64,000 bases of DNA, taken from Hydrolagus affinis. Its lineage: Eukaryota. Below, in pieces: positions 1 to 64,000 of the stretch (its first letter is position 1; each line of letters begins with the position of its first letter). The position numbers and the translations under genes were made by a program. The notes under the pieces were generated by a model. It had not been told where the DNA came from. It ran no database searches and saw only the letters and a list, made by a program, of their open reading frames with translations. Location of the stretch: contig JAAILG010000184.1 of NCBI GenBank assembly GCA_012026655.1, positions 1-64,000 of the forward strand, in the 5' to 3' direction.

Positions 1-365
1 GGAGGGGATAGAGAGGGAGGGAAGGGGGATACAGAGGGAGGGGAGGGGGGATAGAGAGGAGGGGAGGATGGAGCGATAGAGAGGAGGGGGGTATAGAGAG
101 ATGAGGGGATAGAGGGGAGGTGGGATAGAGAGGAGGGGGGGATAGAAAGATAGAGGAGGGGGGATAGGGAGGGAGGGGGAGATAGAGAGATGGGGGGGAT
201 AGAGAGGAGAGCGGATAGAGAGGGAGGGGAGGGTGGGATAGAGAGGGAGGGGAATAGAGAGGGAGGGAAGTGGGCAGATAGAGAGACAGAGATGGAAGGG
301 GGGATAGAGAGAAAGAGAGGAGGAGTGGGGGTAGAGAGAAACAGAGGAGGGGGAGGAAGAAAGAA
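1..365 (+). repeat. Purine-rich low-complexity/minisatellite tract (degenerate GGGGGATAGAGAGGA units)
   Basis: Almost exclusively G/A on the + strand with a recurring 'gggggatagagag' unit. ORF 190-393 is a by-product of this composition. Confidence 0.95.
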
Positions 366-690
366 ACGTGTCCCGAGTCGGGAAATGCCTTGACCCAGGT
401 TGTGATATTTCGCTGCGGTGACTGTGAAGACCTGGCCTGGAGCAGGTCAGATTGGTATTTTTATTCCTACAATTTTTGTCACATTCCGGATTCCGGAACT
501 CTGGACTTTTGGCTGCTCAACCTGTACTCAGAAAATGTTAGCGCTAGGAACTAAACGATGTTATCGGGGAGGCTCGGGTCGGGGCGGGATTTTGGCTGCG
601 GCCAAATACAATGTATTTGACCGCACCCTTCGTGCTTAACGAAGGGTTTTAAAGTCCCTAACCCCTTTGTTAAGCGGGGTCTACCTGTAT
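366..690 (+). promoter_or_regulatory. CpG-enriched promoter/first-exon-like segment
   Basis: 18 CpGs counted in ~320 bp against a CpG-poor background. GC box GGGGCGGGA at 581-589, tandem ETS-like TTCCGGATTCCGGAA at 484-498, possible donor CAG|GTCAGA at 445/446. Confidence 0.45.
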
Positions 691-1039
691 TGCTTTGGTC
701 ATTCCTCCTCACCACTATTGTGCAGTGTGCATCTTTCAATAACATTAGGAGTCAGTGGAGTTACCATTAACCAGGTCTCTGGTGTGAATAGCTTTCGTAA
801 ACTTAAAGGTGTGCACTTGGCCATAGGGAGAACAGTGAATATAATCACAACTACACCAATGCAAACATTAAGGAAAAGAGTGCAGATGACTCAGTCTGCT
901 AATTGCTCCATATTTCAGATAATTTCTTGATGTTATATATTGATTTCTAACCTGTAATCATAACGTGTAAACATTTCAGTTGTGAAACTGACTGGCAAGT
1001 TCTCCCAATAGTATGACCTATTGTCATACTCACTGCACT

Positions 1040-1209
1040 TGGGAGTAATAGGGTCATTCACCTGTTTGTGGGACACTGCTGTGCACGTGTTGGCTACTGC
1101 ATTCTCCGACAAAATATGCAGTCAGTACACTTTACAGTGTTTCCTGCAAAGCACTTTGAGACATCCTCCTGACATGCAAGGCGCCACATAAATATAAACA
1201 TTATTATTT
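1040..1209 (+). mobile_element. DeuSINE 3' half with LINE2-like tail
   Basis: 'tgtttgtgggacactgctgtgcac..ttggct' Deu-type core, then 'aagcactttgagacatcctcctgacatgcaaggcgcc..aaat' and a (tta) tail; matches other copies in the window. Confidence 0.8.
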
Positions 1210-1714
1210 TACCTCAACTGCTTGTGAGGTTCTTGTACATTGGAGTTTTCACATAGGAGGGAGCAACAGAGCATTCTTCCATGCATAAAGTTAAAACGGG
1301 TGAGGGACATGTGTGTTAAATAGGCCGCAGAAGCTGAGCACCAAAGCCTTCCTGCTGCAGTCAATGTGTCTTTGTTTGATTCAGCAGTTCCAAAATTTAC
1401 AACCAGCCGCAAACGCTTTTCTATATTTATAAAGTTACCATGCCCATACATGTGGATAAAAAACACAGATTTAGGAATCCCAGAAGAACATTCAGAAGCT
1501 GACAATTCAGAAATTATACTTCAAGTTTCACCTCAGCACACGAGTGGCCGTCACTAAGACGTTGACACGTGAGACTCATTGTGTCAGCTTGAGCAGCATT
1601 GGCTCAGCAATCTGGTAGAATGCTGAGTGACCTGATCAAAATCCAGCCTGTGCTTCCACTCATGTAGTAGTCTAGTCACAAGGCTGTGGAAAAACAATTT
1701 TTTTTTATTTTCAG

Positions 1715-1980
1715 ATATGCCAAGGCAGTAGAACCAGAGGGCACAGGTTCACAGTTTCAAATCGCAATATCAGGACAGTCAGCAGAATGCATTTCGTTAC
1801 CTAGAGGATAATTGACAACTGGAATGGGTTACCACAAAAGGTCATTTGAGGGCAGAATACTGGACTCATTTAAGAAACAGCTTGCTGCTGTAATATGAGG
1901 ATGGTAGGGTAGGTGTTTTTGATGGATGAGATCAAATGGGAAGAAGGGCCTTCTTCTCATGTGAACTTGTGAACCTGTCA
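1715..1980 (+). mobile_element. CR1 LINE 3' fragment
   Basis: ACCAGAGGGCAC (TRGH), TGGAATGGGTTACCA (WNGLP) and FKKQL motifs of the CR1 ORF2 C-terminus. The 3' UTR 'gatcaaatggg..gaagggcctt' recurs at ~21190. Confidence 0.75.
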
Positions 1981-2034
1981 ACTCTGTGTTTTTTGCAAAT
2001 GCAGAAAAATCTCACCCAACAGCAAATGGTAAAT

Positions 2035-2089
2035 GAGACGCCATCCGGCGTGGAAGGCGCTATATAAATCGAAGTTGTTGTTGTTGTTG
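2035..2089 (+). mobile_element. LINE2-type extreme 3' end with (GTT)n tail
   Basis: gagacgccatccggcgtggaaggcgctatataaatcgaa followed by (gtt)5. Confidence 0.8.
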
Positions 2090-4187
2090 GTACTGTACTT
2101 GAGGGAGCAATCCCTATACCTTTGTTGCCTAAATAGTTTAGGTTACTTCTACTCACCATGACTAGACGGAATTCAGTCAACACTTGCCCAAACCTGCACC
2201 ATTTGTCACCTTTGAACAGGTTCAATTTAATGTTTCTTTCTTTTGATCATCTTTCAGTTGAAAATGCAGTCCCAGAAGTAAAACATCCATTTTATATTTG
2301 CGAACAGCCTCATAAAAACAGAATAGTTATTCGTTTGGCAGGCACTCCATCCTTCCCAGCATAAAAGAACATAAAAATTGGGTTTCCTTTTTACTTTTTC
2401 AACTCAAAGTGAAATTGAAATTTCGTTTAGCTGAGTTCTTTCATGTTATCCAAATGTATCCACATTAAAAGGACTCTTGACCATTCCATCAGTAATTACA
2501 TCATGTTGGTGACCACAAATCCAAATGTTTTCATCTATTTATAATACAGAATTCTGTCACTTTTGCCACAGGCTTTGATATTTCCTGCTATAAGACATAA
2601 ATCAGATATTGTGTCGAAAGACAAGTCCTGATTAATACTTTACCACATGTCAATATCGTAATAGGATTTCGAACCAATGTTTTAACCACATAGCAAAATA
2701 AATCATTAGAATTCTATGAAACCGATATATTTCTAATGCAATTCATTTAAATCTAAATATTTGATTTAGATGCTAAATGTGCACATTAAATAGGTTTCAA
2801 CTGGAAGTAAAATTATTCCCAATTGAATTCAGTGACAGGACCATCATCTTTTACCTAGCTTCCAGTTAGATACACATCATCAAACCTAGAGATGTTTTTT
2901 GGCGCAGGAAATTTAAATCATCTGTTATTCATGCTACGTGTATTTTAAGTTGCCTTTTCTTAGTTAATAGTGGTTTCAAAATATTCCCACTATGTGTAAG
3001 ATAGCAGTATTTATTCTTGCAAACAAAAACTTTGCATAACCATTTTGTAATTTTACATAGGGTTTATCATTAAATCAAGCTATCATCTGGAAAAGGTTTT
3101 GTTGAAGTAAAATGAATCTTAAAAATCAGATAGATGTGTGTGTTTTTCCTTTGCCGTGCTTGCTAAAAGCTATTTTGGAACCGTATTGATGCATAGCATT
3201 TAAGTGACACCAATTTGTTTTACTATTCGTTGAGCCCATGTGAATGTTTTTGGCAACCACGCTGGTAGTAATTTCATTGGAAAGTGGCATCCAAACTAGT
3301 TCCAAAGGTCCTTATTATTTGGACCTAGACCTAGAATCTGGAACTTGAATCTCAGATTGTAGGAAGCAGTTTTGCAGTTCAATATGTTTTTCTAAATCAA
3401 AATGTTATTTGCTGTTCTGAGATTATTTTTTAAAAAAGGATCAATATTAATAGAAAAATACAGATTTTCAGAAGTCTTTTAGCCACATCTTTATTCAACC
3501 AATGACATCCCCAAATGGACTCAGCGACATGAACTCATATGTATATTTCAGACAAGTTTCACTGTTACAACATTCAAAATAACCAACATCTAAGGAGGTG
3601 GTGTGGACATGAATGCTGATGTTTGTGATTTATCAAGATTTGTGTCCATTGAGTAACTATTATTCTACCATACAATGTGAACGATCATTTCATATTATAA
3701 GATGTAGCATTCAAAAGTCATGAACTCAAATGCTAAATGATGGCCAGCAAATTTATTTTCATCACGTTTCTCGCTTTTGAACATGAAGGAGAAGACCAAC
3801 AAAGGTTAGAAATTAAACTGATCTTTGTCACTGTCTGCAATTACATTCTGGTTAGCAAATTTGTCAGTGTACAGAACAATTTCAGACCCAAGGCAGAATT
3901 TTTAGTTTTCTTATGTAGCCGGAGCTGATCGTCTTAAAGCTGATCTGTGCCATCAATTGTGAGCTACTAATTGTTCAAACTAGTTTTTGACTGGATAATG
4001 TTGTTACCTAACATAGTTAGGGAAAAGTTTGCATTGCATTCATTGTAGTCCCAGTCACTTAGCGGATTGTAATTGCCGTTCTGTTTTGGTACTAACCCTG
4101 AAATTATTCACTACTATTGGCGTATTGTGGATCCCAGCTGGAACTAACTGCATAACATCATTACAGAAAGTTTGTAAGAGCACAAAA

Positions 4188-4252
4188 TCAGCAACAAAAT
4201 TACATTTGTTAGCCTCTTTCACGTCAGGAGGATGTCTCAAGGCGCTGCACAG
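4188..4252 (-). mobile_element. LINE2 3' end fragment
   Basis: Reverse complement of the shared tail: 'tttcacgtcaggaggatgtctcaaggcgct'. Confidence 0.7.
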
Positions 4253-5647
4253 TCAGTGTTTCATAGTAGTGTCACCATCACATTACCTGGGATAGAGTGT
4301 GGGCTGCTGCAACACACTGCAAAATGCCAGGGCACAATACTTCTCCGTGCGCCAGCCACATTTGTGTGGATGCCAATTGTGGATGTCACCTTTTTTTAAT
4401 CTAATATTAAATAGGCTGTGTATAGTGACATGTGACCTTTGTGAACCAAGAGTAGCTCGGTTCTGTATGAGGAAGTGTTGGACCCAGGGCTTTGAAGAAA
4501 TGGGATATTCTTCTACTCAGCCTTGGAAATATTGTAGACATGGTTGCCTAACTGGGGAAGCTTATAATAGCAGACAAAGTTCTTTTTATAAATGCAAGAT
4601 TATTTTTCACAAGAAAAAAAGACACCAATAATGCTATGGTAGCGATTTATTCTGAGCTATTCTTTTATATCTTGTAAATCTACGGAGCTTGAATTCCTGT
4701 AATATTTATTGACACAACAGATATGAACTGAAAGTTCTAAGCTTTAGACCAACAATGTAATCATTTGAAATGATCAGAACTAAAGAAATAAGCCATTTAC
4801 TTTACTTTAGCTTTGTTTATTTCCCTCCATGTCAGTTATTACTTTAAAAACTCATCGACTGGTATCAGCAGCTGGTACTTTGTGCTGTGTGAGGCTATTT
4901 TAATCAGATTTACTGTTGCTTATAATGAGTTACTACTGACAGTAATCCGTACTTGTGCCAATTGCCACTGTTCTACATACTGAAAATAAGCCTACCACTG
5001 TATGAGTTTATCAACCATACTGCATTTCCACTAAAATGCCAAATAACTTGGTCTAACTAATAAATGAGAAAATCTCCCATTGATGTTGCTTACAAATTTA
5101 ATCTTAATTGAGGTATGGTTCAATACCACTGATATTTAATAAGAAAAGCCTAAACATTGTAAACACAAATGTTTGTTACAATTGGACACTAACACAATGA
5201 ATTGAATATAACTTTAAAAGTACATTAGAAACAAGAAGATCATTAAGGAGAAAGAAACGTGTTGATAGGACTTGGTTTCATGAAACAGGAGTGGGTGGCA
5301 AGTGGCAATTCCTTATTGCTCCATAAATAATAAGGATTGTCTCACTTGCAAACATCTCCAGTCACTATAAATGAATCACACTATGGACGTTACACAGTGT
5401 ACAGCGTCCAAGCGCATTAAGGATGGTACAAGATGTGCTTTTGCAAAGAGTTGCTATTCAGCAGGTGTTATTCCATTACTGAATTCCTTTATCCTTTTGG
5501 GATGATACATTGCACATATATCAAACTCCAAAGCATAAATGTATGAAAACTTGACTCATATTTCTGCAGCAATCTGAAGTATGTTAGGAAAACAGATTCA
5601 TTGGGATTCTTGAACTTCAAATGAGAACACTGTCGGACAAATCCTAT

Positions 5648-5878
5648 GGAGTCCGGTTGCTCAGTGGTTAGAGCACTCGCTTTGTAAGCAAGAAACCTAG
5701 GTTCAATTCCAGGCAGAGCAAAACCTTAGGCAATTTTTCTAACTCACAACACCTGATAATAATCCCCCCCAAAAAAAATATTGGTCATTTCAATCCACAA
5801 CTGTTTGTGGGAGACAGCACGATTAGCTGCCGCGTTTCGCCCACAAAAATACAGTCATTTCCAGAATATTCTGTAAGA
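5648..5878 (+). mobile_element. tRNA-derived DeuSINE (SINE2-1_CM-like), 3' truncated
   Basis: A box TTGCTCAGTGG and B box GTTCAATTCC, then the Deu core 'ctgtttgtgggagacagc..attagctgccgcgtttcgcccacaaaa'. Homologous to the copies at 15763 and 45635. Confidence 0.9.
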
Positions 5879-6987
5879 ACATCGCCATTTAGCACTCTGA
5901 AGAAAGACCTTGACAGAGCAAAAAAAACACAAAGAAAACCAAGGTACATTTCCCACAGGAATTTTCAAACATTAAAATTGAGCAGAGAAATCCTAATCCC
6001 TGTTATCTGAATATCTTTCTGTTTTCGGTGAAATATTGCAGGGTTGTGTGAAATTCAAAACTAACAAACAAATTCAAAATAGAAAACGTCACTGTGAGAC
6101 CAATTCAAATTTAATCATTCAGTGCAAACAATACTGTATATCTTTGAGCAAAACGCATTGGAATTTTCTAGATTTATGTAACCAAGGTATACAATAAATG
6201 TTTCTGATTCTAAATAAAACTGATTGTAATTGACTCTGATATGTGATTTAATGTGTGTGCTGAACCCTATTTATTGGATTTACAATGTCTTCCCTTTGAG
6301 ATTTGTTCACTCCTTTATGTGTGCTTAATTGGTCCTGCTTATGGCTCTTGTGTTACCAGTTATAAGGTTGCTGGAGGAAATTGCATACGCATTAAATTCC
6401 ACATTGAAAGAATGTGAGCAAAGCATAATAAACAGGGCAGTGTCATTGACTGTTACCTCAGCCTCAGGGGGCAATAAGGATATCTGCAGTCTCACTGAAG
6501 AGCAGAATCACTAGTGTTGTCACTTCCAATGATGCTTAGTTTAGATGTGACGCCATCATCGTCACATCATAGGCAAGACACTGAGAAAGGAGCCCTTGCT
6601 GTGTCTGAGCAGTTCCAAGTCAGATTGTACCATATTTTGCAGAGCAGAGCTAGCCAGTTCTCTAACTAGCTGAAAGCAGCACAGATGACTTCCTACGGGT
6701 CTATTAATCCTTCAGGCACAGTAGATAGAAAAACATTTGTAACCTCACAGCCAGAGCAGAGTTTATTCCAGCCCTTCTGTCAACAAAATCACAATGCAGT
6801 ACAAAAGGCATTTCAACACATAAATTGCGAAAAATCCAGTAATGAGAACAGATCAGAATCCCACCATCATATTGGCTATATTGATGTATTCACCTCCCTC
6901 TAGTACTGCACCCACATTGATCACAGAAACCTTTCAAGCACAGCTTTAAATAGCTGTAAACACGCTGCCAAAAATGTTTTGCCCCCC

Positions 6988-7017
6988 CACACACACATAC
7001 ATACACAAACACACACA
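6988..7017. repeat. Imperfect (CA)n microsatellite
   Basis: cacacacacatacatacacaaacacacaca. Confidence 0.85.
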
Positions 7018-8083
7018 ACTCCTCATAGAATGTAGTGGCATCACAATGGTTCAGAAGAAAAACTAACTTAAGTTTTCACATGTTTGAACACAATCCCTTA
7101 AATGCATTGACCATTGAATTTCCCTGGAATCTATGGCTAAATGGTTTTGATTAATGTGTGCTCATAATGTCACAAAGGATTGAATTCACTGTATCTCTGC
7201 ATGCTTTCATTCAGCATTGAAATAGGTGCTGGAAAAAAAAGCCTTAGACTTGCAAAAAAGAAGTTTTAACTAAACACTTTGCGCACAGAAAGCATAATAC
7301 TACCAGAAGTAAGTTGAAGGCTTTCACAAGTTTGCGTCACATTTATCGGTGTTTATTATGCCTGAATCCTACCTAAGAACACTCTTAACTCACTCTTGCA
7401 TATTTTTCTGATACTTGGCTATTGTATAGTGCTAAAGAGAACAATTAATGAGGATATTTTAAATTAAAAATCTACTTTTGGGTCCATGATCATTGTAAAT
7501 ATATCTGCACAAGCACAGTTGAGCTGAAAAGGCTCAGTCGTATTTAATTTGTATTGTGAGCAACATCTGAACACAACACTCTTCAGTGCACTACAGGAGT
7601 CCATATGGGCGGGCACTCATCTAACACAATGAAATATCCAGTGACCTTTTCAATTGTCAAGTGCAATGGCATTGTCATTGTGAGGTTAGGTACTGGTTGT
7701 ATATTGGTAGAGGGAGCAACCAGTGCATAATTTGCCCCATAAATAGCTGAAGCCTTTCTCCTAACCTCAATTAAACTTATGATGCGGATAAAAAGGTGTG
7801 TTTAAAAAAAAATTAATCGGGTATGAATAATTAACAGTTCCTAGAAAGGAAAGCACAGCACAGAGAAGTCACATTGTGGAACAGCTGTACCTTCCAACAT
7901 AGAAGACATTACTGTGGTTTTCTGAAGGAAGTCCTGAAGCGCTGCTTTGTAATTATGATGTTAATTGATTTAATTAAAAAGCTTGCTCCAAATTGATGAA
8001 GTCAGCTGCAAAACTAGTAGAATTCCACGATGAAGTTGTCACGGTAAAAGTGAGCTCAACAAAGGGGCTAAATAGCTCTAATA

Positions 8084-8301
8084 CAATGGTTTCCAAACTG
8101 TGGGACACGCCCCCCTTGGGGAGGAACTTGGTGAGAAAATCAAAGCCGGTGGAGTCAGTCGGGACCTGCCAACCCAGTGTCAGGGTTGGAGCCAAGGACC
8201 CAAGTGTGTGGAGCCGAGTATGAAGGTGGGGAGTGGGGGGGGGACAACAAAACCGTTGCTGAGTTAGTGGGGTGCTGCTATTTAAAGTTTGGAAGCCACT
8301 G
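8084..8301. mobile_element. Non-autonomous hAT (Charlie-like) MITE, 218 bp
   Basis: TIRs CAATGGTTTCCAAACT / AGTTTGGAAGCCACTG with a perfect 8-bp TSD CTCTAATA at 8076-8083 and 8302-8309. Confidence 0.9.
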
Positions 8302-8679
8302 CTCTAATAGATTTGAGGGAACATTTGAATCAAATCAAGCTTCAGATGCCCAAAATCTCAGTTTTCGGAAAGCTGTGTGTGGTCTATATGCGACTGGCAT
8401 TCACCAGTCCTCTTTACAAAAATCACACAAATTGGACCAATTGACACCAATATACCTCTTCCTTACCCCCTTCTCACTGACGAAACTATCAGTAATAATT
8501 TATACAAAATGTCCCAATACTGTTACCGCAAGGTATTGCAGTCATTTAAAGCAAATGGCCACCAGGACAACCAGGAGTTTTCAATAAATACTGGTCCTGC
8601 CAGTAGGACCCATGACCTAAAATGAGCTTTAAAAATTGGGTTTACAGAATCAATGTAAAGGAGTTGTCAGACTCCGCCA

Positions 8680-8750
8680 CTGTGAAGCACTCCAGGTTGC
8701 TGCCCCGTCTGGAGGGCACTATATAAATGTAGTTTGTTGTTGTTGTTGTT
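8680..8750 (+). mobile_element. LINE2-type 3' end with (GTT)n tail
   Basis: 'gaagcactcc..tggagggcactatataaatgtag' followed by (ttg)n. Confidence 0.75.
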
Positions 8751-8754
8751 GGAG

Positions 8755-9140
8755 CTAAATATGCTGGTGATGTAAAGTCCATGAAGTTAGGGAAGGCTGG
8801 GATAGAAGGAAGTCCATACAAAGGGAACCCAACAGAGCATGCACCTGGGCTGATCAATGCCAAATGAAATTTAAGGCAGATAAACACACAATGCTGCATA
8901 TTGCAAGTAAAAATAGAAGGTGCATGTAATACATGAATGTGATACAATTTGCCAAGGGGAAATTAAATGAGCCATAGGGGTGTTAGCTGTCTCGTCACTC
9001 ACCATGTTTGAACAATGTAAGGCAGCAATAAATACAGTGAACAGGATACTGGGCTACATGTCTAAATCAATTGAATTCAATCCAAGAAGTCACTCTCAAG
9101 CTGTATAATGCCCTGGTTAGATTAAACCTGCAGTGCATTT
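8755..9140 (+). mobile_element. CR1 ORF2 (RT) degenerate fragment
   Basis: Translates in pieces to QMKFKADK, NRILGY and EVTLKLYNALVRLNL (CR1 consensus 'LY.ALVRPHLEYC'). Confidence 0.8.
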
Positions 9141-9204
9141 GTGGTTGCAATGACATAATAGGGTCACTCGGGCTTGGAGGCGATGAGGGTGATAAGGAAG
9201 CAGA

Positions 9205-9680
9205 AAATATAACTACAATTTACATTCATGTTATGTCTCTCACATCAACAGGATGTCTCAAAGTGCTTTATACCCGAGCACCAAAAGTGCAAGCAAGCAA
9301 TTGGTACAGGCTTTAAAGGTGAGGGTGGTGGGTCATGTTGGAGGGACTGCAGGATAGATCTCCAGAGAGTGGAGGCAGAATACCTCAAAGCTCATTCACT
9401 GACTGTGGGAGTGTGTTAGGTAGCACGTGAACCAGGCTGTGTCAGTTGAGCGGAAGGAGCAGCCAGGGTGTTAAGAATTGCAGAAGAATGAATGTCAGAT
9501 AGGACAAGGCCTTAGAGGTATTTGTGCATAAGAATGAGGTTCTTGAATTTGACGCACTGGGGCGGGGCGTAGAGTCAATGGAGGAGCGAAGATAGAGCGA
9601 TGGGCTCAGGCAGCCCCTGCTGAGGGAGACGATACGACTTGCAGAGTTCTGGATGGTCAGCAAGTTGTGTAGGGAGCCAC
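9205..9680 (-). mobile_element. LINE2 3' fragment
   Basis: Minus-strand HNLLTIQNSASRIVS resembles the L2 'LQ.IQN.AAR' motif; the L2 tail lies at 9210-9270. Confidence 0.8.
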
Positions 9681-10334
9681 CCTTCCTCCTTCCCCAAATT
9701 AGTTTGATTCCATCCATTCTGTATGTAGATACCATATGTATGTATTTATCTGAACAAAATTAATACATTTGGAGCATCAGCAACATCAGCAAAAAGCAAG
9801 TTGTATATTTTGAGATCTTTGACTGACATGAAGGATGGTAACTAGAACGGGTAGACACTAGGGTGCATCCTGTATTCCATATCACTTGAGTACACATGGC
9901 TACAGAAAAACAAATTGGCTTAAGAATGGAATTTCAAATTGTTAGCAGTCATGACCCAAATGCTTGTCAGAAAGGAAAGAGATGGGAATGAAATAATTGG
10001 AGAAAGACAAAGTTCTTCTCAATTAGTACAGTAAATTTCTGCATTGAACAATCAGCCAGTGGGAGAGGTGGTCCAATGGATTGTAAAAAAATTGTTTCCA
10101 AATATCTTTTATTAATGTGGGTTGTTGCTCTTATTATTTCATCATGGGGGAAAAAAACACACTACACATCAGTAATGGACTGTGTGAGACCATTTATTTT
10201 TGCCCATCTGTGTATGATTCTTAACTGTGAAAGTATACCATTGAAGTGGAGTACTTAACATTTTACACAGAAGCATGAATTGTCCCCGCAAAAAGTGTTT
10301 CAAGACATAGAGTGTCATCTCCATTACAAGAACA

Positions 10335-10389
10335 AAATACAACAAAATTACATTAATAGAGCGCCTTTCACATCGGGAGGACGTCCCAA
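10335..10389 (-). mobile_element. LINE2 extreme 3' end
   Basis: Reverse complement reads ttgggacgtcctcccgatgtgaaaggcgctc followed by a (ttg)-like tail. Confidence 0.8.
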
Positions 10390-11468
10390 TTATTACACCA
10401 ATAAAAGCCATTAAATTCAGTACATTTTATTTGTTAAATCGGCCAAGTCTGAATATGATCACTCTATATATACCATATTATGCTGAAGGTTGTAAACTGC
10501 TGGAATATGTACTTTGAAAATGTTGCTTTTATCATGCTGGTGATGTGACCCATGCAGTTTTTGGATGTCTTATAGAATAATGAAGGTCTTTAATGTTGTC
10601 ACCACTTCCAAGTGCATACAGAATATGCTGTCCATAAACTGAAAAAGCTCTTTGATCCTTGGCCAAACATGTGAGAAGAGAAAGCAGGTGTGTCACTCAT
10701 GAAAAGCTGTAGAAATAATTTCTCAGACAGTCACAGCCTTCAGGTCCTGACCCTGTTCTGATTAAAGACAGAAACACATTGTAAATGAGCTTTCAAGCTT
10801 AAATGAAGTAGCCTGCAAAATTATCTTCATCATACATGAATAAAGAATACTGTAGTAGGAAAGTCGTAGGTAGTTAATTGTTATTTTTGAGGTACCATTT
10901 GTAATGTTATAAATCAGGCAGAATTATCTACATGGTGCTTCTCCAAAAATGTCTGAAAATTGTGCTTCAGGTACATGTACAGTACATTAGTCGATGGACA
11001 CAAAAATGTCTTCCAAATCTGTGCTGCTTTCCTGAAACAATTGACCCAAATGCTCCAAAACTCACAATTTGCACTCATAATGGTTTTTTTTGCTATATCA
11101 AAAGTGGATTATTCAATTGGTTATCGTGGAAAATCACCTTGGAAAGTTGATGAAAAGGTTATTCTTTTGAAGATAACTGGACTATGGAACAGATGGTTAT
11201 TTTCATTCATATTTGTACCTGCTATTAATTGGCAACAGCTCTTATGAGGAATAGTGGGGGTGTTTTACAACACGTCCAGTTGCCGATGCACTGGGCTCTC
11301 TACTAATGATTGTCTTCATCTTAGTATTAGTGCAGAAAAGTGGCAGTGAGCAACAGCAATACATAATACACGACAATCTTGTCATGGGCTCATCGGATCC
11401 GTAGTTGAATTATTTGTTTAATTAAGCAGAAAGCATCGGAACTCCGAAATAAATGATTATCTTTTCAG

Positions 11469-11507
11469 ATTGATGAACTACTGCGGTAAATCTTCTTGGA
11501 TCTTATG
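11469..11507 (+). other. Candidate 39-nt exon of an unidentified + strand gene
   Basis: Acceptor 'attatcttttcag|' and consensus donor 'ATG|gtaagt'. One open frame (LMNYCGKSSWIL); the exon ends in ATG. Confidence 0.5.
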
Positions 11508-12805
11508 GTAAGTAATCTTATGGAATGTGAAACTGTTTATCCATACACAAGATTATTGAAAGTCTGTGATGCAGATTCATGAAGAAGTATTATTTAAAAG
11601 TCAGATGGGACATCTGTCAGAAATGTGAGCTTATTGCAAGTTATTATACTGTGTGCGATAATTGCTAGATTGCAGCCTGTTAAATAGATTGACAGAATGA
11701 ATCTTTACATGCACCAGTTCACGCCAGTCCTGTAAAAGGAATGAAAAATGCTCTGAATTAGTTTCTGTGTATGAGATAATATATTTTATTTTGATTAGTG
11801 CGTAGAAAGAACCAGACTTTCATTGTGCCAAACAACTTGCAAACTCTGACAATTCTTCTCCAAGTGCTGTCAAAAAAAACTTTCTACGTGGATTGTAATA
11901 ATGTATAGTAACAAGATTCTCAATCACAGGCCCTGTTTGACAGGTGCGTGAATATTTGTCCATGGCAAGCTGTCAACTACAGTCTGCCCCAGACTTGATT
12001 GTTAAGGGAATTCGTACTTGATATATTTTGCCTAATAGGAAGCCTACGTTCAACATTTCCACAAGTGAGAACAGACAGACAAAATCTCTGGGTACTTCAC
12101 TCTAGCCATCCTTCAAAGATTTCCTGTCAGACTGATTCTATAAGAGGAAAAGGTTTTCAATAATTTTTTAATGCCTGGTAAAATTTTCCATCTCATGGGC
12201 AGAGGAAAGATTTTATCGACTTGTGTTTTCAAAGCCAGGCCCGAGCCTCTTTGAGTAGAATTAGCAAACAGCACAAATCTAGTCTTGAAATCCACACTAA
12301 TCCAGATTTAGATGGGTTAGTGCAGCCAAGCCAAAACCAAGCTTTGTCAGCTTGGACCTGCATTACATTTATTCTTTCCAATTTTTAAATACTGAAATAT
12401 GCTTTACTTTTTCAACAGGAAGCTTGCCTGCACACTGAAAAAAGCGAAAAGACAAAAGCAATTATTGAGCTTTATATTCCAGTCACACATATTATACCAC
12501 CATGACCAAAGTTCTTTTTATTTAGGAAGTTCAGGGTAATCCAAGACCAATTTGAATGTACTGTAACAGAGATCTCTGTTTAGCACATTTGGGAAAATTG
12601 ATTTACAATGGGGTCCATTAGGTTGATTTTACATGATAAATGTTACATTATTCCATCTGTTTCCATCATTTAATCACTGGTGCCACGTGTTTAATAATGG
12701 CTACGTGCTGTTAGACAATTGCATGCTCAGTTAACTGTCGCGATGTTAGTTGTTGATGCACTCCCCGATCAGATCAAAGTCAATATGCTTACTCTAATTA
12801 TAATT

Positions 12806-12948
12806 ACAACAACAACTTACATTTATATCAGCACACTTCATGGAGGATAGCATTTAGAGCATTGTACAATGGCGGATTTGGGTGCCGAGCAATGAAAGAA
12901 GGGGAGATGGAGGTGACCATGGGTGCGGCCGAAGAGGTAGGCCTTCAG
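12806..12948 (-). mobile_element. LINE2 3' fragment
   Basis: (aac)n tail + 'ttacatttatat', then purine-rich 'gaggtgaccatgg..ggccgaagaggtaggcctt' like the other L2 copies. Confidence 0.65.
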
Positions 12949-12974
12949 TCACTGTACTCGTCTTGGTTGTGGGT

Positions 12975-13352
12975 TCCTGTCAAAAGTTGTGGGTTTATAC
13001 CCCAGGTCGGGAATTTGAGCCCATAGTATAAGCTGACACATTTGATACTGGGGGAAACGCTGTCAGAGACACCATCCTTTCAATTTATTAAATTGAGCTT
13101 CTATTCTCACGGATGTTCAAGATCCCATGGTAATATTAGAACAGAAGGAAATTTCTCCTGGTGTCCAAACAACAATACCCCAGAGAGAAATCGGTCATGC
13201 ACTTCATTGTTATTTGTGGGAAATTACTGTAATGTCCCACAAATGGCCACCTCATTTGCATACAAATTCACAGACACTACACAACAGTAAAACTTTCAAG
13301 AGTTGCTAGACATTTTTAAATGATAAATCAATTGCAAGGATCATTATTATTT
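12975..13352 (+). mobile_element. Old AmnSINE1/SacSINE1-like DeuSINE, near full length
   Basis: 'gttgtgggttt', 'gctgacac', 'aagatcccatgg', 'tctcctggtgtcc', 'tttgtggga' and the 'tgcaaggatcattattatt' tail, in the expected order. Confidence 0.75.
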
Positions 13353-15362
13353 TTCTGTGAGTTCTCCCGGAGCCACTTCTCATTTTTGATCCATGGGTCA
13401 TTCATTACGTGTTGCCATTTCCTACATGCTTCCTGATAACAGAATTCCAAATTTGCTGACAAATAAAACTATTTGTTTCGTTTGAACATTAAAAGACTTG
13501 CAGATTGCACCACACCCGCTTTCGGGACCAAGAATAGAAAGCCCAAACTATTGGATCTCCATTTAAATAAAAATACAAGGATTATTATTTCTTAAACTAA
13601 TGTCGAAATTACACAATTGGCAACAATTTTTTTTTATCATTCTTTGGAAGGCACTTAGTAGCAGGACAGCTCATTTATAGTTCTGACTCAACTCGCTCTC
13701 GGCCGGGCTCAATAAACTGAGAAAAATAGGTCGTGTTTTTAGGTGGAAGAGTCAGTTGCAGGCACTAAAGAGAATTTCTAAAGTGATCGTTTTTGAGCAG
13801 CAGCCAAATCGATTCATATCACCTGCAATTGTCCTCAGAGGCGGAAATCGCTTTCCTGGCAGAACCATTTCCTAAGGGTTGTCTCAGCAGCCGGGCTGCA
13901 GGGCAACCCACACTGCCATTGGGTTTTTGGCATCAATCAGCATTATTTACACAATGTGTATCTATTGTACAATTACATCAGACAGTTCTCAGGCTAGCAA
14001 ACCATTTTTATTTTCCCAGTGTCTCACCAAACAGGACATTGCACAGGAAACACTGCTTTCAGACTCCAAAAGCCACTTCAAAAAACATTTTTGAATTCCA
14101 ACATGTTTTTTCTCTTTATAGTGAATTCCAAGGACCAGAATTGTTCAGAGCACAACCCTTTTGCAATGCAATGGATTATATATAACCTCTGGACTGGAGT
14201 AAAAGAAACTACTGTATATGCTGCTATTTTTATATGTTTGCTTTTTTTTAACTTGGTTTAACCCAAAGTTTGCTTAATCTTGTCTGATTCTGCACAGTTG
14301 ACTGCGTTGTATAGTTTGACTTGCTCTGAACTTTCGAAAGATTTTCAAATACAGTATTGGTAATTAAAGAGAATTAACAAAGGGCTTCTCTCGCTGCTGT
14401 TGGTCGAAGGCGGTGGTCAAGAGATTGTTGCCGGTTTTTCACGTGTTGCAGTTTGACCTTAAGAAGTGCAAAATGAGCTGTAGCAACCTTGCATTTATAT
14501 AAAACCCTTTACTTGGGTAGAATTCTGGAACACTCTTGAGCTATACCTGAAACCACCTCGTTCAGGAGACATCAGATCTAGGGATACCTGTTTTTTCAAA
14601 CTGCTTTAACATCATTGTATGCTGAACGTTTGGCAACTTGCAATAATTGTGCCAATTTGCCACTAAACAACAACATTAAGCCACACTGAAATGTATTTAA
14701 GTTAAAAGGGAATGCAAGCGGTTGCCATGGGACTGCCTGAAAGTATTCCTTCAGTGCTGATTTACGGTGTCTAAATTGATGCAGCTAGGACAATTGTCGT
14801 ATGGATGAATCATTTGAATTGGGCAGGTTGGTGAAAGTTTAAATTTATATGGAAATGCCGAGGTAAATGGAAAGAGTTGTATATTATGTACTTCTGCATT
14901 AGCATTATCCAATCAAACCCCACAGTGAATGCAGAGAAAATGTCAGAATAAATCTCTAAAATGTCTCTCACAATCAGATCTTTTTATTTTATAAACGTTT
15001 TTATTTTGCAGTGAAGAATAATTTGTACAAGCCATTTTAATATGGCAAGCAATGTGTCAGAAAGTCATGCCTTAAGTAGGCCTTTAAACAGTTTAATAAA
15101 CAATTGGCAAAGTCTTCCTCATGGCTCTCAAGGGAATGGTAGCGTATGATAAAACTGGTGTAATTGGGGCTGGTCACAGTAATGAAATCAGCAATATATT
15201 TTGTGGTGTAGGATACAGAAGGAAGCAAAGCTTTTGTTAAGTTAGTTGTCTCCGAGGGTTTGACCTTGATAAAGTTCTTGCCTGGCACTTTTAAAGTATG
15301 GTTGTCACTTATCAGTTGTCACCTTTTATTACTGTTAAGAAAATGGACTGTATTGAAATATT

Positions 15363-15703
15363 CGCCTCCGACTCAGAAAGATTCAAGCATTATATTGGGA
15401 TTATTAATTCACACTGTATAGGGTGATATTACAATGGAGTGCTAGGGACGCTGTACATTGTCAGAGGTGCCATCCTTCTGGTGAGATGTTGAACTGCAGT
15501 ACCATTTGCTTACTCATTGAACATTGGAGACAAAATTCTAAAAGAGAAGGTAGCTTGTCTAACCCAAACAAAATTGACCATTCATTTCACGATTCTTTAT
15601 AGGGCATTGCTGTGCACAAATTAGCAGCCATATTTGCCCAACAAAAATTATAGTTGCTACATTTTACAGTGAATCCTGTGAAGCACTCTGAGACTCCCGA
15701 CAT
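15363..15703 (+). mobile_element. Old AmnSINE1/SacSINE1-like DeuSINE
   Basis: 'cgcctccgactcagaa', 'tgtcagaggtgccatcctt..gagatgttgaac', 'gctgtgcacaaattagcagcc', 'gtgaagcactctgagac'. Confidence 0.75.
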
Positions 15704-15758
15704 AAAACAACAACAGAATTACATTTATATAGTGTCTTTCATCTCGGGAGGATGTCCC
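15704..15758 (-). mobile_element. LINE2 extreme 3' end
   Basis: (aac)n + 'acatttatatag..tttcatctcgggaggatgtccc'. Confidence 0.75.
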
Positions 15759-15762
15759 TGTA

Positions 15763-16073
15763 AAATAGTAATAATCCTTCCATTTGATGTAGCACTTTTC
15801 AAGTCTTCTAGATATCTCAAAGTGCTTCACAGAATACCGTATACTGTAAAGTGAATTATTTATATATTTGTGGGTGAAACGCGGTAGCCAATTGCGCACA
15901 GCAGTGTCCCACAAACAGTGGTAGATTGAACTGACCAATTTTTTTGTTTGTTTTTTGAGCGATTATTATTAGACGTGTGGATTAAAGAAACTTGCTTAAG
16001 GTTTCGCGCTGCCTAGAATCGATCCAGGTCTTTCAATTGTGAGGCAAGTTCTCTGACCACGGAGCTACAGGAC
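15763..16073 (-). mobile_element. Full-length tRNA-derived DeuSINE (SINE2-1_CM-like)
   Basis: Tail 'aataatccttccatttgat', Deu core 'gccaattgcgcacagcagtgtcccacaaacag', tRNA head 'accacggagctacaggac'. Confidence 0.9.
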
Positions 16074-16764
16074 AGATAAAAGGACTTATTTCAAACGCAA
16101 GAATTATTTAGTTAAAGGGTTTCAAGTAAAGATTTCTTATTTTCTAATGAAATCATTCTGCAGATACTTTACCTGTTTGTTTTGTTGCATTTTCTGTTTG
16201 TTCTTGTATTGCTTTGGGCTGAACCGAACTATGTAAGCATTTTTAGTTGGAATGCAATATTGCAACAAAGGAGAAACCTTTCCATTCAGTGCTGCAGTAA
16301 TATGTGAAAGTGTATTTCTTTTAACCTAAATAAACTTTGACTTGCTAAAACCGCAACAGTAACCAAGGAAATTAATTGTAAAAATAAATAGATCACAAGT
16401 AGTAGCGAAATAGCAAGCAAAACATACAGAGAGCGATCTGCTGGTGTTTATAAAGTAATGAAGTTGCTATTGGCTATCAGTTTGCCAAAGCTGTAAAGTA
16501 AGTTGTCCCTGGTGAACAACTGAGCAGAGTTTTCCAGATGTCTGTGAGTTATATTATTACAATTCACATTAGTCAATGGATACATTTCAAATTTGCAGAA
16601 ATAGTCTTGTAAGTAATTGAATCACACAATTAGATTTACCAGATCACTCACTGCAGCTCAACCAGTCTACAGATTTTGACGCTAAATACATTTAGAACAG
16701 TGATAGCTCTGTATGATTGTTGTGCTGGTATCATTGTGACACAGATTAGTGTATATATTGTATA

Positions 16765-16850
16765 TAGTAATCCTCCCATTTGCTATAGCACCTTATCGCA
16801 TCGATGAAACCTCTTAAAGCACTTCACAGGATAATACAATGAAGTGTAGT
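16765..16850 (-). mobile_element. SINE 3' tail fragment
   Basis: 'taatcctcccatttgctatagcacctt..aaagcacttcacag'. Confidence 0.65.
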
Positions 16851-17161
16851 GCAAGTGTATTTGGAAGCAAATATCAAGAGAGTGAGCAAGCAGGGTAGAT
16901 TTCAATGACTAAATATGAAGTAGGACTCATGGCTAAATTATGTATATTGATGCAGCTGCATATTTTATGATCAGGATTTTTTTGTGACAGGCATATTTCA
17001 GCAGTGCTTATAACCTGAAGCCTGCATTGCTAAGTTTCAATGCAAAAATATTTTCCAGTGTGAAGGGATGTGCAGTTATTGACTAAATAATGGAAACCAT
17101 ATACTAGGCAGTAAAGTTTATTCTTTAACAGGTAAGTGACTGCCAGACAAATCTCCACTTC

Positions 17162-17272
17162 TAATAATAATAATCCTTGCATTTGATATAGCGCTTTATC
17201 GTGTCTTTGAATGTCTCAAAGCGCTTCAGAAAATATACTGTAAACTGAATTGATTGTATATTATGGGCAAAA
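17162..17272 (-). mobile_element. SINE2-1_CM-like 3' fragment
   Basis: (taa)4 + 'tccttgcatttgatatagcgcttt..tctcaaagcgcttcagaaaatatactgtaaa'. Confidence 0.85.
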
Positions 17273-20200
17273 ATGCTATTTAATTGTGGAGTTCTCAAGC
17301 CACATCTAATAGTACCTTAAAATTGATCGTTCCTAGACTTTGACTGGTTAGGTACACAACTTTGTGATATATTATTCATTGGGGGAGGTATTAGCAGCTG
17401 CATTACCTTGCATGAGAACCTGGTAGTTCTCTAGAATTCTAATGCACAAACATGGAAGCAAATCAGAAATTGGTTTAAACCAAAGTAACGAATGCTTACA
17501 GCAACTCAATGGCTTGAGACAGGATGGGAAGCATGCCATGTTGGTATTTATGCCAACGTACGATTAAGGCTTTCAATTAAGCCCATGAAGAAAGTCTTCC
17601 CTTCCTCAGTTAGCCCTTCGGTTACTTAAGGTATTTGAATGCACCCTTGATAAAGAAGTACGTTAATGTACATAGAAAAATGCATAGAGAAACCAGCTGG
17701 TATAAAATCATTATTTCAGGTTCATTGCAGCCCTGATCCAGAGGATTTTATTCTTAAACTGTTTTGCAGTTTAGCAATAATATTTTTTGGTACTTGCAGC
17801 AAGGTTATGAACCAAGGCTGAAGCACTTGGAGAGTTGATTGGTAACTCAATATTTAAAATGTGTCAACTCAGCTACTCCTTTAACTCATTTTGGTAAGAG
17901 CACAGCATTCTACAAACTTCAAACGTCATGCATTTTCGACCGTGTTTTAATGGTTCTTGCTATTTGCCGCACACCAAATGTTTAGTTTTTTAACTGAAGA
18001 GGTTTACTTAGCTTTTTTGGAGGAGTAGTGTTAAACTAAACGCAATGAGATAGCTCAGCAACTATCAGAGGAAAATGCATTTCAGTGTAAAATGCTGCTC
18101 AAAACATGTCACAAATCCTTTTTAATGCACCTTGTTACCTGTGATGAATAATTGTGAGTGAAAAATCCAGGAGTTTTCTCACTGTCTACTTGGGCAATAA
18201 TTCAATTCTGCCCAAATTACCAACAGTTCCAATTTCCTCATTTCTGATCCCAGTGGTAACCATCACGGACCATTAATGTACAGCTCTGTGTATCATTAGC
18301 ATTGCACAAACCAAGCCCTGAGAACAATGGTGTCATTGGCTTGCCTTCACGCAAGAGAACATTCGTGCATGACTATTGGGTGCTAACTAAGTGGATTTAT
18401 TGCTCCGTTACCACCTAAAACACAATTGTTGGCAGCTATGGGGAACTCTTCCCCAGCGTGCTAACGTCTTGAAAACATAACTTCACAAAACTCCTGTACT
18501 GTATGCCTGGTCTTTACTGTTCTACATCTCTGTTGTTGCACTTTGGCTTCTCTGTTGTAACTCTTTATGTCACCAATTGATTTGTGCTTCGCAGGGTCTC
18601 TTATGAATGCTCTTTCTACCCTTTACTGTCTATCTTTAAGGGAGTACGTCATTTAATGGTTTAAGGATATCTTGTAACAATCAGGAATTTTATTCGAAAC
18701 CTACTTCTGTTTAAATGATTCCGATGCTTATTATTTCACAGAGCAAAATGAAGTAATTTTGGTCAAGCTACTTCTCACCTCAGTAGAAACTAATGGTGGA
18801 GGGAGGGGGAGAGAAACATCTAATTTAGTTGTTCCTTTCAACCGATAGAGTGCAATTGTGCATATACAGCACTTAGGCTTCTACATTCATAATGTCTGTG
18901 CCTGGAGCTACTTATAACAACAATTGTGTGGGGACATTGCAAAGTACTTGTTTATTACCTGATGGTTTTGTGCCAGTATACAGTTCCCCTTAGAGAGTTC
19001 AGTTAAGAAAGGGGTACTGTTGTGCTCTGAGGATGAGTGTATCAATTATCACTACAGAATTGATAGCCTGATCAGAGAGAGTGGGAAGTGCATTTTGCTA
19101 TGATGATCTCAAATGAACTAAACGAGATTTGTCACATCTCCCTAGTTGTACAATAGAAAAGACAGCGTGGAAACCCTGCAGACCAGCTGTTGAGATCAAA
19201 CTTCTATTTTCAGATACAGCTATGGCATGCAAGTGTCACATTGCCTGCTAAAGAACCAGAGCAGTAACTCCAACTGTGTAGATTATAAGGACGCAACAAC
19301 TCAAAAAGAGCTGCCTGCCATCTATCTTATTTTTCATTCCACCCCATTCCAATCCACTTTGGGAAAATAAATACTTTAAACAATCCCGTTTTAAGATTTA
19401 TGGAAAGAAAACCAGAATTGGATCACATGTTTTGGAAATAATCCCCTTTAACAAATATCTGCATAGTTTTTTGGGGACAAGCAAGCCAACCTCACTTAAA
19501 TTTGAAATGTATTTTAAAGGTCATTCATGGAGAACTGTAAGGTCACTTATTGCAGTCATGTGTCTCACGGTCAATTTTGCCCCAAATTGTACTTTCATTG
19601 AGAATTATAATTTACACATAGAGATGATTTAGGAAAAGACTGTGTAATGTGAAGTGCAAGCATGCTGGGTTCCACTTCTTTGTTTGGATGAAAGCATGTA
19701 CAGTGAATCACAAAAATTGTACACAATCAATCTATATTTTTAAAATAAGAAATAATATACCAAACACACACAGACATATTAGGAATGCATTAAATTGAGC
19801 AGGTGTTTGCTTCAGTCTGATACCTCCTTTAACCCATCATTCCCTTTCAAGCTTAATTTGAAACTTGGGAATTTGTATTTAGATAGAATTATTTTTTCCC
19901 AGGTACTGTTGGAGATTATTACAATTTTAAGTAGCACCTTTGGCATTTAACAAAAACAATCAGAAGCGATTACGTATTATCATAATACAGCACTAAATTC
20001 TACTCTGCTTGTGCAGAAACCTTAACACTTCAAACACCATAAACATTCCAACACCTTTCTCTCTATTTACAAATGAGTATGTATTGTGTGTTAGTACGTG
20101 ATTCTTCATGTTTATTTTCATGTTTCATATCTTCATGTATATTATATAAGGTGTGATATCAAATGCGAGGATTATTATTATTATTATCATTATTAATGAT

Positions 20201-21179
20201 AATCAGAGTATATTTCCAAATGTGTTCTTGGCTTGGCGGGTGAGGAAATTTCCAGAAGTATTAATTCATTCATCACAATCAATCAGCAAGCTCTGTATTG
20301 ACATCCAGTGATCCACTGGGATGAAAACAACTCAACCAGATCACCTAAAATAAAGCATATGTGTGAGTGCAGCCCACTGATGCAACAAACAATAAAAAGC
20401 TCAACACAACGCTGTCACAATGTAGACAGGTTCAAAAAAACCACATAACAAAGAACCTGCAAAGCTCAGGATAATACAATGGATCCATCCCTAAAATTAT
20501 TAACAATAGAAATGCGTAGTTTTGCTCAGGCATCCATTGCCAGCCTTCAGAATTTCAGTGTCCCAACCATATCAAGACTGGCAATGATTGCAATAATATA
20601 TATATTTTTAAATACTTAATTATTATATTTCTCAAAGGAGGAGGATGACAAATGGTTGAGCTTTGTACAAACCTCACACCCAACTGGGTATCAACTCTTA
20701 TCTTCTGGCAGAGACCAAGTGTTAAACAGACTATGTAAAAAAGGAATTAATAGTTCCCATAAGATTTGATGGACAAGATTTGATGGATAATTTTCTCCAT
20801 CATGGCAATTTCTTCTGCCCTTTTGATCCATTGTGGTAGACATTGAAAACATATGTAAATGGACAAGCTTCCAAAGTATGTAACAGGCAACTGTGATACT
20901 TTAACTAGTTGAACCGTTATCTTAGATTCTTTGTGTCTTTCACTTCATCTCCATGCACATTAGCTGCCACCTATTACAAAGTTAGATTAACATCTCTATC
21001 ACCGTAGGAGCCATTATAAAACTGTGCACAGTAATGAGATTTAGTTGCTGGAGGAACAATCCAGCCTATTCCGAAAAGGCTTATTACCTGTTGTTTTTGC
21101 AAGGATGGTTCATTAAAAGTGCAATAATTAGTCCGAGTAATTTAAACAATCACTCACATATAGGAGCTACTTAACCTAC

Positions 21180-21250
21180 ACTGGAAGGATGAGATCAAAT
21201 GGGCCGAAGAGCTTTATTTATCTGAGCGTCTTGTGATCTTGTGTGAACAA
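21180..21250 (+). mobile_element. CR1 3' UTR end
   Basis: 'ggatgagatcaaatgggccgaagagc..ttgtga' matches 1924-1975. Confidence 0.65.
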
Positions 21251-24239
21251 CCATACCAGGAATGTGTTACCATTGCTCCACATGAAATTCAGAGTATTTC
21301 ATTTCATGCCCTAACCCCCAACTGCAGCAGTTATGCTGAGTGGCAAGAATTAAGCAAAACTAAACTAAAGTGTGTCTCATTGAGGTCATTAGCTCTGTTG
21401 CAGGGAGTTTTTTTTAATCATTGTGTAGATTATTGCAGCATGTTGAAATCATTGATGACTGCATTTAACAAAGGTAACTCCATTCACAAAGGGAACTTGT
21501 ACACTGCCATAGGCTGCCCAGTGCCACCTACTAGATCAGTGCTCAATTTCATCATTATAAATCACTCTATTCTTGTTTATTTTTATTCAGCAATATTATT
21601 TTGTTTATTGCATCTGGTCTCATTCCAAGAATTAGTAAAAAAAATCAACCATCTGATCAAACTGTCATTACAATAAATTTCTGCATTGCACAGATTGAAT
21701 CTCGATCACATTGCTTGGAGTGTTAACACGTATGAGTGCTCTGCTGTGTGACAATTGACAGCAAAACTTCAGCACATGTGAGACAAATCAGATTGTGAAG
21801 GTTCTTTGAACAGAGAGAACATGTTGTTCACGTGTTACACCTCCTCTCAGTGTACCTATGGCACAAAGCACAAAAGTATACTTCAGAATTCAAAGTTTTG
21901 GGTATTCTCTTTTCAAAAGAAACAGAAAGGTTCAATAGCAATGAACGATGCTAAGCAATCAAAACAGTCAGATCCAGATGAGTTGGGGACAGCTTTGAAA
22001 TGTTTGGAATAAAAGATAGATGCCACGGCTTATAACATGAAGTGCTTTGTGTGACTTTGGCGAGGGTGGAACTACTCCAAAAGAACTGTGAAGTGATTTG
22101 TGCTTGGCCAAGAAATGAGGTGGAAATTATTGCCATCAGAATTGTGCGCTCTTACATGCACAGATGGAACGACTCAGTATATGATTTTACCTATACTCGG
22201 GGCATGTGGGTAATGACTGAAATTAGAGTTTGCCTGCCACTAGAATCTGTCTTTGGGAAATGTTGACACACTTAACATTAACAAATTGGAAATTTACTTC
22301 CCAATGTACTCATTATATGCAGGATTCAAAATTAAGCTGCTAGACCACCAGACAGCAGGATGTGGATATGATAAATATCATTGGTCGAAAGCAACTAATT
22401 TGAAATGTGTTATACCCAAACTGAGATGCTGACGCTTATATAAATAGAGATTATCGCTGGCATTAAAAAAAAACTACCATTGTTGTTTTGCACCAGTTTC
22501 TTTTATGTTATCAGCCTCTTAATCGAATTCACAGTGGGGGTGGGAACATCTGTTCGTCTCCTCTAATATCACTGTTGCCAGTTTCCCATCACATCCCTTG
22601 AAGTAAGTGGCATCATTTTTTAAATATTAAATAATTACAGTGAATCATTATGAATATTTAGCAACCTTTTTATTTCTAAATTGCAAATAGTTTTGCTTCA
22701 ATGGTCAATGCTCCCTGCCATTCCCAGAGAATGTCTGGAACTGGGAAAGGATTCCAGGGAGAGGATTTCACTAGGAAAATCATTTGTCATTCTATATTAT
22801 TTGCAGGTACTTCATATAGGTTCATCCTCGGCTGTTAAAATGAATCATTTTCAATACCGTCACCGAATAAGTCAGTTCTACAGTAACTTTAGCAACTACA
22901 CATTATTCAACATGGTTAGTGGGACTCTGCTTACACTTTGGTGCAGATACATAAAACTCTCCTCACTCCTCACTCAGCCAAATTATGATTTTGGATTAGT
23001 AAGATTAAGTATAAATCAAGCTTCTCGCTCAGGAATGCTTTATTTCTGAAAGGAATCAACCCCAACTTAGAGACATGTCAGAAAAAGGAAAGCCTCACAT
23101 ATTAGACTCCAGCAAGATCTCTAGCAAAACTAATATTTATTATGTTTGTAATTGAAGTTGTTAAGTGAGCAGAGCAACCTCTTGGCAGTCTGGCTGGTCC
23201 ATTTGATAACTATTGGGTTCAATCGCCAAAGCAGCATTAATTCAGAGCCCTGCATATGGAACCACCTGGTTCTGTTTTCTGAGCAGATTGCAATAACAAT
23301 ATCTTGCTTCATTTCCAAATGATCCAAACAGACTGGAAAGGTGTAAATGGTTGAACAACCATTACTCACGGTACAGTTGCCCAACTAGGAATTAAGAGCC
23401 ATAATCTGGTTATATTGCTGATGCAATTATCATGAATTGCTGTGATATCTAACTTTAACCTTTATATTGACTTTGGGTTTTGAATTGCCCTTTCCTTTTC
23501 ACCCCCCATCCACAGCATCAAATCTTCCACATTCATCCTGATGTCCTAAATCATGGGTTGTTCTTCAGCTATTGTTGATACTATTTCTTACTAACTAACT
23601 GAAGGTGTTGTTTTTTTTTCAACCTGCCTCAAGTGGAATATTGTGCAATCCAGAAATATTCTCACTTTGTCCCATGGGCATCACCTGCGGAGGGTGGCAT
23701 TCAAATACTTGGTTTCTGAATAAGCATCCTGTCCTCAGCCATTGAAATCACTGTCAGGCCTAAATAATGCTGTTGGGTGATTAGTAGTGACTTAATTTGT
23801 AAATCTAAGTGATCCTGTACTGTCAATTATTTTGAGTTTATTTGCATTTGTTTGAATTTAGCACATGTTGGACTCTTCCTGTCCATTATCATTTTCCTGT
23901 TTCACCTCCAGTGGTTTTTCAAGAAATCTATTTTCAATTTTCCAGTGTTACCTTTCTGCCACTATGATGGATGCTCGAATCTAATTTGTGGTATTTCTTA
24001 TCCGGGAATGCAAATGACACCAATTGAGATTCCTTCCACTAGCCGTAGATGCGTCAGGCCAATTAGCAAGCTACTTCCGGAGTGGAGTTCCCAAAGGGCA
24101 ACTGGAATACTAACAGGATTCCTTATTAAGATTCCCATTAAGAAATCCCCAAACTAGACCCCATTGTCTAACATCAGTGACTGGAGTCCAGCGGCAACAT
24201 TTGAGTTTCCCTTATTTTAATGTCTGTTTTTAATATATA

Positions 24240-24482
24240 TCCTACCCTTTGGAACTCCATCCTATGGTCCCTCCACCTGCCCCTTCCCTTCCTCCTTCAA
24301 GATCCATCTCAAGACCCTCCTCTTCGACCGTACCTTCAGTCACGCTCCTACCCTTATCCCCCCGCCCTCCATCCCTCCTTATCCCAAACACCAGCTCAGG
24401 TGTGGATCCCTGACTGTCCAGTGTCTTGGAACATCCTCCTGACGTGAAAGGCACAATAGAAATTACCTTTTTGGTTGTTGCT
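24240..24482 (+). mobile_element. LINE2 3' fragment
   Basis: PTLWNSI motif, 'ctcaagaccctcctctt', tail 'ttggaacatcctcctgacgtgaaaggcac'. Homologous to 62400-62862. Confidence 0.85.
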
Positions 24483-24669
24483 GATTCTGTACAGTTGGGA
24501 AATCCCTGGTGATTTTCTGACAAGGATCTGGTCAATTATGGGGGAATTATTTGGGGGTATCCTAAGTAGAATAGGGCATGGCATTAAATGCTTGATAGTT
24601 TTGTAGTGGGAAAAAATTTCCTACTGTTATCCTGCTATTCATTTTCATATGACTATATTCTATTCAAAT

Positions 24670-24725
24670 GCAACAACTTGCATTTGTAAAGCGCCCTCCA
24701 TGCTGGGCGACATCTCAGATCGCTT
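24670..24725 (-). mobile_element. LINE2-type extreme 3' end
   Basis: 'caacaacttgcatttgtaaagcgccctccatgctgggcgacatctcaga'; same subfamily as 2035 and 40571. Confidence 0.75.
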
Positions 24726-24934
24726 AAATGTAGACTCAACTTTGGCAGTGCACACATTAACCTTAAGTTATGGGTCTTTAAAGCTAAATGCTTAAGATTC
24801 CAAAACATTCATCCCTAATAAGTTATTTCTACTAACAAATCGGAGTCCAGACGAAACATAAGCCCTTAACTGTGCATATCCAGCTGGCTAGCTATGCAGT
24901 TAGCATTTTCTTTCTTCCCCAAACCAGGGTTCTC

Positions 24935-25460
24935 CGTAGGATCTGGACAAATAAAGTAGATAGCAGATGGAATTTAATGTGGATAAATGTTGAATACTAA
25001 GCATCAGTACGTGAAACATGTGTACTCATAGCTGGGTGCCTGTTGGCAAAGGTTAAAACAAAGAAAAACAGTCAGTTGCGATACTTAAAGTATCTAATCA
25101 GTGTGAGAATCATCCTGAGGGAATTTGATTATAAGTCGAATCAGGTCAACTTCATCCTGTGTAACTCATTTGTATGCTGTATCATGAATCCTAGGTGCAA
25201 TTTTGAGAACTTTATCTTGAAAAGAGCACTGATGTATTGGAGAGGATTCACTGGGCTGAAAGGATGATTTTGAGCCTTAAGGTTGTGAGGAAAGACTGAT
25301 AGAATTGAAATTATTATTACTGGAAAATAAAGATTAAGGGGGTTATTAGGCATTGCTTCAAAAACATGGATAATGGGAATATAGTATAAGTAAATTTGAC
25401 CCTATCCTGTAATTGAAAATGTGGCTAGACTAGCAACTGGAAGATGTGCACGGATCCTCT
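24935..25460 (+). mobile_element. CR1 ORF2 degenerate fragment
   Basis: DLDK...QMEFNVDKC motif, then 'aggagattc/actgggctgaaagga' and downstream CR1-like sequence. Confidence 0.7.
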
Positions 25461-25629
25461 ACAGGCTACTCATCAGGAATCTCTCAATGATAACTTACTT
25501 CTGAATTATTTTGGAAAAAGTAAGCACTCTGAAGTATTGTACAAAATTTTTATCAGATTATCTGATTTGTATAAATATTTTTTATTAATTGTAATAATCT
25601 TATTATGATCATTCAATCCATGACCGTTA

Positions 25630-25727
25630 GTGAGGCACTGCTGTATGCAATTGGCTGCCACATTTCGACAATGAGAAGTCTCAATGAGGTGATAAGGCGC
25701 CATATTAAGGTGAAGGATTATTATTAA
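25630..25727 (+). mobile_element. DeuSINE 3' fragment
   Basis: 'cactgctgtatgcaattggctgcc..aaggcgccatatt..aggattattatt'. Confidence 0.65.
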
Positions 25728-26167
25728 TTCAGACCAGTTTTCTCACCTTCTCGTGTTGTGTTTCTGAAAGTGAAGACCCAAAACTACATTTGTTTTGCAA
25801 CTTAGTTTGTGTTATCGATGAAACATTTCCCTAAACTTAAGACATCATTAATTTTTCTTCTACCTTGACTAAGATGTTCTTGAATTGTTTAATTTATGTC
25901 TGCTCCAAAGTGTCAGACTGACTTAGCTGGTAGCAATCTCGCTTCTGAATCGGAGGACTTTAAGTTTGTAGGTTAGACTGGCAATGCATTGCTGGGGTAG
26001 TACTAAATTGTTGGAGGAGTAATTATTTGGTTTATCCAAAGCAAAACCTCCTGGATAAATAAAACAGACCTCTCTATGGGCATAAGGTGCAGCAGATAGT
26101 TGTGACAACATACGGGTTGTTCTGATTTTACAGTATGTTCTGGTTTTACAGTATTCCTTTCTAATTC

Positions 26168-26282
26168 TTTTTGCCAACAAATATACAGTCAATTCACTTT
26201 ACAGTATATTCTGTGAAGCACTTTGAGATGTCTAGAAGATGTGAAAAGCACTATATCAAATGCAAGGATTATTATCATTAAT
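26168..26282 (+). mobile_element. SINE2-1_CM-like 3' fragment
   Basis: 'tacagtcaattcactttacagtatattctgtgaagcactttgagatgtctagaagatgtgaaaagcactatatcaaatgcaaggattattat'. Confidence 0.9.
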
Positions 26283-28221
26283 ATTTTTGCCTTGTAATTA
26301 CTCGCAATAAAATCCATAAAAAGGAGTTAGTCTGTTCAGATTCCTGTAATTATCAGATCTGGTTTATTTTGCTTCTACAAACCATTTAATTCTGTGAGTA
26401 AATTAATGTCATTTTCTAAATACAAAATATTAACTTCTAAATTTAATGGGTACATTATGCTTGGAACATGGCAGGAACATTAAACCACTATGTTTTGTAT
26501 ATATACAAACACTTTTTTTTCTGGGTAAAGAACTTTTATTTTGCATCAATATCTTACATCCTGTGTTTGACACTTTATGGTGGTAAAATCCAGCTCTTTG
26601 GTCTCTGGAGATATCAACAAAATCCCCTCGATTTTACAGACAGATGCTCTCTCGGCGTGTCGGATAGAAGCAACAAACCTGCCAATGATTTACTATTGTT
26701 TTCACACTGCAAAAAACTCTACTGACAAACTAAGCCGCTGAACAAATATGACAAGTCCTTGACATTTTGTTTCAGCCTTTCTGGGAAACAAAGTGAACAA
26801 TATTGTAAAGAAGATGCATGATTATTTTTTCTCATCACATCAACCCTTTCGAAACACCTTTTTGGCAGCAAGCAGTAATTACTCCGACTTCGGCCTGTGC
26901 CCTTCTTTCCCCCTATATTAGCTGTGCTCTTTTAGCTGTCAAAGGGGGAGATGTTTTCTCCATCTGGTACAATCATTTCCCTTTATCCCTCACCAACCGG
27001 TGATAAGTAATGAGACATTAAACAAAACACCTACTGGGCGAGAATATTTTCAGCTGTTTCCCACTTTGTCACCAAATAGGTCTGAATGAAATGCCATTGT
27101 CTGCTTTGTTACCCCCGACGTACTGAAGTGCTCTTAAATGCCACAGAATGCCTTAAGTGCAGAATTGTTGTGAGTTTGTATTATGCAGCTTTTCTCATTA
27201 ATTATGGCTTAAATTGCTAACATTGAGAAATCAAACCACTGAATTAAGTAATTAATAATGTAACATAAAATAATTTCTAAAAGTAATGAAGCAATTCAAA
27301 TAATTTGCAATGTGCTTTCGCTTCTAATTTGAATACTTCTTATTTCTATGTTGCAGCTACTTTAAACCATTGAACAAGGCAATAAACAGGTGGATATCGG
27401 GAAACAAAACAGGGCTCTATATTCACAGAAGGATGGGAGTGGAGGGTGTGGAATGTAGTTTGTTAAAGGAGAAAGACAGACAGAGGTGAATATTCTGCAG
27501 CTTTGACTTGGCATCTTTGTGGATCGGGGAGTTTCTTTGCAGGAACTTTGCAGGTTGGGCTGATTCCACAATGGAGTAGATTTTACCTACTTTGTGGTTA
27601 GACTCAGGATGGCCTGAACACCCGTTTGTATTCCACGCTCTCTTACACCCTTCATACTATATGAATTCATGCATAAAATGCAGAAATTATTAACATGCTT
27701 TACATTTCTCTCCCGTCTGACTTCAAGCTAATTTTTCATTCTACTATAGATGGATTGTAAAGCTCCAGACTTTACATTGCAGTTTCATAGGACTTCGATT
27801 TAAAGGGGGATAACAAAAAAATCTAATTGCTTTGAAGCCGTGTAAACAGTTTCATAATAGTGTACCTTGAGATTTTGCCAGGCTGGTAATTAAAAATGTT
27901 GATAGAAGTTTTTTTTCTGAAAAAGAGTATTTCTGGTTTCCCAGGTATTCATTTACAAGAACAGCTGTATATATCCTTGCCAGTGACGTGATTTGCCTGA
28001 CAGCAAAACATGGGTTTTCAAGAACATGTACCAAACTGCATCAGTGGCCATATCCTCTGAAGAAATGTCAACAACAGCCATTACAATTACCGAGGGAGGT
28101 CGGAAAAATAAATGTCCCTAGTCCCTTTTAGGTAAGGGTAGCAATGGATTTTCAAAATATACCCCCTGCTCTACCAGCCTAGCAGAAGTGGGGAGCAGTT
28201 CTTACCTATAGTAGTATAATA

Positions 28222-28525
28222 CAATAGAAGCCTGTTTATCCGTGACTCGATGAACCGGCACTTCCGAAAAAAAAGGCCCCATTCGATAAATCGGAACTTA
28301 TCCGGAACAATAGCGGTGGAGCATTTGGAAATGCATAAATAATAACAGAATATTGTATTGGTACTGTATTTATTGTTAAAACTACTCTCTTGCGCTTCTC
28401 ACCTTTGCTGGTAGATGCTGTGCTTGAAGCCATGATGCTGCAGTTGAGGCTTATAGTCCAGCGATTCTTTTTAAAATGGAGCACGCCAAGCCGGTGAAAA
28501 AAACGGAGCGCGACTTTAAAGCCAT
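28222..28525 (-). mobile_element. Internally deleted Tigger/pogo element retaining the transposase N-terminus
   Basis: TA followed by TIR-like CAATAGAAGCCTGTTTATCCG. The minus frame reads MASSTASTSKGEKRKRVVLTI, the HTH-psq start typical of Tigger/TIGD/JRK proteins. Confidence 0.75.
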
Positions 28526-28529
28526 TATG

Positions 28530-29265
28530 TGCATTATCACATCATTGTGAGGTCTCAAAGTGCTTCACAGAATACAGTAAAACCTTCGTTATCCGGCACC
28601 CTCGGGACCTGACCATTGCCAGTTAATTAAATATGCCGGATAATCAAGCAGCAAGTTGCCAAAAATCCTACACAATAAATTAACTTATTTTAAAACATAC
28701 CATATTAATAATAACTAAATAATAAAAGAATATTGTATGGTTACTTACCAATAAAGCATTCCAGCACACTTGGTAAAATGATCAGTAAAAAAAAGCATTC
28801 CAGTGTTCGGTAAGTTTAATAAGTGCGCATGCACAAAGTGAGCATACCGCGAGTATCCCAGATCTCCCAATAACTAAATAATAAAAGATGGTTGAGTATG
28901 CCGGTTGGTCGGGTACCAGATAAACAAGGTTTTACTGTACACTGTAAAGTGAATTGACTGTAGACAAAACACAGCAGCTAATTGCGCACGGCAGTGTCCC
29001 CCAAACATTTGCAGATTGAGACACCAGATTCTTATTAATAATAATAAATAGTCATGGATTGGGTAATCAAACTATTATTGTTTTTTATAAGGCTGATTAT
29101 CTCTGGGAAAGTGATCCGCCAATCGACTAATAACTGGGTTCCTACTTACTCTAGGTAAACAGAAGCATGTAGAGTAAGGAAACTTGCCCAACATTTTGTC
29201 CTGCCGGTTACAGAGCCCAGGTCTCATGCTTGCGAGGTGAGTGCTCTAACCACTGAGCTACAGTA
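28530..29265 (-). mobile_element. tRNA-derived DeuSINE interrupted by a Tigger MITE
   Basis: Tail portion 'tctcaaagtgcttcacagaata' resumes as 'tacactgtaaagtgaattgactgta' after the MITE. tRNA head 'gagtgctctaaccactgagctacag' at ~29240-29262. Confidence 0.85.
28575..28937. mobile_element. Tigger-like (Tc1/mariner-pogo) MITE, 363 bp
   Basis: TIRs CAGTAAAACCTTCGTTATCCGGCACCC / GGGTACCAGATAAACAAGGTTTTACTG with TA TSD at 28573-74 and 28938-39. Confidence 0.9.
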
Positions 29266-29785
29266 CTTGGGTACAGGATGCTGTTGGAAATTGAATGGAA
29301 TCAAGATGCTATGAGCATCGTGCAAATGACTGGGTGCTGCATTTCGATAGGTAGGCTGTACGCCTGTGTCTCAAATGGAGCAGCTGTGGTCTGCTAATGA
29401 TTTCACTTTGTTTGTGTGGTTCAGGACTAGTGGATTCTTTGCAGCTGTGGAAAACAACTGCCAAGAAAATGTGCAGAAATGTAATTTAGAAAGTATGCTG
29501 TTCGATTTCTGGAGGGAATTGAAAGTGGAACCTCCACAATCTTGGTCCCTGAATGATCGCTGGACATTTACTCGCTGTGTCATAATTCTGTTGTGCAAAA
29601 AAAAAGTGTGTTTCTCATCCGTCCAAACGGATTTGAAATCAAGGATTTTCATGTTCTTGCCAAATGAACCACCATTTCACTGTGGGTGTTGGAGCTATGG
29701 GAGATCTTATGTCACAGAGATTTTTCAATCATAACCCAGGTTATTGCTTTTACTAACACGAGATATCACTTGTTTGTTATGCTTA

Positions 29786-29803
29786 CTAGTGCCCCCTACT
29801 GTA
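29786..29803 (-). promoter_or_regulatory. Candidate CTCF site
   Basis: Minus strand TACAGTAGGGGGCACTAG closely matches the CTCF core CCASYAGRKGGCRS. Confidence 0.45.
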
Positions 29804-29861
29804 TGTATACATGTAATGCTTCACGATTCCTTTTGCCACCCTCACACACCCGAATTTACTT

Positions 29862-30225
29862 ATGATTATTCTTGTGTTTGATATAGCGCCTTATCATCTC
29901 ATTGAAGAATTTCAAAGCACTTTGCAGTATTTACAGTAAAGACTAGTAACTGTATTTATAGGTGAATGCGACAATCAAGGCCCCACAAACAGCCATGAAG
30001 TGAATAGCAATTTTATCTGGGTGATTGTTGGACAGGACATTAGAGAGGAAGTCTTCTCTTTTCAAACAGTGCTAGTGGATCTTTAATGTCTATCTGACGA
30101 GGCAGACGGGACCTCAGTTTAAAGCTTCCCCTGAAGAATCCACTGGTGATAATGTCCTGATATGAGACTTAAATTTACAACAGTCTGACTCCAAGGCAAA
30201 AGTACTACAACAGAGCCTCGTTGGT
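29862..30225 (-). mobile_element. Old AmnSINE1/SacSINE1-like DeuSINE
   Basis: Tail 'gatatagcgcctt', 'cccacaaacagc', 'ggatctttaatgtc', 'ggcagacgggacctcagtttaa', 'tctgactc'. Confidence 0.75.
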
Positions 30226-30399
30226 GTCCTTAAACATATAAAATGCACACAGATAATTATTTGTTGGATGATTAGAATTCTAATCCTTATTAATCCTGTT
30301 TAATGGAACTTTCATTTGAACATTATTCCTTAATTTATTTTAACCCACTCATACAAAAATGTTCCAACACTTTGATGCTCTGATAAGAAATTAGTGGGA

Positions 30400-30650
30400 A
30401 TGGGAGAAGGCCTTTTGGCTCACCAAACATGTTCTTCCAGTACTTTTAATTCTTCCACGATAGCATCCGTTTCTATGTTGAGATAGCCTGATATTTTTGT
30501 CTCTTGGCTTCGGGTTTATGATATCTGTTCCAAATTTCCTCACATTAATTTCAACCATAACCTTTGGCTATACTTGCTTAGTGTACTTTAAAGTTGAGTT
30601 TCACATTTTGAAAGTTGAAAATATTGTGAGAAAGATATTTATGAAATGGC
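30400..30650 (-). mobile_element. CR1 3' end, degenerate
   Basis: 'gaaggccttttggctcacc' is the reverse complement of the CR1 3' UTR motif seen at ~1940 and ~21200. Confidence 0.45.
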
Positions 30651-30937
30651 TCTAAATTTCTGGACAATATGCAGTGGAACTCCATTAAATGGCTCTTTTG
30701 TAACATGGGTTTGCTTATTGTGGCATCAAGGTGTTTTGCTTCCATGTATTCACCCCAAAATCACATTTTCAATCTCACGTCAGCTATTATACATAGCAAA
30801 ACCAATTTTCTAACATCAACACATGAATTGCAGGTGCAAATTGTCTATATATCATAGCAGATGTGTCCAGCAGTTTCTGGCCTCCAAGCTGAGAAATGGA
30901 CTGGATTATGATTGTAAGTGAAAGCTGATTGTGTGTT

Positions 30938-31010
30938 TGTCATTCCTGTGAGAGTTACTGCTGGTAGATCATTGTCATTCCTGCAGAATTTATTGCTGGG
31001 AGATTGTTGC
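30938..31010. repeat. Degenerate ~35-bp tandem duplication
   Basis: 'gtcattcctg..ttactgctggtagat' followed by 'gtcattcctg..ttattgctgggagat'. Confidence 0.7.
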
Positions 31011-32772
31011 TGTTGTACGGTTCAATCTCTCAGGCCTCAGGAATTTCTTCAAACTTCGGAGTAGTTTAACCCTATCCCATTGAGAGTCCTAAAAGAAAGA
31101 GAGACAGCATTGAAAAACTGAATGGGAAGAGGCAAATCTTTGAAGAAACCACCGGAATAGAATATGTATATTGGTGGTTAAAAGTGGTACAGTCAGACCC
31201 GCTTATGTATCTATATATAGCGATGTACTGGAAGTACAACACAATCTGACTTCTGTCATAGCACACAGGCACAGAAGACTCACAAGTACAGGAAACGCTT
31301 GTGAGAGTTCCTGCCAGCCTTTTTCACACTGCATGCATGTGTGGGTCAGTAAGTTCAACCCAAAAGTGCTGACACAACACACTTAAGAGTTGTGTCCTTC
31401 CCATTACTGTATATCAAAGGGTGTGATTTTTATGGACCCAAACCAACATCCTATAACATTGGTCTTAGTGTACCTTTTTTCTGCTAATATTTGAATGGGA
31501 TATTAGCAGAATTAGTGAAATGTTTGACTTTGATCAGAGTCCAAGGGTGGAACAGGAAGGAAATTAAAGGAAGAATGTTTTTCAGACTAAGCAAAAAAAC
31601 AAAGGTACCGGTAATAAAGAAATGGAATCCGATGCTTAAGGAGGAAATGAAAGGACAGATGCTGTATTCTTAGGAAGATATCAAATGTTGAAAAGTGGGA
31701 ACTCTGCCATTGGTCTAAACTATCCAGTACAGTTTTATTTGCAACAAAATATTTCTGAATTTGGCATTGTCAATATGCACTCTTAATCTTGAAGTCCTCA
31801 GATGTATCACTATACATACACACACCCGACGATGGAATCCTTCCAAAGTGTCCTCTTTCATATCAGCATTTTTCCTCTTGTACCAACAGTTTCTACCAGA
31901 ACTTAGTTCATCTTTGTTTCAAATGCCATTACAGTTCAAATAAAAAGCAGCGTGAATTGTGTGGCTGCTGTTTTCTACTGCTCTGCAGTTTGCACCCCAG
32001 TCAACACACCTCCACATGAACTTCACCAGTTGTTATGGCTTCACATCAAAGGACACGGACTCTTTCACTTTCTGCAACCTTCAAGGACTGACTTGCATTA
32101 TCTTCATCTTTTGAAAAATGTATATAATCAAACTCCTAACATTGAAAAACTTTTCATTGTTCAATCACTTGTTTTATTGCTGCTTTGCAGCAATTTGCTT
32201 CACTATGCAGCAATCTGCCATGAAATGAGCGGGATCAACTGAATCTCACTGGATGCTGTCTGTAGAGACTACCTTGAGGGGATAGTTTCAGAAATCCATT
32301 GATTTTTGCGGTGTAAATTGATTTGAACTCCACTCAGAAATAGTCCTTTTTTAAATTCTTACGGTGGAATTGAATCATGTCAGACCCAGAATTTAAAGAA
32401 AACATCTGTAACTTTGTTAAAGTTGTAAAGTTGTAAAGTTGTCACATTTGTTAAAGGTGCCAATCTGGCACAATTGCTTGTGTTCTCACCTCTGATTCAG
32501 AAGGATGCAGACTCCACATCAGGACTTTGAGTTCACAGCCCAGGCTGCTGCTGACTTTCCCCCTGGGAATGGGTGGAGGGGAAGAGACATGGAGGAGGTA
32601 AATGGGTCCTCTTGGAGATTATTTGGCTCCAAGGTGAAATGCTTGGCACAGAATGGAAGAATAAATTGAATCCTCTATCTGTCAGATACCTGGCTGACTC
32701 CCCTAAACTATACATTAAAGTAATGGATTAGTTCTCCCTGAATCATGCACTTTCACTTGGGGCATGAGACTT

Positions 32773-32905
32773 ACAACAACAACAAAATTTCATTTGTATA
32801 GCACCTTTCACGTCGGGAGGCCGTCCCAAAGCTCTGGAGAATCAGTTTTTCAGACCGAAGCTGGGGGTAGGGATTGGGAAGGGTGGAGATCAGTGGGGAA
32901 GGAGC
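32773..32905 (-). mobile_element. LINE2 3' fragment
   Basis: (aac)n + 'tttcatttgtatagcacctttcacgtcgggaggccgtcccaaagc'. Confidence 0.8.
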
Positions 32906-33039
32906 TCCATTGTACAGTAAAATCCAGAGATTATCCTTGGATACCTGGAAACATTCATGACACCACTGAAAGATGCAAAATCTGCACTTAAAAAAAGGTG
33001 CAGAGGCTCACCTTAACAACTAAATTTGAGTCATTTGAC

Positions 33040-34500
33040 TAAATTTGACTTCAGAGGAAAACACTGAAGAGGATTATAGGGGAAGCAATTAATGACTATT
33101 TATGAAGAACACAGGTTATCATATACAGCTACTTTGACCTTAAGAGTAAGAGATCACAGATCACAAAGTTTCTAGACTTCTTTGAGGATATGTCTAAATT
33201 AGTGGCAACCAGCAAATAGCTCAGATCCCAAATGGTTTCTGATAATGTGCCACACTAAAAAACTTTTGTTAAAGTTAAAAGGTCATGGAACAAATGGGAA
33301 GTACCTAATTGGATTGGAAATTGGCTAAACAAAAGAGATGATGGTGACAGATGGCTGTAAACTCACACTGGGAATAGTGGATTTGTACAAGAATCTGCTC
33401 TTGGTCCTGTGCTCAGCATTATCAGCATTAATGATCTAGAAAGAATTTCAGTTCGCAGACAGCACTCAGGTTGGTAACCCATCTGGTCGAGACTCACATG
33501 ATTTTAAATAATTTGGTGAGGGTCAGAACATGACTAACAGTGGTCAAATTTTTAAAAAAACTTTATCTCTTAATCCAGACGCTGAGTGGCATTGTATCCG
33601 AATGGAGTTCAAGTGAGCCACTCTGACCTACTTCCAGCTACTGGAAGAAACACTGTTTGAGATTCAGACTTGTTAAGATTAAACTGTTAACTATGAACTA
33701 CTGTATTAAAAATGGTTCAGTTTCAGACCCTTTTGTTGGCGACTACAAAACATGTGTTTAGATGGGGAAAAAAAGATTGCACTACAAACAGCTCTATCTT
33801 GTGCAGTGTTGACTTGGGAAAAAATATTTAGAAGTGGTTATTGACTAGTTTTTGAACATCTCCTGAATGATCAATAAAGGAAACAGCAGAAACCTTGGGG
33901 GGAAAAAAGCTATTCAATCAATGCACAGCACTTACAGTAGCTTTTCTAATGCATTGCTCAGATTTAGAATGTTAAAATGTGTTTCTGGTCACCTTATTCC
34001 AAGAAAGAAGCATTTAGACTGGGAACCATGATGGTTGTTGAACTTCAAAATAATTGCTTAACAAAGTAGTCTAAGGTTATACACAACTTCGGAAGAGATG
34101 GAGGAATTATATGATTCAAGTTGCAAGGCAAAGCAAGGGAACTAATAATCCCACTGCTGGCAGATTCTTTACATTCATTTCTGAAAACAAAACTTAAAGG
34201 CAGGATTTCAAATTTAAAAATCGAAAGCTGAGATACTGATGTTTAAGAAAGCGATTGTTGATTCTTGGAATAGTAGACATGAGGAACAGAACAGAATACA
34301 TGCATTTCCATTAGCAGTGTTTTTGTTGCTTTGTTTAGGGAATATATTTAAAGATTTCTGGATTACAAAGCTATAAATGGATTGTCGTGGGTGCAGATGA
34401 CAGTGTGGCTATAACCTCTACCTTCTAGAAGCTCATCTAGACTCAAGCCATTGGACATATTGATGAAACAATTCGTTGGATTGAATGAGTTTATTTACTG
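33040..34500 (+). mobile_element. Old CR1 LINE, degenerate RT domain through 3' end
   Basis: Broken frames give FLDFFE, DNVPH, HG..G...WIGNWL, SALGPVL, INDL and FAD(S)T, in CR1 RT motif order, with many stops and frameshifts. Confidence 0.8.
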
Positions 34501-35079
34501 TTTATGCAGACTGATAAGAGAACCATATAAATTTATAGTACAGTAGATATCCATTCATCCCATTATATCAGTGATGTATGGAGTGGTTTGTCTTGCAACC
34601 TTGGTATTGTACCTTGTATTACTTATGCATTATGGATAGATATAGCATTGCTATGGCCACCTTATCCCATCATTAATACATTCAGAATAAATGCTTGAAT
34701 TAACAAAAATGTTTATTTCAACATTTCAGAGCATGTAAATGAAATATTCAAACTGAACCTTACAGATTTTCAAAGAACTCAAAACATCTTACTTAGGCAA
34801 GCAAAAATCAAATGCACAATTTTCAATGAACATAAAGCTAGTGGAATCAAATAATTTTTATTCTGAAATAGGTTGTGTATATGTATATTGTCACTCCATG
34901 AATAACATGGTGAATCTTTCAGAAGTAACTCCAATTAAAGTCGAATGGGTCATGTAGAAGTCTATCACGTTCACCCATGTGATCAAAATATTTTAAATAC
35001 TAAATGCACAATGGAAAAACATAGCAATATTGAGTAATGAACTGTTTAGTTACATGAACAGTTTAAATTGGTTATCTTT

Positions 35080-35200
35080 TAATAAATAATAATAATCGTT
35101 GTATTTGAATATAGGGCCTTAGCATGTCTTCGAGTCGTCTCAAAGCGCTTCACAGAATATACTGTAAATTTAATTGACTGTATATTTTGTGGGTTAAATA
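35080..35200 (-). mobile_element. SINE2-1_CM-like 3' fragment
   Basis: (aat)n + 'gtctcaaagcgcttcacagaatatactgtaaa..gactgtatattttgtggg'. Confidence 0.85.
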
Positions 35201-35254
35201 TAAAGGGTTTTTGAAAGGTCAGCCAGGTATTTAATACATTGACACATCCGCGTA

Positions 35255-35400
35255 CTGAGCAGTTCTGACAAAGGGTCGTAGACCCGAAACGTTGACTCAC
35301 TTTCCTTTCTCCATAGATGCTGCCTGACCTGCTGAGTGTTCCCAGCCACTTCTGTTTTTGTTTCAGATTTCAAACATCTGCAGCATTTTGCGTTTTGTTG
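35255..35400 (+). mobile_element. Penelope-like element pLTR fragment carrying a minimal hammerhead-like core
   Basis: AGTT-CTGACAA-A-GGGTC-GTA-GACCC-GAAAC-GTT-GACT, then 'ctccatagatgctgcctgacctgctgagt..ccagc..tctgtttttgtttcagattt..catctgcag'. Homologous to both arms at 56728-57009. Confidence 0.75.
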
Positions 35401-38163
35401 AAAGTATCCAACCGAGACTAAGAGTTCCACATATGTATGCCACCTACATAGGAAAAATTTCCCCGAGTCTGGTATGGAATGTGCACTCTCTCTGGAGGGT
35501 TGCTCTCTACTTACCTAATTCTGGAGAATATTAGGTGCAGGTTGGCAAGAGCCTAGGGCTTGGGGATCTTCAATTCCCTTTTTGAATCATATCATGGAAT
35601 ATTTTACAACCTGAACATTCTGACAGAACAACCTGCTGGCGCAAAGGCAAGAATGCTACAATGTGAACTGGATTGATATGGAAAATAGCTGACACCTTCG
35701 CACACAAGTATGGGGATGTGTCAGCTAAACCATAGCTTACAATTGGTGAAGATCTCATCCATTTAGGCTCACCAGCTGCAAGATATAGTGCAGTTCTTAC
35801 AATTCCCAACATTTAACGGTCATAAACGTTAATCTGCATATTAATGATTAATCAGCAGTGTTGTTTTGTGACTGGGGCCAGTTATATTTCCGTAATGTTT
35901 TATTCAATGAACAGCAGTGCAGAAGAACAAATTCCAATACATTTTGTGGAAATATGACTTAATCGACTCTTGTGGGGTCCAACTCAAATCTAGCCAGATC
36001 AGCTCCTGCAGACTGCAGAGGATACTGAAAAGCATCATTCAATGATTGCACACTTCATGTTTTTTTTTCTGGGCAGCACCAATCAACCTTTTCATGATTG
36101 TCTTGTCACAGATGTGAACTTGTAAGACTGGATCAGAATCAGTGATCAGCAGTCAGAAAATAAACTTCTGTTACATTATGATATTTGAGCGCTTTCCAAA
36201 ATTTCCAAAACATATTAAGGATGCAAAACAATTAAACCAAGGAAATCAAATGGTTTATTAATTTATTAAAGTCCCATTCGTAATGTGTATTTGCATTTAT
36301 ACAATATTTACCAATAACTTATTTAGCTTTCAAATTCTTCCCAATAATTTACACACAGAATTCTATAAGAATTACTGTGATTTTTTAAAATAAATTTACA
36401 TTTAGTTGCATATCTCTTGGTACATGATGTAAATTGAATAACCAAACTGGTAATATCAGAGTATTACAATGATTTAGAAATGCTGAAAATGTTGTAGGCT
36501 ATGTTTGACCCTCCTATTATTTATTAATACTTCATAATGTGCATTTATGAGATGTTTATTTTACAATATTGGAAAATGTTTGAAAGGTATGTAGACTTTA
36601 GAGACAGCTGAGTGATAGAATGTTTTTTGGAAAGATTGACCTATTAATGTGGGCAGAGTGACAAGGAATAACATAAATGACATTACAGATATTGAAAAGG
36701 TGGACATAAAATTGATAGAGGAGATGCCAGAAGCAACATGAATACATCCTATTAATAAGGGCAACTATGTGGTAGTTGGCAACTTGTTAGTAACCAACAG
36801 CTCAGCTAGCAAGGAAGGTAATTAAGCAAGCAAGAGAGACTGCAGGGAATTGCGGCACAATAGTTCTGAGGCTTTTCGTATACTGTATTTCAGAGGTAAA
36901 ATGGGCAGACCAGAGAAAAACAAAAAAGGATAGACAGGTGGAACTAAACCAATTCCATGGAGGGGTTATATTGCATGTGAAGCAGAATGCACACATTTGT
37001 TAGTTTGTAGTCCTGCAGAAATTATCATCTGGAAGTGGGTCAGAACAAAAAATAACAGTACGAATTTAGAAAAGTAATGAGATCTGAGAAGAAGCCCAGA
37101 GAGGATTAACTCAAAAGTCAACCCAACAATTCTCAAGTTATTTTAAGCCTCAGAGCGTCTTGGCCTGTAGATGTGGTGGGGTATGATCTAGCTGTGTATC
37201 AAAAGCTAGAGTATTGGAAAACCAGATAGGTTCTTGACTGGAGAGGACGGGACATATTGTGAAGCATCGAAAAAGGCAGATTTTAAAAAGGCTGGAACGT
37301 TACAGAAGTTAAGGGCGACAAGATCCGTTGGACCGCATGTAATGCAGCCTACAACCCACCCTAACAAGTATGAGTGAAACTTTTGTTCACAGGTTATATG
37401 CTCTGTAAAATACAGGGAATGTAATTCAATACAAGAGCACAGGAAATGCAACCTTGATATTCAAATGAGGAGCAAGATGTAAATTAGGGAATTATAGACC
37501 CGTTATGTTGATCTAAATACTGAAACAAATGCTTGAAAGCAGCTATTTATTCTACTGCATGATGCATGCACTGGTTAAGCATGCTTGTTGAGTGTTTAGG
37601 TCTCCAATCAATGTCACAAAGCTGTAAACTGGTGAAACAGCTTTGGTGCTGAAAATCAAAAGCCTTTTGCTGCTATAGCGGTTGGCATCACAACTAAAGA
37701 TTTTTGAAACGTGCTTCCCAAATAGACCACAAGAAGAGTATCCAAAACCAGGTATCATTTTAAAATTCACGTCATAATCGCTTTGGCTTACTAACGCCCC
37801 CATAATCAAGCAAATGCACCATATTTAGCTATACTTTTGCACAGTGTGTACTTATGACACCCAGCTGCTTTAGAAGGTTTACACTAACGTGTGGCTTTGA
37901 TGTGCATTCTAGTGATCAGATAATTTAAAGTGAAAGCAATGTGATCTGTTTCAAGAAAAAACCCAGAAGAAAATGTGCATCCTGCTGTTCAGTGCTGTCA
38001 GTAGTCAGTACAGTTTAGCTCATGATCTTAATTTGATTTCATGCATATTTAATAACTATTTTTTTCTGGTACAGTCTTGTACGCAAGACTGAATATGCAA
38101 CTATTCAGAGACAGTCAGTTACTCAGAGAAGCACAAAAGTGATGTCTGTGGTCAAAATGTCAA

Positions 38164-38330
38164 TTAATAATAATAATAATCCTTGCATTTGATAAAGCAC
38201 TTTTCACGTCTTCTAGACGTCTCTAAGTGCAATTAAGTGCAATTAAAATATGTGCAATTTTGTTGTTGTCTCAAAACGATTCACCGAATATACTGTAAAG
38301 TGAATCGACTGTATATATGTGGGTGAAATA
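38164..38330 (-). mobile_element. SINE2-1_CM-like 3' fragment with internal short insertion/duplication
   Basis: (taa)n + 'tccttgcatttgat..ttttcacgtcttctagacgtctc', a taagtgcaat tandem, then the SINE resumes with 'gaatatactgtaaagtgaatcgactg'. Confidence 0.85.
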
Positions 38331-38659
38331 TCACACAAATCAAAAACGTGAAGTCACTGACTTTTGCCACACTCTTTCTTTCTGTATCAAAGTCTTTAAT
38401 ATAAAATGTAAGGCATACATGGTTTATACTTAGCACCACTGATGCAATAACTTTCCAACAATTTTGTCCATTTCCCGCTTGCTACCCTCATAAATATCCA
38501 AAGCACTCTTGGTTGAATTCTGAATTCTGTTTTGCTTCTCTTTAGCTCTATCTGCCTTTTGTCCACTGATGTCAATAATGTTGCATAATCTGAAGAAATT
38601 CATCGTTTTTCTGCAAACATACATTTCTCTCTGTTCTCTTGCTCAGTTCCTTCAGTTTT

Positions 38660-38770
38660 AAATAATAATAATTGTTGCATTTGATATGGTGCTTTTCTTG
38701 TCTTCCAGATGTTTCAAAGCGCTTCACAGAATATACTGTGAAGTGAATTGACTGTATATTTGTGGCCGAA
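38660..38770 (-). mobile_element. SINE2-1_CM-like 3' fragment
   Basis: (aat)n + 'tgcatttgatatggtgctttt..caaagcgcttcacagaatatactgtgaagtgaattgactgtata'. Confidence 0.85.
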
Positions 38771-40570
38771 TCCACCTTTAACCTTCGTCTCTACTCTCTG
38801 ATCTCTTCCTTTCTTATATTTTGGATATTTCAGTATGCAATGTAATGGAACTATCCATTCACTGCATAAAAACAGTAATAACCTTTATTTGGATTGTGAG
38901 ATGAATGCAAAATTTCACGTCCGATGATACAAGCAATTTGTGACATAAATAAAATTTACTTCTGGACATAATTGGCTACTGTATGCAAAACATCAAACAT
39001 CATGACACAGAAAGATTACTTGTTCATCCATGGCTCCTCAGTTGAATCATGGTCATGTTATTCTATAATGATTCCATCTTAATAGCTTAAAATCTTCAAT
39101 AAACCTTTTATTTGATTTAGCCCTTTATTCTCAAACATCTCAAAGCGAGCTTACATGATTTTACTGTGAAGTGGAGTGAATGTGTTTTTCTTGGTGAACA
39201 AACACTTCAAAATAAAGTGAATATTTCTAAAGTTAAAAAAATCTATTGTGTAAATGGTAGGAATACTTATCTCTTGTCGTGATTATCAAAATCAGTGTAT
39301 TCACTCTCCTATTGTGCCACAGTTGTTCAGTACTGGTATGTTGCTTTATGTATTCAGACTAGAATATAAACATAGCAACAATAAAAAAAACATTGTATCT
39401 TACATGCTGAAGATTGTGGGGATGATCCTTGGAAAATAGAATGAGAAATGGATGGAGCAGCGTGGGATAATGGTATTGCTGACTGGTCTATCGGTTAAAT
39501 GGAAGGGATGGGGCACACCACAAAGCTCACCTTTATGATATTCCGAACATCAGAGAAATCTAAATTCAATAAATAACTTTCCAGGTATTCGTGGTCGAGA
39601 TTCAAGATAGCTGTGAAGTTTTATTCTTTTTGAACTGGTAACCAGTGCTCAAAGTAGATTTACCTCAATTAGCCATTTTTCTCACCTCGATTGATCCAAA
39701 TTCCACATTAAATCAATTCGGAGTTGGAAGTCATTTTGGAAGCTTACTGGTTCAATGCAATGTTTGGCAACATGATATCATTTCCATATGGTTCATTCGT
39801 AGATGGTAAGCATTATCCCTTCTCTGTAGCATTATCCCTAGCACAAATGGAAATTGAATACAGTATTCGCTTTTTCCTGTTTTGAAAGCCATCTTCAGAG
39901 TCTGCTATAGGATTTATTTTGCAGACCCTAGATCAATGTTTTGTATTTTCAATCCTCTGTTTATATAATTCCTCTGGCTTTGTGAAATATTGAAGAATTT
40001 GGAGTTTTCATAGCTTTTAATAACCTTCATCATTGGCAGTAAAAGGTGCAGTGAGGAAGGCATGGTGTAGAAGTTGCGGATTGAATTCAGAAGTTCTTAC
40101 ATTGGAAACAGCACCAGTGTAAGTATTGTGTGTGTGTGTGTAACTCAGGGGATTGACCTTACATGAGTACTGTGAACTAAATTCAGAATACATAGATTGC
40201 TGAAAAGATATTGGAAACCCAACGTTATGAGATACACAACAGGTATCTTCCTGAATCTAGATGTGGGAAGTTGGGAAGGATGTGGTAAACATTCTAATTT
40301 CTTTTCTCCCACTTTCATATCGAGCTCATCCCCAATACAGGTGCTTTTCTAAGAGGAAATATATGTCAGGGCTCCTACACCTAGACAACTTGAACACTGG
40401 AGACCTGAAATTTCTCATACGCTTCAAGATGATTAGGATAACCGGGCCTCAGCTTAAAACAAAATTGGGCATAATTCTAATTCCAATAGTCAAAGAGTCT
40501 CCTAGCATATACTGTCTAGCATATAAAAAAATAGATACTTGGGCAAGAGAATAGCTAATAACAATAGCAC

Positions 40571-40633
40571 CAAACAACAACAACTTCGATTTATATGGCG
40601 TCCTCCACGCCGGGCGGCATCTCAGAGAGCTTG
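40571..40633 (-). mobile_element. 5'-truncated LINE2-type insertion with 15-bp TSD
   Basis: TSD TAATAACAATAGCAC at 40556-40570 and 40642-40656 flanks (aac)n + 'ttcgatttatatggcgtcctccacgccgggcggcatctc'. Confidence 0.85.
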
Positions 40634-43600
40634 ATTGTTATTAATAACAATAGCACTAAACCAAACCTGAGAGAGAAGCAGGAGAGAAGAGAAAAATTAC
40701 AAGCAAAAACAACTGATCAAACTATTTGCCAAGTTTCAAAAGCAAGAACCAGATTCTTGATGATTGAGTGCACGTGTTCAAAGTTCAAGAGAATAATATG
40801 TCACAGGCTGAAAACAGCTGAATTTAGGAAACAGTATTAATTTAAGGAGGGAGCAAATGTTCTGAATTAATTAGCATTTTTTGTTACCGGTATTTCTCTT
40901 TGGATTTAATTTGTATCATAATCTTTTATCATGTTTGTTTTTATTTTATAAAAATTAGCAATTAAAATCAACTTTTTCCTTCATTCAACAAGTCAGCTGT
41001 TTAAGATTTTCTTCCCATTAAGTGAAGAAAAAATTATGCAACACTGATTTTCTTATTGCTTTTAATTCATTTCTTTTTAACAATTCATGGAACTATAATT
41101 ATTTCTCACACCGTTTCAGTAGTTTACAATAAAAATTCACAATCGTTTCCATAACATAACTTGAAGTTTACCAGAATATTCTGCTTTCGCTTTCTGCTTG
41201 CAGCCAGTTTTATTTGGTAAATGCACACAAAGTGGCAGCTTCTGCACATTACACCATGTGCAAAGAAACCTTCAAACAGTCTTGCTATTTGCACCCATTA
41301 GCGTTTAATGCACAGTTTCTAAAGCAAATTAGCACAAGGCGAATTAGTATATGTGTAGAAAGTAACAGAACCACTAGAAAGGGGTTGATGTTCTCACAAA
41401 GCAAATAGCCTCGGAAAGAGCATTACTCAAATTATATAACATTTAGCTGATGGAAAAGCACTTTCACAGAATTATACCATGTAAATGAAATCTCAGGGAA
41501 AAAAAATGGAAGTGCAATGCCAAATTTAGCAGAAGCTTATTAAATTGGACAGATTGATAATGGGCATTGGAGGCTTCTTACCAAGATAGATGAGTGTCTG
41601 AGTACAGGAACGTAAAATGTCTCCAGTGGAATTCAATAGGTGTATTATTAAGGCACTGGTTCACCCTTAACTTGAAGTGACACTTTTATTTCTGAAATTT
41701 TCTGCTGTTGAACAAAATATCAAAGGGCCTTGTACTTTAAATTGGTTCATAAATTGGTACGCCCAAGAATAAATAAAGTGTTTGATGCCAGTTACACTAC
41801 GTCTGACCACTATCTTTTCAAAATATTCAGTGGATTTGCAGCACTTTGAAACAAAAAGTTCAGAATGCTGCCATTATGCTTCAAATCCGGTAGGAACCGA
41901 AAAACACAAGAGCATTGTCAGTCAGCTTTCCGTACTCATGTGTAATATCATGTGCAATGACCTGTCATTATACATGAGCTTAAAACCCAGCAGGCTGGCC
42001 AGCCGGCCACTGCTTTGGAGGCGTACAGTGTGGGCCAACATTTTATATCTCCCACCCAAACTATTGCCCTATAGCAGAGTCATCCTGTCCTGAGCCAAAT
42101 AAAGTTTCCAAACTTTCTCTTCTCAAACTTTATGGAGTCCAGGCCAGCACAGGGTTCTCCAACTTACTTAATAATGATAATCCTTGCATCAGACAATAGG
42201 CTTCTATTCTGATATCAGTTGAAATGAGAGAAAAATCCAGATGGAAACTTATCTAAGTTCTAGCTCACTGAATCTGTTACTGTATTTCTGTCGGTTCCAA
42301 AAAAAACAGTAATTGACTATTTATTATTGCCTGAAAGTATGGTTTAGATACAACAGGGATCAACAAGAGTTCAAGCAAGCCTCAGAACCATGTAAAAGCA
42401 TAACGGGGAATATGTCGTCAGAATCTGCAGTTCCTTGAGCTCATGTAAAAAGCATTAGAAATTAAAGGAAAAATGTATGAATTGTCAATAGCATTTTCAA
42501 CATCACCGAGCAGCACCTAACACAGATGAATACATTTCTGGTACAGCTTGTGTAAGTGCAGGTGTAGCCTTGCAGCCATGGATTGAATTGCTTTGGAAAT
42601 CACAGGAAAGGCAGAACCAGATGTAACAAATAAAAGGAAGTTCAGCAGTAATTAACCCATGCTGTGGGAATGAATGATTTTAATCATTATGCAATTTATC
42701 TAATTCTCTCTTATTACATAATAAGACATAGCTTTTTGAAGGGAAATGTAAAATAAAACCTGTGTTTAAGGAAATAGGGACCTGCAATTGACACATTTTA
42801 AGTATTTTCTTCATTTGCCTAACCTCATCATTGTGCTTTTGGAACATGCTTCTAACCTTAGACGAGTGTCCTGATGGAGCCTTTGATCAACATCGTCTTG
42901 GACTTGAAGATAATTAAATTATCACACTTAGTTCACTAGAATTACACTATATTGGCTTCCAGCCTTGGAGAATGCCAGGATTTCGAAAAGCTGTAAGTTC
43001 ATTTGGACACCATTTGACAAGAACAACAGAATACGCCAACTCCACAGAGCCTTCCCTTCAGTTAAAGCTCCAGCTTGAACGCAAAAACGCCATATGTTAC
43101 AAGCGTCCTGCAAAGATTCCTGGTAGGAGGAGAAATAAATTCAACTTGTCACATCTGCTTGTGGCCCAATCAAGAAGAAGTTTATCATGGCTTGAAGTGG
43201 TTTACTAACTTGCCTGACATAAACCTGAGGGGCAGGTGGATTTGGGAGCTTTACTCTCATCAAAATCTTATATTTATGGAACAGTTTGCATTACAGGAAA
43301 AGAGCGCACTATTATCCAACGATGCTGCAAGCCACCAAGTCCTTCCAGGTAAACTATAATCATAGATCTACATGTGGAATTCTGGAGTTATCTAACCACA
43401 TAGCTACCAGATTGTGAACTTTCATTGTGTTATGAATGGATGAGAAATGTTCAATTTTTACATTGTTCCCTGCAGTGGATGGTATGAAGTGGAATAAAAT
43501 AGGTCAGAATAAAACTGGTGGCCTGTATTAAGCCCCATGCTGTAGTTTGTAGAATCTCCAATACAGGAAAAACCGAGATTTTCTATTCATTCATTTATTC

Positions 43601-44024
43601 AATCAATCTGGTCAGGAAGAAAACTCCTGCCCAAAGCTTCCCGTGGAGCTGAAAGAAAATCATGCTTCCATTTTAACAAAACTGTCCAGATAGTAGGATT
43701 AACTCTTTTGATGCTTAAGAGTATGGCTGACATAGAAATATGTTTAATTCTTCTCAAGTCAGCATTTTTTCCTACGATCTGAATATTAAAGATATCACTA
43801 TAGCTACCTTAGAAAGAATAGCCGGGTAGCATAAGTAACAGAGTGCTTGCCTGTTGACTTTAATCCTAGGACCTGGCTGCCACTCAAGCCATCAGTGGAA
43901 TATGTTTCATCAGATTGTCATAAACGTCACTTGCTACAGTATATTACCATAGTATAAAGAGGCATGGGAGTTTAAAAGCACCACCCGAAGTGTACTTCCA
44001 ACCTGCCACTCTAATAGCAATAAT

Positions 44025-44165
44025 CAAAGAGGGCACAGGTTACCGGTGGGGAAATTTCAGGACAGACACCCTAAAGTATTTATTTACACGATAAAGTAAT
44101 TAACAGCTGGAACAGGTTGCCAAGGAAGGATGAGTGAGGGCAGCAACCCAAAGCAGCTTGAGGGT
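44025..44165 (+). mobile_element. CR1 ORF2 C-terminal fragment
   Basis: 'agagggcacagg' (RGH), 'ttcaggacagac' (FRTD), 'tggaacaggttgcca' (WNRLP). Confidence 0.65.
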
Positions 44166-44261
44166 GTAATGGCACAATATTAAAGTAGTAATTCTGAAAG
44201 GTTTTGTGGAGTAAACGCCCGTGGAAATGCAGGGAAAATCCGTTTTGTGTTTATGATTGTT

Positions 44262-44392
44262 ATTCTAATAATATTTATTAATATAATCATGTTGTTGAGA
44301 TGTCTCAAAATGCTTCGCCGAATATACCATAACGTCAATTGACTTTTTTTTGTGGGGGTGAAACACGGCAGCCAACTGCATACAGCAGTGAC
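44262..44392 (-). mobile_element. DeuSINE 3' fragment
   Basis: 'gagatgtctcaaaatgcttc..gtgaaacacggcagccaactgcatacagcagtg'. Confidence 0.75.
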
Positions 44393-45634
44393 GGAAAATA
44401 GCAATATATAAATATCTAATATGAGGACCATTAGATGCAAGCTCACATTTACCAGAAAGTAGTTTCATTCTGTTCACTAGTAGTCAGTCATTGCTGCTGT
44501 AAGTAAGTCTTGTTATTACAAATTGTTTTCATTTAATAGGATTTTACTGCATTTAGAGCTCTTGCTATTACAGCATTTCCTACCCCTGAACAGAGTGTAA
44601 TAATTCCCCTAAAGAACAGTTTAGTAGTAAAAGAATTTTAACTTAAATGGTTAGGAGGTTCTAAGGGCAGATTTTGCAATTGCATCAGGGCATTCAAAGG
44701 ATTTTTTTTAATGTTTGCAAGTGAACAAGGTTGTTACCCTTATCCTTACACCAGCCAGGTATCACCATGCCGAAGCAATCATATTGTCACTGAGCTATTT
44801 GTGAATGTGTGTCGCTTGTTGGCTATACTCACTGATTAAACATGTTACTAAATTGCAGTCTTGTTCTTACCCAACACAATGACTGCAGTGAAGGCAGGCA
44901 GAATCATCTGCCAAGAACGCATTTCCTTCAAACCTTGAAAAAGGTGTGTTGGTGAAATGCTTAATCACGTCGAAAAGAATCTACTTCAAACCATTACATT
45001 CAATTAATCATTCGAGTAAATTAAGACTTTATCCAGCTCAAAGATGATTATTCAACATTATCAATGGTCATTTTTAACAACAGTGATGTAACTTCCCTCC
45101 CAGAATTTTGCTACAAACCAATGTGGTTCAATACAGAGTATACCAAACAAGCATCTGAAAAGGTTTCAGAGAGAATCCCAATGAAGCTGTAAGGTAAAAT
45201 TCTATTGATTGGGAATTGAAGGTTACATGGCTTTGTTTTTGTCTGACTGAACTGAGCCAAAGCTGAGTGATTTAAAATTCAATACATATGAACTAGAAGG
45301 AGAAGAGAGCAAATCCATCGTGCCCACCGAATCTGCTTTGGCTTTTGATGGTGCTGTTGCAATACCAAATAGAGTAAGGGGTGAACACCTAAGCCACTCT
45401 AATGCAAAACTAATGCAAAAAGCATTTATTCCTCCCTTTCATCAATCATTTTTGTCTGAATAGATCTTAAATGTAATTCTTGTCATTTTTAGATATTGTA
45501 AAAATAATATGTTAAAATGAGCAGCTTATATAACAAAGAAAGGTCTTTGAGATTCCTTGCTGCATATGGACAAAAGTTCCAGACGAGCCTTTTCCATTGT
45601 TTACTGCATTTCATTTTGTCATGATTTTTGCTAA

Positions 45635-45921
45635 AAATTAATCCTTGCATTTGGTATAGAGCTTTTCACGTCTTCTAGAAGTCTCAAAGAGTTTCACAGA
45701 ATATTGTGTAAAGTGAATTCACTGTATATTTTGTGGGCGAAACACGGCAGCCAATTATGCACAGCAGTTGGATTGAAGTGACCCAATTTTTTTTTGAGGG
45801 ATTATTATCAGGCATAATATCAGGAGTAAGGAAACTTGCCCGAGGTTTTGCTCCTCTGGGAATCGAATCCAGGTCTCTCACTTGCGAGGCGAGTGCTCTC
45901 ACCACTGAGCTAAAGGACTCC
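45635..45921 (-). mobile_element. Full-length tRNA(Ala)-like-headed DeuSINE (SINE2-1_CM-like)
   Basis: Minus head GGAGTCCTTTAGCTCAGTGGTGAGAGCACTCGCCTCGCAAGTGAG has a paired anticodon arm with CGC. B-box-like GATTCGATTCC, Deu core and 'caaatgcaaggatt' tail follow. Confidence 0.9.
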
Positions 45922-47381
45922 ATAAATGAGCTACTTTTTTAAATGTGACTTGCTCTTATGACGCAATCCTTGTTTCCATTCATTTCAATTATTCAAATCA
46001 AATAAATCAATGTATATTTGACCTTTTAGATGTCTTGAGGAATTCAGAATGATTAGCAACAAATGGGTAGCACACATCTGTACTGCAACCTGAGAAAGCA
46101 AACTTCGCTTGTGGTGTTCTCTCAAACGGAATGTTGTGTGCGAAAGACAACCTTTTTTTAATTAAAGTTTGACATCACAAGAAAGGGTACAATAAAAGAT
46201 CTTTTGTCCACATGATTTCTTAATTCCAAATAAGCAACTCTATCACCTTATTATAATAACGGTAATAACTCTATTGTCTTCCTATTAGAAGCATCTTCTT
46301 TTTCTAAATCTGTCAGTTTCCCGCCCTCTGCCACCCTTTGGTAACCCGTTCCAGCTGCTGTTTGCCCTCTGGGTGATTTCTTTTTAACTTTTGGAGCTTG
46401 TAGACATGTGTAAACATCTTGACAATGGTTACAGATGAATAGAACCATTACTGTTGATACAGCTTTGTAATTAAAGGCAATGCAGTTGTCACATTTAATC
46501 TTGTGTTTTGCGAGACATTGTTCTCATACTGTCAAACACTTTAGACCATTATTGCGGAAGAAAACATGCAAGTAATGTTGTCGCAAACTCCTCAGTTTGT
46601 GTTGGATAGCTATGTACTTAATTAAGCAAAACCAGACACACTAATTTATCGAATGGATTAAGCAGTAGAGTAACTGAAGGATGGTATGTAAGGTTGTCAC
46701 TTTTTAAAATAAAAGTAATAATAAGCTTTGCAATTGATGTACTGCCTTTCATATTGGGAGGACTTTTCTTGCTTCACAGAATTTTTTGTAGAGATCAGAG
46801 CCCCAATATACTGAAATGTACTTCGCCTCACAAAACGTTTGACCTCAAGTGGCTCATATTGTACCAATATGTAGAATACTTGCTTTCTGTATGTCTTAGA
46901 ATGTTTTCATGTAATATATGCATTAGTGTCTTGGTTAGAGGTGTTGTGCATTAATGGACTTTGCACAATGTGCTACTTTATATAGTCCCAAGGTAATTTG
47001 GGGTCAGTTTCCAAAGTAATTATTGTGGTACTGTATTTTGGTGCCAATGCTAATGTAAATAGGTAATATAACATCATATGCTTTACGAATAATTTGTTCA
47101 ATTTAGCTACAACAAAACACTTTCAAATGTCTTTTTTTTCCCAAACTATCAGTTACAGTTTAGACAAAAGCATACAGAGAGCCCGGGATAGTTTTCAGCT
47201 TATCAAATGTTTGAATTAATAGATAGAATGTCGCAAGCTCAGGTGAAATGTACCGTGATTGAACTTGCTGCTTTTTGCATTTTAGCAAACTTTTAGCCAG
47301 ATGACCTTCTGATAAAACTCTTTATCTAGTAAAATTTTGTGACAGCAAACAAGATTGCCCTATAAAAGGATTGAAGTGTAA

Positions 47382-47414
47382 GCACACACACATGCGCGCG
47401 CACACACACACACA
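47382..47414. repeat. (CA)n/(CG)n microsatellite
   Basis: gcacacacacatgcgcgcgcacacacacacaca. Confidence 0.85.
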
Positions 47415-49334
47415 ACATATGCCATTACTATTTTAGAAATAGGCTGTGCAATGAATTGTAGTTTTTATATGGCTCTGTTGCCTTTTCCTGCACACTGAGG
47501 TATGTTCTGCAGTATAGCGTCTGACAAAAATCAATACCTATTTGACATTTGAAAAACCACTTTCAAATGTCAGGGTTTGGCCAGAGTAAAAAATGATGGT
47601 AACAATTTTGTTCATATTGTGGTGTTCATTTACTTATTCTTCATTCACTTTGCACTGTTGCTACATAAATCAAACCAGGAAATTATGCAAGCACATTTTG
47701 CGCTTACATAAACAGTTTTATGTTTAATTTCATTCATTTTGGTACCTCACTGTTCTAAATAACTGCAAGTGTTCTATTAGCAACTTGCAATATAATCACA
47801 AATAATACTGAAAGCAATTTCTACCAATAATGAATGTATACAGTAACAGCAATGTAAAATTACCCATCAATAAAGTCAGTTTAATTTTAACCGTGCAGTT
47901 ATTATCCCCATACAAGTGTCACCCCAATAAATAAATTAATAAATACACTTCAAGCAACAGCTCTTGGCTGCTCTTCTGTATTTTAACTCTCTTGCCATTA
48001 AATACATTCATATTAAATTACACTTATGAATATTTATGAACTTCCCTACACTGCACAGTCTCAGAACAGTTTTCTCGCTTGATGTCATACATCCAGAGAG
48101 AATTTGGAAATGAGCATCTCTGAAAAATGTACTCTTTTACATTTAGATTGGGATTTTTTTTCACAGTTTCTGTGAAATGCGGAATTCAATCTGTAATTGT
48201 CATTATAAATCAGTTTCAGAAATCATTCAGCATTTAAAGGCACAACAACCCAAAAATGAAATCTACATTATAACAAGATTATTAAAGGCTTGTTTCTTGT
48301 TTGCCATCCCTGTTAGATTATTGTGATGTAACATACAGAGTAATCCTATTAGTGTCTCTTCCTCTCCCCCACCTCACCCCCACCTCAGCTCCCACACCAA
48401 GTTGACCGTGGCTTGACTTAGAGTAGGTCCACTAAGCGCTAACCAGAACACAGTATTCTCAGTTTCCAGCACTGACTGCTTGACTTCTCAGACTAAGAAA
48501 TGGCCAACTTTGGGGTCATCAGGTCAACGTTATGTGCAGGAAGCATTGTTAATGTCACTTCCTGGGCGCTGCATAATGCGCACCATGTGCAAGAAGCACC
48601 AGCATTTTGTTAAAGTGATCTTAATACACCAAAGGTGTCCCAAACAAATAATTGCTGCAGACCGATATTAATATTAGCCGCAGCCTGGATTTTGGCCAAC
48701 TGTGGACCCTCCGGTATTGGACCTAGACAACCGTGGCGTGTAATAAAGGAGTTACTCCGAACGCATAGGGTTTAGGTTTACTCTTCAACAACGCAATGCA
48801 AAGACACATTGCACAATTTGTTACTGAACATGTGATTGCACCACTGATGGAGAAAAGCTCCAACACCACAGGAACTCAAATGAATATTTATCAAATGAAA
48901 TCTTTAAATTAATGGAATTTAAACTAATATTGATATTTGTCTGGCAGCAAAATGGTAATGTGACACCTCTGTAATTATTTCTGCATAATTGCTGCCCAAA
49001 CTCATTGTGGGTTCACATGAAGTGTTTGCTGATCCACAATGAGCCATCATCTAATATAACAGTTGGAATCAATATTATACAATAAGGGAAATTAAGTATG
49101 ATAAATAATCTCAGATTTGAATGTCAATGACCTGAACTATTGTGTTGAATTGAGAATTAAAGAGGTTAGCAGAATGTTACAAGGCTATAATATTAGAAGG
49201 GTTTCGATGATATAATAAACAAAGTTTGAGCAATACGCAATTATATAAATCCTGAGCCTTGACCTTTCACAGCCACAGTCTTTTATTCATTGCTTTGTTT
49301 GCCAATATGATTTTGGCGTTTATGTTTATTCACC

Positions 49335-49707
49335 TCTGTATTATCCCTTCATTTGACTTTTTCAAATCACTTCTTGCAAGTCTGCTCAGTTCCAACATTC
49401 ACAACCTTCAGCTGATGCAAGACTCTACAACCCACATCTTCATGCGCACCAAACTCCATATCCCTGTCACCCATGCTCCACCAGATTCTTCACTGGTTCT
49501 CTGGCTCCCTAAGAATCAACTTCGAGATCCTCACCTTCACCAACAAATCTGTTCACTTCACACTTATAATCATTTTCCCAACCCCACTCCCCACTTCGCT
49601 CAGCATCTGACACACGTGAAGCACTCCAAGATTGTATCCTCCTTAATGGGAGCCTCCCGACATGAAAGGCATTCTATAAATGTAATTTTGTTGTTGGTTG
49701 TTGTTGC
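49335..49707 (+). mobile_element. LINE2 3' fragment (RT C-terminus, internally deleted, plus tail)
   Basis: SLLASLLSSNIHNLQLMQDSTTHIFMRTKLHIPVT resembles L2 'LQL.QN.AAR...HITP'. Tail 'ctcccgacatgaaaggcattctataaatgta' + (ttg)n. Confidence 0.8.
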
Positions 49708-50312
49708 CTGTATAATTAGTTATTGTTCCTGTTATTGCATTTATATTTTCTTAGCACTATTTGTATTTTCTTTCACTTTATCATTGTGAGATAGAATATT
49801 AACAGAATCACCGTCTCTCAGAAACCATTGCTTCTCAGAGTGGGAATGTTTTTTTTCTGTTAAACAAGATTATAATGTTATAATGGAATGGCACCAGCTT
49901 TCATATGGTTGGCTATTTCGGCAGATCCCATGTGTGTAAAAAAAACACACATATTTATAACGCCAACCTACATTTGTCAGAATTACTTTCTATTTAAAAT
50001 ACTGGATAAATTCTACAATAAGTTCTGGAAAATCAAACCTCATGAAAAGATTTTCATTCAAAATGTATTGCCTTGCATAAATGTCAACATATCTGTTAGA
50101 AAATGATGGATGCTTGGAAACGATTATGAAGCAGTGATTCAATTGAGGTTTAGGTATCTTAATAACCATTAAAGTAGCATCTGAATATAATTTATTCACT
50201 CAAAACTATCTATGGTCCTCTATGTATTGTATGCACAAACTTCTATATTAGACAGTTTACTAATCAAAAGGTTCACACACTAAATTCAAGGTTAAAGTAA
50301 CACTTGTTAATT

Positions 50313-50370
50313 TCCCATGACACTATTCGAAAAGAGAAGAGAATTTCCCCCAGTGTCCTGACAAACAAAT
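50313..50370 (+). mobile_element. AmnSINE1/SacSINE1-like core fragment
   Basis: 'tcccatgacactattcgaaaagag..ttcccccagtgtcctgac'. Confidence 0.6.
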
Positions 50371-51279
50371 CTGGGGAATTTAAATGTTTTTTTCTAGGTT
50401 GTACAGTAGTGAAAATGTTGTAGTTAAACTTTTTTTTTAATGTTAATTTGCAGATGTTAATCCATAATCTTTACTGGATCAAATCACCTCAGTATAAGGA
50501 TTCTTTACTACAGGAATGGAAAGTCCATAAAAATCTGAGATAACAGTTCAATGTTTTCAAATTAATTGAAATACACTATTCAAGTGCAAGAAACCACAGC
50601 AACCACAAGTGGATTGTTTAAATACATGGAGTATCATTTTGAAATGTAATGTATTTTTGAATGTGGGGACTCTATTCACTAGATGGATCATTGGATTTAT
50701 AATACCTATCTAATAATTTACTACTGTATGAAGAAAGGCAAACATTAGAAACAAAACCAATCTATGAACTGGAGAGAAGGTAAAGGTAGTAATAAATAGC
50801 TAGACAAATGGCATTGCACAGAAACAATAGTGTGGTGAATGCAGTGCAGAATAAAGATTGATGATCTAACAGTAAACAATGAAAAAGGTTTATTCTAAAT
50901 TCAGAATCTGTTTATTACACAGTAGTTCAAAGCATATTCACTTTAAAAGGTCTAAGCCTATATAAAAAAATAAATCTGCAGTTCTTCAAATGCAATTATT
51001 TCATTTGCTATACACAGAGTGACAAATTATAATAATTTGCCAAATGCTAGAATGGGTAATAGGTAATGTTCAAATAAATTGTACTATTGTAAATTGTATA
51101 TTACAATTATATTGTATAAATAAATTGTAAATATTACTGGTTACTGCTGATTAATATTATTATGATAAAATGCTTTCCTTTAGATTCTATTTATTATTTT
51201 TTTATAACTTTCAAGATTTAGCTAAGAACTTAACTTACACTTTACAAATCGACTTTATTTTTATTAAATGTTAAACTCC

Positions 51280-52330
51280 AAATGATCAAAGTGAAGAAAC
51301 ATTTGGTGGTAGTGACATCAGTGGTGGCCTCACAACTTGGAAGTGGACCTGTTTTAGTAGAAGTTGTTTGGCACATGCGATTTGAGTCAGCAGGCTGTGC
51401 ACATTCTCAGTGAATGGGGCTGATATACCACATGCGTTCTGAAGAACCCAGTGCTTTAATGGCATATTATAAGAGAGCTGCACTGTACACTGGAAGGATA
51501 AGATCAAATAAACCAAAAATGGTAATGTTCTTCTGATAGTGTAAACTGTGATCAAAAAATGTCTCCAGTTAAGGAAAGCTTTTGGCCACATTTAGTGCAT
51601 ACATCTCTTTTAAAACATATACTTTTACATGGCTTATTAGGCTGCAAAGTAGTTTGTGAATTAATTAGCACACAATCATGCAGTGCTCAAACAAATGAAT
51701 AAAATGTAACTTTTATAGTGCTTTACACAGCATGCACCAAATTTGTGTTGTTTGTACATATTGTGTATTTTGAATTAAGTATATACTTCAACCAAATGGA
51801 GTTTTTAAGTGTTTAAATAAGAATTACAAGTAAGGACAACAGTCAATTTTTTGTTTGGTTGCTCAATTGGATACCTCCGAACCTGGTCATAATAGCCACT
51901 GTAGCTCATAAGATGGATTGATTGCAGTTTTCTTCCATTTGCCCCAGAACTAGAATTTGTCCACCAGGTCCCTCAAGCTAGTCCCTAATGTTTTCATTGC
52001 AATTTGGACAGACATGAACATTTCTACAGAAAGTCCAACAATATAATGACATTGTACACATCACCAGGTCACTAGCACCACTCATTCAAGGCTACAAAGG
52101 CAGCTGCTATTTACAATGCAATCAAATGTCTAGATGACATGAACCAAACCAGTATTAAATCACCAACTGATGTGCTACATGATTGGAACTACGATTTTAG
52201 ATCATTTGAAAAATGTTCCTTTCGAAAGGGCAGGGTGGGCTAGGATATGGAAGTACAGTATGTTGTTTTTGAGGCAGCAACAAAAATCATATTTTATCTC
52301 AATATTTCCACATTTGGAAAAGGATCCACC
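51280..52330 (-). mobile_element. Highly degenerate CR1-like fragment(s)
   Basis: Minus-strand patches resemble CR1 ORF2 (e.g. 'tgtagaaatgttcatgtctgtccaaattgc', 'ggggcaaatggaagaaaactgcaatcaatcc'); the signal is weak. Confidence 0.4.
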
Positions 52331-55019
52331 TAAACAGATCTGTTCACTGGGCAAAGAAGGATAAATATTTCAAGTGATTCTTTGGGAGCTCAGAGTTAAG
52401 GAAAAGAAGAACCAGAAGTCATGATGTTTCTGGAATCAAAATACAGGTGGGTTGTTAAATATTAATACATCTCCATGTTGTATGATGTATGCTAATATGA
52501 CTCATTTTCAAAGAGCAGGATTCAGCCTAACACTCTCGAGTGCTTTTTGTATATGATTTTATCTTTGAGGTGGGCAGGTGCAAACTTGAGTACCAAAGTG
52601 CTGAACCACAAGTGTGGGGATTTATTTTTTAAACAAGGTGAATTAAAAATGAATCCATCAATCCGATTAATAATGCTTCTTACTAACCCACCTCTCTGCA
52701 TAATGCTGGTTGCATTCTCTAATCTCAAGGACTAGAAAGCAAAGTTGGCTTTGGTTCAGACACTATGCATGTTCTATGCCAACCTCTATTCATTCACCTC
52801 ACATTAGAATAAACTGCTAAATCTTGATTCCCTAATGCAGAAAAGGACACAGGCAAAGCAAAATGACTACCTTAACGTTCCTCAAACAAAACTCTGCTTG
52901 AAGTGAAATCTGAATTACTCTAAACCTGTCCCCTCCCCCCACCCCACACTTTGTAAGCCAAAACTCAATGGGTAGGGTAGTCCAAGCTGGACAAACAGCA
53001 GGAAAGCTTGCCAGACAGTCCTGGCAACAGTATGTTATATGGTTTTAGTTAGTTTGATTCCAGCCTTGCATACTCTGAAGTCCCCAAGCTTTGGCTCTAG
53101 CCACCTTCACCTAATGGTAATTAAGTAAGCAGGGTGTGTGTGATAGAGTGTGATTCCATTCCAATAAATATCTATGGATTTCCATGTGAAGTCCGGATTC
53201 ATGGAAATCTCAGTTTGGGTTGGATACTCTTAAGTGTGGTGATGGGTTTCCAGGTGTGTCTGACTAAAAAAAAAGCTACTGTTATAAATGCATCAAGGAG
53301 CTCAGCTTGAACTGAAATTGCACCAGATCCTGGTTCATTGGGGGAGGTGGTTTCAAAACTTGCAGTTGGAAAATCTAGCTTCAGGTACCCAAACACAAAT
53401 GGCATTAACTATGATTGATGATTGAAGACATTCATTTTGTGTGGGTTTTTTATACTAAACCATATATTTTAAATTTTATTAATAATCCTTGTGAAATTTA
53501 ATAATTGAAATCTATCATTCAATGAAGCATGTGCAAACCATGCCTGTTTTAAATTATGTGAATGCAATGCATGCAAACTGATTTGAATGGGACTATTCGA
53601 TAGAATGCAAATCTCCTTGGGGTATGATTTGTCTAATGGGACCTGCCCTAATGCAGACTCCTTGGAAATGGGACCTGTTTCTGCTCTGCAGGAATTCACA
53701 GGGCATTTAGCTCTTTTTATTATATAATAACACTTATTAATATATTATTAAGCGTATAATTATGCTTACTCATGTCCAATTAAATTTCTGAAGTCCTGAG
53801 GTACTCCACTAATTGAAACTGTGGACATCATTAAAATCACTTTGCAATTTGAAAGTTGGAATGTTGGGGGAGGGAGAAAGAGATAGATGAGACAAAGGAG
53901 AGGAGAATACATTGGAGCCCTGATATAACGCCATAGTGCTCACCATAACACTATAACAAGTGCTGTAGTCAGAAAGACAATATTGCCAGTCACCAAATCT
54001 CCATTCACTGCATGTACCTGTCCGACTGCATCAGCCATTGCACTGGAAGCCAAAGTGACTGACTTCCGAGTTACCAGGTCGCCATCAAACTGACTTCCTT
54101 TGTGCTGCATATGTACTGCTAGGTGAAGTGATGGTGGTAATCTAATGCTCACTAAGTAGCCATTTGGGCTTCCCATTCCCTAAAACATGGCTGATTTCCC
54201 ATTGACTGGGATGATAGCAATATAGCACAGTGTCAGAACTGACCATGTTTAGAAGGTGGAGAAAGGACAGACCACTTAAACAGCATCACAAATCTGATTT
54301 ATCAGCACTTGTAACCCCTAAGGAGGGCACATTTTTGGCAGGTTTTATGAATAAAACCTTCAATTCAGTTATGTGGAGAGGTACGTAAGGTGAAGTATGT
54401 GACAGATGAGGGGATGGAATAAACTTGGTAGTGAGGGAAATGACAGCTTGGAGTATCGAAGTTTAAGTGACTCTGCTATTGTGTCAGCTCTTGTTGTAGT
54501 TTAGGTTAGCTGCAATTGCTTTCAGTGGACAAGGAGACTGTACAGGTGCCGTCAATGCCATTAATTCCAATGTCCGTGACATCTCTATTATCGTAAATTG
54601 AGTTTATACACATGAGACTGTCAGTATTCCTGCTCCAATTTAGCTATGTTCTAACTTGATTATTACCAAATTTACTGCCGAATTACTACTCTGTGCATTT
54701 TCTGGTCATGGACAAGCAATGTCAAACAGAATTAGATACCCACACGAGTGGCACAAAGAAAATTTTCAAACAAGGATACTACTCAAAAGCCTTCTTTATC
54801 TTGCATCTCTATCTCTCTCTCTCTCTCTTCGTGTATAAATTCTCTGGGATTGGGGTGCATCCCTCCAGGAAGACAGCCAACACTTTACCAAAAAGGCTTA
54901 TTTTAGACAACTTAAACGCCTGTGGTTAAGGAACCTGAACCTTATGCAGATACACCAGTGATAAATAGCGGACGCTTGAAGGAGGAGTTGAATATGGACA
55001 ATATTCCATTAAGTCCAGT

Positions 55020-55255
55020 GACAACAACATCAGCGACAACAAAATTTCATTTGTAGAGTGCCTTTCAGTCAGGAGGATGTCCCAAGCTGCTGAACAGTCA
55101 CGGGTCGGGACCCGAGGAGGTGGTGGTGGTGAAGGGGGGAGGGGGCAGAGAGGTAGGATGGTGATTGAAGGCATGGTTGAAGAGGAGGGTCTTGAGTCCG
55201 GCCTTGAAGGAGGCACGGGAGGGAGCCCAGAGGTGACAAACGCATATGTCAAGTT
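55020..55255 (-). mobile_element. LINE2 3' fragment
   Basis: 'gcctttcagtcaggaggatgtcccaagctgctg..ggttgaagaggagggtcttgag' is the reverse complement of the 24240 and 62400 copies. Confidence 0.85.
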
Positions 55256-55384
55256 TAGAGGTGACCAATGCATGTGTAAGGGAGCAGGCATTACTTAAAT
55301 AATTTGCATGGTTTATCATATGTTAGGATAAAATACTTGTGGGTTATTACGTACTCAGTGAAGCAATTTTTTGGTTGTTTACTC

Positions 55385-55985
55385 TTCCACTTTCTTACCT
55401 CAAATTCACTTTTATCACATCCAGGCTTCACTATGCTAACTCTCTGCTGTCTAGTCTTCCCTACCTTTCCCTCCAAAAAAGATAGATTATTCAGGACACT
55501 GCAACTCATACCCTCTCCTACTCCAACCTCTATCCTAACCAGCTTATCACACCCACACCCAGTTTCACTGGCTCCCTGTCCCCTAGAGAATTGAATTTAA
55601 GATCCTCATCCTCAGCATCTTGTCCCTCCCTACCTCTGCAACCTACTGAAACCATTCCAACCTGTCCACTCCCTCTGCTCAGCAGGTCTGCTTCAAATGT
55701 CTCCTGTCCACTCTACCATTGGAGGTCAGACTGTCAGTCTCTTATCCCTTCCACCCTCTGGAACTCCATCCCAGAATCCCTTCATCACGACCCTTCCCTT
55801 GCACCTTTTAAGGTCTATCAGGATCTTTGACCATACACCTTTCATCATCTTCCCACCTCACCCCACTTGCCCAACAACCCTCTCAGTCCAAACTCTAGCT
55901 CGGAAAGAAATCCTTGACTCTTCAGCACCTTGGGACCTCCTCCAGAAATGAAGTGCTGTACTGTATATACATGCAATGTTGTTTG
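55385..55985 (+). mobile_element. LINE2 3' fragment (RT C-terminus plus tail)
   Basis: 'cactggctccctgtc..agaattgaatttaagatcctc' (HWLPV..RIEFKIL), 'ctctggaactcc' (LWNS), tail 'cagcaccttgggacctcc'. Confidence 0.85.
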
Positions 55986-56727
55986 CTATGATTGTTATTC
56001 TGCAGGTTCCACTTTCTGCAAAAATTGAACCGGTATCTTTGACATGGCATGATGTCTGCTGTCATCTAGTCCCATCTTACCCCTCATGCCATTATTGTGG
56101 CATTGCTACAGCCTAAGTAGATTCTCTGTGTGTTCAGTGGTCCTCATTCAACAATTTGCTGGATGTGTTTTCGTTGCTTAAAATGCTAAAATGCATAGCT
56201 TTATTTTGCAATGTTACTGCCCTTTAAGTTTTTGGGGGGTTGGTAAGCATCTGTTTTCTCTCTCTCTTACATCAGCTCTGCTTGGGGGGGCCCCATTTAG
56301 ATGAGAGAACTGGGGTAGATTGATGACCTCTTCAAAATGCCCAGCAGGGAGTTCATCTAATGCTATAACATATGCACATTATTAATAGGGCTGCAGTCTT
56401 CATTTGCTCGGTTAGGTCATGGCAATGAAATCTGCTCTATGATTTGTATTGGAGTAAAGAATTACTGAAGGTGCCTGTGGATGGTTTGTAACCTGCAGGT
56501 ACAATTTGAAGTCAGTGACAAAACCATTTATAAACAATAGTAATTTCTTAACCACTTTAGATTGTGTTCCCCTATTCATAAGTGCTTATAACACCTGCTG
56601 GTGCAAACAGATAACCATATAATATACAGTATTTGAAATATTCTCTCTCTAATTCTGGGTTGGATGTAAAAAAATTCTGTGCTTGTTGTAATGGTCTGGA
56701 TTTTCAGCCCATTGAATATAAAAATAA

Positions 56728-57009
56728 ACAAAAACGTAAAATACTGCAGATGCTGGAAAGCTGAAACAAAAACAGAGATCCCCAGGAGCACTCAGCAGGT
56801 CAGACAGCATCGTGAGTCAACACTTCAGGTCCGCGACCCTTCGTTCAGATGAACAGAAAAGCAAACAGAATGAAGAATCTTCAAAACAAAATAATCTTCA
56901 TTCTTCGTCAGAACGAAGGGTCGTGGACCCGAAACGTTGACTCACTTTTCTTTTCTCCATAGATGCTGCCTGACCTGCTGAATGTTCCCAGTGATTTATG
57001 CTTTTGTTT
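56728..57009. mobile_element. Fold-back (inverted pLTR) Penelope-derived insertion, 282 bp, with 16-bp TSD
   Basis: The left arm is the reverse complement of the right arm, and both match 35255-35400. TTGAATATAAAAATAA is duplicated exactly at 56712-56727 and 57010-57025. Confidence 0.85.
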
Positions 57010-57065
57010 TTGAATATAAAAATAATCTTTGCTTTTGATACCAGATTGTCAAACTAACAATAATG

Positions 57066-57170
57066 ATTTGGTCACCCAATCCACGACTGTTTGTGGGACA
57101 CCGCTGTGCGCAATTGGCTGCTGCGTGTCACGCACAAAATATACAGGCAATTCACTTTACAGTATACAAC
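57066..57170 (+). mobile_element. DeuSINE core fragment
   Basis: 'ctgtttgtgggacaccgctgtgcgcaattggctgctgcg..caattcactttacagtata'. Confidence 0.85.
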
Positions 57171-60100
57171 TGATGGAGAACTTTTTGCAAATAAGCTCAA
57201 ATGTATGTAGCTCTCTGAGGAAACAGTATGATTTAATTCTGGAAACTACTTTTTGTTACATAAATTTGATTGCTGTGGTTAGGGAAGGTGAGGTAATTCC
57301 CACGATGTATTGGTATTCTAAACCTTCGATAGCCTTTGTGAATCATTTGGCAGATTTGTATACTGCATTTTACACATTTCCACAGGAACCATCAGCTAAT
57401 ATTTGATAAAGTTCAATAAAAGGATTGAATTTTTTTTGACTTAAGTTGTATTGACATTTGTGATAAGATTTAAACAGAGTAACATATCATTAAGGCTTTT
57501 CAGAGCTTTTCGGATACTGTATAAGGCACTAGAATTGAACATTAAAGGATATGCAAAGCCCTTATCCATTTGTGCCATTTATTATTACTGACCCTCCCTG
57601 CCCACATTTAACTAACAAAAGAGACCTCCAAAGAGGTAAAGCCAAGGAGAGAGGTAGAACTATTTTCTTAACATTCCAGAGCTTGCAAATCTGGCGCATT
57701 TGTTAAATTTAATCTTAGTTTGGCAGCTGTTTTTCTTCAAAATATCTGCAGAAAACTGGCTCCTTAATAAAACCGAATTTAAGAATGTGCCAAAATTTGC
57801 ACGTTCAAAAGTGTTAAGAGAATACGGTGATCTCCTGATAGCTCATCACTCCAAGTGAAAAAGGCTTAGTGACAAGTTATCTGGAATGCCGAGTTAGGCA
57901 TATAAATAAATACATATATAAATGAGGCCAGTATATTGACAGATGACTTAAGTGGTAGTGATAAGTTAAGCCAGGCTTGAATTAACAGGTGTTTACTGTA
58001 GTTTAAATCTACAACCAGGTGGAATATCTGACCTGATTTTCATTTAAAAGGAACTTAGATCTATGTATCAACTTGTTTGGCAGCCTGGAATAGAAGGAGC
58101 AGCAGATTGCCAGTATTTTTGTTGAGGTGAGCCAGATTGAGAGCACTAGTTTTAATGTTCCAAGTCTGAACTTCATGGGTAAACTGAACTATCAATGGAG
58201 CCAAAGTTTGCCCAACTTTTCATTCCAACATTAACTGTGCGATCACTTTGGAGCCAATCACGTTTACTGTTTGACTTTAAAATATTTTCTTATGGATTTT
58301 CTGACCTTTCATTGTGGTGAAACTAAGAACACCATCAATCACTGTGCTGCCATTGGTGCTAGTTTGACTTCCAAGTAAAGGAGGATGAATGAAATGTATA
58401 TTGGCACAAATGCGTCGAGTGCCTTTGACTCCAAGTAAAGATCAGCTTGGCTCGTGAGATTTTATTTTTCTGGCTTAGTGCCAGTTCGCCAGTCCTTTGG
58501 TTTCCAGAGTCAACAAATGTAAGTCAATAAGAAGGGAAGCAGTGACCCGATGTAATAAAATTGAAGCCATGCAGCCAACTATCCCTATGACTTCAATTTG
58601 CCCACTTCAGGTCACTTCACACTTCTGCTTGACTCCAGTGGGAATACGGTCAGAAATTTACAAGTAAACCAATTTCAAATCGATATCCACTGAGAATGCA
58701 TCCTCGAAGGCAATAAGCACAAGTGAGTGTGATAACTTCATCCTTCATCAAATAAGGTCAGGTTAACTTGTTGAATCATCAACTGTAGGGTTATTTTCTA
58801 GTAATGGGCTAGAGTTCAGAATTGTGCTATTAATACACAAGCAGTACTGCAGCATTTTAGATTTGAATTTTACTGTGAGTCCAACTTACAGTGATGAATT
58901 CAATAAGATCTCTAACCCTACACCAATGAGATTCATATTGTCGTAAGCAGCTATACTTAAAATATGTTTAGCATTAAATATTGCACTATGTGTCATTTCC
59001 ATTTGCTTCTGTCTCCAAAATGGACTTAACTGCTTAAAGGTATATTTATGGTGTGGATTTGAAACTTCCTGTTGACAAAATTCAGTTTATCTTTAGTAAA
59101 TGGCTTTGTGCATTAGCAGTGGCTGTAATCAAATTTGTGACAGATGAGTTCTGTACAATTTGTTCCCATCATTAATTTGATGTTCTTTTAGCTTCAGTTG
59201 TATATAGCTAACTAATACTGTGTGCGACAACACTCGATAAAATAAGTTAAATAAAATGAGTTAAGTGAAGAATTACAATGATAAATGATACAATAGCAGC
59301 AGCACTGAACACATCCCATATGAGTCTCATCAGTCATCTTGGCCTCATGCTGCTCGCTGTTTGCCTTCTTTTTCCAAAATAAAAAGAGAAGCTTATCAGG
59401 TGCTTTGTAGCTTAGGACATAGAGCTATGGTATGGGCATCAAGAACAAGAGGTTCCTGGCATTTGAGACTTCCGACAAGAAGAGACGAGTGGTGAGTTTT
59501 ATCATCTCATCACGGAGTACCACACAATGCTCTATCTAATGGCATAAACTAATGCAATTCAATCTGCAGCAAGTTTGTATCTCCTTTTGGTCGTTAGCAG
59601 CAATGGTGCTGTTAAGAAGTCCGTGACCTAGATTGTTTGGCCCTCAAAGCTAAAGAGAGGCTGTCTGGGACTTAGTGATACCTTTGGGGAAACAAAGGGT
59701 CTAAGTAGAAGCTTAACATTTATTAATGTAAGTAGAAAATATCCATTTGCTGAACTAGACTGCAATTAAGGATAATATAACTCAAATAACTCAAGCAATA
59801 AAGAAAGAAAAATGACATAGATGGAATGATTACCATGCCAAAACAATTAATTTGATTTTATCTTGTGGCTATCATATTTTTCATTTAGAGACTTTGCAAA
59901 TATAGCCATGTTTTCAATCAGGTTAGCGATATTAAAATCTCCTTAATTATTGTAAAATAATCTATTATATTAAAGTTATTGTAACCTCAGATTTGATTCA
60001 GAGTGACACAAGTGAAGAACCAGATATTCACTCTGCGGCTGCGGCTTAAAAATAACCGAAAAATTGTATTGTTTCTTTTTGGATAGTTGCCAATTTAGAT

Positions 60101-61034
60101 CTGCATTGCTTTTAGTCTGTGGTCTGCCCAGCAACACCCCTTGCTCTCTCTCTGAGTCTGAACACCTAAGGCTGACTAGCGTAGGTTGTATATAGCCTTG
60201 GTATAGATCAACATTAACCTTTTTCAACGTGATTCCTTGGGCAAAATCTAGTTTACAATCCAGTAGTGTCTTATTTTATTTATAATCAATTCAATCCCAG
60301 GGTTCATACCTGTTAAATCTTCACCTGAGAGCTGCAGTATGTGCTTCACGAGCAGGAGGCCAACTCCAATCCTTGGATAAATGTTTAATAAATGTTTGTT
60401 TGTTTATTCATTGATTGACAAAGTTAACAGTATCAACTTTTGTTTTCTGCTCCCATTTGTCTGTCTCTTACCCTTCCTCTTAGTACGCTTCTGCCTCCAA
60501 TCCCCTCATTGCTGAATTTGCTTTTGACTCCCTCTTCTCAGGCCCTGTTGAGGATATTTTACAGACAATGATGTATATAAAATACATTGAGACTGCTATC
60601 CCACCATGCTATGTCCCCTGAATACTCCCCTTCATCCCCATTCTCATTGATATCTATGGAATATAAATTCCAGGAGAATCTAACTTTTTCTGTTTCCCCT
60701 GATTATTCCATAAATATCTTGTTCTCATGGCAAGAAAAAGAGCAAGAAATTATTGCTGTTTGTACAGAGGCAAATAAACCCAAATTCTGAATTTGGAAAC
60801 ATGGAAATTGGGTTGGAGATTAAAAAAGCGTTACGTCCGCTGGGATAATTGGCAGAGCTAGGAATAACTAGGGCATGAAGCCTTGAAAATGGATAAGAAT
60901 GGGTTAGAACAAGTATTTGGTAGTCAATTGTCACAGTCTGTTCTTAAACGAAATCGCAATTGCATTCCTAAACCATCTGATAAAGAGAAGAGCTTGCATT
61001 TTTAAACATGATAAATATATCCAATTAATTTGGT

Positions 61035-61290
61035 GGAATTTGGCGAGGATTGAGAGAAATTCCCATCTCTTTACAAATAGTATCATGGGAACTTTGACTC
61101 TCACTTGAAGACAGGCAGATGGACCCCAGTTTAATATTTCCTTTGAAGGACAGCAGTTTCAACAATTCAACACTCCCCCAGTACTGAACTGAGGTGTCAG
61201 CCTAAATGATGAGTTCAGTAATAGATAGGGCCTTAAATTTACACCTTTTGAGTAAGAGGCGAGAATGTTAGCGACTTAGCCAAACTGATC
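61035..61290 (-). mobile_element. Old AmnSINE1/SacSINE1-like DeuSINE 5' part
   Basis: 'aatagtatcatggga', 'ggcagatggaccccagtttaa', 'cactcccccagtactgaactgaggtgtcagcct', 'gaggcgagaatg'. Confidence 0.8.
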
Positions 61291-61961
61291 CTCATTAGCA
61301 ACAACAGCAACTTGCATTTAAAAAGCATTCCTCATGCATCCCAGAACTCTTGACAGTGGTGAAGCAAGAAAGTTTTATAACAAAGTAAATAACTAGCCAG
61401 CCTTTACCAGGAAGACACACAGTATTTGAATCCAATGAACAAACCTAATAGTGAAGATTACTATACAATGCAACCAAATCCTAACTCCAGCTAACACATA
61501 AGATTGGCCTGAAGTGATGTGGGACTTGTTAACTGATGTTTCTACTTACCTTGTCTCAGTCTGTTCCACATCAATGGAATTGAATAGCTGTTATTATGTT
61601 TGCTAGGAGACACTAACAAATAGACCTTTATAACACCCTTGGCTCATGTGGTTCTGTAAAACAGCATTGTTTTTCCTGCTCTCACTCGTGCAATGACAGC
61701 TAGAGCAAGAGAGAGAGATTGCACTGTTGGGTATGTTATAGGCTACCTTAACCAGCAGGGAAAGGTACTAGCTGAATGTGTGAAAAGCATTTCTGAAAGA
61801 TCTATTGTCTGTCAAAGGGGGAGGGGAGGTGGGAGGCACTAAATGTGTTTAAATCCCATCAGGCTCTCCCATTTATCCTCTGGAAATATGACTGCCATCT
61901 TTTAACAGCAACTAGAATTGCAATTTTCAAATCATTACAACATTGCAGACATTTTACATTG

Positions 61962-62160
61962 TATTTGTTGGTCAAGAAAGTGGGAGAAACTCCATTCTCT
62001 TTCAAATATTATACTTGAATCTTTAATGTCCACCTGAAGTCGCAACACTACCAACATGCAGCACACTCCCCCACTACCACAACAGAATAGTTGCCTAGAT
62101 GAGGAGATACAGTCCCAATGTGGGGCCTTGAATCTACAATCCAGAGGAGAGAATTAGCCA
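61962..62160 (-). mobile_element. Old AmnSINE1/SacSINE1-like fragment
   Basis: 'tctttaatgtccacctga', 'gcagcacactccc', 'cttgaatctacaa'. Confidence 0.6.
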
Positions 62161-62261
62161 TAGTTTGCTTAGAAATCAGAACATTTGTTTCAAATGCCAT
62201 CATAGTGAAAAGTTAATGTCTCTCTGAGGTTTACAGCAGATTTATATTCAGCAGTAAGTAT

Positions 62262-62358
62262 TAATAATGATAATCCTTGCATTGATGTAGCTCCTTACTA
62301 TTTATTTGAGATGTCTCAAGGTACTTCACCGTGAATTGATTGTATTTTGTGGGCGAAT
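62262..62358 (-). mobile_element. SINE 3' fragment
   Basis: 'taataatgataatccttgcatt..gagatgtctcaagg..gtgaattgattgtattttgtgggcgaa'. Confidence 0.75.
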
Positions 62359-62399
62359 TGTGATCTAAGCACTAGTTCTGCACTAAGCTCTGTCAAGCT

Positions 62400-62862
62400 A
62401 TCATCCCATTCTTGCCTAAATCCACTGGTTTCCCATCACTCAGAGGATTAATTCAAGATCCCGGTCCTCACCTTCAAAGCCTTCCATGGCCTTGCCCCAC
62501 CCTACCTCTGTGATCTGCAAATCCTCTACCAACCTGTCAAATCCCTCCACTCAGCGGGCTCCGGCCTGGTCCATGTCCCCTGACCCACATGCCACACCCT
62601 CAGTGGGCGAGCCTTCAGGCACTCTGCCCCCAACTTTTGGAATTCCATCCCGCAGTCCCTCCACCTCGCCTCCTCCCTACCCTCTTTACACGTCCCACTT
62701 CAAGACCCTCCTGTTCAACCGTGCCATTGGTCACTCTCCTTACCCCACTTTCCATCCCTGATCCCGACCCCAGCTTGGGTCTGAAACAATGACTGTCCAG
62801 CACCTTGGGACGTCCTCCCAATGTGAAAGGCACTATACAAATATGATTTTATTGTTGTTGTT
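62400..62862 (+). mobile_element. LINE2 3' fragment
   Basis: 'ccactggtttcccatc..attcaagatcc..accttcaaagccttccatggccttgcccc' (HW.P...FKAFHGLAP), then tail 'ttgggacgtcctcccaatgtgaaaggcactata' + (ttg)n. Confidence 0.9.
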
Positions 62863-64000
62863 AAAGACTGCCTTAAGTATAAAGCCTTACCTTAGATTTT
62901 TGTTTCAGTAAAACTAACAAACGTGGGAAATACTTTAGTTGTTCCAGTCCCAACTAAGACTCTGAGGGTCACAATTTATGGAATCCCAGAAATAAACCCA
63001 CACTCATCAGATGTCAGCATTAATGTGTTGAAAATAATTCAGAATGACAAATGAATAGCATTTTGCTTTGTTACTAAAAGAAAATCCAAATTTTAGGCAT
63101 TGCCCTGGCTTTAGTGGATTTTATTATAATTCCTTAATTGTGAAATATCTGTTAATTAATCACCAAAACTGTGTAATTATTGGACAGATTCTTTGCAATA
63201 TCCGTACATTATGATGCTCTTGTAATGTTGCCCATAAACAATATTTCTGGATTACTGCTTTGAATTATGTTTACTTTGGCAGGAAATAAAGGAAGCAATA
63301 AACACTGAGCGTATTACCAAAACCAGATTTTTGCATTTTATTACAAGCTGAAGCCAACTTGTGGGAGAGAGCTGCAGTAACAAAGGATTGTTTCCCCCAA
63401 CCCCCCGCCCATCGAAGAACAGCACTGTAACCTTCTCTAGGTTGATGGAACAGGACTAATTTATTAAGAAACAGTATGCTATTCTTAAACTGCAAAATCA
63501 AGGTTGACATCTGCTGTTTCTCTGACATGGTTTAAAGCTGTAGAGGCCATTTTTTTCTAACTAAACAAATGAGGATTTACTAACCATACAAAGACTATGC
63601 CACACTGCCTTTACTAAAAGCATATTATAGCTCCTTTAACAAAGGTTAATGCTGCTGAACTTTAATTTGAAAAGGAAAAACCTTTGCTTCATATTAAATG
63701 AATTATCAGCGTTGCTGCAATTTGGAGACAAAGGTAATGTTTTTTTTAAAGATACCAACCTGCATTAGAAAATGTGTCCCATAAGAGTGCCCTATGGCTG
63801 CTTTTCATTGACCTAATTACCCAAGAAATTATTGGCATGCGCTTAAGTGTGTATGAGAAGATGAGGCATATGCAAGTCATAATGTGATTAGCAGCAAACT
63901 CAACAAATAAAATTAAGTACTGTACTAGTATGTAATGGTAATAAATGTTCAGGTTGCATTAAATTGCACACAGCATAAGATGCAGCACTTAGGGTCTCCC

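Follow-up and report, generated by a model that had tools for sequence, protein, structure and literature searches.

At the locus described here (56712-57025 of the window, i.e. of the 64-kb stretch of DNA that was analysed), a short repeat of very high copy number occurs twice, head to head; a single-copy centre separates the two copies, and exact 16-bp repeats bound the whole on the outside. Its 282-base hairpin most probably goes back to a single, ordinary insertion of some age, with ribozyme motifs predicted to be dead, and we consider it highly probable that it was built in place as an ordinary insertion of a Penelope-like element (PLE) and did not arrive as a mobile unit. The reading that we favour (at roughly 60%) is that of one old PLE retrotransposition event, a two-primer step included.

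Results

Layout and fold of the insertion

The target-site duplication (TSD) is as the initial annotation had described it, with 282 bp lying between two identical 16-bp direct repeats (Table 1), and exact repeats of at least 16 bases spaced 100-600 bp apart were found in one other pair in the window (the simple-repeat tract at the window start being excluded). The unit at 35255-35400 (this solo unit is hereafter the 35k copy) does recur in the two arms as inverted copies, as had also been claimed (89.7% over 97 nt and 84.0% over 81 nt), and the arms do differ from each other by substitutions and a deletion (15/90 aligned bases, 6 of them of CpG type and 9/90 non-CpG, with 16 nt missing from the left arm). 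The tail of the left arm matches the end of the 35k copy and has no counterpart in the right arm; the same tail end starts at 56729-56731 in 3 of the 12 junction rows listed, which represent other loci in the contigs of related organisms. No empty site was present among the 15 joints listed (of 360) from these contigs. Elsewhere in the window, exact direct repeats of 20 bp at 28710-28729 and 28869-28888 enclose 139 bp (28710-28888 in all) that look like another TSD-flanked insertion and show no homology to the PLE-like repeat.

Table 1. Features of the locus and of the solo repeat copy (window coordinates)
Feature	Position	Strand	Basis or remark
Solo copy of the repeat with tail, minimal type I hammerhead anatomy	35260..35398	+	nhmmer and sequence comparison
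Left TSD copy, 16 bp, AT-rich	56712..56727	+	exact repeat
Left arm 3' extra end, 36 bp, PLE 'tail' pattern, one arm only	56728..56763	-	homology to 35364-35400
Left arm, family repeat from hammerhead core onward	56764..56853	-	minus-strand copy
Left-arm 16-nt deletion	between 56811 and 56812	-	right arm retains these 16 nt
Defective hammerhead core, left arm	56848-56823	-	8-base core, GAAG for GAAA
Single-copy central filler, patchwork, 49 nt	56854..56902	.	depth and sequence comparison
Filler piece, 9 nt	56857-56865		reverse complement of 57028-57036
Inner inverted repeat, filler region	56867-56876/56895-56904
Direct repeat, 8 nt, filler	56876-56883/56893-56900
Filler piece, 11 nt	56888-56898		exact match to 57019-57029 (TSD end and flank)
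Short inverted piece of family hammerhead core	56903..56914	-	sequence reading
Right arm, plus-strand copy without tail	56909..57009	+	family copies align from 56913-56916 onward only
Right TSD copy, 16 bp	57010..57025	+	exact repeat
Target DNA (TSD end and flank), likely template	57019..57036	+	matched by both filler pieces

Folding of either strand of the locus gives a single long hairpin, with energies of -132.1 and -141.4 kcal/mol (z-scores of -15.65 and -13.42), and 0/100 shuffles per strand folded as well, which bears out the hairpin from either strand that had been proposed; the inner 10-bp inverted repeat likewise lies where it had been placed. The description 'fully palindromic' does not hold, given the unpaired 36-bp tail, the 16-nt deletion in the left arm and a bulge of 13-14 nt at the hairpin centre. 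The hairpin would be a passive by-product of insertion.

Repeat family and PLE assignment

A search of the 64-kb window with nhmmer returned the three known copies only, and Pfam gave 0 matches in 142 frames of at least 68 aa across the window (a search that short exons would escape), no RT or GIY-YIG ORF being found in these frames at the locus or elsewhere in the window; the PLE origin is therefore argued from anatomy. On that footing the repeat probably represents the terminus of a Penelope-like retrotransposon, and the locus, which lacks an ORF as a stub would be expected to, is filed as a PLE-derived stub and not as an autonomous PLE. Among the traits expected of EN+ PLEs, an inverted, 5'-truncated, head-to-head copy and a tail in the 30-40 bp range at one end only were found, and the anatomy of a minimal hammerhead in a terminal repeat is present in the 35k copy except for G8. 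The Penelope origin suggested at the outset is supported, as is the first of the two options then offered, a single inverted event. The repeat presumably resembles those of cartilaginous fishes. Viral contigs held 0 copies of a 20-nt family motif, and 17 matches to this motif in metagenome contigs were rejected as chance (all 20-31 nt long, in GC-rich DNA). A SINE-type 3' end (35083-35198) precedes the 35k copy, on either side of which TTGAAAG (35211-35217 and near 35399-35405) may form a 7-bp repeat; it begins like the TSD of the main element and is too short for a TSD call.

Copies or fragments of a tRNA-headed SINE were seen by self-comparison at 5650-5721 and 45848-45919 and near 15760-16073, 29172-29267 and 57051-57168; two tRNA-like matches, the only ones obtained with Rfam at gathering score in the window, belong to this SINE. 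One SINE fragment begins 25 bp beyond the right edge of the insertion, and its depth in the contigs of related organisms is extreme; in organism B, 4 of the 12 listed junction rows join this fragment (57098-57165) directly to an end of the PLE-like unit (56729-56731 or 56915), and the unit therefore often lies in or beside that SINE.

Hammerhead cores

The 35k copy carries a 4-bp stem I, a 7-base core (G8 changed to A) with one extra base besides it, a 5-bp stem II and GAAA-CG-UU. In both arms of the locus the core has 8 bases instead of 7 and stem I amounts to 1 bp, as against 4 bp in the 35k copy; moreover, CAGA replaces CUGA in the right arm and GAAG replaces GAAA in the left one. The core strings quoted in the initial annotation are thus present in the DNA, and it is their standing as plausible hammerheads that fails, on account of the 8-base core, the 1-bp stem I and the GAAG and CAGA changes. 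In neither arm are the CUGANGA core, GAAA and stem I of an active hammerhead found together, and the cores of the locus are predicted to be inactive. The full hairpin fold would also pair the cores.

The extra core base is common to both arms and is absent from the 35k copy and from all 6 listed junction rows that show the core (7-base spacing); it is, judged from these alignments, a junction scar confined to the two arms. In the short inverted piece at 56903-56914 the family core runs backwards; this yields an apparent 'CAGAACGA' core on the plus strand and, on the minus strand (56911), a canonical CUGACGA that no stem II accompanies. This CUGACGA was considered as a ribozyme and rejected, as it lacks the stem II of the family and is followed by GAAG. 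Local folds of the three cores were no better than those of shuffles and gave no discrimination, and a search of Rfam at gathering score returned no hammerhead match. PLE hammerhead variants were reportedly described by Lunse et al. in 2017, and may bear on which core variants are tolerated; a literature search for insertions in the core turned up nothing related.

Copies in related organisms

The region 56420-57319 was compared, at 80% likeness, with contigs of organisms A (X1), B (X6) and D (X13) and with one RNA run of organism B (X18), 4 of the 19 listed runs being used in all. Summed depth in the peak arm bins reached 2.7 million (X1), 4.5 million (X6) and 0.43 million (X13), values that are no copy numbers; moreover, contigs can drop variants, and the joints of X1 and X6 were counted in part. 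The unique flank had depths of 44.6, 22.2 and 8.6, and the spacer, i.e. the central filler (bin 56870-56899), depths of 52.8, 0 and 6.6, respectively, so that arms and spacer stand four to five orders of magnitude apart. An X1 contig with a depth of 44.7 covers 56813-56930. In X6 the spacer has zero cover and the right flank scant cover, so that the depth comparison for the centre draws on X1 and X13; a contig of the X6 left flank does run into the left arm. The RNA run of organism B (about 27 in 100 read) gave zero reads from the spacer or the unique flank, the DNA contigs of this organism being likewise without the spacer.

The 15 joints listed (of 360) include 5 that cross the centre and connect minus with plus arm, 8 that are ordinary tailed monomers split over both arms, and a single fold-back, located at the core. 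Junctions from minus to plus make up 7 of the 12 junction rows listed (185 more exist), with intervening letters that all differ, and the present spacer occurs in none of these 7; head-to-head stubs thus recur in these genomes, the present centre being private. In all three organisms, junctions of 56758/56759 to 56913 were observed, in which an inverted arm consisting of little more than the ~30-bp tail is joined to a forward copy whose start is the hammerhead core; this short form is thus a recurrent one.

These data bear on the proposal that the locus belongs to a MITE-like hairpin family with ribozymes of both polarities, for which the initial annotation had proposed a search for further copies with the same spacer, naming a unique spacer with inactive, unshared cores as evidence against it. 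As run here, on the contigs of related organisms, the search returned largely that outcome: the spacer is at flank depth in X1 and X13 and the arms are thousands of times deeper. Further points against the family reading are the lack of the extra-base core in all 6 informative rows listed and in the 35k copy, and a centre with pieces that match its own flank.

Central filler

The filler contains two pieces (11 and 9 nt) that recur in the target DNA immediately to the right of the insertion, which makes it likely that the centre was built in place; a centre that copies the flank of its own site is also hard to reconcile with a unit already complete on arrival. In comparisons that were set up post hoc, after the match had been noticed, 0/12,651 sliding windows and 4/5000 shuffles attained the two-piece score of 20. 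Against the unbroken right stretch, 0, 1 and 1 of 1543 non-overlapping windows equalled the score under three definitions of the spacer, and 3/3000 spacer shuffles attained it, while the left-flank control scored 7, a value matched by about half of the windows. At 56892 (inside the 11-mer) the window and organism D share the base that matches the target, and the contigs of the closer relative (X1) differ. The pieces map beside the break, as is expected of templated insertions of the polymerase theta type.

Age and divergence

The initial annotation had noted that a divergence of the arms in excess of that of the TSD would favour movement as a unit. The excess is not significant (TSD 0/16 versus arms 15/90; Fisher p=0.12, or p=0.35 once changes of CpG type are excluded), and the notion that the arms are older than the TSD was consequently set aside. 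In organism D the flank differs at 19/206 bases (about 9%) and the spacer is present at flank depth; we infer that this spacer is orthologous to ours, the spacer and the flank being physically unlinked in the contigs. With the spacer present at ~9% divergence, the differences between the arms are in keeping with ageing, and an intact TSD calls for no special explanation (the probability of a perfect 16-mer at the divergence of D is 0.21). Furthermore, contigs of A and D at single-copy depth read A,A at 56810-56811, as in an undeleted left arm, and the 16-nt deletion is therefore likely recent. X1 restores a CpG at 56850.

Discussion

Relation to known elements

Inverted PLE architecture is already published (Arkhipova 2013, Craig 2021). 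An inverted 5'-truncated copy and a 30-40 bp tail at one end count as typical features of PLEs (Craig et al. 2021, PMC8557442). For inverted pLTRs, Arkhipova et al. (2013, PMC3846280) show TSDs of 8-10 bp and a tail of 31 bp, with palindromes where two copies meet head to head; inverted pLTRs and short 3' extensions are also listed in PMC8969392. With the inverted-pLTR insertions of EN+ PLEs (PMC3846280, PMC8557442) the locus shares head-to-head 5'-truncated copies, a one-ended tail, an outer TSD and a junction palindrome; unlike those insertions, as there described, it has no ORF between the arms (a stub), its TSD of 16 bp exceeds the 8-10 bp cases of PMC3846280, and its junction is a 49-nt patchwork that matches the target flank.

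Cervera and de la Pena (2014, PMC4209133) describe minimal hammerheads in PLE repeats, with opposite-strand pairs 100-700 bp apart. The 35k copy is like these minimal type I hammerheads in having a base between 9 and 10.1, a G10.1-C11.1 pair and a palindromic ACGU, whereas both cores of the locus are 8-base ones without stem I. Poseidon PAc of Anolis carolinensis (Frangieh et al. 2024, PMC11167929) offers a likeness in anatomy: its target is AT-rich, its tail is of similar length and its hammerhead precedes the ends by some 100-140 nt. Non-LTR retrozymes (bioRxiv 10.64898/2026.07.22.740005) are comparable as short non-coding hammerhead-bearing PLE derivatives in vertebrates, but form direct tandem arrays with complete hammerheads, whereas the locus is an inverted pair with defective cores. 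Patchwork insertions templated from the flanks of a break are given as a hallmark of microhomology-mediated end joining in PMC12426944, and the filler resembles such polymerase theta inserts in its short flank-copied pieces with unassignable bases between them; it is longer than these inserts (usually <25 bp), and template jumping by the PLE RT could serve as well.

Proposed mechanism and alternatives

Under the favoured reading, a PLE GIY-YIG endonuclease would have introduced two nicks into AT-rich DNA, one per strand and 16 bp apart, and each 3' end would have primed reverse transcription of the element RNA, one cDNA starting from a distal site (the arm with the tail) and the other from a proximal site (the arm without it). 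Two such nicks, each priming a cDNA, with and without tail, would give the observed layout directly. Both cDNAs would have halted near the hammerhead core; as their ends would be identical and not complementary, joining them would need microhomology-primed copying of the partner end and of other nearby DNA, and repeated rounds of such synthesis may have joined them. Copying of the partner end would have left both arms with one and the same small inversion (the 'variant cores'), and copying of adjacent target DNA pieces would have produced the filler; ordinary mutation, to a large extent at CpG, would subsequently have driven the arms apart. According to PMC11167929, a PLE protein cuts and extends both strands and prefers AT-rich DNA, two RT start sites on the RNA delimit the tail, and hammerhead cleavage is dispensable in vitro. 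As a general account of head-to-head Penelope insertions, double target-primed reverse transcription from two RT start sites, sealed by flank-borrowing, microhomology-primed template switching, is put forward here tentatively, as something that we would rather doubt than assert.

The insertion could also have been built in place from one primed cDNA, whose filler-bearing end folded back and was extended along its own strand, or by self-priming of the RNA. The inverted repeat continues for about 10 nt into sequence that does not belong to the element, which makes a single fold-back a fair rival; the core inversion and the bases diagnostic against the 35k copy are the same in both arms, and self-priming is the published account of junction palindromes (PMC3846280). 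We nevertheless regard a fold-back as unlikely, since the copied arm would have to end exactly at the tail boundary and join the target without overlap, the centre is a patchwork of several pieces rather than a simple loop, and two RT start sites on either strand (PMC11167929) explain the tail boundary directly. A tight palindrome inserted first, whose tip (as a cruciform) later broke and received the filler through end-joining repair, would leave a centre that can be read as an insert between the CTTCGT copies at 56839-56844 and 56903-56908, and break repair does typically leave templated inserts. The templates, however, lie 120-180 bp from the centre, at the edge of the TSD, where they would be beside the cDNA ends during insertion only, which renders a later repair of the palindrome less likely; organisms A and D, moreover, carry the same spacer, and we judge this course of events distinctly improbable.

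Building in place is common to the favoured reading and to both of these alternatives, and is what separates them from a family of non-autonomous hairpin retroelements that would move as complete units with variant ribozymes on both strands. The strong hairpin of either strand, the exact TSD around the whole and the extra base common to both arms speak for such a family. Against it stand the single-copy spacer in two organisms at 80% likeness, the differing letters at other junctions, the match of the filler to the flank of its own locus and the non-significant contrast between arm and TSD divergence, together with a 16-nt deletion that is likely recent and cores that lack stem I; we consider it very improbable indeed.

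Significance

Taken by itself the locus is of little weight: it is an old stub, arranged in a known way, and one among the members of a very large repeat family. A mobile hairpin with ribozymes of both polarities would have been new, and the tests went against such a unit. What retains interest is the sealing of PLE junctions, on which the target-templated filler may give a clue: a literature search that covered mainly open-access papers turned up no report of target-templated filler at PLE inverted junctions and none of twin priming for PLEs, and the completion of PLE insertion and the origin of the inverted repeats are stated to be open in PMC8557442 and PMC11167929. If the two-primer, template-switching reading is true, the locus records that very step, and the many inverted stubs of this genome would constitute a natural data set to decide between it and the published self-priming model. 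Should target-templated filler prove general at inverted junctions, it would narrow down how PLEs finish their insertion.
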